NCBI GenBank assembly: GCA_934085675.1
Contig: CAKOHH010000001.1
Span: 108,562-172,561 of the forward strand
Direction: 5' to 3'
From: an uncultured Bacilli bacterium
GTDB lineage: Bacteria; Bacillota_I; Bacilli_A; RF39; UBA660
DNA: 64,000 nt
Part shown: positions 1-64,000 of the stretch, in pieces
How the letters are laid out: every line of letters starts with the position of its first letter
Position numbering within the stretch: the first letter of the stretch is position 1
The notes under the pieces: model-generated
The model's input: the letters and a program-made list of their open reading frames with translations, nothing else
Databases searched by the model: none
Told to the model about the DNA's origin: nothing
Program-made: the position numbers and the translations under genes

Positions 1-691
1 TAAGAGATTTCGTATTGCTTTTCTTAATAACAAAGGTCATTAAATAATGATTGAACATTAGACGTTCTTTAGATCCTCTTATCACTTTTTTGGTCTTGGT
101 ATTGATGACATAATCATAAAGACAAATTTTGGCATAAACAATTAAAGAAACCACGTTGTTTTCACTCGTGATATTAACAATTTTCATATCAAGATTTTGA
201 TAATCACTCATAATATTTTGCCCATTTTTAAGTTTTAACGTTTCTAATTGGGAAACATAGGTGTTATAAAGTTCGTCCGTACAATACTCTCTTAAAGCAT
301 CATAATCAAAATTCATCCAAGCCTCTTGAATATTTACAAAACAGGCAAAAGCATCTTCTTTTACTTGTTCTATAGTTTTGTCTGGTAAGCATCTTTGTAA
401 ATCTTCTAAAGTAATGTCTTTATAACCTCTATAATGATCTGTCACATTATTTCTAAAGTCTTTATCACCAAAAGCAATTCTAATCACAAATAAAATAATA
501 CAAATAAAAATCAATTGCATAAAGCCTTTTGTATTGCTGCTAAAGTGATGAAACGACGAAGAAACAAAACGACTGTCCCATAGTGAACCATCACTATTAT
601 AAGAAGAATTCAAAACAGAAGGTGCCTTAACAATTAAAGTTGCCAAAATAGTAAAAGCACACAATAAAACACATATTAATTTCTTTTTCAT
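1..691 (-). CDS. Secreted/membrane-anchored hypothetical protein, partial (C-terminus lies beyond the window start); possible Tim44-like domain
   Basis: ATG at 691-689 (minus) preceded by GGAAG RBS. Translation begins MKKKLICVLLCAFTILATL, a signal peptide/TM. Open frame runs to the window edge. Not in the ORF track because it is truncated. Confidence 0.4.
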   Translation of the reverse strand, partial: MKKKLICVLLCAFTILATLIVKAPSVLNSSYNSDGSLWDSRFVSSSFHHFSSNTKGFMQLIFICIILFVIRIAFGDKDFRNNVTDHYRGYKDITLEDLQRCLPDKTIEQVKEDAFACFVNIQEAWMNFDYDALREYCTDELYNTYVSQLETLKLKNGQNIMSDYQNLDMKIVNITSENNVVSLIVYAKICLYDYVINTKTKKVIRGSKERLMFNHYLMTFVIKKSNTKSL

Positions 692-802
692 ACTCTACTT
701 CCTTATATATATTTTAGCAAAGTAGAATTTAAAAAGCCACTTTTATTATTTGTTTTTATTAAATAATCGTCAATTTAGACTTTATTTTTTTTCTAAATAT
801 GG

Positions 803-808
803 TATAAT
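803..808 (+). promoter_or_regulatory. Extended -10 promoter (TGgTATAAT) driving the tRNA genes
   Basis: The sequence tgGTATAAT lies ~20 nt upstream of the tRNA-Lys 5' end. Confidence 0.5.
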
Positions 809-828
809 TCTAAGTACTGGTAGCAAAT

Positions 829-904
829 GTCTCCATAGCTCAGTTGGTAGAGCAACTGACTCTTAATCAGTGGGTCCACGGTTCGAGCCCGTGTGGGGAC
901 ACCA
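829..904 (+). tRNA. tRNA-Lys (anticodon CUU)
   Basis: Cloverleaf folded by hand: acceptor GTCTCCA/TGGGGAC, D arm AGCTCAGTTGGTAGAGC, anticodon stem ACTGA/TCAGT with loop CTCTTAA (CTT), T arm GGTTCGAGCCC, discriminator A plus encoded CCA. Confidence 0.85.
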
Positions 905-917
905 TTATGTGTTTTTT

Positions 918-940
918 AAAAGCCTTTAAAGAGGCTTTTT
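918..940 (+). terminator. Perfect 8-bp hairpin (AAAAGCCT-ttaaag-AGGCTTTT) between the two tRNA genes
   Basis: Inverted repeat seen directly; followed by a T-rich stretch. Confidence 0.4.
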
Positions 941-947
941 AAATTAT

Positions 948-1023
948 TACCCTGTCGCCAAGTGGTAAGGCAATGGGCTCTGACCCCATCATTTCGCCGG
1001 TTCGAATCCAGCCAGGGTAGCCA
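948..1023 (+). tRNA. tRNA-Gln (anticodon CUG)
   Basis: Acceptor TACCCTG/CAGGGTA, D arm GCCAAGTGGTAAGGC, anticodon stem ATGGG/CCCAT with loop CTCTGAC, T loop GGTTCGAATCC, then GCCA. Closely resembles Bacillus tRNA-Gln. Confidence 0.75.
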
Positions 1024-1061
1024 ATAAAAAAAATAAGTCTTGCGAAAATGCAAGGCTTTTT

Positions 1062-1922
1062 CTAGTACCTATCTTTAGGTAAATTATCTAAAATTTGAAC
1101 ATATGACTGATAACGACTTGGTAAAATTTCACCATTTTCTAAAGCTTTTTTAACACCACAATTTCGTTCCTTTAGATGAAAACAATCTTTGAACTCACAA
1201 GGATATTTTTGAAATTCTAGAAAAGCGTTTTTAACTTCTTCTTTAGAAGATGTTAAAATATCTAAGGCTGAAAAACCAGGAGTATCGCAAAAAGAAATGT
1301 TACCAATATTAAAAATCTCTGTATGTCTTGTTGTGTGTTTTCCTCGGTTTAGAGCCTCGGATATCTCTCCGGTTTTAAGGCTTAAATTCTTATCTAATCT
1401 ATTTAACAAAGTACTTTTACCAGCCCCGGTTTGTCCGGTTAAAACAACTAAAGAATTGGCTAAATAATTTTTTAAAGTTTCTAAATCATTATTATTAAAA
1501 CAAGGAATACCAATACTTTCATAGTATTTTTTTACATTTGCATATAAAGTAACATCTTCTAATAAATCTAATTTTGTAAAGCAAATAACTGGTTTAATAT
1601 TAGCTAAAATAATGGAAGTAATTTCTTTATCTAACAAAAGAAAATTAAAATCTGGTTGTTTCATAGAAGTTACAATAAGACCATAATTGACATTGCAAAC
1701 ACTTGGTCTTGAAAGTTCATTTAAACGAGGTAATAGTTCTAAAATGTAGTTGTTTTCTTCATCAATTTCACAATAGTCTCCCACCAAAGGAGTCTTTTTT
1801 TGGGCTCTGAATTTTCCTCTTGGGATGCATTCATAAGAACCATTACTTGTATTCACAAGATAATGGTTACTTATGTTTTTGATGATTTGTCCTTTTAACA
1901 TGTTGCTCCTTCTGTACCACAA
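1062..1922 (-). CDS. rsgA: Ribosome small-subunit-dependent GTPase A (RsgA/YloQ)
   Basis: Circularly permuted GTPase: G4 motif before the P-loop GQTGAGKSTLLN. C-terminal zinc finger CEFKDCFHLKERNC. Sits in the conserved pknB-rsgA neighbourhood. Confidence 0.85.
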   Translation of the reverse strand: MWYRRSNMLKGQIIKNISNHYLVNTSNGSYECIPRGKFRAQKKTPLVGDYCEIDEENNYILELLPRLNELSRPSVCNVNYGLIVTSMKQPDFNFLLLDKEITSIILANIKPVICFTKLDLLEDVTLYANVKKYYESIGIPCFNNNDLETLKNYLANSLVVLTGQTGAGKSTLLNRLDKNLSLKTGEISEALNRGKHTTRHTEIFNIGNISFCDTPGFSALDILTSSKEEVKNAFLEFQKYPCEFKDCFHLKERNCGVKKALENGEILPSRYQSYVQILDNLPKDRY

Positions 1923-3703
1923 ACACGTCCTTCACTATCGGTTTGTTCACCATCATCTTTTGGCTTTGTAGTAGAAGAACCCTTTTTGGTAACTGTGATA
2001 GTTATACTTGTATTTTCAACAATACGACTACCTTTTTCTCTACTTTGACCAATAACAATGCCGGCATCCCGAGAGTTATCTTCTTTTTCAATTTTATTAA
2101 CAGTTACATTATATTTTTTCAAATAATCTACAACATCATTATAAGTATAACTACCCGTTGTAAAATCAGGATATTTATCTACGTTTGGAATATAAAGGGT
2201 AACATAGTCTCCCTTACTTACCTTTTCTCCAGCAGCTGGAGTTTGAGAAAGAATAGTGTTTTCTTCGGCTTTTTCATCAGTTGTACTTTTCTTCTCCACT
2301 AAAACTTGAATATCTAATGCTTCTAATTTACCTTTAATTTCTAAATAGTTTTTACCAGTGTAATCTTCTAAAGTGATTTTAGAGTCTCCTTCACTTACCC
2401 ATAAAGTAACTTCAGTGCCTTTTGTTCTTTTAGTATTGGCAAGAGGAGATGTTTTAACGACATTCCCATAAGGAATAGTATCAGAACTTGTCTTTTGCTG
2501 ATCACTTGCTACTTTAAAACCAGCGTCTTGTAAAGTTTTTAGGGCATCTTCTACCGTATAGCCAGATACATCTGGAATAGTAATTTCTTTATTCGTTGTT
2601 AAAGCTGGAATTAAAATAACAATAGTGGTAATGGCTACAATTAAAAAAGTAAAAATAGAAGTCAAAACAATTAATAATTTATTTTGTTTTTTTAAATCAT
2701 TTTTGGTTATTTGTTTTGCCAAAATTTCACCCTCATCATCTACTGTTTTTTCAATTTTTATATTTTTGGATTTTACCGGTTCATCATTAGAAATTTTCTT
2801 ACTTTCTTTTTTCTTATCGTCTGTAAATTCTGGATAAGGTAAAGTTATCTTAGGTTCATGTAATCTTTCCTCATCTAAACAAGTTAATAAATCCATGTGC
2901 ATTTCTCTAGCGTCAGCATAACGATTTTTAGGATTTTTAGCGGTTGCTTTAATGATGATGTTTTCAACACTTGTTGGAATGTTTGGTAAAATTTCTCGAA
3001 TACTTGGTAAAGGTTCTTTTAAATGTTTTAATGCAATTTCAACGGCATTATCACCGCGGTAAGGAAGAGTTCCTGTTAGAAGTTCATACATAACAATTCC
3101 CATCGAATAAATATCACTTTGTAAAATAGCGCCTTTACCATTGGCTTGTTCAGGAGGAATATAATGAACACTACCCATTACAGAATTTGTTTGAGTAAGC
3201 TGCGTACTATTCATCGCCATGGCAATACCAAAGTCCATGATTTTAACCATACCATTTTCTAAAATCATAATATTTTGAGGTTTAATATCACGGTGAATAA
3301 TATAAGAATCATGAGCCACACTCATGCCATCAGTAATTTGCAGCATAATATCTATGACTTCACTTAAAGTAAGTTTTCCTCTTTTTTTAATTAAGTCCTT
3401 TAAATTTTTTCCTTCCACATATTCCATTACAATGTAGTATTGACCAGCATCTTCTCCTACATCATAAACTTCGACGATATTAGGATGCGATAGGCTACTT
3501 GCTGAAAGTGCCTCACGTTGAAATCTTCTGACAAATTTCTCATCATTAGCAAGATCTCCTCTTAATACTTTAACAGCAACATTACGGTCTAAAATTGTAT
3601 CATAAGCAAGATAAACATTTGCCATACCTCCTTCACCAATTGCTTTGATGATTTGGTAACGGTCACTGATTTTTTGCCCTTTCATTATCATTTTAACACC
3701 CAC
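1895..3703 (-). CDS. prkC: Ser/Thr protein kinase with extracellular PASTA repeats (PknB/PrkC-like)
   Basis: Hanks kinase motifs GEGGMANVY, VAVK, HRDIKPQN, DFGIA. Single TM segment followed by PASTA-like repeats. Lies downstream of a PP2C phosphatase gene. Confidence 0.85.
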   Translation of the reverse strand: MGVKMIMKGQKISDRYQIIKAIGEGGMANVYLAYDTILDRNVAVKVLRGDLANDEKFVRRFQREALSASSLSHPNIVEVYDVGEDAGQYYIVMEYVEGKNLKDLIKKRGKLTLSEVIDIMLQITDGMSVAHDSYIIHRDIKPQNIMILENGMVKIMDFGIAMAMNSTQLTQTNSVMGSVHYIPPEQANGKGAILQSDIYSMGIVMYELLTGTLPYRGDNAVEIALKHLKEPLPSIREILPNIPTSVENIIIKATAKNPKNRYADAREMHMDLLTCLDEERLHEPKITLPYPEFTDDKKKESKKISNDEPVKSKNIKIEKTVDDEGEILAKQITKNDLKKQNKLLIVLTSIFTFLIVAITTIVILIPALTTNKEITIPDVSGYTVEDALKTLQDAGFKVASDQQKTSSDTIPYGNVVKTSPLANTKRTKGTEVTLWVSEGDSKITLEDYTGKNYLEIKGKLEALDIQVLVEKKSTTDEKAEENTILSQTPAAGEKVSKGDYVTLYIPNVDKYPDFTTGSYTYNDVVDYLKKYNVTVNKIEKEDNSRDAGIVIGQSREKGSRIVENTSITITVTKKGSSTTKPKDDGEQTDSEGRVCGTEGATC

Positions 3704-3704
3704 T

Positions 3705-4430
3705 TTATATTTCTAAATAGGCAACCGAGATATTATCAATTCCACCTCGGGCATTACTTTTCTTTATTAATTTTTTCACTTTATCTTCCACCGATAATTC
3801 TTCGTCCAATACCTTTTCAATTTGCTCGACAGTTAACATGTTGGTAAGACCATCACTACAAAGGAAAATACCATCAACATCGGTTTCTACTTCAAAAATA
3901 TCCATGTCAATATTTTCTCCAACACCTAAAGCTTTCATTAAAATATTTTTCTTTGGATGTGTTTTTGCTTCTTCTTCGGTAATATCTCCTGCTTCTACTA
4001 ATAAGTTAACTAAAGTATGATCTTTAGTGACTTTATGTAAACGATTATTTTTTAAAACAAAACCAGAAGAATCACCAATATTACCAAAAATCAAAAAGTT
4101 ATTGGTTCGTAAAGCTAAAACTATTGTTGTGCCTAAACCAGTTGAATCAAAGTGAGTTTTAGCATAATCTAAAATTTCTTCATTAATCTCACTAATATTG
4201 TCATTTAGCCAATTTACCGCATCTAATTTTGAACCCACACTACTGAGTTTTTGAAATCTTTTGCCAAAATGGGTAACAGCCAAAGAAGAAGCTACTTCCC
4301 CAGCGCGGTGTCCGCCCATGCCATCACAAACAAGCATTAAAGTTTCCCCACTGCCATTTTGAATAATTAAAACGCTATCTTCATTATGACTTCTGACTTT
4401 TCCCACATCTGTTAAATAATATGATTTCAT
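3705..4430 (-). CDS. stp: PP2C-family Ser/Thr phosphatase (Stp/PrpC)
   Basis: MKSYYLTDVGKVRSHNEDS ... DGMGGH ... SDGL PP2C motifs. Paired with the kinase gene. Confidence 0.85.
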   Translation of the reverse strand: MKSYYLTDVGKVRSHNEDSVLIIQNGSGETLMLVCDGMGGHRAGEVASSLAVTHFGKRFQKLSSVGSKLDAVNWLNDNISEINEEILDYAKTHFDSTGLGTTIVLALRTNNFLIFGNIGDSSGFVLKNNRLHKVTKDHTLVNLLVEAGDITEEEAKTHPKKNILMKALGVGENIDMDIFEVETDVDGIFLCSDGLTNMLTVEQIEKVLDEELSVEDKVKKLIKKSNARGGIDNISVAYLEI

Positions 4431-4542
4431 AATTCACCTCGTTATCATACTAAGCATATCAAATATTTTTAAAGACGTCTATAAAATTACTTGCAAGTCT
4501 TTTTATTTCTAAAAATTATTTGACATGAAATTGACAACTTTT

Positions 4543-4980
4543 TTATTCCTTTTCTAACCAAATGGTGGTTGGACCAACATTCGTAAAACTTATTTTCATA
4601 TCTGCCCCAAAAACACCCGTTTCAACGTGAACTTGTTTAGACAGTTCTTCTTTAAATTTATCATATAGTTTAATAGCTTCTTCCCCGTTTAAGGCTTTTA
4701 TATAACTTGGGCGATTGCCATTTTTAGTCTCGGCATAAAGTGTAAATTGACTGACAAGTAAAATTGTTCCGTTGACATCTAAGATGCTTTTATTCATAAC
4801 TCCATTGTCATCAGGAAAAATACGTAAGTTTAAGACTTTTCTGGTCATATAAGAAATATGTTCTTCGGTATCATTTTTTGTAAAACCAACCAAGACCATC
4901 AAGCCTTTTTGACAAGTACCTGTCAATTTACCATTGGCTGTAACACTGGCATTTTCACATCTTTGGACTAAAACTCTCAC
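4543..4980 (-). CDS. dtd: D-aminoacyl-tRNA deacylase
   Basis: 145 aa. N-terminus MRVLVQR and the SQFTLYA motif. Overlaps the relA stop, as in the relA-dtd operon. Confidence 0.85.
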   Translation of the reverse strand: MRVLVQRCENASVTANGKLTGTCQKGLMVLVGFTKNDTEEHISYMTRKVLNLRIFPDDNGVMNKSILDVNGTILLVSQFTLYAETKNGNRPSYIKALNGEEAIKLYDKFKEELSKQVHVETGVFGADMKISFTNVGPTTIWLEKE

Positions 4981-7118
4981 TTACGTATCACCTCTTTTAC
5001 AAAGCGGAAAGTCATTAAACTATTCATGAATCCTTCTAATGCTTCTTTACCACTTGTCTTAACAGTAAGCTCATAAAGTGTTTCATTTAAATTATTTTTG
5101 GTTTTCACAGCATCAACATAAACATTTTTACTTGTTGCTTTACCAATAATATCTAACAAATAATTTTTACCTGTTTCGCAAGTCACTAAGACCTTGGCAA
5201 AATAAGAAGATTCTTTTAAGTTGTTCCAACTAACATCAATAAGTCGTTCGGGTTCATTTTTTACATTTTGACAATTTTTTCTATGAATAGTTACACCTTC
5301 GCCTTTGGTGATAAAGCCAACAATTTCATCGCCAAAAATAGGGTGACAACATTTAGCAAGATTGGTCATAATGCCATCTTCACCGTTTACTAAAACCATA
5401 CCCCGTTCTTTTTTATGATTTAAATTTTTACTATCATTATTTAAGACTTTTTCAATTAAAACATCTCTAACATCCTTTTTCTCTTCAGTTGCTAAAGAGA
5501 TAATATAGCTTGCTGTGAAACGTAAAGAGCCAATGGAAAAATAAATATCCTCGACATTTTCTAATTTTAAATCAGCACATATCTTTTTAACATTCTCATT
5601 AGATAAAACTGTATCAAAAGAAAGATGTCTTTTTCTAAGTTCATTATTTAAAATTGTTTTACCTTTTTCGGTATAAATATCTTTTTCTTGCTTACTAAAA
5701 TAAGCTTTTATCTTATTACGAGCATGGCTTGTTTTAACAAAATTTAGCCATTCTTTATTAGGAACACCAGTGGAACTTGTTTTAATTTTAACAATATCAT
5801 TAGTCTGAAGTTCATAATTTAAAGGTACAATCGCATCATTTACAATGGCGCCGACTGTTTTATCACCAACACCAGTATGAATACGATAAGCAAAATCAAG
5901 GGGTGTCGAACCTTTAGGTAGTTCTAAAACGTCTCCTTTTGGTGTAAAAACATAAATACTATCATTTAATAAATCACTTTTGATTTCACTGGCAAACTGA
6001 GCATCTGATAAGTTTTCACTAGATTCAATTAAATTTCTAAAAATTTCCAGTTTTTGTTCCATAATGCTTTTAACATAGTGTTTTTCTTTGTAGGCAAAGT
6101 GAGATGCGACTCCTTTTTCGGCAAATTCATCCATTTCTTCAGTTCTAATTTGCACTTCATAACGGTGACCATCACTACCAAAAACACCCGTATGTAAACT
6201 TTGATACATATTTGCTTTAGGCATAGCAATATAGTCTTTAAAACGTCCTGGAATGGGTCTATATTTAGCGTGAATAAGACCAACTGTTAAATAACATTCA
6301 CTTACCTTTTCAACAATTACCCTTAAAGCTAAAATATCATAGATTTTTTCCCATGTTTTACCATTATTTAATTTGTTATAAATACTATAAACACTTTTTA
6401 CACGACTTTTGATATGAAAAGGAATATTTTGCTCAGTTAACATTTCACTAATTGAATCTTCCATATCCTTTAGGCTTTCTTTTAGTTCTTCTTGAGTAGC
6501 ATTTAAGCGTTCTAATATATCACGATACACATCTGGTTTACTATATTTTAAACATAAATCTTCCATTTCCCCTTTGATTTTATACATACCAAGACGATGG
6601 GCAATAGGAATTAAAACTGTCATTGTTTCATTAACTTTTCTTTTACGATCTTCTTCGCTTAGAGCATCTGCCGTTCTTAAATTATGAAGACGATCTGCGA
6701 GTTTTAAAAATAAAACTCTAATATCTTCACTCATTCCTACTAAAACTTTACGTAAGTTCATTGCTGAATATTCTGAATCATCTTGAAGTTCTAAACGATT
6801 AATTTTAGAAATAGTCCAAACTATATTAGCCACATCCGAGCCAAAAAGGCTTTCAATTTCTTCTTTGGTAGCACCCGCATGATTCATAGTTTCATGAATT
6901 AAAGAAGCCATGATAGTTTCCGCATCAACACACATATCCAAAAGAATTTCCATAACACCAAGGGGATGTGTCATATAAGGAAGCCCATTTAATCTCATTT
7001 TACCAGCGTGTTTTTGTAAGCCAAATTGATAAGCTTCTGTTATTTTACTAATTTCTTCAGAATTATAATATTCTTCACATTTTGTTAATAGTTTATTAAA
7101 AATTTCATCTGTTTGCAT
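4977..7118 (-). CDS. relA: Bifunctional (p)ppGpp synthetase/hydrolase, RelA/SpoT family
   Basis: 713 aa. HD domain (HETMNH ... DRLHNLRT), synthetase domain, TGS and ACT regions. Confidence 0.9.
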   Translation of the reverse strand: MQTDEIFNKLLTKCEEYYNSEEISKITEAYQFGLQKHAGKMRLNGLPYMTHPLGVMEILLDMCVDAETIMASLIHETMNHAGATKEEIESLFGSDVANIVWTISKINRLELQDDSEYSAMNLRKVLVGMSEDIRVLFLKLADRLHNLRTADALSEEDRKRKVNETMTVLIPIAHRLGMYKIKGEMEDLCLKYSKPDVYRDILERLNATQEELKESLKDMEDSISEMLTEQNIPFHIKSRVKSVYSIYNKLNNGKTWEKIYDILALRVIVEKVSECYLTVGLIHAKYRPIPGRFKDYIAMPKANMYQSLHTGVFGSDGHRYEVQIRTEEMDEFAEKGVASHFAYKEKHYVKSIMEQKLEIFRNLIESSENLSDAQFASEIKSDLLNDSIYVFTPKGDVLELPKGSTPLDFAYRIHTGVGDKTVGAIVNDAIVPLNYELQTNDIVKIKTSSTGVPNKEWLNFVKTSHARNKIKAYFSKQEKDIYTEKGKTILNNELRKRHLSFDTVLSNENVKKICADLKLENVEDIYFSIGSLRFTASYIISLATEEKKDVRDVLIEKVLNNDSKNLNHKKERGMVLVNGEDGIMTNLAKCCHPIFGDEIVGFITKGEGVTIHRKNCQNVKNEPERLIDVSWNNLKESSYFAKVLVTCETGKNYLLDIIGKATSKNVYVDAVKTKNNLNETLYELTVKTSGKEALEGFMNSLMTFRFVKEVIRK

Positions 7119-7163
7119 TGTAAACCTCGTTTCTATATTTTTTTCAATTTATATATAAGTTTT

Positions 7164-7814
7164 TTAAATATTTTCTTTCTTATCCTTTTCTTCTAATAAA
7201 ATTTCACAATGAATCGTTGCATCTAATTTTTTTCTAAAAATTAAAGCATCTTTAATAGAACCAGCAACATAGCCATAATGAATAGGAATGGCTAGTTTTG
7301 GCGCGATATAATTGGCCAAATTGGCTGCTTCTAAACAATCCATTGTATAAGTTCCTCCGACAGGAATAAAAAGAACATCGCACACTACTTCTTTGGCTTC
7401 TTTTGTGACATCAGTATCTCCCATAATATAATAAATAACATTGTCTAAATTAACAACATAACCAACCCAGCCACTGGCTTTAGGATGATTTTTTTTATGT
7501 AAATTATATGCTGGAATGGTTTTAAATTCTATATTTTTTAAACTGTAAGTTTTATTTGGTTTAACTACCATAATATATTCTTCATCAAAACCAACACTTA
7601 ATAATTCTTCAACAATATCTTTAGTTGTAATAATAACAGTACCTTCTTTTTTTAACTCTAAAATTGAAAGTAGAGAAAAATGATCAAAATGAGGATGAGT
7701 TATAAAAATGTAGTCAGCATCATGTCTTGTTTTTACTTCTAAAGGGTCAAAATAAAGAACTTTACTTCCCTCTAGACGGATACTGCTTTGTTTATTAACA
7801 CTAATGGGTTGCAT
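7164..7814 (-). CDS. MBL-fold metallo-hydrolase
   Basis: ITHPHFDH metal-binding motif; 216 aa. Confidence 0.7.
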   Translation of the reverse strand: MQPISVNKQSSIRLEGSKVLYFDPLEVKTRHDADYIFITHPHFDHFSLLSILELKKEGTVIITTKDIVEELLSVGFDEEYIMVVKPNKTYSLKNIEFKTIPAYNLHKKNHPKASGWVGYVVNLDNVIYYIMGDTDVTKEAKEVVCDVLFIPVGGTYTMDCLEAANLANYIAPKLAIPIHYGYVAGSIKDALIFRKKLDATIHCEILLEEKDKKENI

Positions 7815-8052
7815 ATATTTCTCCTTTATATTGATAAATAGTTAAACTATCTGTGTTTAAAATGTCATCTACCATAATACCTAAGGTAAGAGCCTTTTGA
7901 CCTTTCCAAATATGTTTACATAAATAATGCCAAATATCATCTTCCGTTATATATAAATATTTTTCACGAATCATTTCATTTTTTTTCGTTCTCAATGCGG
8001 GAAGTAATTTTTGATAAAGCTCCTCTAAACTTGTAAAATTTTCTTCTTTCAT
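7801..8052 (-). CDS. Small protein, possibly ComN/YrzL-like post-transcriptional regulator (DUF1885)
   Basis: 83 aa. The DDIWHYLCKHIWKG...LGIMVDDIL pattern resembles ComN-family proteins. Confidence 0.35.
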   Translation of the reverse strand: MKEENFTSLEELYQKLLPALRTKKNEMIREKYLYITEDDIWHYLCKHIWKGQKALTLGIMVDDILNTDSLTIYQYKGEIYATH

Positions 8053-8130
8053 GCCATCACCTATTCTTAAATACTTTCCATTTGCATAATAATATTATAA
8101 AGCAAATAAAGAGAATAGGAAAGTGATTAT

Positions 8131-9423
8131 TTGAAAAAAGACACCTTTAAAACATCCATTCTTATCTTATTATTAGGGGGCATCATTACCAAAATATTAG
8201 GCTTTGTTATTCGTATTTTAAGCACTCGTATTTTGACTTTGGAAGGGATTAGTTATTTAACTCTTGTCATGCCTACCTATTCTCTTTTTATCACCCTTTG
8301 TTCTTTTGCCTTACCAATTAGTATTTCTAAAATGGTTAGTGAAAAAAAAATTCGCAGTAAAAAAATATTTTTTTCAACATGCTTTTTTATTTTCTTTTTA
8401 GAAATAGTTTTAATTGGAGGTATTTTTCTTTTAGCCCCCTTTATTGCCAATACTCTTTTACATCAGCCTAAAGTTTATCCACTTATCTTAGCAATGACAT
8501 TTACTTTACCTTTTATTTCCATCACTTCTTTTTTTAAAGGATATTTTTTGGGCAAATTTAAAGTTCATCCCAATGTCATTTCTAATTTTTTTGAACAAAT
8601 TACGCGGATTCTTTTTATTGTCTTAATACTACCTAAGATTATTTCTTATGGTCTTATGTATGGCGTCATTTCTTATATTCTTTTAAATGCTGTGACTGAA
8701 TTTATTAGCATTTTAGTGTTTATGGCTTTTCTACCATCCCAAATATGTCTTACTAAAGAAGATATAAAACCATGCAAAAAAATTATTAAAGAAATGCTAG
8801 AAACGAGTCTTCCTTCTATGTCTAGCCGTGTCTTTGGTAATATTGGTTTCTTTTTAGAACCTATTATTTTAACTAATTTCTTGCTTTTAAATGGGTATTC
8901 TTCTTCTTATATTTTACAAGAATATGCTGCCTACAACGCTTACGCGATTGGCTTACTCACTTTACCATCTTTTTTTGTCATGGCTATATGTCAAATATTA
9001 ATTCCCGAAGTAAGTAAATACAAAAGTGAACAAAACACTTTAATGTTAAAAAAAAGAATCAAACAAGCCTTATGTTATTCTTTTTTCATTGGGATAGTTA
9101 GTTGTACCGTTCTTTTTATTTTTAGAAATATTCTTTTAGCCCTTCTTTATAAAACAACTCTTGGAAGTGACTATATATTCACATTGGCCCCTTTTTTTGT
9201 TCTTTTCTATCTAGAAGCCCCTTTATCAAGCATTTTAGAGGCTGGCGGATTTGCTTCCTCTTCTTTTAAAATTACTTTTTGGGGAGTTATCTTAAAATTA
9301 ATTACTTTAAGCATATTGTCTTTTTGTCATATTGGCCTTTACAGCCTTGTTTTTAGTGAAATTATTAATATTATTTTTGTGGTTTTCTTAAGTTTTAAGG
9401 CTCTTAAAAAAGTTATTCAATAG
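8131..9423 (+). CDS. MOP-superfamily flippase (SpoVB/MurJ/polysaccharide-biosynthesis protein family)
   Basis: Polytopic 430-aa membrane protein. N-terminal signature KILGFVIRILSTRIL..EG.SYLTLVMPTYSLFITL...LPISISKMVSEKK is typical of SpoVB/Wzx-like proteins. Confidence 0.55.
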   Translation: MKKDTFKTSILILLLGGIITKILGFVIRILSTRILTLEGISYLTLVMPTYSLFITLCSFALPISISKMVSEKKIRSKKIFFSTCFFIFFLEIVLIGGIFLLAPFIANTLLHQPKVYPLILAMTFTLPFISITSFFKGYFLGKFKVHPNVISNFFEQITRILFIVLILPKIISYGLMYGVISYILLNAVTEFISILVFMAFLPSQICLTKEDIKPCKKIIKEMLETSLPSMSSRVFGNIGFFLEPIILTNFLLLNGYSSSYILQEYAAYNAYAIGLLTLPSFFVMAICQILIPEVSKYKSEQNTLMLKKRIKQALCYSFFIGIVSCTVLFIFRNILLALLYKTTLGSDYIFTLAPFFVLFYLEAPLSSILEAGGFASSSFKITFWGVILKLITLSILSFCHIGLYSLVFSEIINIIFVVFLSFKALKKVIQ

Positions 9424-9937
9424 CCCCTTGAAAGGTAATGGTATTTTTCTTTTTGTTTAAAACAAAACGATATTCTGGCGTTGTTTTAGTTTTATCATGT
9501 TCAAAAAATATTTCTTCATCAGTTTCTTCTTCTAACAATCCATTTTTTAAATCATCAAAAGTTAAATATTTATTTTTTAAAGCTTCTTCTAAAGTCATTT
9601 TGGTCGAGCCGTAACTTAAATAGACTTCATCCACACAATCAAAATAAAAAGTCTTATCTTCAAAAACAAACTTTTCTTTCAGTTGACACCTTTTCTGAGG
9701 CTCATAAGATAACTCATAAGTTGTATAATCATCTATTTTTTCTAATCTTTCTTTTCGTTGTAATTTAAGTAAATAAGTATTTAAGAAAAAAGATAGAACC
9801 AAAAGGCATCCTAGAATAAAAAGTAAGAAGTAATAAACTGCTTTTTTTTGCTTTGCTAAATAATTTTTTCCCTTCATAATACCACCTTCCAACTTGCCTA
9901 TATATAATATCACATACCTGTCAAAAAGTCTTGTCAA
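9413..9937 (-). CDS. Hypothetical membrane-anchored protein
   Basis: 174 aa with a single N-terminal TM segment. Convergently overlaps the flippase gene by 11 nt. Confidence 0.4.
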   Translation of the reverse strand: MTRLFDRYVILYIGKLEGGIMKGKNYLAKQKKAVYYFLLFILGCLLVLSFFLNTYLLKLQRKERLEKIDDYTTYELSYEPQKRCQLKEKFVFEDKTFYFDCVDEVYLSYGSTKMTLEEALKNKYLTFDDLKNGLLEEETDEEIFFEHDKTKTTPEYRFVLNKKKNTITFQGAIE

Positions 9938-10032
9938 AAAAGAGTTAAAATTAATTTTTTTAAGGCAACAAATTGTAATTTAGAAAGGGGTATGATAAAA
10001 TTAAAAAGAATAATAAAGGAGCAAATGATTTT

Positions 10033-11301
10033 ATGTTTACAGAGTATGATTATCAAAATGAACCAATTGTTGATATCGTTAATGAAATGCTAGTGGATGC
10101 TGCCAAAAAAAGGGCCAGTGATATCCACATGGACCCAACCCCTGATGTTTTAAATATAAGAATTAGGGTTGATGGAGAACTTATTTTATACGCTAAAGTA
10201 CCCGCGGCGGTTAAGAAAAATTTAGTCACCCGGGTGAAAATTATTTCAGGCATGAATATTACTGAGTCAAGAGTACCTCAAGATGGAGCTATCAAAATGA
10301 CAGTAGATGGCAAAGATTTAGACTTTCGTGTTTCGACACTGCCAATTGTTTATGGAGAAAAAGTCGTTATTCGTCTTTTAGATTATTCAGCTACCCAAGC
10401 ATCATTAGATAGCCTAGGTTTTTCAGAAGAAAACTTAGGTAAATTAAAAGAAGCAATGAATAAACCAAATGGCATTATTTTAGTAACTGGAGCCACAGGT
10501 TCTGGTAAATCAACAACAGTATATTCTATTTTACAATCTTTAAATTGTGTTGAAAGAAATATTATCACCGTTGAAGACCCCGTCGAGATGAAAATAGCCG
10601 GCATTAACCAAGTCCAAACTATGAGTGAAATTGGTCTTACCTTTGCCAGTGCTCTTCGTTCTATTTTAAGACAAGACCCCGACATTATCATGATTGGTGA
10701 GATTCGTGATAATGAAACTGCCCGTATTGCCGTTCGTGCATCTATCACAGGACACCTTGTCCTATCTACTATCCATACTAATAACTCTTTAACAACTATC
10801 GAAAGACTTGTAGATATGGATGTTGAAAGATATTTACTAGGTTCTGCCTTAGAAGCCATTGTTTCTCAAAGACTTTGCAAAAAACTTTGTCCAAAATGTC
10901 GCCGACCAAGAAAAACGACTGACTATGAAAAAAGAGTTATGAAAGAAGCTTTAAAAATGGATATTGATAACATTTATGAACCGGTCGGATGTGATGAATG
11001 TTACAAAGGCTACAAAGGACGTATTGCTTTACAAGAAGTTTTAGTTTTAAATCAAGAAATAAGAGATGCGATTGTCAATAACGCGACTAAAGAAGAACTA
11101 AGGGTACTTATTTACAACAATGGCCATACTTTAAAGTTATTAGATGATGGTTTAATCAAGGTTATTAACGGTTTAACAAGTTTTGAAGAAGTTTTAAGAG
11201 TTATTGATATTAAAGATGACTTAGGTGAAGGTGAATCTGATTTAAAAGACGCTTTAATTGGTAAAAAATCTTCTAAAACAATAGAGGTTGATACTTTATA
11301 A
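10033..11301 (+). CDS. comGA: GspE/PilB-family secretion ATPase (ComGA-like competence/type IV pilus assembly ATPase)
   Basis: Walker A GATGSGKST, Asp box, Walker B, His box. Tetracysteine motif CKKLCPKC...CDEC. 422 aa. No other comG/pil genes are adjacent. Confidence 0.8.
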   Translation: MFTEYDYQNEPIVDIVNEMLVDAAKKRASDIHMDPTPDVLNIRIRVDGELILYAKVPAAVKKNLVTRVKIISGMNITESRVPQDGAIKMTVDGKDLDFRVSTLPIVYGEKVVIRLLDYSATQASLDSLGFSEENLGKLKEAMNKPNGIILVTGATGSGKSTTVYSILQSLNCVERNIITVEDPVEMKIAGINQVQTMSEIGLTFASALRSILRQDPDIIMIGEIRDNETARIAVRASITGHLVLSTIHTNNSLTTIERLVDMDVERYLLGSALEAIVSQRLCKKLCPKCRRPRKTTDYEKRVMKEALKMDIDNIYEPVGCDECYKGYKGRIALQEVLVLNQEIRDAIVNNATKEELRVLIYNNGHTLKLLDDGLIKVINGLTSFEEVLRVIDIKDDLGEGESDLKDALIGKKSSKTIEVDTL

Positions 11302-11313
11302 AAATTTAAAAAG

Positions 11314-11925
11314 TTATTCGAAGACGGCATCCGTAATAAAATAACTTTTTTTATATTCTTTAACCATTTTTTCTAAATGGTGAATACCATAAATAAATAC
11401 TTCTTTATTTTGACTAATAAAATAATTTTCTAAATGTGAAGTCATAATATTTTCAAGCAAACATATAAAATCATAATTTTGATAATCATTTTCACTATTT
11501 AAGACATAGTTTAAAACACCTACTTTTATTTTTAGATTATTTAAAGCAAGATTATTTATAATTCTATTATAAAAACTCATTACATAAATATTTTGATACT
11601 CGTATTTTTGAAGAATTATACTTAAATGTTTGATATCACAATTCATTTCTTTTATTTCTAATAATATAATCTTATTGGTTTTAAGTTTTAAGACATTTTC
11701 TAAAAGAGGAATATTATCCTTTTTTAATTCTTTATAATTTGTTAAAGAAATAATTTTTCCTTTATAAATAGGATTATGACATATAACAAAAACATGATCT
11801 TTTGTAGTCCTAACATCACATTCAAATCCTACATAGTGAGGATTATTTAAACATTCTTCAAAAGCTTTCAAAGTATTTTCTTTCGCTTCTTTTTTGAGGC
11901 CTCGATGGGCAATTAAATGATTCAT
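11314..11925 (-). CDS. Glycerophosphodiester phosphodiesterase family protein
   Basis: IAHRG..KEAKENTLKAFE GDPD signature at the N-terminus. Confidence 0.7.
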   Translation of the reverse strand: MNHLIAHRGLKKEAKENTLKAFEECLNNPHYVGFECDVRTTKDHVFVICHNPIYKGKIISLTNYKELKKDNIPLLENVLKLKTNKIILLEIKEMNCDIKHLSIILQKYEYQNIYVMSFYNRIINNLALNNLKIKVGVLNYVLNSENDYQNYDFICLLENIMTSHLENYFISQNKEVFIYGIHHLEKMVKEYKKSYFITDAVFE

Positions 11926-11950
11926 AATATATCATATGAAAAAGATGAGT

Positions 11951-12385
11951 TTATAAAACAATAATTTTAAATAAAAGACCAATAATTAAAAAACAGACAA
12001 GAGAAACATACAGTTTTAAATGAGGAATTTCTTTTGGTTTTTCATCTTCTTCATATGTTTCTTTAAAAACAGGAGTAGCTTCTTCTTTTTTATTTATATA
12101 AAAAACATAATTTTCTTCACTCGAATCAGAATTTAGGATATGTAAAATTGTTTTATTTTTTTCTTTTATCACATTGACAGTTGCCTTTTTATCATTTAAA
12201 TCATAAGATAATTTTAATTCTTCTTCATTATCATTTAAAGTAACTGAATATAAATTATTATCTTTATTAAAAGGCATGGAAAGAGTGCCATTTAAAACTT
12301 GAAGATTTGTAATACTTTGAGCAGATGTTAACATTGGCCAAAAAAAGCAAAACAAAAAGAATAAGATTTTTTTCATAAAGTTCAC
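11951..12385 (-). CDS. Hypothetical secreted protein with C-terminal membrane anchor
   Basis: Signal peptide MKKILFFLFCFFWPMLTSAQS; C-terminal hydrophobic segment. Confidence 0.4.
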   Translation of the reverse strand: MNFMKKILFFLFCFFWPMLTSAQSITNLQVLNGTLSMPFNKDNNLYSVTLNDNEEELKLSYDLNDKKATVNVIKEKNKTILHILNSDSSEENYVFYINKKEEATPVFKETYEEDEKPKEIPHLKLYVSLVCFLIIGLLFKIIVL

Positions 12386-12424
12386 CTATATTTAAAGTGT
12401 CCTTTTTTTCTTATTCTATGCTAT

Positions 12425-13510
12425 TTAAATCATTTTTAATAAAATTTCATTCATAATATAAAATTTATCTTTAGGAATAAAGATGTAGCCATTCTCTTCT
12501 TTCAAATCTTTATTTTTTAAAAGAGGTTTAATAGGATAACAATCTTCCATATTTCTGCCAAATTTTTGTTTAAATTTTGTAAGAGAAATGCCCTCACACT
12601 TGCGAAAGCCTAACATAAGTTCATTATCCATCACATCTTTTAAAGACAATATCTCTTCTTCTTTTTGGTAAAAGCCTGCTAAATATTTGGTTAAACTTTT
12701 CGTATTAGTATAACGAATATCATCTATATAACCACTAGCACCTAGACCAAAACCATAATATTCTTCATTGTTCCAATAAGTTAAATTGTGCTTTGACTCA
12801 TAGCCATCTTTAGCAAAATTAGAAACTTCATAATGATGATAGCCCTTCTTTTCGAGCATTTTTATAATTGTTTTATACATCAAAGCATCTACATCTTCAC
12901 TAATGGGCTTTACATTTTGCTTAGAAAGCATCGTATGTGGTTCAATCATTAAACTATAGGTACTAATATGATTGGGCTCTAATTCTAATAAAAGGGTAAG
13001 ATCTTTTTTTAAAATGGAAAGATCTTCTGTTGGTAAAGCATACATTAAATCAATGTTAACATTTTCAAAACCTAAACGACGAATTAAAGCCATTTTTTCT
13101 TTGGCTTCTAAAAAAGTATGTTGTCGATTTAAAAAGGTAAGATTTGTTTCATTAAAAGATTGAATTCCTATACTTAAACGATTAACACCTTTTAGTTTTA
13201 AAAGATAAAGTATTTCTTCAGTAATATCATCTAAATTACATTCAAAAGTAAATTCAACTTGAGATTCTAAATGAAAAACTTGACAAATTTCTAATAATTT
13301 TTTGATTTGACTTAAAGATAAACAAGAAGGCGTACCACCTCCAATATAAATTGTTTTAATTTTTTCATCGAGATAGTGGTCTAAAATTTCCTCATTTAAT
13401 TTATCAAGATAAAGATCTACCCAATCTTTTTTATAATATAATTTGCAAAAATCACAATAGGAACAAATATTTTTACAAAAAGGAATATGAATATAAACGC
13501 TTTTACTCAT
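12425..13510 (-). CDS. hemW: Radical SAM heme chaperone HemW (HemN-like, oxygen-independent coproporphyrinogen III oxidase family)
   Basis: CKNICSYCDFC radical-SAM cysteine motif near the N-terminus. Adjacent to lepA, as in Bacillus. Confidence 0.8.
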   Translation of the reverse strand: MSKSVYIHIPFCKNICSYCDFCKLYYKKDWVDLYLDKLNEEILDHYLDEKIKTIYIGGGTPSCLSLSQIKKLLEICQVFHLESQVEFTFECNLDDITEEILYLLKLKGVNRLSIGIQSFNETNLTFLNRQHTFLEAKEKMALIRRLGFENVNIDLMYALPTEDLSILKKDLTLLLELEPNHISTYSLMIEPHTMLSKQNVKPISEDVDALMYKTIIKMLEKKGYHHYEVSNFAKDGYESKHNLTYWNNEEYYGFGLGASGYIDDIRYTNTKSLTKYLAGFYQKEEEILSLKDVMDNELMLGFRKCEGISLTKFKQKFGRNMEDCYPIKPLLKNKDLKEENGYIFIPKDKFYIMNEILLKMI

Positions 13511-14804
13511 TTTTTCTACTCTTTTTTAAAGTTCTTTGAAAATAATAATCTAGATATTCATTACAACTAGTTAAACTATCTCTCAAATATTCTGGACAAC
13601 GTTCTTTAATGGTATTTCTAGAAACCGGAATTTGTTTGTAAGGGATACAATATTTAATTTTATATTGCACAATATTGGCAATATCTTCATCAGATAAAGG
13701 AGTACGATTTTGGAAATGCTTTTTAATGGTATTACGATAAGCAGTATCATCAAAACGGCCAATAATTTCTTGATATTTTTTATCATATGCACCAGTTACA
13801 CTGCAATAAGCAATATAAAAAATATCTTCATTACATTTATCTTTTTTAGCTTTATCTTTTTCAATAACTTGCTTTTGCATCGCAGTTAATGGTTCTTTTT
13901 GTTGCTCTTTTTTTCTAAAATATTCGACATAGGCTGTTTCAATGCAAAAAAGATATTTTAAGGCAAAAGAGTATTCTGAAGGTGAATTAGATAACATAAA
14001 CGTCTTTAAGCCTTCATGGTCTTGATATCCTAAAATTTCACATAAATCATAAATAGATAAACGATAAGTAAGGGCCAATTGACACCAATAATTAAGACGT
14101 TCAGCTACTTTATCGTAATTTTCTTTGTAATTTTTTTTTACTGGTTTGCACGCAAATAAACTGCAATTAGGATTTGCTTCTCGATTACTTTCCTTCATTT
14201 TTTGATAGTATGTAACAAGTTTTTCTTTTTCACTCGCGGTAAAAAAGTTGTTTAAAAAATGCAATTCATCGTTGCCAAGAAATATTATACGAACGGTACG
14301 TGTTTCAAGTCCACATTGATGGGCTAAATGATCTAAGGTATCCACACAACCATTTTCAATAAATTGTTTAAAAACCGTAATTCTTTGTTTTAAACGTTTA
14401 TAATTTGTTATATCTTGACTAGGGGCAAAACCACTTAAATCAACGTTTTTTTCTTCCAAAAGTTCTAATTTTTTATATAATTCTATTCTTCTTTGAATAG
14501 CTATGTTTCTTTGTAATCCTAATATTCTCTTAGCTGTTTCTTCGTTATATAAACTACTATTAGGCTTAGTGATACAACCTAGATACTTAGCCACATCAAT
14601 TCTGGACATATTTAACTTATTACCAATTTCCTCATTAGAATAACCTTGTAAGGAAAGTTGAACGATTTTATCCGTTATCATTAATAGTTTACCAAAAAAA
14701 GCATTGATTTCTTCAGTTTTTATGTACTCTGGTTTATCGGCTTTTATCTGTTCAAAAGTAAACCCCTTTTTTATTTGAATAATAATTTTAGATTCTTTTA
14801 TCAT
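13503..14804 (-). CDS. Hypothetical protein with N-terminal sigma-70 region-4/LuxR-type HTH
   Basis: SLQGYSNEEIGNKLNMSRIDVAKYLG resembles an HTH. 433 aa and Cys-rich. Occupies the position hrcA holds in Bacillus (between lepA and hemW), but does not look like HrcA. Confidence 0.35.
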   Translation of the reverse strand: MIKESKIIIQIKKGFTFEQIKADKPEYIKTEEINAFFGKLLMITDKIVQLSLQGYSNEEIGNKLNMSRIDVAKYLGCITKPNSSLYNEETAKRILGLQRNIAIQRRIELYKKLELLEEKNVDLSGFAPSQDITNYKRLKQRITVFKQFIENGCVDTLDHLAHQCGLETRTVRIIFLGNDELHFLNNFFTASEKEKLVTYYQKMKESNREANPNCSLFACKPVKKNYKENYDKVAERLNYWCQLALTYRLSIYDLCEILGYQDHEGLKTFMLSNSPSEYSFALKYLFCIETAYVEYFRKKEQQKEPLTAMQKQVIEKDKAKKDKCNEDIFYIAYCSVTGAYDKKYQEIIGRFDDTAYRNTIKKHFQNRTPLSDEDIANIVQYKIKYCIPYKQIPVSRNTIKERCPEYLRDSLTSCNEYLDYYFQRTLKKSRKNE

Positions 14805-14880
14805 AATTTTTTATTACTAACAACTTTAGTAATATCCTCCTTTATTTTAAAATCTTTTTGCTTTTTAAACCAACTGGCTT

Positions 14881-16686
14881 TTATTTATCTTCACCACTTA
14901 ATATGCTTAAAAAGGCTTCACTAGGAATTTCAACACTACCAATCATTTTCATTCTTTTTTTACCCTCTTTTTGTTTTTCTAGCAATTTTCTTTTACGTGT
15001 AATGTCGCCACCATAACATTTTGCTAAAACATTTTTTCGCATAGCACTAATGTTTTCTCTAGCAATTACCTTCGAGCCAATCTGAGCTTGAATAGGTATT
15101 TGAAACATTTGTCTTGGAATTACTTCTTTTAATTTTTCAACAACACTTCTTCCCCTTTGATACGCAAAATCTTTATGAACAATGACCGATAAAGCATCAA
15201 CAATTTCTCCGTTTAACAAAATATTCATCTTAACAAGATTACTTGTCCGATAGCCACAAAGTTCATAATCTAAAGAGGCATAACCTTTAGTATAACTTTT
15301 TAATTTATCGAAAAAATCATAAACTACTTCTGATAAGGGAATTTCATAATGAATATTTACCCGTTTATCATCAATATATTCCATTTCCTTATAAATTCCT
15401 CTTTTATCTTGACACAGATTCATAATAGCCCCGATGTATTCACTTGGGACAATAATATTGGTATAAATATAAGGCTCTTCAATATAGGAAATTTTAACCT
15501 GTTCAGGCATTTTATTAGGACTATCTACCTCAATCATTTCCCCATTTGTTAAAGTAACATGATAAATAACACTAGGGCTAGTAGCAATAACCGAAAGACC
15601 AAATTCTCTTTCTAATCTTGTCGTGATGATATCCATATGTAATAGGCCTAAAAAACCAACACGAAAGCCAAAACCTAAAGCATCGGATGTCTCAGGTTCA
15701 ATTGTTAGTGCCGCATCATTTAATTTCAACTTTTCAAAAGCTTCTTTTAGTGCTTCATATTTATTAGGCTCAATTGGAAAAATTCCTGAATAAACCATTG
15801 GTTTCATTTTTTTATAACCATGAATTGGTTCAGAAGCCTGACGATTTAAATTAGTAATTGTATCCCCAACTTCAACAGAAGTGATGTCTTTAATAGCGCC
15901 AGCAAAGTAACCTACTTCACCACTTAAAAGTTCGTTTACATGTTTTTCTCTTGGACAATGCACACCGAGTTCAGTGACCTCAAATGATTTTTTACCGGCC
16001 ATAAAATACATGTTGTCTTTAAGTTTTAAAGAACCATCTTCTACTTTAATTAAACCAACAACACCTTTATAAGGATCAAAATAACTATCAAAGATTAAAG
16101 CTCTAAGTGGTTTATCATTTTCTATTTTGGGAGCTGGTATTCTTTTAATAACCTCTTCGATAAGTTCTTTTACACCTTGACCAGTTTTACCTGAGCAAAG
16201 AAGAATTTCTTCATCTTTAAATCCCAGCACTCTTTTTAATTCTTCTTTCACTTTAGGAATGTTGGCATTCGGTAAATCTATTTTATTAATAACAGGAATA
16301 ATAGTTAAATCAGCATTCATTGCTAAATAAAGGTTAGCCAATGTTTGGGCCTCAATTCCTTGCGCTGCATCCACTACTAAAATAGCTCCTTCACAAGCAG
16401 CAAGACTACGACTAACTTCATAAGAAAAATCGACATGGCCGGGAGTATCTATTAAATTTAAATAATATTGTTCATTTTCATACTGATAAGTTAAACTTAC
16501 TGCATTTAATTTAATGGTGATACCTCTTTCTCTTTCTAAATCCATACTATCAAGAACTTGGCCAACCATTTCTCTTTCACTTACGGCGCCGGTGATTTCT
16601 AAAATACGATCAGCTAAAGTACTTTTTCCATGATCAATATGCGCAATGATGGAAAAATTTCGAATATTTTCTTGCTTTTTTTTCAT
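14881..16686 (-). CDS. lepA: Elongation factor 4 (LepA)
   Basis: [21 protein letters not shown]1 motif, DTPGHVDF. 601 aa with the characteristic LepA C-terminus. Confidence 0.95.
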
Positions 16687-16751
16687 TTTTCAACACCTTT
16701 TGTTATTATACAAAAAAAGAGCACTTTAGTAAACTTTTTTTAAAAAGTAAT

Positions 16752-17081
16752 TTAAGTAAATAAAATTTTGAAAATATTAACCAATTCATTAATACCTTTA
16801 GACATAAACTTTTCGATAATCTTTGAAAAATCAATCCCTAATTTTGTAGCCCCATTAGAATAATCTTTTTTTATATCAGTCAAATAATCTTTAATATCTA
16901 CATTTTTTCCAGCTCGAACATCTTCTTCAAATTGTTTCATGGCTTCATCAGTAATTGTCGCTTTTTCGCTTAGTTTAGCTTCATAGTATCCTGATGAAAT
17001 AGCAATAGTTAAAGATAAATATAAAATGAATAAAACAGCTAAAATTTTTAAAAAAATAGGTTCTTTTTTTTTACTTTCCAT
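16752..17081 (-). CDS. Small membrane protein, hypothetical
   Basis: 109 aa with an N-terminal TM segment. Confidence 0.35.
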   Translation of the reverse strand: MESKKKEPIFLKILAVLFILYLSLTIAISSGYYEAKLSEKATITDEAMKQFEEDVRAGKNVDIKDYLTDIKKDYSNGATKLGIDFSKIIEKFMSKGINELVNIFKILFT

Positions 17082-18009
17082 TTCCTAATATCACTTCCTT
17101 TAAAACTTTGGCAAGTATTAAAAGTGTATTATTAACTTCACTTATCTTATTATATTGTCCTCCAAGCTCAAAAAGAAGGGCGTTTGATGAAAAATCTTGA
17201 TTGTATATTCCATTTACACCTTGTCCACCTTTTTTTAGAACACCTCTACTCAAATGAGGAATTTCTTTATTCACCATCTCACTTATTTTTTCTGCTAATG
17301 CTAAGTTTTCCCGATAATTATCATGGTCTGTACCTATTACAAATAAAATTTTGGCATAAGATTTATTTTGATAAGAAATCGTACTTGCTTCATAAGAAAT
17401 CGAGTCACGATGAATATCAAAAAAATATTTTAAAGTTTGATTTTTACTTAAAGCATCTTGCATTAAAAATTTGCTTGCTTTATAACTGGAAGCATAATTC
17501 CAACCATTTATTTTTAAAACATTTTTAATAGGCGTTGTTTCCATAATCGTTTTAATATTTAAGTTATTCAGTTCTTCCCTTAATTTATAACCTGCTAACA
17601 TAACAGTTGGAATTACATCATGATTAGAAAGACCATTACTACTATATTCTTCTCCCTGATGAGTATTATATAAATAAACAGCAGGATTAGTTTTATTTTC
17701 TAGAGGCGCAGGATCAGCCAGGTACTCTTGAATAGCCTCTGCCCCATTATAAACTTCATCAACATTTTTACTTTGACCTATCGTATAATTAAGAAGATAA
17801 TCTAAAACATTATTATGTACGGTGATTTGTGAAGATGGTTTAAACATACTTTTTAAAATAAAGTCTAAAAATTTATCCGTGTTAAACAAATGAGCAAAAT
17901 AAGATAAGAAAAAAGCAAAACTTATTACAAGAGCACTTAGATTGAGTAAAAAGAAATTTCTTTTTTTCTTCGTTTTAAATCTCTTAGCCATATTATCACC
18001 TAAAAGCAT
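17071..18009 (-). CDS. spoIIP: Stage II sporulation protein P (SpoIIP) family
   Basis: N-terminal TM; VYLYNTHQGEEYS and LLFELGGQYN motifs characteristic of SpoIIP. Confidence 0.65.
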   Translation of the reverse strand: MLLGDNMAKRFKTKKKRNFFLLNLSALVISFAFFLSYFAHLFNTDKFLDFILKSMFKPSSQITVHNNVLDYLLNYTIGQSKNVDEVYNGAEAIQEYLADPAPLENKTNPAVYLYNTHQGEEYSSNGLSNHDVIPTVMLAGYKLREELNNLNIKTIMETTPIKNVLKINGWNYASSYKASKFLMQDALSKNQTLKYFFDIHRDSISYEASTISYQNKSYAKILFVIGTDHDNYRENLALAEKISEMVNKEIPHLSRGVLKKGGQGVNGIYNQDFSSNALLFELGGQYNKISEVNNTLLILAKVLKEVILGNGK

Positions 18010-18099
18010 TATATAAAAAGATGAAGAAATATATTGTCGGATTTTAATGTTTATATAGCATAAAAAAACACTTAACTAAAAAATTAAGTGTTAATTATA

Positions 18100-18960
18100 T
18101 TAAGACGGTTGCTTCAATTTTTCGATTTCTTTTTCAGTCAAGCCTGTCACTTTAGAAATATAATTGATATCGTTTGTTTCCTTTAATAAGTTTCTGGCAA
18201 CAATATCAATTCCTTTACTCATACCGATACTGATTCCTTGACTTTTACCAATATCAATTCCTTCTTCACGCCCATAATCACGAGCCTTTTTAAACATACT
18301 TCTTTCTTCATTCATTACTTCATCGCTTAAAAGGGCATTCATATACTCATCCATTGTCATAATTGTTCTCCATTTCTGTTTTAGTTTGTCTCGTTCTTCT
18401 TCACTATTTGCTTTTAAATATCTTAAAATATCTAAAAACTCTTCATCACTTATGCCTACATTATAATTAAGTTTATCTAGTAAATCAAGACGTATGTAAT
18501 AAATTTGAATATCATCTGTTAAAGGATAGCCTTGTTCTTCTAAGAAATATCTTTGCACTAATTTATCTTGTAAAACACCTTTTTTAACATGGTCTACTAA
18601 ATTAATTTGGATAAACTTCTTCATTTTATGATATGGCATGCTTTTTTTTAGTTGACTACTATAACCACGACAAAGATAAACATTTGACTTTCTTAAGTTT
18701 TCTTCATTGAATGTTTTATAAGCTTCTAAGTTTAAAATGACATTGTCTCCTAAAAAAGCAAAAACATCGGCCCTGATATTTTTTTCTTTATAAGTTGCTT
18801 TTTTAAATGGATATTCATGACTTTTAATCTCAATTTGTTTTTCTAAGAAACCTTTAGGTAATCTTAAAACATTTTCTGAGATAACTTCAAGTGGTCGGGT
18901 GTATTCTTCATTTCCTAAGATATTTTTCACCCAGTAGTCTTCCATTAAATCAATTTTCAT
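18100..18960 (-). CDS. Rpn/YhgA-like PD-(D/E)XK recombination-promoting nuclease / putative transposase (copy 1)
   Basis: 286 aa. D...E.K nuclease motif (IRADVFAFL...ILNLEAYK). C-terminal Gly-periodic helix region EEGIDIGKSQGISIGMSKGIDIVARNLL...GLTEKEIEKL, typical of the Rpn family. A near-identical copy lies at 21866-22735. Confidence 0.5.
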   Translation of the reverse strand: MKIDLMEDYWVKNILGNEEYTRPLEVISENVLRLPKGFLEKQIEIKSHEYPFKKATYKEKNIRADVFAFLGDNVILNLEAYKTFNEENLRKSNVYLCRGYSSQLKKSMPYHKMKKFIQINLVDHVKKGVLQDKLVQRYFLEEQGYPLTDDIQIYYIRLDLLDKLNYNVGISDEEFLDILRYLKANSEEERDKLKQKWRTIMTMDEYMNALLSDEVMNEERSMFKKARDYGREEGIDIGKSQGISIGMSKGIDIVARNLLKETNDINYISKVTGLTEKEIEKLKQPS

Positions 18961-19054
18961 GATTTCTTTCTCCTTTCTAAGAAGATAAATAAATTACCTT
19001 CTACTTATATATTCAAAAAAAATCCTTGATTTCCTTTTTTTTAGTGAAAAAAAA

Positions 19055-19089
19055 TTGCAATTTCTTGCAATCTTGACATTTATTTGACA
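19055..19089 (-). promoter_or_regulatory. Direct-repeat motifs TTGCAA-N4-TTGCAA and TTGACA-N5-TTGACA in the rpn-like gene's upstream region
   Basis: Seen directly. Repeated in all three cassette copies (19055-19089, 21011-21045, 22833-22867). A8/T8/A8 homopolymers sit just next to them (19015-19054). Confidence 0.4.
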
Positions 19090-20457
19090 CTAATTAACAA
19101 TATAAGGATCTGTCATAGTGCCGGTTCCTGTAATTGTAACGCCAGACTTTAAATTAATAACCGGACGGCATGCCAGATTTCCACCTGAATATGTATCGTC
19201 AATCGCATAAAAACCAGCATTTTGAGCAGAAAAAATTTTAACCTGTGGGCTTTGAAAATAAGCATCATAATAGCCAGATGGTGTCATTGTCCAAAACTCG
19301 TTTCCAGCAACTAAATAATCATTTATATTTTTTTTTGCATTATTATATTTACCATTTACAATTCCACCAGCATGACCAGCAAACATTACTTCATCAATTG
19401 TAATTAATCCAACCGGATATGTTAAAACTTTATTACCTAAAGAAGAGGAAGAAACAGTATAATAATCACTTGCATTCTCACATACAAGTGTTGGCTTACT
19501 TGCCTCAACTCTTACATATGCTTTATAATAAGTTATCGTTTGTCCTATTCCTGTGTTTGAATCATTTGATAATGAACTGCGATCACCACAAAACCCAACA
19601 TTGATATCTAATTTTGATGCGTAACTCGAAAGTTTATCCGTATAGAACTTATCTACATTTGTTTTAATTTTTGATGATGTTCCCGTACCATGAGTTTCTC
19701 CTTCAGTATACATATAGCCTACATACATATTGTTATTAGAACTTGGATTAAATTGACTGGTGCCATATTGTCTATCTGTTGATGATTCGCCATTAGCATG
19801 GGCACTTGTACCATCATAAATCATTCTAATAGAACCATTGCTGTTTATTCTTATGATTCTCCAATAGTAACCTGCAAACTTGACATAATTGTTTTCTACT
19901 GAACCTCGATAATAATAAGTAGGCTTGCCATCATTGTCTGTTGTTTCATAAATTCCTTTTTCGTGGGATTCACATGAAGAATCATCACAGGCTGACTTTG
20001 TAAAATCTGGAGTATAACTATTAACTTCAATGTTTCCTAAAGCCGTTTTTAGTGTTTTAGCTGTTTTATTAAAATATAAAGTACATTTGGTTCTAGTATT
20101 ATCTGTTGCACTATAATTATAATAATCACCAATGAATTTCCAACCAGCATTATCCCAAGTTGGAACAACGCCATTATTACAGTTTGATTTTGTTTCATCT
20201 AAAGTGTAACCTGTATTTTGAAGAGGCATATTTCTTGATATAACCCCATCTATATAATAAGCAAAATAAATGTCTCCTGGATCTTCTACTGTGCCATTTA
20301 TGACATCAAAAGCTTTCTTTTCTTCATATAAAGCATAGGATTTATAAAATAAATAACTGCTTATGGAAAGTAAAAGAAATCCTATGACTAATATGACATA
20401 AGATTTTCTTTTATAATTATTGTCTTTATATCTTTTTAATTCCATTATCTTCACCAT
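19090..20457 (-). CDS. Secreted variable surface/exoprotein, family A1, paralog 1
   Basis: Sec signal with KSYA-LYEEK cleavage site. Conserved core YYYRGSVENNYVKFAGYYWRIIRINSNGSIRMIYDG. C-terminal tail RPVINLKSGVTITGTGTMTDPYIVN. Paralogous to 7 other ORFs in the window. Confidence 0.7.
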   Translation of the reverse strand: MVKIMELKRYKDNNYKRKSYVILVIGFLLLSISSYLFYKSYALYEEKKAFDVINGTVEDPGDIYFAYYIDGVISRNMPLQNTGYTLDETKSNCNNGVVPTWDNAGWKFIGDYYNYSATDNTRTKCTLYFNKTAKTLKTALGNIEVNSYTPDFTKSACDDSSCESHEKGIYETTDNDGKPTYYYRGSVENNYVKFAGYYWRIIRINSNGSIRMIYDGTSAHANGESSTDRQYGTSQFNPSSNNNMYVGYMYTEGETHGTGTSSKIKTNVDKFYTDKLSSYASKLDINVGFCGDRSSLSNDSNTGIGQTITYYKAYVRVEASKPTLVCENASDYYTVSSSSLGNKVLTYPVGLITIDEVMFAGHAGGIVNGKYNNAKKNINDYLVAGNEFWTMTPSGYYDAYFQSPQVKIFSAQNAGFYAIDDTYSGGNLACRPVINLKSGVTITGTGTMTDPYIVN

Positions 20458-20505
20458 AGTTTCCTATGATGATTATAACAGATACCCCCCCCCCGACTGT
20501 CAATA
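20458..20505 (-). promoter_or_regulatory. Promoter with a G10 homopolymer in the -35/-10 spacer (candidate phase-variation switch)
   Basis: Minus strand reads TTGACAgtc-G10-tatcTGtTATAAT-catcatAGGAAActATG. The poly-C run on the + strand spans 20485-20494. Confidence 0.65.
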
Positions 20506-20544
20506 GGTTTTTATTTTATTTGGTTGCTATAATTGTTTTATTTC

Positions 20545-20909
20545 TTTTTTGGAAAGCACCGAAATCATAGCAATGTAATCTAAATCATCGGTTGTTTTTA
20601 ATAGTCGTTCGATAACTGCCTTTTTCTCTGCATCAATTCCTTCTTCACGGCCATAATCATGAGCCTTTTTAAGCTGACTACTATAACCACGACAAAGATA
20701 AACATTTGACTTTCTTAAATTTTCTTCATTGAATGTTTTATAAGCTTCTAAGTTTAAAATGATATCTTTTCTTAAAAAAGCAAAAACATCGGCCCTGATA
20801 TTCTTTTCTTTATAAGTTGCTTTTTTAAATGGATATTCATGACTTATAATCTCAATTTGTTTCCTAAGATATTTTTCACCCAGTAGTCTTCCATTAAATC
20901 AATTTTCAT
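20545..20909 (-). pseudogene. Rpn-like nuclease gene remnant (two internal deletions, altered 3' end)
   Basis: Start codon and the first ~20 codons are identical to the intact copies. About 360 bp and about 80 bp are missing. Both deletion junctions sit at short direct repeats (gcctttttaa / ttctaaga). Confidence 0.7.
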
Positions 20910-21250
20910 GATTTTTGTCTCCTTCCTAAGAAGATAAATAAATTACCTTCTACTTATATATTCAAAAAAAATCAGCAATTTCCTTTTTTTTAATGAAAAA
21001 AGATTGCAATTTCTTGCAATCTTGACACTTATTTGACATCAATTAACAATATAAGGATTTATTATAATGACTATTCCAATAAAACTAAAGTCTGAGTAAA
21101 TATTGACGCAGTCCTTAAAAACTATTTAAGCCATAACCATCATAAGTTCTTAAATCATATTTTAAAGTATAGGAAAAATTAAAGTCAAATCAACTTAACT
21201 TGATGAAGTCATTATTCAATAGGATATGCCTGCTAAATAAATACTATTTT

Positions 21251-21814
21251 TCACTTTCTCAATTCTTTATTTTTTTCTTTTTCTATATTTGATTCTAATA
21301 TGCTTTCTAAATTTTTATAATAATAAATATTTTCAAGACCTACATGGACTCCTAAAGGTTCAAATTCTATTTGATTAACTAGTACTCCTCCTAAAGATTT
21401 ATGAAATTCATTTGACGGATTACCATCTAGGCAAGCAGTTATAAGTTCAGTATATCCTAGTTTTAATAATTCCTTCATACACTCAATTGCCATTTTTCTA
21501 CCTAGTCCTAAATTTTGAAATTCATCTAAAATATATTCAGAATATATTTCACCAGCATTTGGATAACCATCAAATTTAGTTTTACCAAAAGTACTAAAAC
21601 CGACAATTTTACCATCTACTAATGCCACATATGTATTATTTTTTTGCCTAATGCTATTTTCTTTCTTTTTTATTCTTTCTTCATCCTTGTATTGTAATTT
21701 ATCAATTATCTCTTTTGGTATCAAATCTTTATATGTGCTATTCCATACTTTAATATGTATATCAATTATTCTTTCAGCATCTTCTGGAATGGCTTTTCTA
21801 ATTTCTGTGTTCAT
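21251..21814 (-). CDS. GNAT-family N-acetyltransferase
   Basis: 187 aa with the acetyl-CoA-binding motif Q/RNLGLGRKM. Confidence 0.7.
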   Translation of the reverse strand: MNTEIRKAIPEDAERIIDIHIKVWNSTYKDLIPKEIIDKLQYKDEERIKKKENSIRQKNNTYVALVDGKIVGFSTFGKTKFDGYPNAGEIYSEYILDEFQNLGLGRKMAIECMKELLKLGYTELITACLDGNPSNEFHKSLGGVLVNQIEFEPLGVHVGLENIYYYKNLESILESNIEKEKNKELRK

Positions 21815-21865
21815 TTAATTACTCCTCTCATTTCTTGTTATTATAACACTTTTGTATCCGTATAT

Positions 21866-22735
21866 CTATACTAACACAATTTTCTCTAATTCTTCTTTAG
21901 AAAGTCCTGTGGCAGCAGAAATCTTTTCTAAAGAAAAGTTCATTTTTAAAAGTTCTTTGGATATTAGGATACGTTCCTCTTTTTTGCCAACATCAATTCC
22001 TTTACTCATGCCGATACTGATTCCTTTATCAATTCCTTCTTCACGACCATAATCACGAGCCTTTTTAAACATACTTCTTTCTTCATTCATTACTTCATCG
22101 CTTAAAAGGGCATTCATATACTCATCCATTGTCATAATTGTTCTCCATTTCCATTTTAGTTTGTCTCGTTCTTCTTCACTATTTGCTTTTAAATATCTTA
22201 AAATATCTAAAAACTCTTCATCACTTATGCCTACATTATAATTAAGTTTATCTAGTAAATCAAGACGTATGTAATAAATTTGAATATCATCTGTTAAAGG
22301 ATAGCCTTGTTCTTCTAAGAAATATCTTTGCACTAATTTATCTTGTAAAACACCTTTTTTTACATGGTCTACTAAATTAATTTGGATAAACTTCTTCATC
22401 TTATGATATGGCATGCTCTTTTTTAGTTGACTACTATAGCCACGACAAAGATAAACATTTGATTTTCTTAAATTTTCTTCATTAAATGTTTTATAAGCTT
22501 CTAAGTTTAAAATGATATCTTTTCTTAAAAAAGCAAAAACATCGGCCCTGATATTCTTTTCTTTATAAGTTGCTTTTTTGAATGGATATTCATGACTTTT
22601 AATCTCAATTTGTTTTTCTAAGAAACCTTTAGGTAATCTTAAAACATTTTCTGAGATAACTTCAAGTGGTCGGGTGTATTCTTCATTTCCTAAGATATTT
22701 TTCACCCAGTAGTCTTCCATTAAATCAATTTTCAT
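21866..22735 (-). CDS. Rpn/YhgA-like PD-(D/E)XK recombination-promoting nuclease (copy 2)
   Basis: More than 90% identical to 18100-18960 over most of its length. The C-terminal Gly-repeat region is diverged. Confidence 0.5.
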   Translation of the reverse strand: MKIDLMEDYWVKNILGNEEYTRPLEVISENVLRLPKGFLEKQIEIKSHEYPFKKATYKEKNIRADVFAFLRKDIILNLEAYKTFNEENLRKSNVYLCRGYSSQLKKSMPYHKMKKFIQINLVDHVKKGVLQDKLVQRYFLEEQGYPLTDDIQIYYIRLDLLDKLNYNVGISDEEFLDILRYLKANSEEERDKLKWKWRTIMTMDEYMNALLSDEVMNEERSMFKKARDYGREEGIDKGISIGMSKGIDVGKKEERILISKELLKMNFSLEKISAATGLSKEELEKIVLV

Positions 22736-22864
22736 GATTTCTTTCTCCTTTCTAAGAAGATAAATAAATTACCTTCTACTTATATATTCAAAAAAAATCC
22801 TTGATTTCCTTTTTTTTAGTGAAAAAAAATTGCAATTTCTTGCAATCTTGACATTTATTTGACA

Positions 22865-24229
22865 CTAATTAACAATATAAGGATCTGTCATAGTGCCGGT
22901 TCCTGTAATTGTAACGCCAGACTTTAAATTAATAACCGGACGGAGACCATTGTTATAAACTGTAGCTCCATCGCCAAAAGCACCTAAACCACCGACGCCG
23001 ATTACACTAGTAAACCAGCTAGTTCCGCAGAACGGATAATAACCTCCTGCTGGTGTCATTGTCCAGTAAGAAATTCCCATTATCAAATAACTATCTGCAT
23101 TTTCCTTTTGATGACTATATTCACCATCAAAGACACCACCGGCATGACCTGCATACATAGCTTCATCAGCGGTTATTAAGCCAATCGGGTAGTTTAATTT
23201 TTTATTACCGCTTGCCGCACTAGAAACCGTATAATAATCTTTTATATTTTCACAGGTAAGTGTTGGTGTACTTTCTTCTACCCTTATGTATCCTTTATTA
23301 TAAGTAGTTACCGTGCCGGTTCCGACACCACTTTGCTGAGTTAGGCTAGAACGGTCTCCACAAAAACCTGCATTCGTATCTAATTTTGAAACGTAACTTG
23401 AAAGTTTATCTGTATAGAACTTGTCCACATTTATTTTAACGGCTGAAGCTGTACTCGTGCCATAGGCTTCTCCGGATGTGTACATATAGCCGACATACAT
23501 ATTGTTATCTGATGATGTATTAAATGGACTGGTACCGTATCGTCTATCTTCAGAAGCCTCTCCGTTTTTATGAGCTACTGTCCCATCATAAAGCATTCTA
23601 ATTGAACCATTGCTGTTTATTCTTATGATTCGCCAGTAAAAGCCTGCAAACTTAACATAATTATTTTCGACAGAACCACGATAGTAATAAGTTGGCTTTC
23701 CATCATTGTCTGTTGTTTCAAAAATGCCTTTTTCATGGGATTCACATAAAGAATCATCACAGGCTGACTTTGTAAAATCTGGAGTATAACTATTCACTTC
23801 AATATTTCCTAAAGCCGTTTTTACTGTTTTTGCTGTTTTATTAAAATATAAAGTACATTTAGTTCTTGTATTTGTGGTTGCACTATAATTTTTGTAATTC
23901 ATTTTGGCTTCCCAAGAAGCATTATTCCAAGTTGGAACAACACCATTATTACAATTTGATTTTGTTTCATCTAAAGTATAACCCGTATTTTGAGCTGGCA
24001 TATTTCTTGATATAACACCATCTATATAATAAGCAAAATAGATATCTCCTGGATCTTCTACTGTTCCATTTATGACATCAAAATCTTTCTTTTCTTCATA
24101 TAAAGCATAGGATTTATAAAATAAATAACTATTTACAGAAAGTAAAAGAAATCCTATGACTAATATGACATAAGATTTTCTTTTATAATTATTGTCCTTA
24201 TATTTTTTTAATTCCATTATCTTCACCAT
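22865..24229 (-). CDS. Secreted variable surface/exoprotein, family A1, paralog 2
   Basis: N-terminal ~330 aa nearly identical to paralog 1. The C-terminal third has diverged. The C-terminal tail is the same. Confidence 0.7.
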   Translation of the reverse strand: MVKIMELKKYKDNNYKRKSYVILVIGFLLLSVNSYLFYKSYALYEEKKDFDVINGTVEDPGDIYFAYYIDGVISRNMPAQNTGYTLDETKSNCNNGVVPTWNNASWEAKMNYKNYSATTNTRTKCTLYFNKTAKTVKTALGNIEVNSYTPDFTKSACDDSLCESHEKGIFETTDNDGKPTYYYRGSVENNYVKFAGFYWRIIRINSNGSIRMLYDGTVAHKNGEASEDRRYGTSPFNTSSDNNMYVGYMYTSGEAYGTSTASAVKINVDKFYTDKLSSYVSKLDTNAGFCGDRSSLTQQSGVGTGTVTTYNKGYIRVEESTPTLTCENIKDYYTVSSAASGNKKLNYPIGLITADEAMYAGHAGGVFDGEYSHQKENADSYLIMGISYWTMTPAGGYYPFCGTSWFTSVIGVGGLGAFGDGATVYNNGLRPVINLKSGVTITGTGTMTDPYIVN

Positions 24230-24280
24230 AGTTTCCTATGATAATTATAACAGATACCCCCCCCCCCGACTGTCAAGAGG
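24230..24280 (-). promoter_or_regulatory. Promoter with a G11 homopolymer in the spacer (candidate phase-variation switch)
   Basis: Same TTGACAgtc-Gn-tatctgTTATAAT architecture. The C run on the + strand spans 24257-24267, which is 11 nt. Confidence 0.65.
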
Positions 24281-24291
24281 CTTTTGGGAGT

Positions 24292-25641
24292 TTAATTCAC
24301 TATATATGGATCTGTTTTGGTTCCTGTTCCTGTGATTGTTACATCTGAGCAAATGTTAACAACAGGTTTTATACCTACAGTAGCAGTACATGTCCAGTCA
24401 TTTATTTGACCAACACCCCCATTAAGAAAGAGAGACGTAGACCAATACCCATCACCAATGATAAAAGTTCCAGAAACTGGAGTTATAGTCCAAAAATTTG
24501 TTCCTGATGTATAAATATTTAAACTTTTAGGTTGTATATTTAAAACACCTTCAAACATTCCTCCTCCAGAGCCTGATAGCATTAACTCATCTACCGTGAT
24601 TAAGCCAATATTATACTTTAAACTTCTATTTCCAATGTTTGCTGATGAAATTGTATAATAATCATCATTCATACATGACAAATCAGGATTACTTTGAACA
24701 ACACGCTTATATCCTTCAAAAATGGTGTCATTATTATTAATTCCAGCATTATTGTTATTCGATGTTAAGATAATTCTACGATCCCCACAGAAACCGACAT
24801 TTGTATCTAATTTTGATGCGTAACTCGAAAGTTTATCCGTATAGAACTTATCTACATTTGTTTTAATTTTTGATGATGTTCCCGTACCATGAGTTTCTCC
24901 TTCAGTATACATATAGCCTACATACATATTGTTATTAGAACTTGGATTAAATTGACTGGTGCCATATTGTCTATCTGTCGATGCCTCCCCATTAGCATGA
25001 GCACTTGTCCCATCATAAATCATTCTTATTGAGCCATTACTGTTTATCCTTATGATTCGCCAATAAAAGCCTGCAAACTTAACATAATTGTTTTCTACTG
25101 AGCCACGATAGTAATAGGTTGGATTGCCATCATAGTCTGTTGTTTCAAAAATGCCTTTTTCATGGGATTCACATAAAGAATCATCACAGGCTGACTTTGT
25201 AAAATCTGGAGTATAACTATTCACTTCAATATTTCCTAAAGCCGTTTTTACTGTTTTAGCTGTTTTATTAAAATACAAAGTGCATTTGGTTCTAGTATTT
25301 GTGGTCGCACTATAATTATGATAATCACCAATAAATTTCCAACCAGCATTATCCCAAGTTGGAACAACGCCATTATTACAGTTTGATTTTGTCTCATCTA
25401 AAGTATAACCTGTATTTTGAAGAGGCATATTTCTTGATATAACGCCATCTATATAATAAGCAAAATAAATATCCCCTGGATCTTCTACGGTTCCATTTAT
25501 GACATCAAAATCTTTCTTTTCTTCATACAAGGCATAACTCGGGGATAAAACTAGATATCCTGCTACTACCCCTAATAAAAAAAATAAGAAAAAAATTAGT
25601 ATCTTCTTATAATTTATTTGTTTAAACTTTTTCAAAGACAT
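24292..25641 (-). CDS. Secreted variable surface/exoprotein, family A1, paralog 3
   Basis: Different signal peptide (MSLKKFKQINYKKILIFFLFFLLGVVAG). Same core as paralogs 1/2. Divergent C-terminal third. Tail KPVVNICSDVTITGTGTKTDPYIVN. Confidence 0.7.
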   Translation of the reverse strand: MSLKKFKQINYKKILIFFLFFLLGVVAGYLVLSPSYALYEEKKDFDVINGTVEDPGDIYFAYYIDGVISRNMPLQNTGYTLDETKSNCNNGVVPTWDNAGWKFIGDYHNYSATTNTRTKCTLYFNKTAKTVKTALGNIEVNSYTPDFTKSACDDSLCESHEKGIFETTDYDGNPTYYYRGSVENNYVKFAGFYWRIIRINSNGSIRMIYDGTSAHANGEASTDRQYGTSQFNPSSNNNMYVGYMYTEGETHGTGTSSKIKTNVDKFYTDKLSSYASKLDTNVGFCGDRRIILTSNNNNAGINNNDTIFEGYKRVVQSNPDLSCMNDDYYTISSANIGNRSLKYNIGLITVDELMLSGSGGGMFEGVLNIQPKSLNIYTSGTNFWTITPVSGTFIIGDGYWSTSLFLNGGVGQINDWTCTATVGIKPVVNICSDVTITGTGTKTDPYIVN

Positions 25642-25710
25642 AAAAAAATCACCACAGTTTCCCTATGATGATTATAACAGATACCCCCCCCCCGACTGTC
25701 AAGAGTATCT
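25642..25710 (-). promoter_or_regulatory. Promoter with a G10 homopolymer in the spacer (candidate phase-variation switch)
   Basis: TTGACAgtc-G10-tatctgTTATAAT. The C run on the + strand spans 25684-25693. Confidence 0.65.
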
Positions 25711-25727
25711 TTTAAAGCATTAAATTT

Positions 25728-26288
25728 TTACGCTCTACTTGAATATTTACCATCGCTAGTTGAGATAATAATTCTTTCGCCTTGGCTAATGAATAATGGC
25801 ACTTTAACAGTATAGCCTGTTTCAATTTTAGCATCTTTCATAGCATTGTTAGTTGTATTACCTTTAACAGCTGGTTCTGTTTCAACAACTTCGAATTCGA
25901 TTTTTTCAGGTAAAGTAACACCTAATAATTCGCCTTCATAATAATCAAGTTTGATTTCGATTCCTTCTTTTAAGAAACGTTTTTCATTTTCTAATTTACT
26001 TCCTGGAACTTCTACTTGATCATAAGTTTCTGTGTTCATGAACACATAGTTATCTCCATTAGCATATAAAAATTGCATTGGATTATGTTCCACACGAGCT
26101 CTTTCAATTTTAATATTAGTATTGTAAGAGTTTTCAACAACAGCACCTGTTCTTAAGTTCTTAGTTTTCATACGAACAAAAGCACTGCCTTTTCCAGGTT
26201 TAACATGTTGGAATTCAATAATTTGACAAAGATTACCGTCTAAAATAATTGTCATTCCATTTTTAATATCGTTGATATTAATATTCAT
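25728..26288 (-). CDS. efp: Elongation factor P
   Basis: 186 aa; KPGKG loop motif (HVKPGKGSAFVRMK). Confidence 0.9.
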   Translation of the reverse strand: MNININDIKNGMTIILDGNLCQIIEFQHVKPGKGSAFVRMKTKNLRTGAVVENSYNTNIKIERARVEHNPMQFLYANGDNYVFMNTETYDQVEVPGSKLENEKRFLKEGIEIKLDYYEGELLGVTLPEKIEFEVVETEPAVKGNTTNNAMKDAKIETGYTVKVPLFISQGERIIISTSDGKYSSRA

Positions 26289-26303
26289 AATCTTCTCTCC
26301 TTA

Positions 26304-26477
26304 CTATTTTCCAAGTTTAGTTTCTTTAAATACTGTTACTTGATGACAAGTAGGACAATATTTTTTCATTTCCATTTTATCTGGAGTATTTTTTTTGTTC
26401 TTAATTGTTGGACGAATTTGTTTTCCACAACGAGAACATTTTAATCCAAAAAATTGTCTATTTTCATTTTTTGCCAT
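26304..26477 (-). CDS. rpmG: 50S ribosomal protein L33
   Basis: 57 aa: MAKNENRQFFGLKCSRCGKQIRPTIKNKKNTPDKMEMKKYCPTCHQVTVFKETKLGK. Has the CxxC...CxxC zinc ribbon. GGAGG RBS. Too short for the ORF track. Confidence 0.75.
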   Translation of the reverse strand: MAKNENRQFFGLKCSRCGKQIRPTIKNKKNTPDKMEMKKYCPTCHQVTVFKETKLGK

Positions 26478-26589
26478 TATTTTTTACCTCCTCACATCAA
26501 AACTATATGTATTTTAGCATAGTTAGAACCTAAGTTCAAGCGAAAATAGTTTATCTAAAACTTAGGTTAAACTAATTTTTTATTTCTTT

Positions 26590-29500
26590 TTAAAAAACAC
26601 CATCAAATAAACTTAATTGACTTGTCTCAGGCATTGAGCCAAAGATGCCCATAGAGCGCATTTTTTCAACTGTTGTTTGATTTACTTTACCACGACTGGC
26701 AAAATCTTCAATACTATAGAAGGCTTTTTCTTGTCTTTCTTTAATAATTTGGGTAGCAACAGAGTCTCCAAGACCATCTAAACTTCTAAATGGCATAATA
26801 AGGCCATTTTCTTTCTCGTCCATTACAAAGTTTGCACCATCACTTTTTTCAATATCTATAGTTTCAAATTTGATACCCCGGGCAGTTGCTTCAAGTGCTA
26901 ATTTTAAGGTTTCAAGTAAAGATGATTCTTTGTTTGTCGCATCATAACCTTTCGCTTGAATTTCGACCATTTTAGCTTTTATCGCGTCATATCCTTTACA
27001 CATAACATCGATATCAAAATCTTGAAAACGGGTTGAAAAATAACTGCAATAATAAACAAGTGGTTTATGAACTTTATACCAGGCAATACGAAAAGCACTC
27101 GTAACATAAGCGGCGGCATGAGCCTTTGGGAACATGTATTTTATCTTTTGACAAGAAGCAATAAACCAATCCGGAATATTTGCTTTTTTCATTGTTTCAA
27201 CATAACCTGCCCATGTTTCAGGGTCTTTACTGGCCTTTCCTTTACGAACAAACTCCATAATTTTAAAGGCCGTATATGGTTCTAGACCACCATACATAAG
27301 CTCAACCATGATGTCATCACGACAGCCAATAACTTTGGCAAATGGTACAATATTTTTTTGAATAAGCTCTTGGGCATTACCTAACCATACATCAGTACCA
27401 TGAGCAAGACCAGATATTTTAATAAGCTCGGCAAAAGTGGTTGGTTTTGTATCTTTAACAAGTTGGATGGTAAATGGCGTACCAAACTCCGGAACGCCTA
27501 AGGTACCCGTATCACACATAATTTGTTCTTTGGTAACACCTAGGGCTTTTGTACTAGTAAAAATACTCATGGTTTCTTTATCATCTAAAGGCACTTCGGT
27601 AATATTATCACCCGTTAAATCCTGAATCATTCGCAGTTGAGTTGGGTCGGTATGACCTAAAATATCGAGTTTTAAAACGTCTTGGTCGATAGCATGGTAT
27701 TCAAAATGGGTTGTTCGCCAAGCACTCGTTGGGTCATCAGCGGGATACTGGAAAGGTGAAAAATCATAAACATCCATGTATCCTGGAATAACAACGATTC
27801 CTCCTGGGTGTTGACCAGTTGTTCTTTTACATCCTGTGCAACCGATAGCTAAACGTTCAATCTCAATGTTACGCATAATAATATTTTTATTTTCACAGTA
27901 ACCTTTGACATAACCAAAGGCTGTTTTTTCGGCAACGGTACCAATCGTTCCAGCCCGGTAAACATTATCGACACCAAATAGTACCTTGGTATATTCATGA
28001 GCACTGGCTTGGTTTAAATCAGAGAAATTTAAGTCAATATCTGGTACTTTATCGGCGTTAAAACCAAGGAAAGTTTGGAATGGTATATCATGACCATCTT
28101 TGTGCATTCTGGTCCCACACTTAGGACATTTTTTATCCGGAAGGTCAAAACCGTCTTTACAACTATTACCTAAAGGTTCTCCATTATCATCATTAAACTG
28201 GCTATATTGGCATTTAGGACAACGATAATGAGGAGCCAAACTATTTACCTCAGTAATTCCCATAAGGTTGGCAACAAAAGATGATCCTACTGAACCACGT
28301 GATCCTACTAAAAAGCCTTCATCATTGGAGTGTTTAACAAGCTTTTGGGCAATTAAATAAATAACGTCAAAGTTAGCACCAATAATTGCGGTCATTTTGT
28401 CTTTGGCTTTTTTTAAAGCTTCTTCTTTACTAAGTTCTGGTTCTTCTTTTAACACGGCTAAAGAGATTTCTTCTTGGACACTTTCTGGTCCTTTTAAAAT
28501 TACATCATGAAGTCTTTTATATATTTCTGCTTCATCACTAGAAGCATTTTTCTTAACCGCATCAATTAAAGGAGCGCCGTATAACTCTAAGGCGATACGT
28601 TCCTCAATATGATAAGGTAAAGGTTCGCCGTACCATTCTTTGGCTTTATTATAAACCATTTCGGTAACAATCATTTGAGAGTTTTCAATCTTGGGAGCAA
28701 AAGGAATACCACCTGTATCAATAATAACTTCGATTTCTTCAACCATCTCGGCTATTTTATTAGTATTTGTAACAACAATTTCATAAGCTAAATCTTCGCC
28801 TAAGAATTTGAAATCATCTAGCATTTCTGCGGTTGTTTTCAAATACATATTAGGCACATTAATACCTCTTCTATTTAATGGGTGTAACTTACCATTGAAT
28901 TTTTGGTTAACAATAATTTCCCGATAGATTTTATCATCTTTCGTTAAGTTATGAACATCACCTGTTGCAACTACAGGTTTACCTGCTTCTTTCGCAACTC
29001 GCACAATTCTTTTAAGATATTCTTCAGCTTCATAGACACTTTGAAATTTTCTTTCAGGGCCAATTAAGTGTTCAAAGGCACTAATAGGTTGAACCTCGAT
29101 ATAATCATAGAAACTCATCATGTTAACGAGTTCTTCGTCTTCTTTACTGCCGGCTTTATCAAAAATTTCACCATTAATACAACCTGAACCAATTAATAAA
29201 CCCTCTCTTAATTTAGAAATATCCCGTCTAGGAATCTTAGGCTGTTCATTTTTGTATAAATATTTGGTGTTAGCCATAGAGATAATTTTAAAGAGATTTT
29301 TAAGTCCCACCTTATTTTTAGCAATCACGCAGGCATGAAAAGGATAACTAAATCTGACTAAGGCATCCATATCCACTTCTTCTAATAAGTGATCGGTTGT
29401 TTCAATATTACGATCATTTAACACTTTACACATTTTATAGAAGCATATAGCGGTTCCTTCGGCATCATAATCGGCACGGTGGTGTTTTTCTTCATCCCAA

Positions 29501-31134
29501 GGTACATCAAGTCTTTTGGTTAAGGTTTGTAATTTATGGTTTGGCCAATCAGGATGAAGCATACGAGCTAGGCTCATGGTATCTAAAACGGTCGCATCAA
29601 ATTCTTTTAAACCATATTTATTGCAAGCGGCTTTCATGAAAGAAATATCGAACTTGGCATTATGCGCAACCATTGGAAGGTCCCCTGTCCACTCTAAAAA
29701 TCTTTTTGTGACATTTTCTTCATTATCTTTACCATGAAGCATTTCATCGGTGATAAATGTTAATTCGGTAATCTTTTTAGGTATTGGACGATGGGGGTCT
29801 ATAAGTTCATCAAAACGATCAAGAATCTTGCCATTTTGGATTTTAACGGCGCCAATTTCAATCATTTGGTCAGAACCGGCATAAAAACCTGTCGTCTCGG
29901 TATCGAAAACAACATAGGTATCATCAAGTAAAGAAAAGGTTCTGGGATTAAAAATAAAGTCAACATCGTCATTGACGATATTCATCTCGGCTCCATAAAG
30001 AACTTTAAAACGGTCTTTACCTTCTTTTCCTTTATTATAAGCCTCAACACTATGGAATAAATCAGGGAAAGATTGAACACAGTTATGATCGGTTATAGCA
30101 ACTGCTTTTTGTCCCATCTTTGAAACATAGGAAACAATCTTTGTCGCATCAATAACACCATCCATGGCACTCATCATCGTATGCATGTGAAGTTCTACTC
30201 TTGGTATTTCAGCCTCATCTTTAACAACTTCATCTTGGCTATCAATTTTTTCCATATTACGAACACCTAAAACAAAGTCACGAGCAAAGTTATCATATTC
30301 GACATTTCCTTGAAATCGAAACCACTTACCTACTTTTAAAGTACTCATTACTGCTTGATATTCTTTTTTATCCTTTTTAAAGATTTTTGCCAGTAAAGAG
30401 TTTGTTTTATCACTTATTTTTAAAGTAATAATATTAATATTTTCTCTTTCTAAAGTATCAATGCCAAACACATAGGCTTCTAAAATAACCCCTTTTTGTT
30501 CGCCCATAATATTATTAATAGCTGTTTTTTCCCCATTAATTTCTTTACCAACTATAATATTTCCTTCAATTTTTGGCTTTTCTTCAACTACTTTTGTTTC
30601 CATTTTTTCTTTTTCAATTTCTTCTTGAATACTTTTTTTAAGTTCTTCATTTAAAGATACCGAAAAAGTAATATCCGTGATACCAAAACGTTCTAAGTCT
30701 TCTTCCATATAATAAAACTCTCTTTTTAAATCTTCTTCTTCTGCTTTATTACTTACTTCAAAAGACACATGATTTTCTTTAACTATAGGAGCAGTACTTA
30801 AAACACCACTTAAAGATGGTTTTTTCATTTTATATATTTTTAAAATATTTTCTAAATAATCTTGTAAAGTTTCATCTTTGCTATGATTAAATTTTAAAGT
30901 TATCGTGCAATTTTCTTTACCATGAATTTTATTTTGACAGGCTAAAAGAAGCGAAGAAGCTACTTCATAAGGAAGTAAATTTTCACTTACCATGACCACA
31001 TTAAATAATTTTTTAGCCTTATTTAAATAAACTTTTTCAATTTCAATTTGTTTTAATTCTTCATATTCTTTATCATAAGAAATACTATCTAAAAATCTTT
31101 TTACATCTTCTTGCATAAACACACTTCCTCTCAA
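26590..31134 (-). CDS. polC: DNA polymerase III PolC-type (Gram-positive replicative polymerase with embedded 3'-5' exonuclease)
   Basis: About 1500 aa, PHP domain. Exonuclease motifs (VVFDTETTG ... H..YDAE). Polymerase core and C-terminal HhH region. Confidence 0.95.
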   Translation of the reverse strand: MRGSVFMQEDVKRFLDSISYDKEYEELKQIEIEKVYLNKAKKLFNVVMVSENLLPYEVASSLLLACQNKIHGKENCTITLKFNHSKDETLQDYLENILKIYKMKKPSLSGVLSTAPIVKENHVSFEVSNKAEEEDLKREFYYMEEDLERFGITDITFSVSLNEELKKSIQEEIEKEKMETKVVEEKPKIEGNIIVGKEINGEKTAINNIMGEQKGVILEAYVFGIDTLERENINIITLKISDKTNSLLAKIFKKDKKEYQAVMSTLKVGKWFRFQGNVEYDNFARDFVLGVRNMEKIDSQDEVVKDEAEIPRVELHMHTMMSAMDGVIDATKIVSYVSKMGQKAVAITDHNCVQSFPDLFHSVEAYNKGKEGKDRFKVLYGAEMNIVNDDVDFIFNPRTFSLLDDTYVVFDTETTGFYAGSDQMIEIGAVKIQNGKILDRFDELIDPHRPIPKKITELTFITDEMLHGKDNEENVTKRFLEWTGDLPMVAHNAKFDISFMKAACNKYGLKEFDATVLDTMSLARMLHPDWPNHKLQTLTKRLDVPWDEEKHHRADYDAEGTAICFYKMCKVLNDRNIETTDHLLEEVDMDALVRFSYPFHACVIAKNKVGLKNLFKIISMANTKYLYKNEQPKIPRRDISKLREGLLIGSGCINGEIFDKAGSKEDEELVNMMSFYDYIEVQPISAFEHLIGPERKFQSVYEAEEYLKRIVRVAKEAGKPVVATGDVHNLTKDDKIYREIIVNQKFNGKLHPLNRRGINVPNMYLKTTAEMLDDFKFLGEDLAYEIVVTNTNKIAEMVEEIEVIIDTGGIPFAPKIENSQMIVTEMVYNKAKEWYGEPLPYHIEERIALELYGAPLIDAVKKNASSDEAEIYKRLHDVILKGPESVQEEISLAVLKEEPELSKEEALKKAKDKMTAIIGANFDVIYLIAQKLVKHSNDEGFLVGSRGSVGSSFVANLMGITEVNSLAPHYRCPKCQYSQFNDDNGEPLGNSCKDGFDLPDKKCPKCGTRMHKDGHDIPFQTFLGFNADKVPDIDLNFSDLNQASAHEYTKVLFGVDNVYRAGTIGTVAEKTAFGYVKGYCENKNIIMRNIEIERLAIGCTGCKRTTGQHPGGIVVIPGYMDVYDFSPFQYPADDPTSAWRTTHFEYHAIDQDVLKLDILGHTDPTQLRMIQDLTGDNITEVPLDDKETMSIFTSTKALGVTKEQIMCDTGTLGVPEFGTPFTIQLVKDTKPTTFAELIKISGLAHGTDVWLGNAQELIQKNIVPFAKVIGCRDDIMVELMYGGLEPYTAFKIMEFVRKGKASKDPETWAGYVETMKKANIPDWFIASCQKIKYMFPKAHAAAYVTSAFRIAWYKVHKPLVYYCSYFSTRFQDFDIDVMCKGYDAIKAKMVEIQAKGYDATNKESSLLETLKLALEATARGIKFETIDIEKSDGANFVMDEKENGLIMPFRSLDGLGDSVATQIIKERQEKAFYSIEDFASRGKVNQTTVEKMRSMGIFGSMPETSQLSLFDGVF

Positions 31135-31186
31135 GTTTATAACACTTATTTTTTCTTTTGTCTACTAAAGTAGGCACAATTTGACA

Positions 31187-34126
31187 CTACGACTGCTTTT
31201 TTATACTGTTGATATTAATTTGATAATTAGAAAGACGTCTAGCAACACGACCTTGTATAAAGACAAGATTGCCTTCTTTTAAATCGTCTAACTCTTTCAT
31301 AAGGCTTGGAAAACAAACAAAACTTAAAGAACCAGTTTCATCACTAGCTGTAATAAAAGCCATATCTTCGTTTTTCTTCGTTTTTATTTTTCTTATTTTT
31401 TCTAATAAAACGACACAGCTAACTTGTTTATCATAAAGGCTTTTAACATTTGCAAGTTTACATATATTAGAACCTATAAAAGCACTAGACGGATGATTGC
31501 CTAAATAAAAGCCAAAACTTTCATATTCATCCTGTCTTTTCTCTTCAGGAGTTTCTTCTAATATTACTTTTATTTCAGGTTTTAAAATGAAATCTTCTTC
31601 TAAATCACACGCTAAAGTGGCATAACTTAAAGCATTGTCAATATTGTTTAAAAGAGTTTTATGGTTTAAACCAAACGCATCAAAAACGCCAGCTTTAGTT
31701 AATACTTCCAAAGTTTTTTTATTAAAACCATTTTTAATATTTCTTTTGGTAAAATCATAAAAGTCTTGATATGGTTTGTCTAGACGATTAGAGACGATCG
31801 TTTCACTGGCGACTATTCCTAAGTTGCGAATGATATTAAAAGGTGTCCTTAAAGATGTCCCTTCTATTTGATAACTTGAAGTACTCTTATTAATATCAGG
31901 AGGCAAAACTTTTATTTTATAACGCTTTGCTAAGGCCAAATATTCTTGGGTTTTAATAGTACTATCTAAAGACATGTTTAAAATACTGGTAATAAAGTAA
32001 AGCGGATAATAATATTTTAAATAAGCCATTAAATAGCCCATATAGGCATAAGCAACCGAATGGGATTTATTAAAACCATAGTTAGCAAATTTGCTAATTA
32101 ACTCGTAAACTTCGCTAGCTAAAGTCTTGTCGTAGCCTTTTTGAATAGCTCCTTCGATAAATTTTTCCTGAAACATTTCTATTTTGTCTTTTTTCTTTTT
32201 ACTCATGGCTCTTCTTATAGTATCTGCTTCCGCATAAGTAAAGCCTCCCATCAAACTTAAGATTTGCATAATTTGTTCTTGATAAACAATAATGCCATAA
32301 GTTTCTTTTAAAATGGGCTCTAAATCAGGATGAGGGTAAGTAACTATTTCTTTTTTTTCTTTTCTTTTAATAAATTTAGGAATATTATCCATTGGTCCTG
32401 GTCGATATAAGGCAATGGCATTAATCATATCTTGAAAAGAAGTTGGTTTTAATTGCCTTAAAAAGTTTTTCATTCCTTCACTATCAAACTGAAAAACACC
32501 TAAAGTATCCCCTTCTCTAAAGCATTTTAAAACGTTATCATCCGAAAGATTGATGTTTCGTAAATTGATTTTTTGTTTTGTTTTCTCATAAATTAAATTA
32601 GTGACATTTTTGATGATATCTAAATTCGTAATGACGAGAAAATCCATTTTAAGTAAACCTAAATCTTCTAAGTAATTCATAGTAAAACCTGTTAAGCGTT
32701 CGTTATTTAAGTATCTTACAGGAATCACGTTATCAAGGGGTTCTGAAGAAATAACAACCCCAGCAGCATGAACAGAGATATGTTTTTTTAAGCCTTCTAA
32801 GGCTAAAGCATATTTGGCAAGTTCTTTTAAGCTAGGATTAGCCAAAATCTTTTGCCTAAGTTCTTGATTTTCCAGATTTTCTTTAAGAGTCATTCTCGCA
32901 TCAAGTAACCTTGTAAATGAATCAACTAAAGAAGGATTAATATTTAAGGCTTTACCAACACACCGAATTACCAACCGACTTTTTAAAGTACCAAAGGTAA
33001 TAATATGCGATACATTATCTATGCCATAGCGATTTTTAACATATGTTATAACGTCTTCTCTTCTTTTTTCTTCAAAGTCAATATCAATATCTGGCATGGT
33101 AACCCGGTCAGGATTTAAAAATCTTTCAAAAAGTAAATGATATGGCATAGGATCAATATCCGTAATTCCTAAAGAGTAACTCACTAAAGAACCAACGGCA
33201 CTACCACGGCCAACTCCAACCATAATATCATTTTTTTTAGCAAATAAAACGTAATCATAAACAATTAAAAAATAATCATCAAAACCCATTTTAGAAATGA
33301 CAGACAATTCATAAATAAGTCTATCTTGATATTCTTTAGTGACATTACCCTTAAGTCTTTTAAAAAGACCTTTTTGGGCTAGTTTCTTTAAATATTCACC
33401 TGAATTTTCTTCGGGTAAATATTTAGGAATGTAACGTTTATTATTGGGAAAAATAATATCAATACTTTCAATAAATTCCTTTGTTTTATCATTAAATTTT
33501 TCTTTAATATAATATTCAATGGTATTTTTTTCATAATTTTCAAGTTCAATATCTTCCAAAGAACTATTCTTGGAAATAGCTTCTAAAATTTGTAAAAGTT
33601 TGTTTTCTTTTATAAAGAAAGCTTTAAAATCAGGACAAAAAATAACTTGTTCTGTTTTTATAAGAGCATTATTTTCTTGATTAAATGTTGTATAGCCAAC
33701 ATATAAATGAGAAATATTTTCTTTTAAAAGGTCATAACTATCTAAATATGTAAAAGGTAAAATGATGTTGCATAAAGAAGAATGTTTATAAATATCCTCA
33801 AGGGTTAACTCACCCTTTTCATATAAGGTATTAATTTTTAAAAGGTCTTGATATCCTTCGTAATTTCTAGGGTATATATATAGTCTTATTTCATCAATGA
33901 TTACATCAAGACCAATTAAAGGTTTGATATTTTCTTTTTGTAGGGCCTTATAAAACTCCATAACTCCCGATAGGTTCGTATCACAAATACCACAAGTTTT
34001 TATTTGATATTTTGTTAAAAAAGTCAGTAATTTAGAAATCGTTATTGTACTTTTTAATAACGTATAATCAGTTGTAACCTTGAGAGGTATCATAACACTC
34101 ACCTTCTTTCTTTTGTAGTATATCAT
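31187..34126 (-). CDS. dnaE: DNA polymerase III alpha subunit DnaE
   Basis: 979 aa; PHP and polymerase-core motifs (GVGRGSAVGSLVSY). Confidence 0.9.
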   Translation of the reverse strand: MIYYKRKKVSVMIPLKVTTDYTLLKSTITISKLLTFLTKYQIKTCGICDTNLSGVMEFYKALQKENIKPLIGLDVIIDEIRLYIYPRNYEGYQDLLKINTLYEKGELTLEDIYKHSSLCNIILPFTYLDSYDLLKENISHLYVGYTTFNQENNALIKTEQVIFCPDFKAFFIKENKLLQILEAISKNSSLEDIELENYEKNTIEYYIKEKFNDKTKEFIESIDIIFPNNKRYIPKYLPEENSGEYLKKLAQKGLFKRLKGNVTKEYQDRLIYELSVISKMGFDDYFLIVYDYVLFAKKNDIMVGVGRGSAVGSLVSYSLGITDIDPMPYHLLFERFLNPDRVTMPDIDIDFEEKRREDVITYVKNRYGIDNVSHIITFGTLKSRLVIRCVGKALNINPSLVDSFTRLLDARMTLKENLENQELRQKILANPSLKELAKYALALEGLKKHISVHAAGVVISSEPLDNVIPVRYLNNERLTGFTMNYLEDLGLLKMDFLVITNLDIIKNVTNLIYEKTKQKINLRNINLSDDNVLKCFREGDTLGVFQFDSEGMKNFLRQLKPTSFQDMINAIALYRPGPMDNIPKFIKRKEKKEIVTYPHPDLEPILKETYGIIVYQEQIMQILSLMGGFTYAEADTIRRAMSKKKKDKIEMFQEKFIEGAIQKGYDKTLASEVYELISKFANYGFNKSHSVAYAYMGYLMAYLKYYYPLYFITSILNMSLDSTIKTQEYLALAKRYKIKVLPPDINKSTSSYQIEGTSLRTPFNIIRNLGIVASETIVSNRLDKPYQDFYDFTKRNIKNGFNKKTLEVLTKAGVFDAFGLNHKTLLNNIDNALSYATLACDLEEDFILKPEIKVILEETPEEKRQDEYESFGFYLGNHPSSAFIGSNICKLANVKSLYDKQVSCVVLLEKIRKIKTKKNEDMAFITASDETGSLSFVCFPSLMKELDDLKEGNLVFIQGRVARRLSNYQININSIKKQS

Positions 34127-34171
34127 GGATATTTATGTGTGTAAATAAGGCTATAAAAGAAAAAATTCAAC

Positions 34172-34813
34172 CTATTTTTTAGATTGAATCAAAGTAACGG
34201 CTACTAAAACAATAACAACGCCAATTAGGCCAATGATAATATAATTAACACTTTGAGGATTATTAACAGCATCATTTACGACCGCACCTGTTAAAAAATA
34301 ATCAGAACAATGTTCTATTTCAAAAGTTACCTTGCCATTTTTAACTTCCACATTTTTTGTTATATATTCAATAGTGTCATTATCTGGATTGTAATAATAA
34401 AGATAAAGTTCATCACCATTTTTAAATTCATTTTGAACATCCAAAGTAACCATAGTCTTTAAAGGAAGCGTACCATGATAATCAAAAGAAACAATTAATT
34501 TTTTTTGACTCACTTTATCCTCAATCCTTGAAGCTCCTGTTGTCGTTTCATTTAAAGATAATCTTAAATCTTCATCAATGTATAAACTGTCTTCCACCGA
34601 TATTTTTTTAGCTTTATCTTTTATAAATTGCCAACTATACTCTAAACCTCTTTCATAGTCTTTAATTTCATAAGTATAATAATCATTTGATTCTGTCTTT
34701 GTTATCGAAATATTTTTTTCTAAGGCTTTTACCTCTTTAAACGAAAAAAGAGAAATAGATATCACAAATATTTCTAAAAGACAAAACAGAATTTTTCTTC
34801 CCCTTTTTTTCAT
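34172..34813 (-). CDS. Hypothetical membrane protein (TM segments at both ends)
   Basis: Hydrophobic N- and C-terminal segments; no recognisable domain. Confidence 0.35.
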   Translation of the reverse strand: MKKRGRKILFCLLEIFVISISLFSFKEVKALEKNISITKTESNDYYTYEIKDYERGLEYSWQFIKDKAKKISVEDSLYIDEDLRLSLNETTTGASRIEDKVSQKKLIVSFDYHGTLPLKTMVTLDVQNEFKNGDELYLYYYNPDNDTIEYITKNVEVKNGKVTFEIEHCSDYFLTGAVVNDAVNNPQSVNYIIIGLIGVVIVLVAVTLIQSKK

Positions 34814-34831
34814 GTATCTATCCTCTTTCTT

Positions 34832-35533
34832 TTATTTATTTACAAATAATCCAATTAGAGGTATTAAATTATAAGTAAATTTAATTAACATAACTAAAAT
34901 AATGTTACGATCATTTTTAATATAAATCGTTCCTAAAAGGATAGCTAAAAACACATATGGAAGGACTTGAAAAATATTAGTTGGCGCACCGACAAAAACA
35001 AAGTGCATACCTGTATAAATAACGGTACTTATAATAACAAATAAAATATTATTTGTTAGCACTTTATTTAAGGATTCTCTAAATAATATTTCTTCAGCAA
35101 CAACGCCAAAAATCATCATTTTAAAAATAGTATAAATCATAGATTGATTAGCTAACACTTGAATAGACGCAGTATTATCATCCATTAAAACATTAGAATT
35201 AAATACTTGTGCTAATAAAGCTGTAAAAGCATTTAAAGCAATCATTGTTACAACACCTAATAAAACAATCTTTATAATTCTTCCTGTTTTATATTTTGCT
35301 TTTAATTCTTCTAAATCTTGTTTTAACTCTCCCCTATAGCAAAATATAGCAATAAAAATAAACAATATATCCAAAACAGCCATAATCACTTGACCATTAA
35401 TCATTGGCAATAAAGATATAATTGCTGATGCAAAATAAGTATACAAAAAATAAAGCAAATAAAGCGATACTGTTTTTAGTAGTGTTTCACTTTTAAGCAT
35501 AACTCTCACCTTCTTATAAAATGATTGTATCAT
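34832..35533 (-). CDS. CPBP-family (CAAX protease-like) intramembrane metalloprotease
   Basis: Polytopic; conserved EEILFRE motif (VAEEILFRESL). Confidence 0.6.
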   Translation of the reverse strand: MIQSFYKKVRVMLKSETLLKTVSLYLLYFLYTYFASAIISLLPMINGQVIMAVLDILFIFIAIFCYRGELKQDLEELKAKYKTGRIIKIVLLGVVTMIALNAFTALLAQVFNSNVLMDDNTASIQVLANQSMIYTIFKMMIFGVVAEEILFRESLNKVLTNNILFVIISTVIYTGMHFVFVGAPTNIFQVLPYVFLAILLGTIYIKNDRNIILVMLIKFTYNLIPLIGLFVNK

Positions 35534-35588
35534 TTTTTATTAAATTTTAAAATAATTACTATATATTTTGACAATATTTGACAAAAAA

Positions 35589-35619
35589 GAAATGAACTTT
35601 TCAAAAGTTCATTTCTAAG
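35589..35619 (-). terminator. Rho-independent terminator (14-bp perfect inverted repeat) for the rplU-prp-rpmA operon
   Basis: AGAAATGAACTTTT-c-AAAAGTTCATTTCT. On the minus strand it is followed by a T run. Confidence 0.7.
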
Positions 35620-35751
35620 TATTTTCTAGAAGAAAATTTTCCAAATCCATGACCACATAATATTGTCACACCCTTTCCTATTACATCTAAAGTGTAGCAC
35701 AAATTTTAAGAAAAAACAAGTTGACAAATATTTTACACAGAAAAAAAGTGC

Positions 35752-36039
35752 TTACTTAACTTCGTAAACACTAACTTTTTTCTTATCTTTTCCTAATCTT
35801 TCAAAACGAACAACACCATCTACTTTAGCAAATAATGTGTGGTCTTTACCCATTCCAACGTTTGTTCCTGGATAAATTTTTGTTCCTCTTTGACGATATA
35901 GAATGTTTCCGGCCGTAACCATTTGTCCATCGCTTCTTTTAGCACCTAATCTACGTCCAGCAGAATCTCTACCGTTGTCTGTAGAACCTTGGGCTTTAAC
36001 GTGAGCAAATAATTGAAGATTTAAAACCATTTTTTTCAT
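35752..36039 (-). CDS. rpmA: 50S ribosomal protein L27
   Basis: The [17 protein letters not shown]-terminal propeptide ([26 protein letters not shown]) is typical of Firmicutes L27. Confidence 0.95.
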
Positions 36040-36350
36040 CAGTTATCCCTCTTTCTAATTGCAATATTTTTGGGATAGGACTCCTCAAGTTCATAAAGTA
36101 AATCTACCATATTTTCTAGTAGTTTAGAAGTAACCTCATCCTCGCTTAAAACTGTTAAAACAATATCTTTTTCTTGTGATAGTTCAATTGCTTGATCATT
36201 AAATTTCAAAATAGCATTAACGGTTGTTGTAAGTATTGTTGAAACACCTGCACAAACAATATCTTTACCATAATCATCATACATAGCATGACCATGAAAA
36301 ATAATTTGTTTTAAAGTTTTTCCTTCATTTTTTAAAGTAATTGTAATCAT
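36039..36350 (-). CDS. prp: Ribosomal-processing cysteine protease Prp (L27 N-terminal propeptide protease)
   Basis: 103 aa, sits between rplU and rpmA; GHA..D.....VCAGVS motif. Confidence 0.8.
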
Positions 36351-36649
36351 TATTTAACAATTTTCTTAATCGTAACTTTAGTATAAGGTTGTCTATGACC
36401 TTGAGTTTTACGATATTTTTTCTTAGGACGATATTTGAAGACAATAATCTTCTTTTGACGACCATGTTTTTCAACAGTACCAACTACTTTAGCACCTTTA
36501 ACAGTAGGATTTCCAGATTTTCCATCAACAAATAAAACGTCTGTAAATTCTACTTCTGTACCAGCTTCATTAGGTAATTTTTCAACATAGATAGTATCTC
36601 CTTCAGAAACATAATATTGTTTACCACCTGTAACAAATATAGCTTTCAT
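36350..36649 (-). CDS. rplU: 50S ribosomal protein L21
   Basis: 99 aa; [12 protein letters not shown] start. Confidence 0.9.
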
Positions 36650-36810
36650 TTTTTACCTCCTTTATTAATTAAGACACGCCGAAGTAAGGTAACCAAATGG
36701 TCTTTATAACCCAGTTCGTGCGGTTTTATAAAAGCTAATGGCTTTCAAAAACATATATATTCTATCAAATTCCTATATTCCTGTCAAATTAAATATAAGC
36801 AATGATGTTC
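36650..36810 (-). ncRNA. Possible L21 (rplU) ribosomal-protein leader
   Basis: About 160 nt of structured non-coding sequence directly upstream of rplU. Firmicutes are known to carry an L21 leader here. Cannot be verified without a covariance model. Confidence 0.3.
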
Positions 36811-36863
36811 TAAAATTATACCTATGCTATAATACACACGATTTATAGACTAAATTCCTTGGT

Positions 36864-37433
36864 TTAGTTTTTTTTACCTAAATTTTTTGTTCGATAATGC
36901 TTACGACATAAAGAAGTATAAGATTCATTACCTCCCAAAAGAATTTGGCTTCCTTCATCAACCATTTCACCATCAATCACTCTGGCATTCATGATAGCTT
37001 TTTTACCACACCAGCAGATGGTAGGAATTTCTTCAATCACATTAGCAAGTTCTAATAGTCTTTTACTGCCTTCAAATAAGTGACTTTGAAAATCTGTTTT
37101 AAGTCCATAACAAATAACCGGAATATCATAGTCATCCACAATCATTGCTAAAGCATCCACTTGTTCTTCAGTTAAAAATTGGGCTTCATCTACTAAAATA
37201 CAAGCATACCTATAAGGGTTATTAAAAAAGTCATCAAGGAAAGTTTCAACATAAGTACATTCTGCTTCTAAACCAACCCGAGATTTAATCGTCATTTTGC
37301 CATCTCTTTTTTCACAACTTGGCTTTAGAAGAACAATTTCTTGACCTCTTTCAATATAATTATAGCGAACCATAAGCATATTGGCTGTTTTACTAGCCCC
37401 CATGGCTCCGTAACGAAAGTAAAGTTTTGCCAT
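36864..37433 (-). CDS. tdk: Thymidine kinase
   Basis: GAMGASKT P-loop and a C-terminal Zn ribbon (CxxC....C..H). Confidence 0.9.
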   Translation of the reverse strand: MAKLYFRYGAMGASKTANMLMVRYNYIERGQEIVLLKPSCEKRDGKMTIKSRVGLEAECTYVETFLDDFFNNPYRYACILVDEAQFLTEEQVDALAMIVDDYDIPVICYGLKTDFQSHLFEGSKRLLELANVIEEIPTICWCGKKAIMNARVIDGEMVDEGSQILLGGNESYTSLCRKHYRTKNLGKKN

Positions 37434-38815
37434 TACATATCTACTCTTTCATGAATATAAGCTTTTAAATCGTTTAAATCCATCGTGATTTGTTCCATAG
37501 TATCTCTATCACGAACCGTAACCGTATTATTGTTTAAAGTTTCATCATCTACTGTTACACATAAAGGCGTTCCAACGGCATCACTTCGGCGATATCTTTT
37601 ACCAATAGAACCAGCTTCATCATAAGTGCACATAAAGTCTTTTGCTAAATCGCCATAAATTTCCATAGCTTTTTCACTATGATGTTTTTTAATTAAAGGT
37701 AAAATAGTCACTTTTAAAGGTGCTAATACAGGATTAATTTTTAAAACCAAACGTGTTTCATTTTCTAATACTTCCTCTTTATAAGCATCAGAAAGTAAAG
37801 CAAGAACTAAACGATCTAAACCAACAGACGGTTCAATAACATAAGGTAAATATTTTTCATTCGTAACAGGATCTAAATATCTTAAATCTTGTTTAGAATG
37901 TTCTTGGTGAACACTTAAATCATAATCAGTACGATCAGCAATTCCCCAAAGTTCACCCCAACCCATTGGGTATTTATATTCAATATCGGTTGTTGCTTTA
38001 CTATAGAAAGATAATTCTTCTTTTTCATGATCACGGTATCTTAAGTTATCTTTGTTAATCCCTAAATCTTTTAAAAATTCTAAACAAAAACTTTTATAAT
38101 AACCAAACCACTCTAAATCAGTGCCCGGTTTACAGAAAAATTCTAATTCCATTTGTTCAAATTCCCGTGTTCTAAAAGTAAAGTTTCCTGGTGTAATTTC
38201 ATTTCTAAAACTTTTACCTGTTTGACCAATACCAAAAGGAACTTTTGCTCGCATACTTCTTTGAACATTTAAAAAGTTAACAAATATTCCCTGTGCCGTT
38301 TCTCCTCTTAAATAAACTTTACTTTTTGTATCTTCTGTCACACCTTGATGTGTTTCAAACAAAAGATTAAATTGTCTAATAGGAGTGAAATCACAGGCAC
38401 CACAATTAGGGCAAATAATATGTTTGTCTTTAATATAATTTTCTAGTTTTTCAGCATCCCAACCATCACCTGCTTCCGCACCATCAGTAAACTCTTCAAT
38501 AAGTTTATCGGCTCTATGACGAGTTTTACATCTTTTACAGTCAATTAATGGATCAGCAAAAGAAGCCACATGACCACTTGCTACCCAAACTTCTGGATTC
38601 ATCAAAATAGCAGAATCAAGTCCATAGTTGTAAGGATTTTCTTGAATAAATTTTTTCCACCACATCTTACGAACATTATTTTTAAGTTCTACACCTAAAG
38701 AACCATAATCCCAAGTATTAGATAAACCTCCATAAATTTCACTTCCTTGGAAAATATAACCATATTGTTTACAATAATTAACTAACATTTCCATTGTTAC
38801 ATTCATTTTTCTCAT
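37433..38815 (-). CDS. glyQS: Glycine--tRNA ligase (alpha2-type GlyQS)
   Basis: 460 aa class II aaRS. Preceded by a T-box leader. Confidence 0.9.
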   Translation of the reverse strand: MRKMNVTMEMLVNYCKQYGYIFQGSEIYGGLSNTWDYGSLGVELKNNVRKMWWKKFIQENPYNYGLDSAILMNPEVWVASGHVASFADPLIDCKRCKTRHRADKLIEEFTDGAEAGDGWDAEKLENYIKDKHIICPNCGACDFTPIRQFNLLFETHQGVTEDTKSKVYLRGETAQGIFVNFLNVQRSMRAKVPFGIGQTGKSFRNEITPGNFTFRTREFEQMELEFFCKPGTDLEWFGYYKSFCLEFLKDLGINKDNLRYRDHEKEELSFYSKATTDIEYKYPMGWGELWGIADRTDYDLSVHQEHSKQDLRYLDPVTNEKYLPYVIEPSVGLDRLVLALLSDAYKEEVLENETRLVLKINPVLAPLKVTILPLIKKHHSEKAMEIYGDLAKDFMCTYDEAGSIGKRYRRSDAVGTPLCVTVDDETLNNNTVTVRDRDTMEQITMDLNDLKAYIHERVDM

Positions 38816-38995
38816 CCTCTTTCTTTTAAAAAGAAAAAAACTTCTTCAAATAATGTAAGGACGAGCTAAAACCCGCGGTTCCACCTTACTTATTCAAAGA
38901 AGAATCCCTTTTATTTATATAGCTCCAGTTTTCCACACCTTCATCGCTTGTATGAATTAATTATATAATAGTAACCATTAAAAGTTCAAGCATTT
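38816..38995 (-). promoter_or_regulatory. T-box riboswitch leader of glyQS, plus its promoter (TTGAAC-N16-TATATAAT)
   Basis: The minus strand contains AAGGTGGAACCGCGGG, matching the conserved T-box sequence AGGGTGGNACCGCG (+ strand 38866-38881). The promoter sits immediately 3' of the upstream gene's stop codon. Confidence 0.7.
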
Positions 38996-40588
38996 TTAAC
39001 CAATCGTATACGGATTTTCAGGAGTGCCTTCCCCACTTAAAATCTTTGTAGTGGATAAAAGATATACTGAAGGACGGATCAAACCATCATCGGCCGCGTC
39101 ACCGTTGTCGACACGACCAGAAACAGTGACAACGAATATAAGGTCTGCACTTGGAAAATCAGAACCTGGAGAATAGCCAACGGGAGAAATAGTATGCTGC
39201 ATTGTGCTTGAATTATAAAGCCAATCATTATTTTTGCAATCATCATAAGAAGTATCATGCCAGTCATTTAAAGGTTTCCATAAACATTTTGATCTGTCGA
39301 TGGTACTTCCACCACTTGTGGCATAGCCATAGTCACTTGGATACATTAAGCCTATTTGGCCTTCCCACGTCGTTGTTCTTTCGACTGTATCATTACAATA
39401 ATCCCCTGTCGTACATATCTTTCCTGTATCGCTACTTCTTTCATACCTATAAAATTGATTAGCCTGACCTCCATCTAAATCAGTAATATAAGGTGATTGC
39501 CAACTGTTTGTACCATTGCTTCCGGTATTCCATAAAGTGTTTCCTACTAAATTTTTTAAATTTGGTTTTAAGCCAGTTGTAGTAAAATCACAGGCTTCTG
39601 TTTTATTCTTCCAATAAGAATAGCAGTTTCCTGAACTATTATTATAATACAATGAACCGCCAACACTTTCACTTTCATAGCCATGATTTAAAAGTTTCAT
39701 TAAATCAGCCTGACTCCATTCATTGACACCAAAACCTTCATTTACTGATGACTCTGAAGAGTCCCATGAATATTCTCCAATGGCTTCATTTCTTATTAAT
39801 TTTAATCTTGATTCTTTTTCGCCTGTGCCATCATCTATGTTATTCATAGCACCTATAATACGCCAGTACTCATTATCTATTTTGACATAGTTACAAGGAT
39901 TTTTCCCAACATATCTTAAGTTGTTATCACTTGTAAGATCATAGGCTAAGGTGTAAGTACATGTATCACTTGTTTTATCTGGAACAGTATAGACATCTTC
40001 TGAAGAAGCACTGGCCTTTGACGCTAAATCTTTAATAACATCTACGGCTGTAATAATGTGATAACTTGCTGTAACGGTTATTTTGCCTTCAAAACTTTTA
40101 TTCATTGTTTCATTTGGAGCAAAATAGTCAAGCCATATATTTAAGGCATAACTTTTTGTTTCTTTGGCGTTTAAAGTGCCTGTTTCTAGCATTCTTGAAT
40201 CTGTCGCATTAGACAATGTTTTGGTAACTGCCGTGTTACTACCTAAAACGCTTGTGGTATTATTTAGTTTTACTATAAGATAATTAATATCTAAAGTAGA
40301 ACCTGTTAGGGTTTCTAAATTAATTTGATATTTTGCGGCATCATTACATTCGTTTTTTAAAGTAAAAGTATAAGGGGTTAATTTTTCACCTTCCTCATCT
40401 TCCATCGGATATGTTTTTTGTAAATTTATGGCATCTCCTTCTGTAAAAGTGATATTTAAACATTTCGTACTCATTACGTTTTTACTGTCTTGATTTAAAT
40501 TCAAAAGCCAATAGGCATAAGACATACCAATTGATACACTCAAAACAAGTAAAATAATAATTACAATCAAAATCACTTTCTTTTTCAT
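38996..40588 (-). CDS. Secreted variable surface/exoprotein, family B, paralog 1
   Basis: Signal peptide MKKKVILIVIIILLVLSVSIGMSYA-YWLLNL. N-module KLTPYTFTLKNEC. Core CNYVKIDNEYWRIIGAMNNIDDGTG. Tail RPSVYLLSTTKILSGEGTPENPYTIG. 69% identical to 54957-56585 over the C-terminal part. Confidence 0.7.
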   Translation of the reverse strand: MKKKVILIVIIILLVLSVSIGMSYAYWLLNLNQDSKNVMSTKCLNITFTEGDAINLQKTYPMEDEEGEKLTPYTFTLKNECNDAAKYQINLETLTGSTLDINYLIVKLNNTTSVLGSNTAVTKTLSNATDSRMLETGTLNAKETKSYALNIWLDYFAPNETMNKSFEGKITVTASYHIITAVDVIKDLASKASASSEDVYTVPDKTSDTCTYTLAYDLTSDNNLRYVGKNPCNYVKIDNEYWRIIGAMNNIDDGTGEKESRLKLIRNEAIGEYSWDSSESSVNEGFGVNEWSQADLMKLLNHGYESESVGGSLYYNNSSGNCYSYWKNKTEACDFTTTGLKPNLKNLVGNTLWNTGSNGTNSWQSPYITDLDGGQANQFYRYERSSDTGKICTTGDYCNDTVERTTTWEGQIGLMYPSDYGYATSGGSTIDRSKCLWKPLNDWHDTSYDDCKNNDWLYNSSTMQHTISPVGYSPGSDFPSADLIFVVTVSGRVDNGDAADDGLIRPSVYLLSTTKILSGEGTPENPYTIG

Positions 40589-40663
40589 AAATAAACTCTC
40601 CTACCCTACTATTTATTACATTTAAATTTTAACACATTACCGCACGTCTTAGCAACTAGATAT

Positions 40664-40726
40664 TTTGGAAATATTTTTCCAGAACTACACTAAATCTTCA
40701 AGTTTTGGAAATATTTTTCCAAAACT
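40664..40726 (-). promoter_or_regulatory. Two copies of a palindromic operator-like site TTTTGGAAAtATTTTTCCAaAACT, 39 bp apart, upstream of the family-B gene
   Basis: Copies at 40664-40687 and 40703-40726. Each is an inverted repeat GGAAAAATATTTCC. Confidence 0.45.
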
Positions 40727-40891
40727 CACAAAAAGCAGCAACTTTTAAAACAGCATAATTTTACATAAAAAAATTGCTTCTATATTAAGAAACAAGATTT
40801 TTAATAATTTATTTAATTCAACCTGTATAATAAATCATCATATCGTTATTATTTTCATGTTATTCTCCATTTTGCGTGTTCTAAAAAAGTA

Positions 40892-43039
40892 TCAAGCTTC
40901 TAAAGTGATTTCTAAAGTCATATTAGTAACATCAATCACCGTGTTAACCGGAATGTTTGTTTGTTTTACTTTACCATAACCCGTTAATTTATAAGGTAAG
41001 TTTATGAGTTCACAAAATCTTATAATTTCATTTGTACTCCAACCTGTTACATCAGGCATAGTATAAGTTTTATCATTCGTAAGTAAGAATACTTTAGAAC
41101 CTGTAATTGTTTTAGTATTGGCTAAAGGATACTGATTAATAATATATTTGCCATTTCCTAAAGTAATGGGATTTAAACCTAATTTTTTAATTTCTTCTTG
41201 AACAACACTAGTTTCTTTACTTAAGTACTGTGTAACAGTTACAATTTTGTTATGGTCCACATCATTTTGTTCATTAGTAACACTTAAAATATTAGCGATA
41301 TCTTTAACAGCGTTGGCAATGGTACTTGTAATTTTAGTCGAAGATGCTGTTGATTTTTTTGCTACAAAATAAACAACATACTCTGGGTCTTCATAAGGAA
41401 ATAGGCCTAAGAAAGATTTAATATAATCATATGTACCCGTTTGATATCCTCCTGTTGATGACGCTATCTGGGCCGTTCCGGTTTTACCAATTAAAGTAAC
41501 ATTAGAAGGGGCATAGCCTTTATTATAATCAAAACCGTTATAAACAACATTATACATAAGCTGTTTCATTCTATTAATAGATTCAGTACTTGCTACTTTA
41601 CCTACTTCTGCTTTTTTAGCCTCATAAACAGTGTTTTTGTTTTCATCAACAATTTTATCAACAATATAAGGTTTTAACATCACGCCATCATTAGCAAAAA
41701 TTGTCATGGCTTGAAGAAGTTGAATAGGCGTTACTAAGACACCTTGGCCAAAAGATGCATTCGCAAGTTCAGATTCATAAGTGATATCAACTAAGCCATC
41801 GGATTCAGCAGGAAGGGTAATACCTGTTTTATGGCCAAAACCTAAAGTATCATAAAAATCACTTAATTTGGCTGCGCCTAGTTTAAGACCTAAATTAGTT
41901 GCGGCAACATTAGAAGAATACGCAAAACCTGTGTCATAAGTAATATCGCCCCATCCAACGGTGTTAAAGTCTTTAATCTTAGTTTTACCATCACTTAAAG
42001 TAATAGAACCAGATCTAAATTTATCCTCTCCGTTATATAAGCCGTTTTCTAAAGATGCTAGCCAAGAAAATATTTTCATGGTACTACCTGGTTCGTAAGC
42101 ATAACCAACCAAAGGACTCATGTAATTATTTAAACCTTCTAAGGTATTTGGGTTAAAGTTTGGATTAGAGGCACTTCCGACAATCGCCCCTGTTTTAGCA
42201 TTCATCACCGTGAAACTAGCCCAATCTAAAGTCGTATCTTTAGAAAAACCGGCAATCGCATTTTCCAAAATATTTTGCACATCACTATTTAAAGTTAAAT
42301 AAATGTCATTACCACTTTTAGCCTCAATTCCTTGAGCCTCACTAGTAGGCATTTTATAGCCATACGCATCTTTTTCATATTCGGTATAACCATTAGTACC
42401 TTTTAGCTCATTATTAAAGTAACTTTCAACACCCATTTCACCAGTTATTTCCCCATCGTCATTACTTCTAGCATAGCCAAGAATATATGACGCCCAAGAA
42501 GAATTAATATATTGTCTTCTTTTAGCTAACGTTTCAAAAATAATACCTGGTAAGTTTTCCTTTAACAATGCTTGTCTTTCATCTTCACTAATTTTACCCC
42601 AGATACCTAACTCTACTTGATATAAATTTTGACTAAAATAACCTTTTAAATCACTTTGACATTTAGTTTTATTTTCGTCTGTTGAGGCAACAACATTACA
42701 AATCTTCGTAGCGGTTTGTTCTTTATCTACCACATGCATGGGATTTTCCATATCTGTTGTTCTAGAAGGAGATAAAATAGCAATAATTTTATAAGAATTG
42801 GTGTTTTTAGCTAGGGGTTTGCCATCCACATCATAAATAATACCCCGACTGGCATATAAAGTTTCTTTAGTTGTATTACGATTACTTGCAAACTCAGTCA
42901 AATTAATACCATCTACTTTAGGACTTAAAACGACATAGGAAAGTTTAAGAATAATAACAAGAAAAAAAAGGCCCACAATGAGTATCGTAATCTTTACATT
43001 TAAATTGCTTTTTCTTTTATACTTGCCGCCTTTTTTCAC
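40892..43039 (-). CDS. pbpB: Penicillin-binding protein 2B-like (class B transpeptidase, FtsI family) with C-terminal PASTA domains
   Basis: N-terminal TM; SxxK (STMK), SSN and KTGT motifs; two PASTA-like repeats. Located in the mra/dcw cluster. Confidence 0.85.
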   Translation of the reverse strand: MKKGGKYKRKSNLNVKITILIVGLFFLVIILKLSYVVLSPKVDGINLTEFASNRNTTKETLYASRGIIYDVDGKPLAKNTNSYKIIAILSPSRTTDMENPMHVVDKEQTATKICNVVASTDENKTKCQSDLKGYFSQNLYQVELGIWGKISEDERQALLKENLPGIIFETLAKRRQYINSSWASYILGYARSNDDGEITGEMGVESYFNNELKGTNGYTEYEKDAYGYKMPTSEAQGIEAKSGNDIYLTLNSDVQNILENAIAGFSKDTTLDWASFTVMNAKTGAIVGSASNPNFNPNTLEGLNNYMSPLVGYAYEPGSTMKIFSWLASLENGLYNGEDKFRSGSITLSDGKTKIKDFNTVGWGDITYDTGFAYSSNVAATNLGLKLGAAKLSDFYDTLGFGHKTGITLPAESDGLVDITYESELANASFGQGVLVTPIQLLQAMTIFANDGVMLKPYIVDKIVDENKNTVYEAKKAEVGKVASTESINRMKQLMYNVVYNGFDYNKGYAPSNVTLIGKTGTAQIASSTGGYQTGTYDYIKSFLGLFPYEDPEYVVYFVAKKSTASSTKITSTIANAVKDIANILSVTNEQNDVDHNKIVTVTQYLSKETSVVQEEIKKLGLNPITLGNGKYIINQYPLANTKTITGSKVFLLTNDKTYTMPDVTGWSTNEIIRFCELINLPYKLTGYGKVKQTNIPVNTVIDVTNMTLEITLEA

Positions 43040-43051
43040 AAGATACCCCTC

Positions 43052-43348
43052 CTATTCATCAATATTCTTGATGTTATTGTTATTATAAGTCATGCCCTTT
43101 TCTTGGGCTACCTCTTGTATTTTATCTAAGCTGGCTAATTCATCCACTTGCATACTTAATGATTCATTAATGCCTTCTTGTTCATTAATTTGATTTTTTA
43201 ACTTTTCTAATTCAATATTAGATTCTGATAAAATGGCTTTTGTAAAAACCGTAGAAAGAGGAAACATCAAAATCGTCAAAAGAAGAAAAATCGTCATTAT
43301 TTTTTCACCTTTTAATAATTTTATCATTTTCTTTTTTTGTTTACTCAT
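43052..43348 (-). CDS. ftsL: Cell division protein FtsL
   Basis: 98 aa, single TM then a coiled coil. Sits between rsmH and the pbp gene. Confidence 0.7.
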   Translation of the reverse strand: MSKQKKKMIKLLKGEKIMTIFLLLTILMFPLSTVFTKAILSESNIELEKLKNQINEQEGINESLSMQVDELASLDKIQEVAQEKGMTYNNNNIKNIDE

Positions 43349-44270
43349 AATTTATCCTTTCTGCCACTCTTAACTTAGCACTTTTACTACGAGTATTTTC
43401 TTCTAGTTCTTTTTGACTAGGCAAAATAGGCTTTTTTGTAATTACTTTTATTTTAGGAAGATATTCTTTAGGAATATTAGGTAATCCTTTTACCATATCA
43501 TCTACTTCACTATACTTTTTAAAAGTTTGTTTAGTTATACGATCTTCTAAAGAATGAAAAGTAACTACCACTAATCTTCCTTTATCCTTTAATAAATCAA
43601 TAGCATCTGGTAAAACTTGTTCTAAACCTGTTAATTCTTCATTCACTTCAATACGAATAGCCTGAAAAATATTACGTTCAGGATGTGTTTTATAAAAATA
43701 GTTTTCGCCAACTGCTTTTTTGATACAATCTACTAATTCTTTCGTTGTTGTAATTGCTTTTTTCTCTCTTTCATTCACAATTTCTTTAGCAATAAAAGGA
43801 CTTTTCTTTTCTTCGCCATATTTATAAAAAAGCATTTTTAATTCTTCATAAGAATAATTATTTACAATATCTTTGGCTGTTATTTTATCTTCTTGATTCA
43901 TTCGCATATCAAGTGTTTCATCTCTCATGAAACTAAAGCCGCGATTTTCATCTAACTGGGGAGAAGATACTCCAAGGTCAAACAAAATACCATCTACTTT
44001 AGTAATGCCATATTCTTGTAAACGTTCTTTCATATTGACATATTTATCATGAATAATAGTAAAATTATCGCCAATTTGGGATAATTTTTCCTGACTATAT
44101 AAACAAGCCTCGCTATCTCTATCAAAGGCGAATAAATGCCCCTTTTTGATTCTTTTTAAAATTTCACTAGAATCTCCTGCATAACCTAAAGTAGCATCCA
44201 CATAGATACCATCTTCTAAAATATTTAAATTGGCAATTGATTCTTCTTTTAAAACTGTATAATGTTTCAT
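43341..44270 (-). CDS. rsmH: 16S rRNA (cytosine1402-N4)-methyltransferase RsmH (MraW)
   Basis: HYTVLKEE...DATLGYAG...FDLGVSSPQLD motifs. Confidence 0.9.
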   Translation of the reverse strand: MKHYTVLKEESIANLNILEDGIYVDATLGYAGDSSEILKRIKKGHLFAFDRDSEACLYSQEKLSQIGDNFTIIHDKYVNMKERLQEYGITKVDGILFDLGVSSPQLDENRGFSFMRDETLDMRMNQEDKITAKDIVNNYSYEELKMLFYKYGEEKKSPFIAKEIVNEREKKAITTTKELVDCIKKAVGENYFYKTHPERNIFQAIRIEVNEELTGLEQVLPDAIDLLKDKGRLVVVTFHSLEDRITKQTFKKYSEVDDMVKGLPNIPKEYLPKIKVITKKPILPSQKELEENTRSKSAKLRVAERINYE

Positions 44271-44709
44271 AGATTCTCACATCCATATATATTAAAAAAT
44301 ATTTTTAAATATTGTTGGGGTGCTGTCCAAAAGAAGGGAACAGTAACTTCATTTTAGACTAACACCGCCCTAAAACAGCGCATAAGAAAAGCAAACCTGC
44401 TTTTTCTTATTAAAGGGTAAAATGTATTTAAAACTATCCTTTGCCAAACTTTTGAAAGAGTAAGTATAAAAGCAAAGATAGTATTAGAAGACAAACATAC
44501 TTCTTAAAACATCGCGAAAGTTTAACCGAAGGACTAACTGCGTCTATCTTTTCTACTACCACTTTTCATCACTGTTCACATATAGATTACTAGATTTTTA
44601 AAGTGTTGTAAAGTAAATAGTGTGAAAATAAAGCAAACTTTACATAGTTTTAAATATTCGTATTTAAAATTTATAAAAAGTTCTATATAATAATTTTGGT
44701 GGTGATGTT

Positions 44710-46359
44710 ATGAAAAAGAAGAAATATTTTCTTTTAGTTTTAATCTTTCTTTCTTTTATTATGTTTTTTTATTTTAATCAAAAGAAAGGGTTTCATGAAG
44801 ATGAAATTTATTCTTATGGTTCTTCTAATTATAAATATGATAATATTTATAAAAGTTATGGTTATACCAGTAAGGAATTAGATTATTTTTGGAATGTTAC
44901 TTTCAAAGGCAATTTGTTTAACCGTGTTGGTAATTCTTTAGATTTTCTTTTAAATATGAATAAAAAAGATTTTTCTTATCGTGAAGATTTAACTAAGAAA
45001 GAACCTATTTTAAAAACGAAAGAAGACGCAAATGAATATTTAAGTATTCAAAAAGAAGACCTTGGAAACTATTTTAGTGTGTGGCTTAACCAAGCCATTG
45101 ATGTTCACCCTCCTTTATTTTACTTTTGTCTTCATTTTTTCTCTATCTTTTCTTTTAATCATTTTTCGAAAATCGTTGGCTTTGCTTTAAATTTACTCTT
45201 TTTCATTTTAACTCTTATTGGCATGAAAAAAATCTTAACTTTAGAGGGCAAAGACGAATTTTCTTTACCCGCGATTATTTTTTATGGTATGAGTATGGCT
45301 GCTATAAGTACAGTTATGTTTCAAAGAATGTATATGATGCTTACATGTTTTACAGTGTGGTATCTTTATTATTTATGGAAATTTACAAAAGAAGATTTAA
45401 GTAAAAAAGACAAAAGAATTTTTAGTCTCATTATTACAGGTGGCTTTTTAACTCAATATTATTTTTGTATTTATGTCGTTACTTCTTTTATCACTTATGT
45501 CATTTTAAATTGGCCTGATAAAAGGAAAATAAAAGACCTTTTTCTAATTCATTTTAAAGGAGCTATACTAGGACTTATTCTTTATCCTGTCGCGATTTAC
45601 CAAGTTTTATTTTCTTCACGAGGTATTGTTGGTCATGAAAATATTGCTAAAACATATTTAGAAATGCTTACCTACTTCATTCAAAATATTTTTTCAAAAT
45701 TAAATTTGAATATTATTTTAACTGTTATCTTAAGTATTGGCCTTGTTTATGTAGTTTGGAAAAAGAAATTGTTTAAGCAAAAAGAATTTCATTTACTTTT
45801 ACTACCTATCATTCTTTCTTTACTTATCATTTCTAAAATTTCCCCTTTTTTAGGTAATAGTTTTACATTCCGATATATAATGTTACTTTATCCTCTTATT
45901 GTTATTTTAATATTCTATATTTTAAGCTTTATTAAAAGTAAAAAACTTCCAGTGGTATTATTAGTAATCAGTATTTTACTAGGAGTATCAGGAATGATTT
46001 TAGAACGTCCAACTTACTTATATGAAGAGTATCAAGAGTCACTTGATATTGCCCAAAATAACAAAGATGATAATATCATTTATGTAGTTGATAACGATTT
46101 TACTTTTTTAAACGCTATGCCTGAATTCTTAATTTATAAAAAACATCTTATTATTGACATTAATGAAAATGATTTAGGACAAATAAAGGCTTTAAAAGAA
46201 GTTAGCCAAGACAATGAAGCAATCTTATGTATTAAAAGTTGGTTGGATACGGATAAAATTAAAGACGATATTTTAAACAATACAGATTTTACAAAGGCAG
46301 AACTTATCGCTGATGTTTCAAAAGATACCTTATCTACTTATTACAAATTAACAAAATAA
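44710..46359 (+). CDS. Polytopic membrane protein, GT-C-fold glycosyltransferase-like (ArnT/PMT family-like)
   Basis: 549 aa with more than 10 TM segments. N-terminal loop acidic motif HEDEIYSYG and a DVHPPLFYF motif, both reminiscent of GT39/GT83. Confidence 0.4.
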   Translation: MKKKKYFLLVLIFLSFIMFFYFNQKKGFHEDEIYSYGSSNYKYDNIYKSYGYTSKELDYFWNVTFKGNLFNRVGNSLDFLLNMNKKDFSYREDLTKKEPILKTKEDANEYLSIQKEDLGNYFSVWLNQAIDVHPPLFYFCLHFFSIFSFNHFSKIVGFALNLLFFILTLIGMKKILTLEGKDEFSLPAIIFYGMSMAAISTVMFQRMYMMLTCFTVWYLYYLWKFTKEDLSKKDKRIFSLIITGGFLTQYYFCIYVVTSFITYVILNWPDKRKIKDLFLIHFKGAILGLILYPVAIYQVLFSSRGIVGHENIAKTYLEMLTYFIQNIFSKLNLNIILTVILSIGLVYVVWKKKLFKQKEFHLLLLPIILSLLIISKISPFLGNSFTFRYIMLLYPLIVILIFYILSFIKSKKLPVVLLVISILLGVSGMILERPTYLYEEYQESLDIAQNNKDDNIIYVVDNDFTFLNAMPEFLIYKKHLIIDINENDLGQIKALKEVSQDNEAILCIKSWLDTDKIKDDILNNTDFTKAELIADVSKDTLSTYYKLTK

Positions 46360-46380
46360 GCCATGATATAAAATTAATAA

Positions 46381-46412
46381 AGAACAGAAGTAGTTAATTC
46401 CTGTTCTTTTTT
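46381..46412 (+). terminator. Rho-independent terminator (AGAACAG...CTGTTCT + T6)
   Basis: 7-bp stem, 13-nt loop, followed by a T run. Lies downstream of the 44710-46359 gene. Confidence 0.6.
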
Positions 46413-46432
46413 ATATTTAAGTTTTTTACTTT

Positions 46433-46472
46433 ATTGAACTTTTTTGCCGTTTCCGGCAGTTTTGTTCAATGA
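46433..46472. repeat. 40-bp palindromic repeat element, copy 1 (ATTGAAC-TTTTTT-GCCG-TTTC-CGGC-AGTTTTG-TTCAAT)
   Basis: Identical copies at 47764-47804 and 47841-47880. It is a nested hairpin with a GC core inside AT-rich arms. Confidence 0.8.
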
Positions 46473-46496
46473 AGTTGTATAAAAATTATTTTTATT

Positions 46497-47837
46497 TTAT
46501 AAATCTAAACTGTTTTTATTTAGCAAAAATTCTTGAATTCCGATTATTAAAATTCCTGCTTCATTTCTCCATAATTTAATGTTATCTTTAACAACAACAA
46601 TTTTTTTGAAATTATCATCAATATTATTTAAAGATTTAGTTTCCTGTAATGTTTTTTCAGGAGTATCTAAATTAAGCGCTGATTGAATATAATATCTCTT
46701 ATTTCCTTGATTGCATACAAAGTCAACTTCTAATTGCTTTCTAGTATCATCTTCTCTTACTTCAACAACTCCAACATCTACATTGTAGCCTCTAATTAAT
46801 AATTCATTATAAATGATATTCTCCATCAAGTGATTTTCTTCTTGTTGCCTGAAATTTAATTTTGCATTTCTTAAACCAATATCTGCAAAATAATATTTTT
46901 GAGGTGTTTGAATATATTTTTTACCCTTAACATCATATCTTTCTGCTTTTTCTATTAAAAAGGAATCTAATAAGTAATTCATATACGAAGTAATTGTATT
47001 TTTGGAAATATCAGTTATTCCATTACTAATAAAAGTATTATAAATTTTTTGAGGATTTGTTAATGAGCCTACTGATGAAGAAAGAATATTTATTAATGTA
47101 TCAAGCACATCTGGTTTATCTATATTATTTCTATCGATAATATCTTTTTTATATGTCAACTCATATAGACTTGTTAAATACTTACTTTTTTGTTCATCAG
47201 TGTGTTGTTTTAATATTAAAGGCATACCACCATACGTTATATATTCATTCCATGCTTCATATCTATCACCTTCATAAGCTTCAACAAATTCTGAAAATGA
47301 TAACGGAAATATTCTAATCTCATCTCCACGTCCTCTAAACTCAGTAATAATATCCGAAGAAAGAAATTTTGAATTACTTCCAGTCACATATACATCAACA
47401 TTTTTCTCATACAATAAACCATTTAATACAAATTCAAAACCATTTGCCAATTGAATTTCATCTATTAGTACATAATACATGTCATTGTCTTTAATTTGAG
47501 ATAAAATATATTCATTTAATAATTTTGAATCATGATATTTTCTATTTTCTTCTCTATCTAAAGCTAATTTAATAATGTGATCTTCTTTAGTTCCGTTTTC
47601 AATTAAATAATTATAGAAAATTATATTAAGCATATAGGATTTTCCACATCTTCTGATACCTGTTAGTATTTTAATTAATCCATTTCCTTTTCTTACAATT
47701 ATCTTGTTTAAATAGTCATTTCTTGCAATTATTTTTTCTTTCATAAAAATTTCTCCATTTCTCATTGAACTTTTTTGCCGTTTCCGGCAGTTTTGTTCAA
47801 TGACATTATATATTTTTTTTTTGAAATTTTCAAGCAA
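46497..47837 (-). CDS. AAA-family ATPase with DUF4143 C-terminal region ('ATP-binding protein'), paralog 1
   Basis: Walker A GIRRCGKS; approximately 400 aa core. The likely true start is the internal Met at ~47743 (MKEKIIARND, RBS GGAGAAAT). The annotated N-terminal extension reads through palindrome copy 2. Confidence 0.6.
   Translation of the reverse strand: MLENFKKKIYNVIEQNCRKRQKSSMRNGEIFMKEKIIARNDYLNKIIVRKGNGLIKILTGIRRCGKSYMLNIIFYNYLIENGTKEDHIIKLALDREENRKYHDSKLLNEYILSQIKDNDMYYVLIDEIQLANGFEFVLNGLLYEKNVDVYVTGSNSKFLSSDIITEFRGRGDEIRIFPLSFSEFVEAYEGDRYEAWNEYITYGGMPLILKQHTDEQKSKYLTSLYELTYKKDIIDRNNIDKPDVLDTLINILSSSVGSLTNPQKIYNTFISNGITDISKNTITSYMNYLLDSFLIEKAERYDVKGKKYIQTPQKYYFADIGLRNAKLNFRQQEENHLMENIIYNELLIRGYNVDVGVVEVREDDTRKQLEVDFVCNQGNKRYYIQSALNLDTPEKTLQETKSLNNIDDNFKKIVVVKDNIKLWRNEAGILIIGIQEFLLNKNSLDL
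47764..47804. repeat. 40-bp palindromic repeat element, copy 2
   Basis: Identical to the 46433-46472 copy. Confidence 0.8.
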
Positions 47838-47840
47838 TCC

Positions 47841-47880
47841 ATTGAACTTTTTTGCCGTTTCCGGCAGTTTTGTTCAATGA
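47841..47880. repeat. 40-bp palindromic repeat element, copy 3
   Basis: Identical to the 46433-46472 copy. Confidence 0.8.
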
Positions 47881-47932
47881 AATCATATAAAAACCTGTTT
47901 CAATACTTGAGAAACAGGATTCATATTTAAAA

Positions 47933-48826
47933 TTAATTATTCTTTTTACTATCTTTCGTACTATCTAAAACTGTTCCAAATGAGGCAATCCCATTTAATT
48001 CAGCTGGTAAAATAATTTTAGTAGCTTGGCCTTCAGCCATTTTACTAAGTGTTTCATAAGACTTTAATTTTAAAATAGCTGTATCAGGATCTGCTTCTTT
48101 TAAAAAACGTATACCCTCAGCTTCAGCTTGCTTAATTTTTAATAAGGCTTCAGCTTCTCCTTCTGCTCTTTTAATTTTAGTTTCTTTTTCAGCTTCAGCT
48201 CTTAAAATAGCACTTTCTTTTTCACCTTCAGCAATTAAAACAGATGATTTCTTTTCACCTTCAGCTTGTAAAATCTTTTCTCTTCTTTCACGTTCAGCAC
48301 GCATTTGTTTTTCCATGGCATCTTGAATATCTCTTGGTGGTAAAATATTTTTGACTTCGACACGATTTACTTTGATTCCCCATGGATCAGTTGCTTCATC
48401 TAAGATAGAACGCATTTTAGCATTAATAATATCACGAGATGTTAAAGTTTGGTCTAATTCTAATTCACCAATAATATTACGTAACGTGGTAGCTGTTAAA
48501 GATTCAATAGCACTAATAGGATACTCCACACCATAAGTGTAAAGTTTGGCATCCGTGATTTGAAAATAAACAACGGTATCAATTTGCATTGTAACATTAT
48601 CTTTAGTAATAACTGGTTGGGGTTCAAAATCCCTTACTAATTCTTTTAAGGTTACAACATTAGCAATTCTATCAACAAAGGGAATTCTAACATGAACCCC
48701 ATTATGCCAAGTCGTATAATAAGAACCTAATCTTTCAATAACATATACCTTTGATTGAGGTACGACCTTGATACAAGGAATAACAAATAAAATAACTAAA
48801 ATAAATAATATAATTAAAAATGGCAT
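47933..48826 (-). CDS. SPFH/band-7 (stomatin/prohibitin-like) membrane protein
   Basis: N-terminal TM plus SPFH domain, with a C-terminal coiled-coil EA-rich repeat. Confidence 0.8.
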   Translation of the reverse strand: MPFLIILFILVILFVIPCIKVVPQSKVYVIERLGSYYTTWHNGVHVRIPFVDRIANVVTLKELVRDFEPQPVITKDNVTMQIDTVVYFQITDAKLYTYGVEYPISAIESLTATTLRNIIGELELDQTLTSRDIINAKMRSILDEATDPWGIKVNRVEVKNILPPRDIQDAMEKQMRAERERREKILQAEGEKKSSVLIAEGEKESAILRAEAEKETKIKRAEGEAEALLKIKQAEAEGIRFLKEADPDTAILKLKSYETLSKMAEGQATKIILPAELNGIASFGTVLDSTKDSKKNN

Positions 48827-49413
48827 TATTTTTCACTCTCCTTTTTAGTTGTTGTTTTTTTACGTGTTGTACTTTTTGTTGGCTTTTTTTTCGTAGTTGT
48901 TTTTTTAGCAGGAGCTTTTTTCTTTGGCTCTTCTTTTTTTACTTTTTCAACAACTAATTTAACCCCGTCAATTTCTTTAATAAGGACAGGTTCATTTTCT
49001 TTAATAGAACCATTGGCAACAGCACTCCATAATTTACCATCTACTTTGACTTCACCAATTTCATTTTTTGTAATTTTTTGGGTAACTATACCTTCCATAC
49101 CAATAACTCTTTCTAAATTAAGTTTGGCATCTTCTGCTGTTTGATAATCTAGTAATTTCTTTCTTGTAGCAATTAAAAAAACAATTCCTAAAATTACAAA
49201 AACAGCAAATTGGATAACAAATGAGGATACAAATAAAGATAAGAATAAAGTAATAATACCACTTGCGATAAACCAAATAGAAACTAAATTCACGGTGGCA
49301 GCTTCTACTAAGCCTAATAAAATAACAATAACTAACCATATCATCCAATATGACATAACATAACACTTCCTTCTTCTTGATATTAACATAAAATTCCTTT
49401 TTTGAATAGTCAT
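48826..49413 (-). CDS. NfeD-family membrane protein (partner of the SPFH protein)
   Basis: Polytopic N-terminus, C-terminal OB-like domain, Lys/Thr-rich tail. Directly upstream of the SPFH gene in the same operon. Confidence 0.7.
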   Translation of the reverse strand: MTIQKRNFMLISRRRKCYVMSYWMIWLVIVILLGLVEAATVNLVSIWFIASGIITLFLSLFVSSFVIQFAVFVILGIVFLIATRKKLLDYQTAEDAKLNLERVIGMEGIVTQKITKNEIGEVKVDGKLWSAVANGSIKENEPVLIKEIDGVKLVVEKVKKEEPKKKAPAKKTTTKKKPTKSTTRKKTTTKKESEK

Positions 49414-50391
49414 TTTACATATTTATGTGATAAAATAATTAAACGAAAGAGGTGTATGATATTGATAAAATTTTATGATTTAAATAACAAAACGCAAAAA
49501 GAAACAAAAGAACTTGCGCAAAACTATTGGATTGATATGATAGATCCTAGTGAAGAGGAAATTAAAAGTGTTTGTAATCTTTTAAAATTAGAAGAAATTG
49601 ACTTAAAAAAAGTTCTCGATAAATCAGAACTTCCTCATATTGAACAAGAGCAAAATGCCACCCTTTATATTTTTAATATTCCCTATGTCATCATAAATAA
49701 CGGTAAGAAAAAGTATCGTTCCTATCCTTTTGGTATCTTTTATCAAGAAAAAGGACTTATCAGTGTTTCTTTAAAAGAACACCCTCTTAAAGAAGTTTTA
49801 CAAAAGGAACTTTTAGGAGAAAATAACTGGCGAAATATAGAAGATTTTTCTATTTTCTTTATAGCCAAGGCAACAGAATACTTTATTCGTTATCTAAATG
49901 AAATTCAAGAAGATATTATTGAAAAAGAAAAAGATTTAATCAAATCTCCAAGTAATAAAGATTTAGAACGAATGCTTGCCTTACAAAAAAGTTTACTTTA
50001 TTTTACTACCTCTTTACAAGGTAATGAAATGCTTTTAGAAAAACTAGAAAACAATAGTAATTTAAAAGAGACCTCTCTTGATAATTTAAAAGATGCTCAA
50101 ATTGAAATAAAACAAGCAATTCGAATGGGTAGTATTTATAGGGAAATTTTAGAAAATACTATGGATACATATAGTTCTATTATTTCTAATAATTTAAATG
50201 ATATTATGAAATTTTTAACTTCCATTACCCTTGTCATTTCCATACCTACCATGATTTCTTCTTTTCTAGGAATGAATGTTACTATTGGTGACTTTGCTAG
50301 TAATCCTTACTCCTTTTTACTTATTATTTTAATATGTCTTTTAGTTACTCTTTTAATTGTTATTCTATTAAAAAAGAAAAATCTTTTGTAA
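49402..50391 (+). CDS. corA: CorA-family Mg2+/Co2+ transporter
   Basis: C-terminal two TM segments with the GMN motif (FLGMNV). The true start is probably the internal MILIKFYDL. Confidence 0.8.
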   Translation: MNSHFTYLCDKIIKRKRCMILIKFYDLNNKTQKETKELAQNYWIDMIDPSEEEIKSVCNLLKLEEIDLKKVLDKSELPHIEQEQNATLYIFNIPYVIINNGKKKYRSYPFGIFYQEKGLISVSLKEHPLKEVLQKELLGENNWRNIEDFSIFFIAKATEYFIRYLNEIQEDIIEKEKDLIKSPSNKDLERMLALQKSLLYFTTSLQGNEMLLEKLENNSNLKETSLDNLKDAQIEIKQAIRMGSIYREILENTMDTYSSIISNNLNDIMKFLTSITLVISIPTMISSFLGMNVTIGDFASNPYSFLLIILICLLVTLLIVILLKKKNLL

Positions 50392-50408
50392 GACTTTTCT
50401 TTTTTTGT

Positions 50409-51683
50409 TTAATCCTTTAAGCAGCCTATTGGAACAACAAAAATGCCATCTTCTCTTTTATAAGCATAATTTCCTGTCGCTGTTAATATCATCATAAAAG
50501 CTGGATTATTCATCTTTTCTGTATCTATTTTACTTCGAAGTTTTAATAAATTTTCTGCACCTTCTTGTATTAGTTTGTCCCCACCTAACTTTATTTCTAT
50601 TAGTCCATAAGAGCCATTTCTTAAATGAATGACAGCGTCACATTCTAGTCCTGAAGAATCTCTATAATGATAAACTTTACCATTATTTGCATCAGCATAA
50701 ACTCTTAAATCTCTAATACACATTGCTTCAAACACCAAGCCAAATGTTCTTAAATCATTTATTAAATCATCTGGGCCTATTCCTAAAGCAGCCACGCCTA
50801 TAGAAGGATCCACAAAATATCGTGTTTCAGATGTCCTGGTAGCTATTTTACTTCTTAAATTTGGATTCCATGCAGGACTTTCCTCAACGACAAATATTTT
50901 TTTTAAGGCATTAATATAGGAATATACTGTATCAGAATCAAGAGAATTTGTATCATTTTTTATCATATCTTCCTTAATAGTTTCATAACTGGCTTGTGTA
51001 CCAATATTTCTTGCATAACTCCTCATTAAATTTTTTACTCTTTCTGGAGTTCGATTTATTCCATCCACTCTTGAAATATCTGAATTTACAACAGCATCAT
51101 AATAATCATATGCTTGTTCTAAAGCAATGTCATTATCCATAAAAACACTTCTAGGCCAACCACCGCGGCAGCATAAAAAAGCAATATCGTTCAGAGTTAA
51201 GTTATTTATCGCACTTATTCTTTGAGGATTGTTAAAAAGATTATTTAAACTAACTTCCCCATTTGATTCTCCTGACTCAAATAATGCCATAGGTCGCATA
51301 GTAAGCCATGAAAATCGTCCGGTTCCTGTATGACTAACATTTTCCATGCTGGCAGGAACTGAAGAACCTGTTAGTATAAATTGTCCTTCTTCACCACGAT
51401 GATCAACTTCAAATCTAACAGCATCCCATAATTTTGGGGCTAATTGCCATTCATCTATCAATCTTGGAACCTCTCCCGCTAATAATAAACTAGGATTTAT
51501 ATCTGCTAGAGTAAGATTTTGTTCTTTGTCCTCTGGCCTAGCCATATACAAAATACTCTTAGCTATTTGCTCGGCCGTTGTGGTTTTTCCACACCATTTA
51601 GCTCCCTCAATTAAAACAGCTCCTTTTCCTTTTAATTTTTTTTCAAGTATTTGATCAGCAATTCTTTTTTTATATTCTTTCAT
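50409..51683 (-). CDS. AAA-family ATPase with DUF4143 region ('ATP-binding protein'), paralog 2
   Basis: Walker A GAKWCGKTT. Same architecture as 46497-47837. Confidence 0.6.
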   Translation of the reverse strand: MKEYKKRIADQILEKKLKGKGAVLIEGAKWCGKTTTAEQIAKSILYMARPEDKEQNLTLADINPSLLLAGEVPRLIDEWQLAPKLWDAVRFEVDHRGEEGQFILTGSSVPASMENVSHTGTGRFSWLTMRPMALFESGESNGEVSLNNLFNNPQRISAINNLTLNDIAFLCCRGGWPRSVFMDNDIALEQAYDYYDAVVNSDISRVDGINRTPERVKNLMRSYARNIGTQASYETIKEDMIKNDTNSLDSDTVYSYINALKKIFVVEESPAWNPNLRSKIATRTSETRYFVDPSIGVAALGIGPDDLINDLRTFGLVFEAMCIRDLRVYADANNGKVYHYRDSSGLECDAVIHLRNGSYGLIEIKLGGDKLIQEGAENLLKLRSKIDTEKMNNPAFMMILTATGNYAYKREDGIFVVPIGCLKD

Positions 51684-51737
51684 TTAATGACCTCCTCATA
51701 TTTATATATTATACACTTTTTTGAGGTTATCGCCAAC

Positions 51738-51806
51738 CGTTTTCGGTGATTTGATGATTTCTTTTCGGTGATTTGATTGATTTTTGTTCGGTGATTTGCT
51801 GATTTT
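51738..51806. repeat. Three tandem copies of a ~22-bp unit TTTTCGGTGATTTG(N)TGATTT
   Basis: Seen directly. The repeats lie between the stop of 51805-52455 and the start of the ATPase gene, i.e. in its promoter region. Confidence 0.7.
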
Positions 51807-52455
51807 AACTTATCCTATAATGGCCAATGATGTCATTATGATGCTCTAGGATATCTTCCTCATAATATTTTTGATAAGGATTAGCGTGATGAATAACAAA
51901 ATTAATTCCGTGATGATTTCTTTTGTCAGATACAATGCCAATATGCTTTTTAAAAACCACAATATCGCCACCTTGCCACTCCTTTATTTTATGAATATCA
52001 GTTGTTAGACTAATTGCATTATAATCAAAATAAGTCTTTAAATTTAATACTCTTCGAAAATCAATATTTTTATCAACAACATCAATATCATATAAGTTTC
52101 GATGGGCATTTATATGTTCATTAACAAGTTCTCTTAAATCATAACCAGCATCTAAAAAAGCAAAAGCAACGACATCAGTACAAACGCCATAAGAATCATC
52201 AGGATAACCACTACTATAATATTTACTTTTATATTTTGGATGAGTTTTTACATAATTTCTAGCATTCATTAAGATATCTGTTTGATCATCTATCCCATCA
52301 TTATCTTTATCTATCAAACTAACATATGTTTTAATGCCAAAAAATTCATTTGTGTACTTTTTATGAGGTAGCAAATTAAAATAATAAAGTAAGTATAAAA
52401 GAATTAATAAACTTATCGTAATAATACTTAAAATAATTAGTTTTTTCTTTTTCAT
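51805..52455 (-). CDS. Secreted protein, DUF1287/NlpC-P60-like (Cys/His) domain
   Basis: Signal peptide; YGVCTDVVAFAF contains a candidate catalytic Cys; downstream HIGIV His. Confidence 0.4.
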   Translation of the reverse strand: MKKKKLIILSIITISLLILLYLLYYFNLLPHKKYTNEFFGIKTYVSLIDKDNDGIDDQTDILMNARNYVKTHPKYKSKYYSSGYPDDSYGVCTDVVAFAFLDAGYDLRELVNEHINAHRNLYDIDVVDKNIDFRRVLNLKTYFDYNAISLTTDIHKIKEWQGGDIVVFKKHIGIVSDKRNHHGINFVIHHANPYQKYYEEDILEHHNDIIGHYRIS

Positions 52456-52544
52456 ATTCCCTCGTATCTATTTAAAATTAAAGATAAGTAAACAATTATT
52501 AATAAGTTAAAAATACCCAGTTTTTTTACAACTGAGTATTTTTA

Positions 52545-54680
52545 TTATTTTGTATGAATTGTGAAATTATCATTATTCACATCTACAACTAAAATATCAT
52601 TAGGTTTTAAATCTTGTTCAATCATATATTTAGCAAGTAAAGTTTCAATGTTTTTCGTAACATATCTTCTAATTGGTCTTGCACCATAATTTTCATCAAA
52701 TGATTCATCAATAACTTTTTGACGAGCCTTATCTGTTAATTCTAAAGATATTTGTTTGTCTTTTAAACGACTATTAATTTCCCCAATAATTTTATTTAAA
52801 ATTGCTCCTACGACATCTTTATGTAAAGAATGGAAGACAATAATTTCGTCAATACGATTGATAAATTCGGGACGGAAGTTATTTTTAAGTTCATTTAAAA
52901 CTTTTTCTTCTGCATTATCTTCATTGTCTAAGATGTATTCACTACCTAAATTACTTGTCATAATAATGATGGTATTTTTAAAGTCAACGGTTCTTCCTTG
53001 GGAATCGGTAAGACGTCCATCGTCTAAGATTTGTAATAAAATATTAAAGACATCTTTATGTGCTTTTTCTATCTCATCAAATAAGACAATACTATAAGGA
53101 TTTCTTCTTACTGCTTCCGTTAAGACGCCACCTTCATCATATCCGACATATCCTGGAGGAGCACCAATTAAACGAGAAACATTAAATGATTCCATATACT
53201 CCGAACAATCAATTCGAATCATATGACGTTCATCATCAAATAATTCATAAGCAAGACTTTTAGCTACTTCGGTTTTACCAACACCGGTTGGACCTAAGAA
53301 GATAAAAGAACCAATAGGACGATTAGGGTCTTTAATACCACTTCTCGCTCTTAAAATGGCATCACTTACTCTTCTTAAAGCATCATCTTGGCCAATAACT
53401 CTTTCTTTTAATCGGTCATATAAGTGAAGTAGTTTTTCTTTTTCACTACTAACTAATTTAGAAACAGGAATCTTTGTCCAACGTGAAATAATACTTGCAA
53501 TTCCTTCTTCATCGACAACGTCGGATAAAATAGTACCTTTCTCTTCTTTACGAAGTTCTTCTAATTCTTTTTCAAGTTTTGGAATCGTACCATGACGAAG
53601 ACGAGCACTTGTTTCCAAATCATAACTATTTTCGGCATTTTGTAAATCAAAACGAGCTCTTTCTAATTCACTCTTCTTTTGATTTATTTTATCTTTAATA
53701 CCCTTTTCTTCTTCCCATTTATGACGCATTTCACTTTCTTCTTTTTTCAAAGTAGAAAGTTCTTCATCAATTTTCATAACTCTTGCGCGAGATAAATCAT
53801 CTTTTTCTTTTTTCAAAGCCTGACGTTCAATCTCTAAAGACATAATCTTACGAGTTAATTTATCAAGAGGTACAGGAACAGAATCAAGTTGCATCTTAAT
53901 AGTAGCACAAGCTTCATCGACAAGATCAATGGCTTTATCTGGTAAATATCTATCAGTGATATATCTATCTGATAAAGTAGCTGCAGCGACTAGTGCACTA
54001 TCTTTAATAGTAACACCATGAAAGATTTCAAATCTTTCTTTTAAACCTCTTAAAATAGTAATCGTATCCATAACAGTTGGTTCAGAAACTAAAACTTTTT
54101 GAAATCTTCTTTCCAACGCCCCATCTTTTTCAATGTATTTACGATACTCATTTAAAGTAGTTGCGCCGATTAAATGAATTTCACCACGAGCAAGCATTGG
54201 TTTTAACATATTAGAAACATCCATAGCACCTTCAGCCCCATTACCAACAATCATATGAATTTCATCAATGAACATAATAATGTTGCCATCACTTTTTTCA
54301 ATTTCTTTTAAAACGGCTTTTAGACGTTCCTCAAACTCACCACGATATTTAGCACCAGCCACTAAAGCACCTAAGTCAAGTTCCCAAATTGTTTTATTTT
54401 TAAGACTATTAGGAACATCTCCGGCAACTATTCTTTGGGCAAGTCCTTCGACTATAGCTGTTTTACCAACACCTGGTTCACCAATTAAAACAGGATTATT
54501 TTTACTTTTACGTGATAAAATACGAATAACATTTCTGACTTCTTCATCACGACCTATAACAGGATCAACCTTGTTATCACGAGCATTCTTTGTAATATCA
54601 CGTCCATATTTATCTAAGACATTTTTTAATTCTTCATTATTTTCATTATACATATTTAAACCCTCCTTTTTAAACATCAT
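52545..54680 (-). CDS. clpB: ATP-dependent chaperone ClpB (short form lacking N-domain)
   Basis: Two AAA+ modules ([18 protein letters not shown]) with an intervening coiled-coil M-domain. Confidence 0.9.
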
Positions 54681-54696
54681 TATTATATCTCAATCA

Positions 54697-54723
54697 TTAG
54701 CACTTGTCAATATAGAGTGCTAA
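54697..54723 (-). promoter_or_regulatory. CIRCE element (HrcA operator) upstream of clpB
   Basis: TTAGCACT-tgtcaatat-AGAGTGCTAA matches the CIRCE consensus TTAGCACTC-N9-GAGTGCTAA. Confidence 0.85.
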
Positions 54724-54851
54724 TGATTGCTATAAAAAGATACCTAACCGAAGTTAGATATACGTTACCAACTTGTTTAGACTATTTTAAAATTAAAATA
54801 ATCAAGTTCATCAGTTATAAATCTTAGAATATCATCTTCACTAATAGACTA

Positions 54852-54936
54852 AATCACACTTTTGCATAAAATATTCAAGAAATTATCACACTTTTGCAAA
54901 GTTTTTTGGTATATTTATCACATTTTTGCAATATTT
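54852..54936. repeat. Three direct repeats of ATCACAcTTTTGCAa with exact 32-bp periodicity
   Basis: Copies at 54855, 54887 and 54919, lying between the surface-gene array and the clpB promoter. Confidence 0.65.
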
Positions 54937-54956
54937 ACTTAAATTATTTGATAGCA

Positions 54957-56585
54957 TTAATCCCCTGATAACTCGTACGGACTTTCTTTAGAGCCATTGC
55001 CATTAACAATTGCAACAGAGGATTTTAAATAAACGGATGGGCGTATCAGAACAGAATTTGCTGCACTAAGGCCATCATCAATGTTACATCCGACATTACC
55101 ACCATTACCTACGTCAAACACATTAGTAGTATCTGATGTATCAGTTCTAGAAGAAATAGTCCATTGAAAATTACTTGAAACATAAAACCAATCATTATTT
55201 TTACAATCGCTATAAGAACTATCATTCCAATTAAGCAATTCTTTGGTTAAACAGCTACTTCGATTATTTTTGCTTCCCCCACTGGTTGCAAATCCATAAT
55301 CACTTGGATACATTAAGCCAACTTTCCCTTGCCATGTACTAGTTCTTGTCACAGTATCATTGCAAAAAACACCTGACGTACATATTTTTCCTGTATTATC
55401 GCTTCGCTCATAACTATAAAAATGAATAGTTAATCCATTGCTCGCTGTTGTCCAACCGTTTGTACCTTGACTTCCCGTGTTCCATAAAGTGTTTCCTATT
55501 AATTTTTTTAAATTTGGTTTTAAGCCACTACTTGTAAAATCACAGGCTTTTGTGGCATTATCACTATAAGAATAGCAGTTTCCAGAACTATTATTGTAGT
55601 ATAATGAACCACCAACACTTTCACTTTCATAGCCTGGATTTAAAAGTTTCATTAAATCAGCCTGGCTCCATTCATTGACACCCCAACCACTATTTACCGA
55701 TGAATCTGAAGTATCCCATGAATAATTTCCTATTGATTCATTTCTTATTAATTTTAGTCTTGATTCTTTTTTTCCTGTTCCATCATCTATATTATTCATA
55801 ACACCTATAATACGCCAAAACTCATTATCTATTTTGACATAGTTACAAGGATTTGCTCCAACATATCTTAAATTGTTATCACTTGTTCCATCATAGGCTA
55901 AGGTATAAGTACAACTATCACTTGTTTTATCCGGAACAGTATAGACGTCTGTTGAAGAAGTATCTGCTTTGGCTGCTAAATTAGAAACCACACTTGTGGC
56001 ATATGGTATTTCTGTTTCATATTTTGCTGTTACAATAACTTTTGAATTAAAAGTTGTATTTTGAATATTTAATGTTTCTGTTGTTACATTTTCATCTAAC
56101 CATAATCTTAAATCATAAGTTTTACTTTCTTTAGAGTCTAAATAACCTGTTGTTAAATTAAAAGCAGATTTAGCGTTATTAAGTGTTTTTGTTACAGTTT
56201 CATAATTTGATAATAAATCTAATTTTAATTCATTTTCAACATTACCTTCTTTTTTAGAAAACATAACTTTAATAGCATTATTATTTGTTAAAGTTGAAGT
56301 ATTTAATACTTCTAAATTAACAGCGTATGAAGCAGAAGAATCACAGTTATTTGTTATGGTAAATTCATATGGAGTTAACTTTTTTCCATCTTTATCATAC
56401 AAAGGATAACTCTTTTGTAAACTTATATTATCTTTTTCAGTAAAACTAATATTAAAACAAGTAGAAGCAATATCATTTTCACTTGTTTGAGTTAAATTTA
56501 AAGTCCATATAGCATAAGATATACCAATTACACTTAATATTAGGACAATACTAATCATTATTATTAATACTTTTTTCTTTTTCAT
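54957..56585 (-). CDS. Secreted variable surface/exoprotein, family B, paralog 2
   Basis: Signal peptide MKKKKVLIIMISIVLILSVIGISYA-IWTLNL. Same core as 38996-40588. Tail RPSVYLKSSVAIVNGNGSKESPYELSGD. Confidence 0.7.
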   Translation of the reverse strand: MKKKKVLIIMISIVLILSVIGISYAIWTLNLTQTSENDIASTCFNISFTEKDNISLQKSYPLYDKDGKKLTPYEFTITNNCDSSASYAVNLEVLNTSTLTNNNAIKVMFSKKEGNVENELKLDLLSNYETVTKTLNNAKSAFNLTTGYLDSKESKTYDLRLWLDENVTTETLNIQNTTFNSKVIVTAKYETEIPYATSVVSNLAAKADTSSTDVYTVPDKTSDSCTYTLAYDGTSDNNLRYVGANPCNYVKIDNEFWRIIGVMNNIDDGTGKKESRLKLIRNESIGNYSWDTSDSSVNSGWGVNEWSQADLMKLLNPGYESESVGGSLYYNNSSGNCYSYSDNATKACDFTSSGLKPNLKKLIGNTLWNTGSQGTNGWTTASNGLTIHFYSYERSDNTGKICTSGVFCNDTVTRTSTWQGKVGLMYPSDYGFATSGGSKNNRSSCLTKELLNWNDSSYSDCKNNDWFYVSSNFQWTISSRTDTSDTTNVFDVGNGGNVGCNIDDGLSAANSVLIRPSVYLKSSVAIVNGNGSKESPYELSGD

Positions 56586-56617
56586 TTTACTATCCTTTCA
56601 TCTAATAAAAAACAAAA

Positions 56618-58597
56618 CTAATTGGTTACAATCTCGTAAGGACTAGAAGATGTTCCTATTCCTCCGCTTATTTTGGCATCTCCTTTGATATTTATAACAG
56701 GACGAACACCATAGCCGCCGGTCACCCAGTCGCTGTTAGGAGAGCCTGAGCTGCCCAAATAGAACTCACCTACCGCCGCATCCGAGATATAGAAACTCCT
56801 CGGAGACAAAGTCCAATAAGTTGACGTACTATAAGTATAAGCAGATTTATTAATATAACCATTGGCATACCCTGAAAGCATTAATTCATCGACTGTAATT
56901 AAGCCAATCGGATAAGTTAAGGCTTTATTTCCTTTAGTATTTGTACTTAAGGTAAATAAATCGTTTATTTGAACGCATTTTAAAGTTGGCTGTTTTGTAT
57001 AAAAATATCTACTATAAGGTCCATAGTTAGTATTAGACCCTGTTGTTGAATATCCATTTCCCGAATCTAGACTTCTATCATTACAGAAACCGGCATCAGC
57101 GATGACTGATTCATTGCTTGTTCCTAAAATATGGGTTTTATACCAATTATCTAATACTTTTTTGATATTGCTATCGTTTTCATTGGCATTTGTTTTTTCA
57201 TAACTTGTATTTAAAGTACTGCCAGACATGTATCCTACATAAGCTGGGTTATCTCTTTTACTATTAAAGGAAGCTGATTTTATATTTAATCCTGAACCAC
57301 TGGCATTGGCTGTTGCTCCCGCATATAAAAGTCTGACACTGCCATCACCATTGATACGAATAATTTGCCAGTAAGCATCAGCATATTTTACATAGTTGTT
57401 ATTTACTGAACCACGATAGTAATAACTTATACCATCAGCATCGGCCATTTGATAAAGTCCTTTATCTGATTTATCACTTTCTCTTTCTGTTTGGTTCAGT
57501 AAATAACCTTTTAAATTATATCTTCTCATTTTGAAAGAAGTTCCTCCTGAACCTGTTGCTGTTCCATCCGTAACACTAGCACTGGTGATTTCATAAATAT
57601 TTGCACAACCTGAGGTATTTTTCCATATTGATATAACATCAGCAGAACTTGTGCGATATCCAGCACCACAGAAATAATACTTAGTATTTCCACCATATGT
57701 TAAAGTAGTTGGATCTACTTGCTGAACATTTGTAATGGTATATGTTCCTGTCTCAGAATTAAAGGTATAACTAGAACCAATGGGAAGTAAAACGGCTGAG
57801 GCAGACAAGTTTTTAAATCTTGCATCTGTATCTTTTTGAGCAACTAAATCTGGATGAGGCATTGTTGATGATGGACTACTTAGACTTGTGGCTTTATTTT
57901 CATTCCAAATAAGAATAGGAGCAGTCCTACTAAAATCAACTGTTTGTTTAGCCGCTATTTTTTGTTTAGATATTTCAGGCGTTGTTTGATATTCGTTAGC
58001 AAGAATAACGTCCGCTAGGGTTGTATAGCCTTGCTCTACTGGGCTATAGTTACTTACTGATGCTGTTACAACTACTTTTGATTTAAAGTTTTTGTTCATA
58101 GCGTCTGTATCTTCTGGCGTAACATCTTCACTCATCCATAATCTTAAGTTATAATCAACACTGTCACCTGAACCTAAAGAACCTTTGGCAAGTATTTTTG
58201 ATGTTACAGAACCATTTATTGTTGTTTTAGCATCTTCTAATTCACTTAGTTTAATAACGCTTTCATTATTTATCATAGAACTAATATATTTTATTGGTAA
58301 CGTATTGTTTTCTAATATTTCTAAATTAACAGTGTAACTGGCAAATAAATCACAAGTATTTGTTATCGTAAAACTATAAGGCGTTAACTTTTTGCCTTCT
58401 TCATTTGTTATAGGGTAAGCATTAACTAAATTAATATTATTTTTTTCATTTGTTAACGATAAACTAAAACAACTTCCTGCTATTTTATTAAAACCTTTTT
58501 GAGACAAATTTAAAGTCCATATAGCATAAGAAATACCAATTATACTTAATATTAGAACAATACTTATCACTATTATTAATACTTTTTTCTTTTTCAT
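56618..58597 (-). CDS. Secreted variable surface/exoprotein, family A2, paralog 1
   Basis: Has the N-module of family B (KLTPYSFTITNTCDLFASYTVNLEIL) and the core of family A (YYYRGSVNNNYVKYADAYWQIIRINGDGSVRLLYAG). Tail RPVINIKGDAKISGGIGTSSSPYEIVTN. Confidence 0.7.
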   Translation of the reverse strand: MKKKKVLIIVISIVLILSIIGISYAIWTLNLSQKGFNKIAGSCFSLSLTNEKNNINLVNAYPITNEEGKKLTPYSFTITNTCDLFASYTVNLEILENNTLPIKYISSMINNESVIKLSELEDAKTTINGSVTSKILAKGSLGSGDSVDYNLRLWMSEDVTPEDTDAMNKNFKSKVVVTASVSNYSPVEQGYTTLADVILANEYQTTPEISKQKIAAKQTVDFSRTAPILIWNENKATSLSSPSSTMPHPDLVAQKDTDARFKNLSASAVLLPIGSSYTFNSETGTYTITNVQQVDPTTLTYGGNTKYYFCGAGYRTSSADVISIWKNTSGCANIYEITSASVTDGTATGSGGTSFKMRRYNLKGYLLNQTERESDKSDKGLYQMADADGISYYYRGSVNNNYVKYADAYWQIIRINGDGSVRLLYAGATANASGSGLNIKSASFNSKRDNPAYVGYMSGSTLNTSYEKTNANENDSNIKKVLDNWYKTHILGTSNESVIADAGFCNDRSLDSGNGYSTTGSNTNYGPYSRYFYTKQPTLKCVQINDLFTLSTNTKGNKALTYPIGLITVDELMLSGYANGYINKSAYTYSTSTYWTLSPRSFYISDAAVGEFYLGSSGSPNSDWVTGGYGVRPVINIKGDAKISGGIGTSSSPYEIVTN

Positions 58598-58630
58598 TTT
58601 TACTATCCTTTCATCTAATAAAAAATAAAA

Positions 58631-60646
58631 CTAATTGGTTACAATCTCATAAGGACTAGAAGATGTTCCTATTCCTCCACTTATTTTGGCATCTCCTTTG
58701 ATATTTATAACAGGACGAACACCACAGCCACCGTCCACCCAGCCATTGAAGTAAGGATAGCCTGCACTATTCAAACTGAACTCTCGTACCACTACATTAA
58801 AATAACTTGGAGATATAGTCCAATAGTTAGACGTACTATAAGTATAAGTTGACTTGTTAATATAACCATCTGCATAGCCTGAAAGCATTAATTCATCGAC
58901 TGTAATTAAGCCAATCGAATAAGTTAAGGCTTTATTTCCTTTAGTACTTGCCCTTAAGGTAAATAAATCATTTGTTTGAGAGCATTTTAAAGTTGGCTGT
59001 TTTGTTTGAAAATATCTTCTCCGAGGTCCATAGATGATGCTAGATTCTGTTGTAGAATAACCATTTCCAAAAGATAAACTTCTATCGTTACAGAAACCAG
59101 CATCAGCGATGACTGATTCGTTATTTGTGCCGAAAATATTGGTTTTATACCAATTATCTAATTCTTTTTTGATATTACTGTCGTTTTCATTGGCTGTTGT
59201 TTTTTCGTAACTTGTATTTAAAGTACTACCATACATGTATCCTACATAGGCTGGGTTATCTCTTTTACTATTAAAAGCAGCTGATTTTATATTTAAACCT
59301 GAACCACTTGCATTACCCGTTGTTCCCGCATATAAAAGTCTGACACTGCCATCACCATTCATACGCATAATACGCCAATAAGCACCTGCATATTTCACAT
59401 AATTGTTGCTTACCGAACCACGGTAGTAATAACTTATGCCATCATCATCTGCCATTTGATAAAGTCCTTTATCCGACTTGTCACTTTCTCTTTCTGTTTG
59501 ACTCATGCTGTATGCTTTTAAATTATATTTTCTGGTTTTGAAAGAAGTTCCACCTGAACCTGTGGCTGTTCCATCAGTATAGGTAGTACTGGTTATTTCA
59601 TAAATATTTGAACAGTCTGATGTAGTTTTATAAACACCAATAACATCATCTGAACTGATATTATAGCCTGAACTGCAGAAATAATACTTAGTATTCCCTC
59701 CATATGTTAAAGTGGTAGGATCTAATTGTTGCACATTTGTTATATCATATTTTCCTGTTTCAGGATTAAAAGTATAACTAGAACCGATAGGAAGTAAAAC
59801 TGATTCAGAAGTCAAGTTTTTAAACCTCGGATCTGTATCTTTTAAAGCTACTAAATCTGGATGAGGCATTATTACTGACTTACTACTTAAGTTAGAATCT
59901 TTGCTTTCGCTCCATATTAAAATTGGAGCTGTCTTACTAAAATCAACTGCTTGTTTGGCCGCTATTTTTTGCTTAGATATTTCGGGTGTTGTTTGATATT
60001 CGTTTGCTAGTATGGCATCTGCTAAGGTTGTATAGCCTTGTTCTGATGGGATGTAAGTACTTCTTTGGGCTCCTATGGTTACTTTTGATAAAAAGGTGGT
60101 ATTCATAGAGTCTGTATCATTTATGGTGACATCTTCATCCATCCATAGTCTAATGTTATAATCAGTACTGTCACCGGAACCAAGGGTTCCTTTAAAAAGA
60201 ACTTTGGAAGAAGAAGCATTATCTAAAGTTGTTTGGGTATCTTCTAAATCTTTTAATTTAGCGATGGCTTCATTATTTACCATTGCTTTAATATATTTAT
60301 AAGGCATCGTAGAATCATTTAAAATTTCTAGGTTAACTGTGTAACTTAAAAATAAATCACAAGTATTTGTTATCGTAAAACTATATGGTGTTAGTTTTTT
60401 TCCTTCGGCATCAGATATGGGATAAGCCTTGGTAAGATTAATATCATTTTTTTCATTAGTTAATGATAAATTCAAACAACTTGTTACAAGTTTTGAAGGA
60501 TTATGACTACTAAAAGTTAAAAGCCAATAAGCATAGGATACACCTATAACTGTCATCATTACTAATAGTATTACAATAATTAAAATAATCTTTTTCTTTT
60601 TGCTCATCTTCTTATACTCCCTTAAGACTAGTATGTAACATAACAT
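58631..60646 (-). CDS. Secreted variable surface/exoprotein, family A2, paralog 2
   Basis: About 75% identical to 56618-58597, with an identical C-terminal tail. The intergenic junction is duplicated. Confidence 0.7.
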   Translation of the reverse strand: MLCYILVLREYKKMSKKKKIILIIVILLVMMTVIGVSYAYWLLTFSSHNPSKLVTSCLNLSLTNEKNDINLTKAYPISDAEGKKLTPYSFTITNTCDLFLSYTVNLEILNDSTMPYKYIKAMVNNEAIAKLKDLEDTQTTLDNASSSKVLFKGTLGSGDSTDYNIRLWMDEDVTINDTDSMNTTFLSKVTIGAQRSTYIPSEQGYTTLADAILANEYQTTPEISKQKIAAKQAVDFSKTAPILIWSESKDSNLSSKSVIMPHPDLVALKDTDPRFKNLTSESVLLPIGSSYTFNPETGKYDITNVQQLDPTTLTYGGNTKYYFCSSGYNISSDDVIGVYKTTSDCSNIYEITSTTYTDGTATGSGGTSFKTRKYNLKAYSMSQTERESDKSDKGLYQMADDDGISYYYRGSVSNNYVKYAGAYWRIMRMNGDGSVRLLYAGTTGNASGSGLNIKSAAFNSKRDNPAYVGYMYGSTLNTSYEKTTANENDSNIKKELDNWYKTNIFGTNNESVIADAGFCNDRSLSFGNGYSTTESSIIYGPRRRYFQTKQPTLKCSQTNDLFTLRASTKGNKALTYSIGLITVDELMLSGYADGYINKSTYTYSTSNYWTISPSYFNVVVREFSLNSAGYPYFNGWVDGGCGVRPVINIKGDAKISGGIGTSSSPYEIVTN

Positions 60647-60781
60647 GTATTTTAAACTACCTTTATTATTACTTTATAAGTATAGCACTTTATCGCACAT
60701 TTTAGCAACTTGTTTTCAAATAAAAAAACGAGTAAGTCTCGCTTTTTTAGAATAAATATTTTATGTTGTATCTTTAAAAAA

Positions 60782-62768
60782 TTAGTTTGTTACAATCTCA
60801 AATGGACTAGAAGATGTTCCTATTCCGCCACTTATTTTAGCATCTCCTTTGATATTTATAACAGGACGAATACCATTGTCGTCGGTCACCAAGCGGTCGC
60901 TAGGATAGCCTGAGCTGCTCAAAGCGAACCCACTCGCCTCCGTATTCGAGCCACGGAACTTCCTCGGAGACAGAGTCCAATAAGACCTTGTACTGTATGT
61001 ATAAGCAGATTTATTAATATAACCATCAGCATATCCTGAAAGCATTAGTTCATCGACAGTAATTAGGCCAATCGGATAAGTTAAGGCTTTATTTCCTTTA
61101 GTACTTGTGCTTAAGGTAAATAAATCGTTTGTTTGAGCACACTTTAAAGTTGGTTGTTTAGTTTCATAATATCTATAATGTGACCCGTAGTATGTAGAAG
61201 AACCTGTTGTAGAATATCCATTTCCTGAAGACAAACTTCTATCATTACAGAAACCGGCATCAGCGATGACTGATTCATTGCTTGTTTCTAAAATATTGGT
61301 TTTATACCAATTGTCTAATTCTTTTTTGATATTGCTGTTGTTTTCATTGGCTGTTGTTTTTTCATAACTTGTATTCAAGGTACTACCATACATATAACCG
61401 TTGTAGGCTGGATTATCTTCTTTAACATTAAAGGTTTCCGATTTTATTCTTAATCCTGAACCACTGGCATTGGCTGTTGTTCCCGCATATAGAAGTCTGA
61501 CACTGCCATCACCATTGATACGAATAATTCGCCAGTAAGCACCAGCATATTTTACATAGTTGTTATTCACTGAACCACGATAGTAATAACTTATACCATC
61601 ATCATCTTCACTTTTGTATAGTCCTTTATCCGATTTGTCGCTTTCTCTTTCTGACTGAGTCATACGATAACCTTTTAAATTATATGTTCTGGTTTTGAAA
61701 GAAGTTCCGCCTGAACCAGTTGCTGTTCCATCTTCAAAACTGGCACTGGTGATTTCGTAAATACTTGAACATCCTGAGGTATCTCCCCATATAGATATAA
61801 CATCAGCAGAACTTGTATTATATCCCGCACTACAGAAATAATACTTCGTAGTCCCACCATATGTTAAAGTGGTTGGATCTACTTGTTGAACATTTGTGAT
61901 ATCATATTTTCCTGTTTCAGAATTAAAAGTATAACTAGAGCCAATTGGCAGTAAAGGTGATTCAGCATTTAACTTTTCAAATCTCGCATCTGTATCTTTT
62001 AAGGCAACTAAATCGGGATGAGGCATCGTTGCAGTTTTAGTACCTAGGTTAGTGTCTTTATATTCACTCCATGTTAAAATTGGAGCCGATTTACTAAAAT
62101 CTACGGTTTGTTTGGTGGCGATTTTTTGTTTAGATATTTCAGGAGTTGTTTGATATTCGTTGGCTAGTATGGCATCGGCAATGGTTGTATAGCCTTGTTC
62201 TACTGGACTATAATTACTTCTTTGGGCTCCTATGGTTACCTTAGATAAAAAGGTGGTATTCATAGAGTCTGTATCATTTACGGTGATATCTTCATCCATC
62301 CATAGTCTAATGTTGTAATCAGTACTGTCGCCTGAACCAAGAGTTCCTTTAAAAAGAACTTTGGAAGAAGAGGCATTATCTAAAGTTGTTGGGGTATCTT
62401 CTAAATCTTTTAATTTAGTAATGGCTTCATTATTTACCATAGACTTAATATATTTATAAGGCATCGTGGAATCATTTAAAATTTCTAGGTTAACTGTATA
62501 ACTTAAAAATAAATCACAAGTATTTGTTATTGTAAAACTATAGGGAGTTAACTTTTTTTCCTTCTTCATCAGATATAGGATAGGCTTTGGTAAGATTAAT
62601 ATCATTTTTTTCATTTGTTAATGATAAACTCAAACAACTTGTGACAAGTTTTGAGGGATTATGACTACTAAAAGTTAAAAGCCAATAAGCATAAGAAACA
62701 CCTATAGCCAACGACATCATTATTAATAGTATTATAATAATTAAAATAATCTTTGTCTTTTTGTGCAT
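60782..62768 (-). pseudogene. Family A2 paralog 3, frameshifted (ORFs 62538-62768 and 60782-62614)
   Basis: The reading frame is broken at an A7 run (plus-strand T run 62555-62561). The intact paralogs have A6 plus G at this position (gga aaa aag tta ac). The upstream region is homologous to 60647-60781. Confidence 0.65.
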
Positions 62769-62870
62769 CTTCTTTTACTCCCTTAAAACATATCATATAT
62801 TTTAAACTACCTTTATTATTACTTTACAAGTATAACACTTTTAGCCAAATTTTGACAACTTGTTTTCCAA

Positions 62871-62901
62871 TAAAAAAAAGTACAGTTTTATTCTTCTGTA
62901 C
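62871..62901 (-). terminator. Rho-independent terminator of rpoC (stop codon lies within the hairpin loop)
   Basis: GTACAG-tttt att ctt-CTGTAC, followed on the minus strand by T9. Confidence 0.6.
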
Positions 62902-64000
62902 TTTCTTTTTCATCTGTAGATGATACTTCATCATGAGCATCATCACTCATAAGATTTTCTTCTAAGACTTCACTTGCTTCATCATCCATGAATTGTTTTT
63001 GAAGAACAAGTTCAATGTCACTATATTCTTTAGCGCCTGTTCCAGCTGGAATAAGTTTACCAATAATAACATTTTCTTTTAAGCCTCTTAAATAATCTGT
63101 TGAGCCTTTAATAGCTGCTTCCGTTAAGACACGAGTTGTCTCTTGGAAAGATGCTGCTGATAAGAATGAATCAGTTTGTAAAGAACTCTTTGTGATACCA
63201 AGCATGATTGGTCTTCCTTTGGCAGGAACGCCACCTCTTAAGATAACTGGTTTATTCGCATCTGTAAATTCTTTTAAGGATACACTTAAACCTTCTACTA
63301 AATCAGTATCACCAGCATCTACAATTCTTACTTTATTAATCATACGTTTAACAATAATTTCAATATGTTTATCATTAACGTCAACACCTTGTAATTTGTA
63401 AACGCTTTGAATTTCTTTTAAGATATATTCTTGGGCTGTGATTGGGTTTGTAACAGCAAGTAATTCTTTAGGTGAAATAACACCTTCGGTTAATTTATCG
63501 CCTGCTTTAACCACATCACCTACATTAACACGAACTTTCATGTTGTAGTTTGTAACATGTTCACGAGCTTCAACATCATTTTCCACGATAATTTTATGTT
63601 TACCATTATCTTCTGTAATAGCAGTAACTTTACCGTTAATTTCAGAAATAGTTGCTTTACCTTTTGGATTACGTGCTTCAAACAATTCTTCAACACGAGG
63701 AAGACCTTGTGTGATATCGTCTCCAGCAACACCACCTGAGTGGAATGTACGCATGGTAAGTTGGGTACCTGGTTCACCAATAGATTGAGCAGCCATAATA
63801 CCAACAGCCTCACCTGTTTCAACAAGGTTACCTGTTGCAAGGTTAAGACCATAACATTTTTGACAAACACCATTTTGGGTTTTACATGTTAGAATGCTTC
63901 TGATTTCCACAGATTTGATACCAGCAGCGGTAATTTTCTTAACCATATTTTCTGTGATTAAAGCACCTTTTTCACAGATAACTTCTTTTGTTTCTGGATT
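62888..64000 (-). CDS. rpoC: DNA-directed RNA polymerase beta' subunit, C-terminal part (5' end lies beyond the window)
   Basis: The conserved beta' C-terminal region ([13 protein letters not shown], trigger loop, acidic tail). The ORF is open to the window edge. Confidence 0.9.

Follow-up and report, generated by a model that had tools for sequence, protein, structure and literature searches.

In gut commensals, the invertible promoters of Bacteroides are the main known source of heritable on/off variation, and switches based on repeat tracts are known mostly from pathogens, including Neisseria, Campylobacter, Treponema and the mycoplasmas. In the vlp family of the mycoplasmas, each paralog carries a near-identical cassette of promoter, leader and N-terminus. 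Experimental precedents for switching through a promoter tract exist for tp0126, porA and tprE/G/J (PMC7864442) and for vlp, maa2 and vmm (PMC2268961). Expression of porA and tp0126 depends on the length of a poly-G tract (summarised in PMC7864442). In the tpr genes of Treponema pallidum, tracts of eight G's or fewer are permissive and those of 9–10 predominate (PMC7864442). The promoter-adjacent homopolymer of the mycoplasma vpma genes was found experimentally to have no switching role (PMC2268961).

The window analysed here is a 64 kb stretch of DNA from an uncultured gut bacterium of the Bacilli. On its minus strand, at 24276..24244 and ahead of the gene referred to as paralog 2, a cassette with a poly-G spacer can be read directly. 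A -35-like hexamer, TTGACA (24271..24276), is followed by GTC (24268-24270), a run of 11 G's (G11, a C run on the plus strand at 24257..24267), the fixed spacer part TATCTGT (24250..24256) and the -10 hexamer TATAAT (24244..24249), which lies 21 bp from TTGACA. The G11 run is the hypermutable element, as comparisons of tracts between samples indicate. The TG at 24252-24251 makes the -10 an extended one (TGnTATAAT), a feature limited to the lineage of the window. An A-rich stretch upstream of TTGACA is part of the promoter layout, and 14 nt lie between TATAAT and the first ATG (24229). Copies with G10 tracts, identified by pattern match on the same strand, are positioned ahead of paralog 1 (25671..25702, C run 25684-25693) and paralog 3 (20472..20503, C run 20485-20494). 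This layout and the G11 tract at paralog 2 had been described in an earlier note on this DNA and are matched in the sequence. The note's statement that the copies differ only in tract length holds for the core from the -35 to the -10, but a few positions just downstream also differ.

The pattern TTGACAGTC-Gn-TATCTGTTATAAT has three matches in the 64 kb window and none in 100 shuffles. These three tracts are the only G/C runs of 7 nt or more in the window, which has a GC content of 30.4%, and the chance expectation for a G/C run of at least 10 nt is estimated at about 1e-3 per window. All three copies stand ahead of a gene, and in each a recognisable -35 and -10 hexamer enclose a homopolymer longer than about 8 nt. 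Cassettes also precede genes that have no paralog upstream, being found after efp (25702), after an Rpn pseudogene (20503) and, at a related locus (L049), after FtsX.

The genes concerned are all on the minus strand and encode proteins of 449 aa (paralog 1, 24292..25641), 454 aa (paralog 2, 22865..24229) and 455 aa (paralog 3, 19090..20457). The first ATG of paralog 2 is at 24229-24227, where the earlier note had placed the start of the gene. The second ATG, at 24217 (MELKKYK...), is probably the true start, as it is preceded by a GGTGA Shine-Dalgarno sequence and corresponds to the start of paralog 1 and of distant relatives; the annotated start would then have been placed 12 nt too early. 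In paralog 1 the position of the first ATG is taken by a GTG that is out of frame, and the gene starts after GGTGA-N7. In relatives that lack poly-G the equivalent start, MKLEKYK or MKLERFK, comes after (A)GGTG(A).

Scans of the three paralogs, halves included, against Pfam and NCBIfam at E-values up to 10 gave no match, nor did PDB sequence searches with single sequences and with profiles. Homologs were found in 6567 of 8000 candidates scored; exact and near ones are abundant in human-gut metagenomes, and the source of one is named Candidatus Ventrenecus sp. The family comprises 5544 representatives at 50% clustering, and its C-terminal module of ~290 aa is also found repeated within giant proteins. 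With a shallow alignment (72–100% identity) AlphaFold reached a pLDDT of 38, and the model became confident only with representatives of 35–60% identity added, this diverse alignment giving a pLDDT of 87 and a pTM of 0.82. The model has an N-terminal helix (residues 15–40), a beta-rich part and, at the C-terminus, a globular module. The N-terminus, MELKKYKDNNYKRKSYVILVIGFLLLSVNSYLFYKSYALYEE, is predicted to form that single helix and contains no cysteine, so that there is no lipobox. The paralogs are N-terminally membrane-anchored proteins with a C-type-lectin-like fold.

A second cluster in the window (56618-62614, minus strand) encodes three larger proteins of 659, 671 and 610 aa that contain the same ~290 aa lectin-like module, with 35–39% identity to paralog 2, no Pfam match and no poly-G promoter. 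Rpn/PDDEXK_2 'recombination-promoting nuclease' genes are located among the paralogs at 18100-18960 and 21866-22735, with a degraded copy at ~20540-20910, and a PDDEXK_2 gene also sits among paralogs at a related locus (L069). A stretch of 245 nt, made up of a paralog 3' end and the start of an Rpn gene, is 100% identical at 18911-19155 and 22686-22930. This identity suggests a recent duplication or gene conversion.

To extend the comparison, cassettes were collected by pattern scans of genome and metagenome collections and from contigs encoding identical homologous proteins. In 33 distinct cassettes, conservation starts at TTGACA and continues through the -10, the leader and the N-terminal codons; upstream of this, apart from the A-rich stretch, the flanks are unrelated. 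Each paralog has an independent cassette of its own, with promoter, leader, N-terminus and tract, both in the three window copies and in head-to-tail arrays of at least 10 paralogs (L054-L058), where each cassette begins ~12 nt past the preceding stop codon. This is the same layout as at the junction of paralog 1 and paralog 2 in the window. The same family is found elsewhere in operon-like arrays of 5–6 genes with 12-nt gaps (L024-L043, L063-L068), which have no G run of 6 or more, a single ordinary promoter and a divergent Xre-type HTH gene. This represents a different regulatory solution for the same genes. Relatives with 40–45% identity (L075, L076) have plain promoters and no poly-G. The poly-G cassette is therefore a lineage-specific regulatory device, and these relatives and the operon-type lineage, lacking the tract, are uninformative on the spacing rule.

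A relative with 60% identity (L074:90-122) has the arrangement cTTGAC-G9-TAATTTAGAC-TATAAT (N10), with a fixed spacer sequence different from that of the window and a spacer of 18 bp if the -35 is taken as TTGACG. On that assignment, a poly-G spacer promoter can fall in the canonical range. The same cassette as in the window was also seen, with G10 and G9, before a different relative of 514 aa with a start ~170 nt downstream (L014:2483-4227 and L020:13613-13643), and it is therefore not tied to one type of paralog. The human-gut Bacilli lineage that bears the cassettes is seen in the Hadza and in other cohorts.

The length of the tract is unstable at individual sites. In 80 tracts from other, independent metagenomes there are 11 of G9, 58 of G10, 9 of G11 and one each of G12 and G13; only one further copy is interrupted (GGCGGGGGG, L016). 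Sites were regarded as orthologous where the site was the same, the protein identical and the flanks of 25 nt and 53 nt identical. By this definition, 8 of 11 orthologous sites vary between samples, from G9 to G13 with a mode of G10. One locus (P0058) has G10 in three samples and G9 in two, another (P0017) has G10 and G11 in two samples each, and a third has G13, G10 and G11. A tandem array varies in tract length at 5 of 8 positions between samples, and in the arrays of eight promoters the one or two that are G9 differ by strain group. The control was a set of 104 A/T runs at these loci; not one differs in length, although at 7–9 nt they are shorter than the G tracts. The earlier note had argued for slippage from the differences between paralogous promoters. 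This is now supported more directly by single orthologous promoters that, with identical flanks and protein, occur in several lengths among samples, and tract length is accordingly not fixed in all strains.

G10 is the modal length both in cassettes with the TG of the extended -10 and in those without, including the L044 and L054 lineages, which lack the TG. The minority allele differs between the two groups, being G11 in TG cassettes (9 of G11 against 1 of G9) and G9 in non-TG cassettes (10 against no G11).

Since tract length differs between otherwise identical strains, a mutation-driven expression switch is probable. It is fairly likely that the G11 run is a hypermutable homopolymer in the spacer of a sigma-A-type promoter, and that slippage in it varies the transcription of paralog 2. 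The preferred reading, by analogy with porA, tp0126 and vlp, is slipped-strand variation in the phase or the level of transcription. The putative promoter would consist of the A-rich upstream stretch, TTGACA, the spacer with G11 and TGnTATAAT, with transcription starting at ~24237, and would drive a single lectin-like paralog. Replication slippage would insert or delete single G's in the tract, and the change in the distance and rotational phase between the -35 and the -10 would alter the transcription of that paralog alone. The outcome would be heritable and reversible variation, copy by copy.

The geometry of the spacer bears on which length would be ON. The distance from TTGACA to TATAAT is 10+n bp, giving 20 bp at G10 and 21 bp at G11. 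Among the 80 alleles it is 19–21 bp in 78, 22–23 bp in two and 16–18 bp in none. Upstream of other genes in this lineage, the spacings of promoter-like sites have a sharp peak at 17 bp, with 21 sites against 0–6 at every other spacing from 13 to 24; this peak comes from upstream-of-gene regions, a genome-wide count of -35/-10 spacings being uninformative in AT-rich DNA. A scan for consensus promoters with spacers of 16–18 bp did not call the poly-G cassettes of the window. The simple picture of a length change that toggles a good promoter on and off is therefore a poor fit, as all 80 alleles have spacers of 19–23 bp against the organism's peak at 17 bp and none moves into the 16–18 bp range. 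It follows that no allele of predicted full ON is seen among the 80.

Judged by the promoters of this organism, the 21 bp spacer at G11 probably represents a low or off state for paralog 2. If the canonical 17 bp rule applies by analogy, shorter tracts should be stronger, with G7 optimal and G11 the weakest of the three window copies. TGnTATAAT could provide basal transcription independent of the -35 in the lineage of the window, and at G11 at most this basal level would be expected. Two forms of the model may be envisaged by analogy. The majority alleles may be low or off and rarer short alleles on, as in the tpr genes of T. pallidum, or the promoter may be factor-dependent and active near 20 bp, as has been proposed for the fim genes of Bordetella. 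The narrow G9–G11 distribution could also reflect a mutational equilibrium instead of selection on expression.

The second of these forms, taken as an explanation in its own right, would make the locus an activator-dependent switch in which TTGACAGTC is, or overlaps, the site of a factor (or is shared by sigma region 4 and a factor) and is active only at ~20 bp from the -10. The ON length would then be G10 or one close to it, and slippage would still switch the gene, with a geometry unlike that of porA. Different lineages share the modal spacer of 20 bp, with no 16–18 bp allele, and non-TG lineages keep the same spacing without an extended -10, both of which would suit such a requirement. The 9-nt TTGACAGTC is identical in every cassette (80 of 80), as the searches required it to be, so that its invariance is not an independent test. 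There is also a precedent in fim, where the promoters are proposed to stay silent unless more than 22 bases lie between the activator site and the -10 (PMC1891110). Dependence on an activator is nevertheless unlikely: no gene linked to the loci is a candidate for the regulator, the upstream sequence has no conserved direct or inverted repeat of a regulator type, TTGACA is a perfect sigma-A -35, and the L074 relative has a canonical 18 bp spacer.

A tract that is hypermutable and has no regulatory effect is unlikely, although the promoter geometry gives it some ground. On this explanation the -10, or extended -10, would drive transcription at any length and the polymorphism would be neutral. 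TGnTATAAT is present in the lineage of the window, all alleles are outside the range in which a -35 would be used, and the T-tract in the vpma promoter of M. agalactiae has been shown to play no role (PMC2268961). A neutral tract would be expected to decay or to drift widely in length. Instead, the runs are uninterrupted from G9 to G13 at ~80 sites in a genome of 30% GC, with the single interrupted copy at L016, which argues for selection. In addition, TTGACA is perfect in every cassette retrieved, and in the L044 and L054 lineages, without the TG, the -35 should matter.

Errors of short-read sequencing or assembly at a tract of fixed length would account for the same variation, but this is very improbable. 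All of the tract lengths come from short-read assemblies, several contigs have coverage of only 3–9x, and Illumina chemistry is known to be error-prone on poly-G. Breaks in contigs are frequent at the cassette (L001, L004, L019, L052, L059), but they are expected from a repeat in multiple copies and were for the same reason dropped as a sign of heterogeneity in the tract. Identical variants recur in independent samples put together with different assembly software (L047 and L048, L050 and L053, L054 and L055, L056 and L057), which argues against random error. The data come from different studies and sequencing years, and no A/T run in the same contigs varies.

The proteins downstream of the cassettes are connected with a diversity-generating retroelement (DGR). 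At a related locus (L044, 11512-14747), bAvd and a reverse transcriptase (RVT_1) come after three paralogs. The TR at this locus (~12972-13072, 101 nt) was compared with the VR in the C-terminal region of the adjacent paralog (12687-12787), and 22 of 22 mismatches are at TR adenines. Judged from these sequences, the adenine-only mismatches are the signature of a DGR. The variable columns across the paralog family are the same positions as these mismatches, and the VR is carried on the C-type-lectin-like fold. In the window, only paralog 2 has at its C-terminus (22925-23124) a homologous VR-like stretch, PFCGTSWF...NNGLRPV. The DGR at L044 and the VR-like stretch in paralog 2 point to anchored or secreted lectin-like binding proteins of the DGR-diversified type. 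Limited searches of the literature on DGR targets with poly-G or other homopolymer promoters, and on this organism, found nothing specific.

That the tract is the homing part of such an element (a GC-rich IMH-like sequence after a VR), or a site of recombination or inversion, and not a promoter, is scarcely credible: a DGR does target a paralog at L044, Rpn/PDDEXK_2 nuclease-like genes are interleaved with the paralogs and in the arrays the tract lies ~80 nt downstream of the VR-like region of the preceding gene, but cassettes also follow unrelated genes (efp, the Rpn pseudogene and FtsX in L049), at L044 no poly-G separates the proven VR from the TR that comes directly after it, and there are no inverted repeats around the promoters and no reverse transcriptase or Avd in the window. 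An invertible promoter was likewise rejected because inverted repeats are missing around the promoters, a search of 17500-26500 of the window having yielded no pair of at least 30 nt.

The TAA of paralog 1 is at 24294-24292 and is followed by exactly 15 nt before TTGACA, the distance given in the earlier note. A terminator scan of this gap found no terminator-like site. The short gap and the missing terminator make read-through from paralog 1 into paralog 2 plausible, as the note had proposed. A terminator formed by a hairpin between a C-rich flank and the G tract was considered and rejected, the C-rich flank not being conserved among cassettes.

A leader hairpin is predicted by folding at 24213..24254 on the minus strand. 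It could form only in RNA that begins upstream of the -10, and in the predicted fold the -10 and the downstream segment pair with the GGTGA Shine-Dalgarno sequence and both AUGs. For a 111-nt stretch of read-through RNA the fold has -32 kcal/mol (z = -4.5), and the value for RNA from the putative +1 at ~24237, which is unstructured, is -0.7 kcal/mol. All 23 distinct leaders keep the inner stem at least, and the L074 leader, which has a different sequence, is predicted to follow the same hairpin logic. In counts of pairs, 85% of cells are paired, against 29–59% for slid partners. Covariation in the hairpin, when tested, did not exceed that of shuffles, and the hairpin is accordingly treated here as hypothetical. 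If formed, it may insulate translation from read-through and so preserve copy-by-copy control. Equivalents of the hairpin are located at 20441-20482 and ~25647-25673. The latter, in the leader of paralog 1 (25647-25673), has a T7 run after it, and the terminator scan picked it out as resembling a terminator; it could be an attenuator before paralog 1.

These features can be combined into a tentative and rather doubtful picture of two-layer surface variation, with arrays of up to at least 10 lectin-like proteins of the DGR type, each gated by a poly-G tract at ~20 bp and insulated by a leader hairpin. In this picture the ~20 bp spacing would depend on some further factor or on a geometry peculiar to the G tract. 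In read-through RNA the hairpin would mask the ribosome-binding site, and only a gene's own promoter would then give a translatable message. Such a system, if real, would add a new form to homopolymer switching, and no combinatorial system of this kind would have been described before in a gut Firmicute.

An uncultured lineage of human-gut Bacilli appears to place poly-G tracts in the promoters of a large lectin-like family of surface proteins, and some members of this family are also hypermutated by a retroelement. If tract length controls expression, strains would be able to vary the binding proteins that they display without gene loss, which would be relevant to interactions with phage, IgA and host glycans. 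The poly-G tracts would double as strain-level markers in metagenomes, and the consistently too-long spacer presents a concrete puzzle in promoter geometry.

Among known systems, the fim2, fim3 and fimX promoters of Bordetella pertussis resemble the cassettes in having a G/C homopolymer in the promoters of paralogous surface-structure genes and a long distance from the upstream site to the -10 (PMC1891110). They differ in that fim requires BvgA, whereas here the upstream position is occupied by a perfect sigma-70-type -35; at the cassettes no regulator or repeat evidence for a fim-type activator was found, with TTGACAGTC invariant and a modal spacing of 20 bp. The variable proteins of DGRs (TvpA, Mtd, TaqVP and CTLD proteins of the Legionella Lcl type) share the C-type-lectin fold. 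A DGR target with VR, nearby TR, adenine-only mismatches, reverse transcriptase and Avd is seen at L044, whereas the window itself, when searched, has no reverse transcriptase, Avd or TR.

The vlp genes of Mycoplasma hyorhinis, and likewise maa2 and vmm, are similar in being paralogs in a cluster with a spacer repeat for each gene, such that combinatorial expression is possible (PMC2268961), and their host belongs, as does the host here, to the Bacilli/Mollicutes branch. The vlp tract is poly-A or (TA)n, whereas here it is poly-G; the vlp products are lipoproteins, whereas the paralogs have no lipobox cysteine; and the vlp ON state has canonical spacing, whereas the alleles here have 19–23 bp. 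The closest likeness in the tract itself is to porA of Neisseria meningitidis and tp0126 of Treponema pallidum, where a run of ~9–11 G's also lies in the -35/-10 spacer of a surface-protein gene and changes in single-base steps. The ON allele of those promoters has a 17 bp spacer, whereas alleles here have 19–23 bp and none 16–18 bp. Unlike their hosts, the host here is a Gram-positive-type gut commensal known from metagenomes alone, and the target is a family of CTLD proteins instead of a porin. The poly-G switch is therefore probably a mechanism of a known type in a new host, an uncultured member of the gut Bacilli, and acting on a new gene family, the CTLD proteins of the DGR type.

Follow-up and report, generated by a model that had tools for sequence, protein, structure and literature searches.

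Three paralogous genes in the chromosome of an uncultured gut Bacilli bacterium are each preceded by a consensus sigma-A-type promoter that carries an uninterrupted run of guanines between its hexamers, and the length of this run differs between otherwise identical strains. From these sequence comparisons, we consider it fairly probable that the three promoters are phase-variable through slipped-strand mispairing, in the manner of porA, tp0126/tpr and vlp. The 64,000-nucleotide stretch of DNA that we analysed (hereafter the window) has a GC content of about 30%, and the occurrence of poly-G promoter modules in it is far beyond chance. Three C/G runs of at least 9 nt were found where 0.03 are expected per shuffle, and the window holds no other G or C run of at least 6 nt besides these three tracts. 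Likewise, perfect matches to TTGACA-N15-23-TATAAT number four against 0.44 expected; three of them are the poly-G modules and the fourth is an ordinary promoter upstream of clpB.

The module upstream of paralog 3 illustrates the arrangement. The preliminary description had reported a C10 run on the plus strand at 25684-25693 with flanks shared by three such modules, and both statements hold: the run is G10 on the minus strand, which codes for every gene of the neighbourhood, and apart from tract length the three window modules are identical from the -35 through the -10. On the minus strand, the paralog-3 module (25671..25702) reads cTTGACA-GTC-GGGGGGGGGG-TATCTGT-TATAAT, preceded by ...aaaagatactc and followed after TATAAT by catcatagggaaactgtGGTGAtttttttATG. 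Its -35 hexamer TTGACA occupies 25697-25702 and its -10 hexamer TATAAT 25671-25676, giving a spacer of 20 bp. The -10 is of the extended type (TGnTATAAT, here TGtTATAAT, with the TG at 25678-25679); a Shine-Dalgarno (SD) sequence GGTGA lies at 25649-25653, and the gene starts 30 nt from the -10 with an ATG at 25641, 7 nt after the SD. The paralog-2 module (24244-24276, minus strand) begins 15 nt past the stop codon of paralog 3 and has G11 at 24257-24267 in a 21-bp spacer, and the paralog-1 module (20472-20503, minus strand) has G10 at 20485-20494 in a 20-bp spacer. The perfect hexamers, the TG extension and the SD are the same in all three copies, and the sole nearby difference is one base just 5' of the -35 (cctaTTGACA in paralog 1 versus cctcTTGACA). 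Each paralog is thus headed by a conserved cassette of about 60 nt composed of an A-rich stretch, TTGACA, the G tract, the extended -10 and a short SD leader, and in all three copies, as in the promoter-spacer class of repeats, a homopolymer lies between recognizable -35 and -10 hexamers. A GATAC/GTATC inverted repeat surrounds the -35 and tract of the paralog-3 copy; it is confined to the efp-adjacent orthologs and is not a general feature of the modules.

The window is chromosomal, with efp, spoIIP, clpB, a fragment of rpoC, tRNA genes (two at 829-1020, plus strand) and an L21 leader (Rfam RF00559; 36662-36735, minus strand). The upstream neighbour of paralog 3 is efp (25728..26288, minus strand), itself preceded by an ORF of about 1,500 aa whose position corresponds to that of a polC-like gene in the related locus L026. 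Read along the minus strand, the order is efp, G10 and paralog 3, G11 and paralog 2, a PDDEXK_2 (Rpn-like) gene, a GNAT gene, a decayed PDDEXK_2 gene, G10 and paralog 1, a PDDEXK_2 gene and spoIIP. The Rpn-like nuclease/transposase gene at 21866..22735 (minus strand) forms, together with the neighbouring paralog, a unit that is duplicated at 86.5% identity (21988-24285 versus 18201-20512), the second copy of the nuclease gene lying at 18100-18960; a decayed third copy is found between the two units at 20530-21077, with its nuclease remnant at about 20530-20909. In other strains, the interval between efp and spoIIP contains a single family gene, as in L026, or a second copy led by the module, as in L028 and L029. 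The locus is therefore a hotspot of paralog expansion, and the Rpn-like genes, which flank family genes at several loci, may drive this expansion. The homologues and identical proteins are encoded in human-gut metagenomes and in metagenome-assembled genomes (MAGs) labelled as uncultured Bacilli or Firmicutes, and one UniRef entry is assigned to Candidatus Ventrenecus. The host is apparently a spore-forming, Candidatus Ventrenecus-like lineage of uncultured gut Bacilli with sporulation genes; this lineage, known from metagenomes alone, is common in Hadza and other human gut metagenomes.

Paralog 3 (24292..25641) encodes 449 aa with a predicted N-terminal signal peptide ending in SPSYA before LYEEKK. 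Paralog 2 (22865..24229) encodes 454 aa from its first ATG, although the likely true start is the ATG at 24217 (MELK..), 5 nt after the SD GGTGA, and paralog 1 (19090..20457) encodes 455 aa from the first ATG, with a likely start at 20445; all three are on the minus strand. All three proteins have an N-terminus rich in lysine, a hydrophobic segment and an invariant SYA that would suit cleavage by signal peptidase, and we regard them as putatively secreted. Overall identity among them is 68-73%, and its distribution is uneven: it is 80-100% across alignment columns 51-250 (82-100% over most of them), whereas the C-terminal third (columns 301-450) falls to 37-62% before the last 20 or so residues are conserved again, the variable region spanning aa 290-425. 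The difference among paralogs on which the preliminary description relied is thus real; that they are antigenically distinct is an inference that goes a step further. Nucleotide identity in the conserved part is 77-95%, which indicates that the paralogs are not recent duplicates; nonetheless, their promoter cores are identical.

Sequence and profile searches of Pfam, NCBIfam and the PDB with paralogs 1-3 gave nothing significant, and AlphaFold2 models had a pLDDT of 44, too low to judge the fold, in both runs, one with a 65-sequence family alignment and the other with a 66-sequence alignment of three subfamilies. The family itself is very large, comprising 4,820 clusters at 50% identity (E <=0.001), and giant proteins contain up to 13 copies of its C-terminal domain of about 290 aa. 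The window contains a second tandem cluster (54957..62614, minus strand) of four larger, distant paralogs (542, 659, 671 and 610 aa), which have this C-terminal domain of about 290 aa in common at 36-38% identity and have no G tracts. In the fourth of these (gene 60782-62768), the reading frame is split by a +1 frameshift in a minus-strand A7 at 62553-62559 (GGAAAAAAAGTT), and A6 would restore the frame, as judged from GKKLTPYSF in the protein of the neighbouring paralog. Possible explanations are decay to a pseudogene, a sequencing error and a second slippage site, in this case translational. DUF6273 (PF19789) gave no match in paralogs 1-3 at the Pfam gathering threshold of 23.5 bits; the large window paralogs scored 18.4-19.6 bits, below that threshold, and two distant relatives scored 27-32 bits over the C-terminal part of the model only. 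DUF6273 has been described as a C-type-lectin-like binding domain, known from receptor-binding proteins of phages and from an IgA protease of the gut (PMC10743442, PMC12402451). We treat this link of the family to DUF6273 as a lead, not as a classification.

Some family members elsewhere lack the module, and the G tract is therefore not the only control of the family. At a recO-adjacent locus (L053 5563-5900 and L015 2622-3000), family-A genes stand 12 nt apart in operon-like arrays behind a divergent HTH_3 (XRE-type) gene; there is no G tract, and the intergenic region holds palindromic operators ATGACAT...ATGTCAT. P0001, the closest homologue of paralog 3 (92% identical), sits at this locus. 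The arrays would represent a second, regulator-based mode of control of the same family.

The evidence for instability of the tract comes from 43 copies of the module, in the window and in related gut metagenome contigs. They were gathered by scanning two collections, one of genomes and one of metagenomes, for the exact pattern and, by a second route that is independent of the module sequence, from contigs fetched because they encode particular family proteins. Tract length ranged from 9 to 13 nt with a mode of 10-11: 6 of the 43 copies had 9 nt (three of them interrupted, GGCGGGGGG), 21 had G10, 14 had G11, and G12 and G13 were found once each, so that 35 copies (81%) were G10 or G11. By contrast with this length variation, the core flanks TTGACAGTC and TATCTGTTATAAT were identical in 42 of the 43, the exception (L007) being one base off in each (TTGACACTC and TATCTGCTATAAT). 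The most informative case is the efp-adjacent ortholog: five contigs from five samples encode the same protein, P0017, and have no mismatch over 3.9 kb outside the tract, yet their tracts are G11, G11, G9, G11 and G12 (read from assembly consensus rather than from reads). At this position the tract is G10 in the window, G11 in another MAG and G9-12 elsewhere. Other ortholog groups behaved similarly, with lengths of 9, 9, 10, 9 and 10 next to rbfA (the first and fourth interrupted), of 10, 11, 11 and 10 in a first group adjacent to FtsX and of 11, 13 and 11 in a second; one group of three was G10 throughout. Such length polymorphism among otherwise identical sequences is the hypermutability that typifies promoter-spacer repeats, the feature by which a phase-variable promoter is recognized at the sequence level. 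The tract lengths are Illumina assembly consensus, and some differences of one nucleotide could be homopolymer sequencing or assembly errors, whereas differences of 2-3 nt between otherwise identical contigs (G9 versus G12) exceed typical consensus error and would be hard to ascribe to it. We are highly confident, from these alignments, that tract length mutates far faster than the surrounding DNA.

The tract is also kept pure. In 342 kb comprising the window and related loci, all G/C runs of at least 7 nt lie inside modules, and 40 of the 43 tracts are uninterrupted, though the proteins that they precede have diverged by up to 30%. An orphan module provides the counterpart: it lies just after thiI, some 170 nt away from the subfamily-B gene downstream, and a second promoter, TGTTATAAT, comes after it (L010 2483-2514, L014 13613-13643 and L053 20355-20385). 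One metagenome assembly has it in two contigs, with tracts of G10 and G9, and in a contig from another sample the tract has decayed to GTGGGGAGG. Pure tracts across diverged paralogs together with decay in the orphan copy point to selection for purity, and it can be said with high confidence, on these comparisons, that purity is upheld where the tract directly precedes a family gene. The interrupted form GGCGGGGGG recurs in two samples at the rbfA-adjacent locus (L012/L031 and L034), where, with its 19-bp spacer, it would amount to a 'locked' allele. Three contigs (L003, L013 and L036) end exactly in a module or tract; because the repeated module and the homopolymer break short-read assemblies, MAGs probably understate how many genes bear the module. 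Exact-protein look-ups returned no record for paralogs 3 and 1, and for paralog 2 a single 1.4-kb contig that starts inside the tract.

The geometry of the promoter is less straightforward. With tracts of G9 to G13, the -35/-10 spacing is 19-23 bp (n = 43) with a mode of 20-21 bp. A spacing of 16-18 bp was found in none of the 43 alleles, with a metagenome pattern that would have matched tracts down to G3, and the promoter-spacer class of repeats would be expected to have a common allele at this optimal, ON spacing. Two ordinary promoters of the window, that of the L21 leader (TTGACA-17-TAGAAT) and that of clpB (TTGACA-17-TATAAT), both have 17 bp. The claim that the paralogs have switchable promoters therefore stands in part: the tract lies in the spacer and is unstable in length, but no allele from G9 to G13 places the hexamers at 16-18 bp. 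Candidates for an alternative -35 at 16-18 bp from TATAAT (ACAGTC, CAGTCG and GACAGT) share 0-1 of 6 bases with TTGACA and were rejected, as was a long-spacer promoter of the MerR type, since the spacer shows no dyad symmetry.

Replication slippage adds and removes G bases in the tract, and because the tract lies between the hexamers, each slip shifts the -35/-10 spacing and the rotational phase by one bp. If the promoters are phase-variable, transcription of that paralog alone would then be raised or lowered, and the outcome would be a population mixed with respect to which C-terminally differing variants are made. As the observed spacings are all 19-23 bp, the common alleles probably correspond to low or OFF states, and rarer, shorter tracts (G7-8) would be ON, as in the tpr genes of Treponema pallidum. 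Alternatively, the promoter may fire from its extended -10 with the -35 dispensable, the tract acting as a graded rheostat, or the unusual helical geometry of a G run may shift the spacing optimum. The tight length distribution could reflect either stabilizing selection for a fixed length or a mutational equilibrium.

The strongest competitor of phase variation is a fixed promoter architecture with no switch, in which the G run serves as a structural element of the spacer (for instance as a rigid, A-form-like segment, or as one part of a regulator site that also includes the conserved TTGACAGTC) needed at about 10-11 nt, and length differences are neutral slippage or sequencing error. The concentration of 35 of the 43 tracts at G10 or G11, the total lack of alleles at canonical spacing, the presence of an extended -10 and the recurrence of the interrupted, stabilized allele in two samples would all fit such an architecture. 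However, a run of ten guanines is the most slippage-prone filler conceivable for a spacer in a genome of 30% GC that has no other G/C run of at least 7 nt, its purity is kept across diverged paralogs and species and lost in the orphan copy, and the difference between G9 and G12 in contigs that are 100% identical is larger than typical consensus error. We therefore regard a fixed architecture as unlikely, and phase variation as the better account of the tract.

A further feature of the modules lies just downstream of the promoter. Every copy can fold a hairpin right after the -10 that overlaps its last bases and holds the SD in its 3' arm. In the paralog-3 leader (hairpin and U-run, 25642..25673, minus strand), the hairpin at 25647-25673 has an 11-bp stem and a 5-nt loop and is followed by a run of seven U at 25642-25648, the first two of which close the stem. 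It has a folding energy of -12.8 kcal/mol (z = -4.5), its stem is AU-rich with 3 GC pairs and UUUUU-A after it, and it reaches into the 3' end of the -10, with the SD GGTGA buried inside it. With its stem-loop and U-run, this leader has the form of an intrinsic (Rho-independent) terminator and was flagged as terminator-like by the terminator scan. The paralog-1/2 type, UCAUCAUAG-GAAA-CUAUGGUGA, has a 9-bp stem, a GNRA loop and no U-run (-11.8 kcal/mol, z = -5.5). The 9 distinct leader variants show single changes, of which 3 are compatible with pairing and 2 disrupt it, and covariation analysis found no compensatory pair.

The position of the hairpin suggests which RNAs would contain it. A sigma-A start would be expected 6-8 nt 3' of TATAAT, inside the 5' arm, so that RNAs from the module's own promoter would lack this arm and the hairpin would form only in read-through RNA; in folding calculations, RNAs from the predicted start site are unstructured. 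The terminator scan found no terminator belonging to efp, which ends 25 nt short of the -35, so that the paralog-3 leader hairpin is the first terminator-like structure met by a transcript leaving efp; nor did the scan find one between paralog 3 and paralog 2, which starts 62 nt after paralog 3. Read-through RNA folding the hairpin would be terminated (paralog-3 type) or would have its SD hidden (paralog-1/2 type), and each gene would then depend on its own promoter. It is thus plausible, from the predicted folds, that the leader hairpin is an insulator, acting as a terminator in the paralog-3 copy and by SD sequestration in the others, and that it would render the copies transcriptionally and translationally independent.

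The same structures could instead mean that the module works mainly through RNA, terminating or attenuating transcription of the upstream gene, with a pyrimidine-rich flank pairing with the G run, a second hairpin before the U-run and the hexamers incidental. Modules always start no more than 25 nt past the stop codon of the gene before them (efp, paralog 3 or thiI), folding of the entire region gives z = -3.4 to -4.9, and the leader of the paralog-3 type scores as an intrinsic terminator. Even so, it is very unlikely that TTGACA, TGnTATAAT and a well-placed SD would occur together incidentally, the upstream flank needed to pair with the G run is not conserved among copies, and the paralog-1/2-type hairpin has no U-run. 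We consider this explanation improbable as a replacement for a promoter; as an additional role, it is compatible with the promoter model and does not exclude it. That tract and variation are nothing but sequencing or assembly artefacts is extremely improbable, since, error-prone as homopolymers are and although several contigs break exactly at the tract (L003, L013 and L036), the tract is found at three sites of the window and in another 40 independent assemblies, made in different studies with different assemblers, each time inside the module and never shorter than 9 nt.

Returning to phase variation, the hairpin and the spacing may be joined in a more specific proposal, which we put forward tentatively, as it is rather doubtful. 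The module would be a self-insulating cassette, a 'promoter inside a terminator', whose output is set by its own G tract alone, and the switch would work around the non-canonical spacing of 20-21 bp, through an A-form-like G run or through initiation at the extended -10 modulated by a misplaced -35; it would then be a graded rheostat and not have a 17-bp ON state. The eight combinatorial expression states that the preliminary description had foreseen for three independent promoters would in any case be a simplification, because output may be graded and read-through from paralog 3 into paralog 2 is possible. In addition, related genomes bear the module in at least five copies, spread over several loci, and the number of possible states is therefore not 2^3.

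Among mucosal pathogens such as Neisseria, Haemophilus, Treponema and Mycoplasma, promoter switches based on slipped-strand mispairing are textbook knowledge. To our knowledge, such switches are barely documented in commensal gut Firmicutes, for which work on phase variation has centred on invertible promoters. Our literature search found no report on this protein family, on poly-G promoters in gut Firmicutes or on the biology of Ventrenecus. What is new here is the organism, a lineage of uncultured gut Bacilli, and the target gene family; the principle is already known, and the practical payoff outside the family is therefore modest. The over-long spacer and the hairpin overlapping the promoter are unusual details. 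If the promoters are indeed switches, a strategy of the pathogen type would operate in gut Bacilli over a very large, uncharacterized family of putative secreted proteins, and the signature TTGACAGTC-Gn-TATCTGTTATAAT would allow variation in expression state to be tracked directly in metagenomic reads. The locus also offers a natural test case for promoter behaviour at a spacing of 19-23 bp.

Among known systems, T. pallidum offers a close parallel in architecture. In tp0126, a poly-G tract between the -35 and the -10 controls expression, and in tprE/G/J/L tracts of 8 G or fewer permit transcription, with most cells carrying longer, non-permissive tracts of 9-10 (PMC7864442). As in tp0126 and tprE/G/J/F/I/L, the tract here is a promoter poly-G (about 7-12 nt in T. 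pallidum), the genes are paralogs (of envelope proteins in T. pallidum), and each paralog has its own tract; tract length varies within and between isolates of T. pallidum, and here variation was seen between samples. The systems differ in that T. pallidum is a spirochaete with outer-membrane porins, that the 17-bp optimum of tp0126 is absent among the alleles found here and that a promoter-overlapping leader hairpin is present here and not there; moreover, function was established by reporters in T. pallidum and is predicted from sequence here. In Neisseria meningitidis, transcription changes stepwise with the spacing imposed by a homopolymeric G/C tract that separates or adjoins the -35 and -10, a poly-G spacer in porA and poly-C in opc (PMC7864442). 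The porA alleles bracket the 16-18 bp optimum, unlike those described here, and porA is a single gene of a Gram-negative pathogen, whereas the modules serve a tandem paralog family.

Two further systems resemble the modules in other respects. In Bordetella pertussis fim2/fim3, a C/G tract of about 13-15 nt upstream of the -10 gives an effective spacing beyond the canonical range. A long C/G tract 5' of the -10 and an over-long spacing are thus shared with the modules; the fim tract separates the -10 from the site of the activator BvgA, and no activator site was identified here. In Mycoplasma hyorhinis, clustered vlp genes for variable surface proteins each have their own poly-A tract between the -35 and the -10, and their ON/OFF switching is independent and combinatorial, just the logic that the preliminary description had put forward for the present genes. 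Although the vlp tracts are poly-A, their products are lipoproteins with repeat regions and their ON tract length has been defined experimentally, this system is the closest to ours in logic, as each member of a clustered family has a tract of its own and the host belongs to a low-GC, Bacilli/Mollicutes-related lineage.
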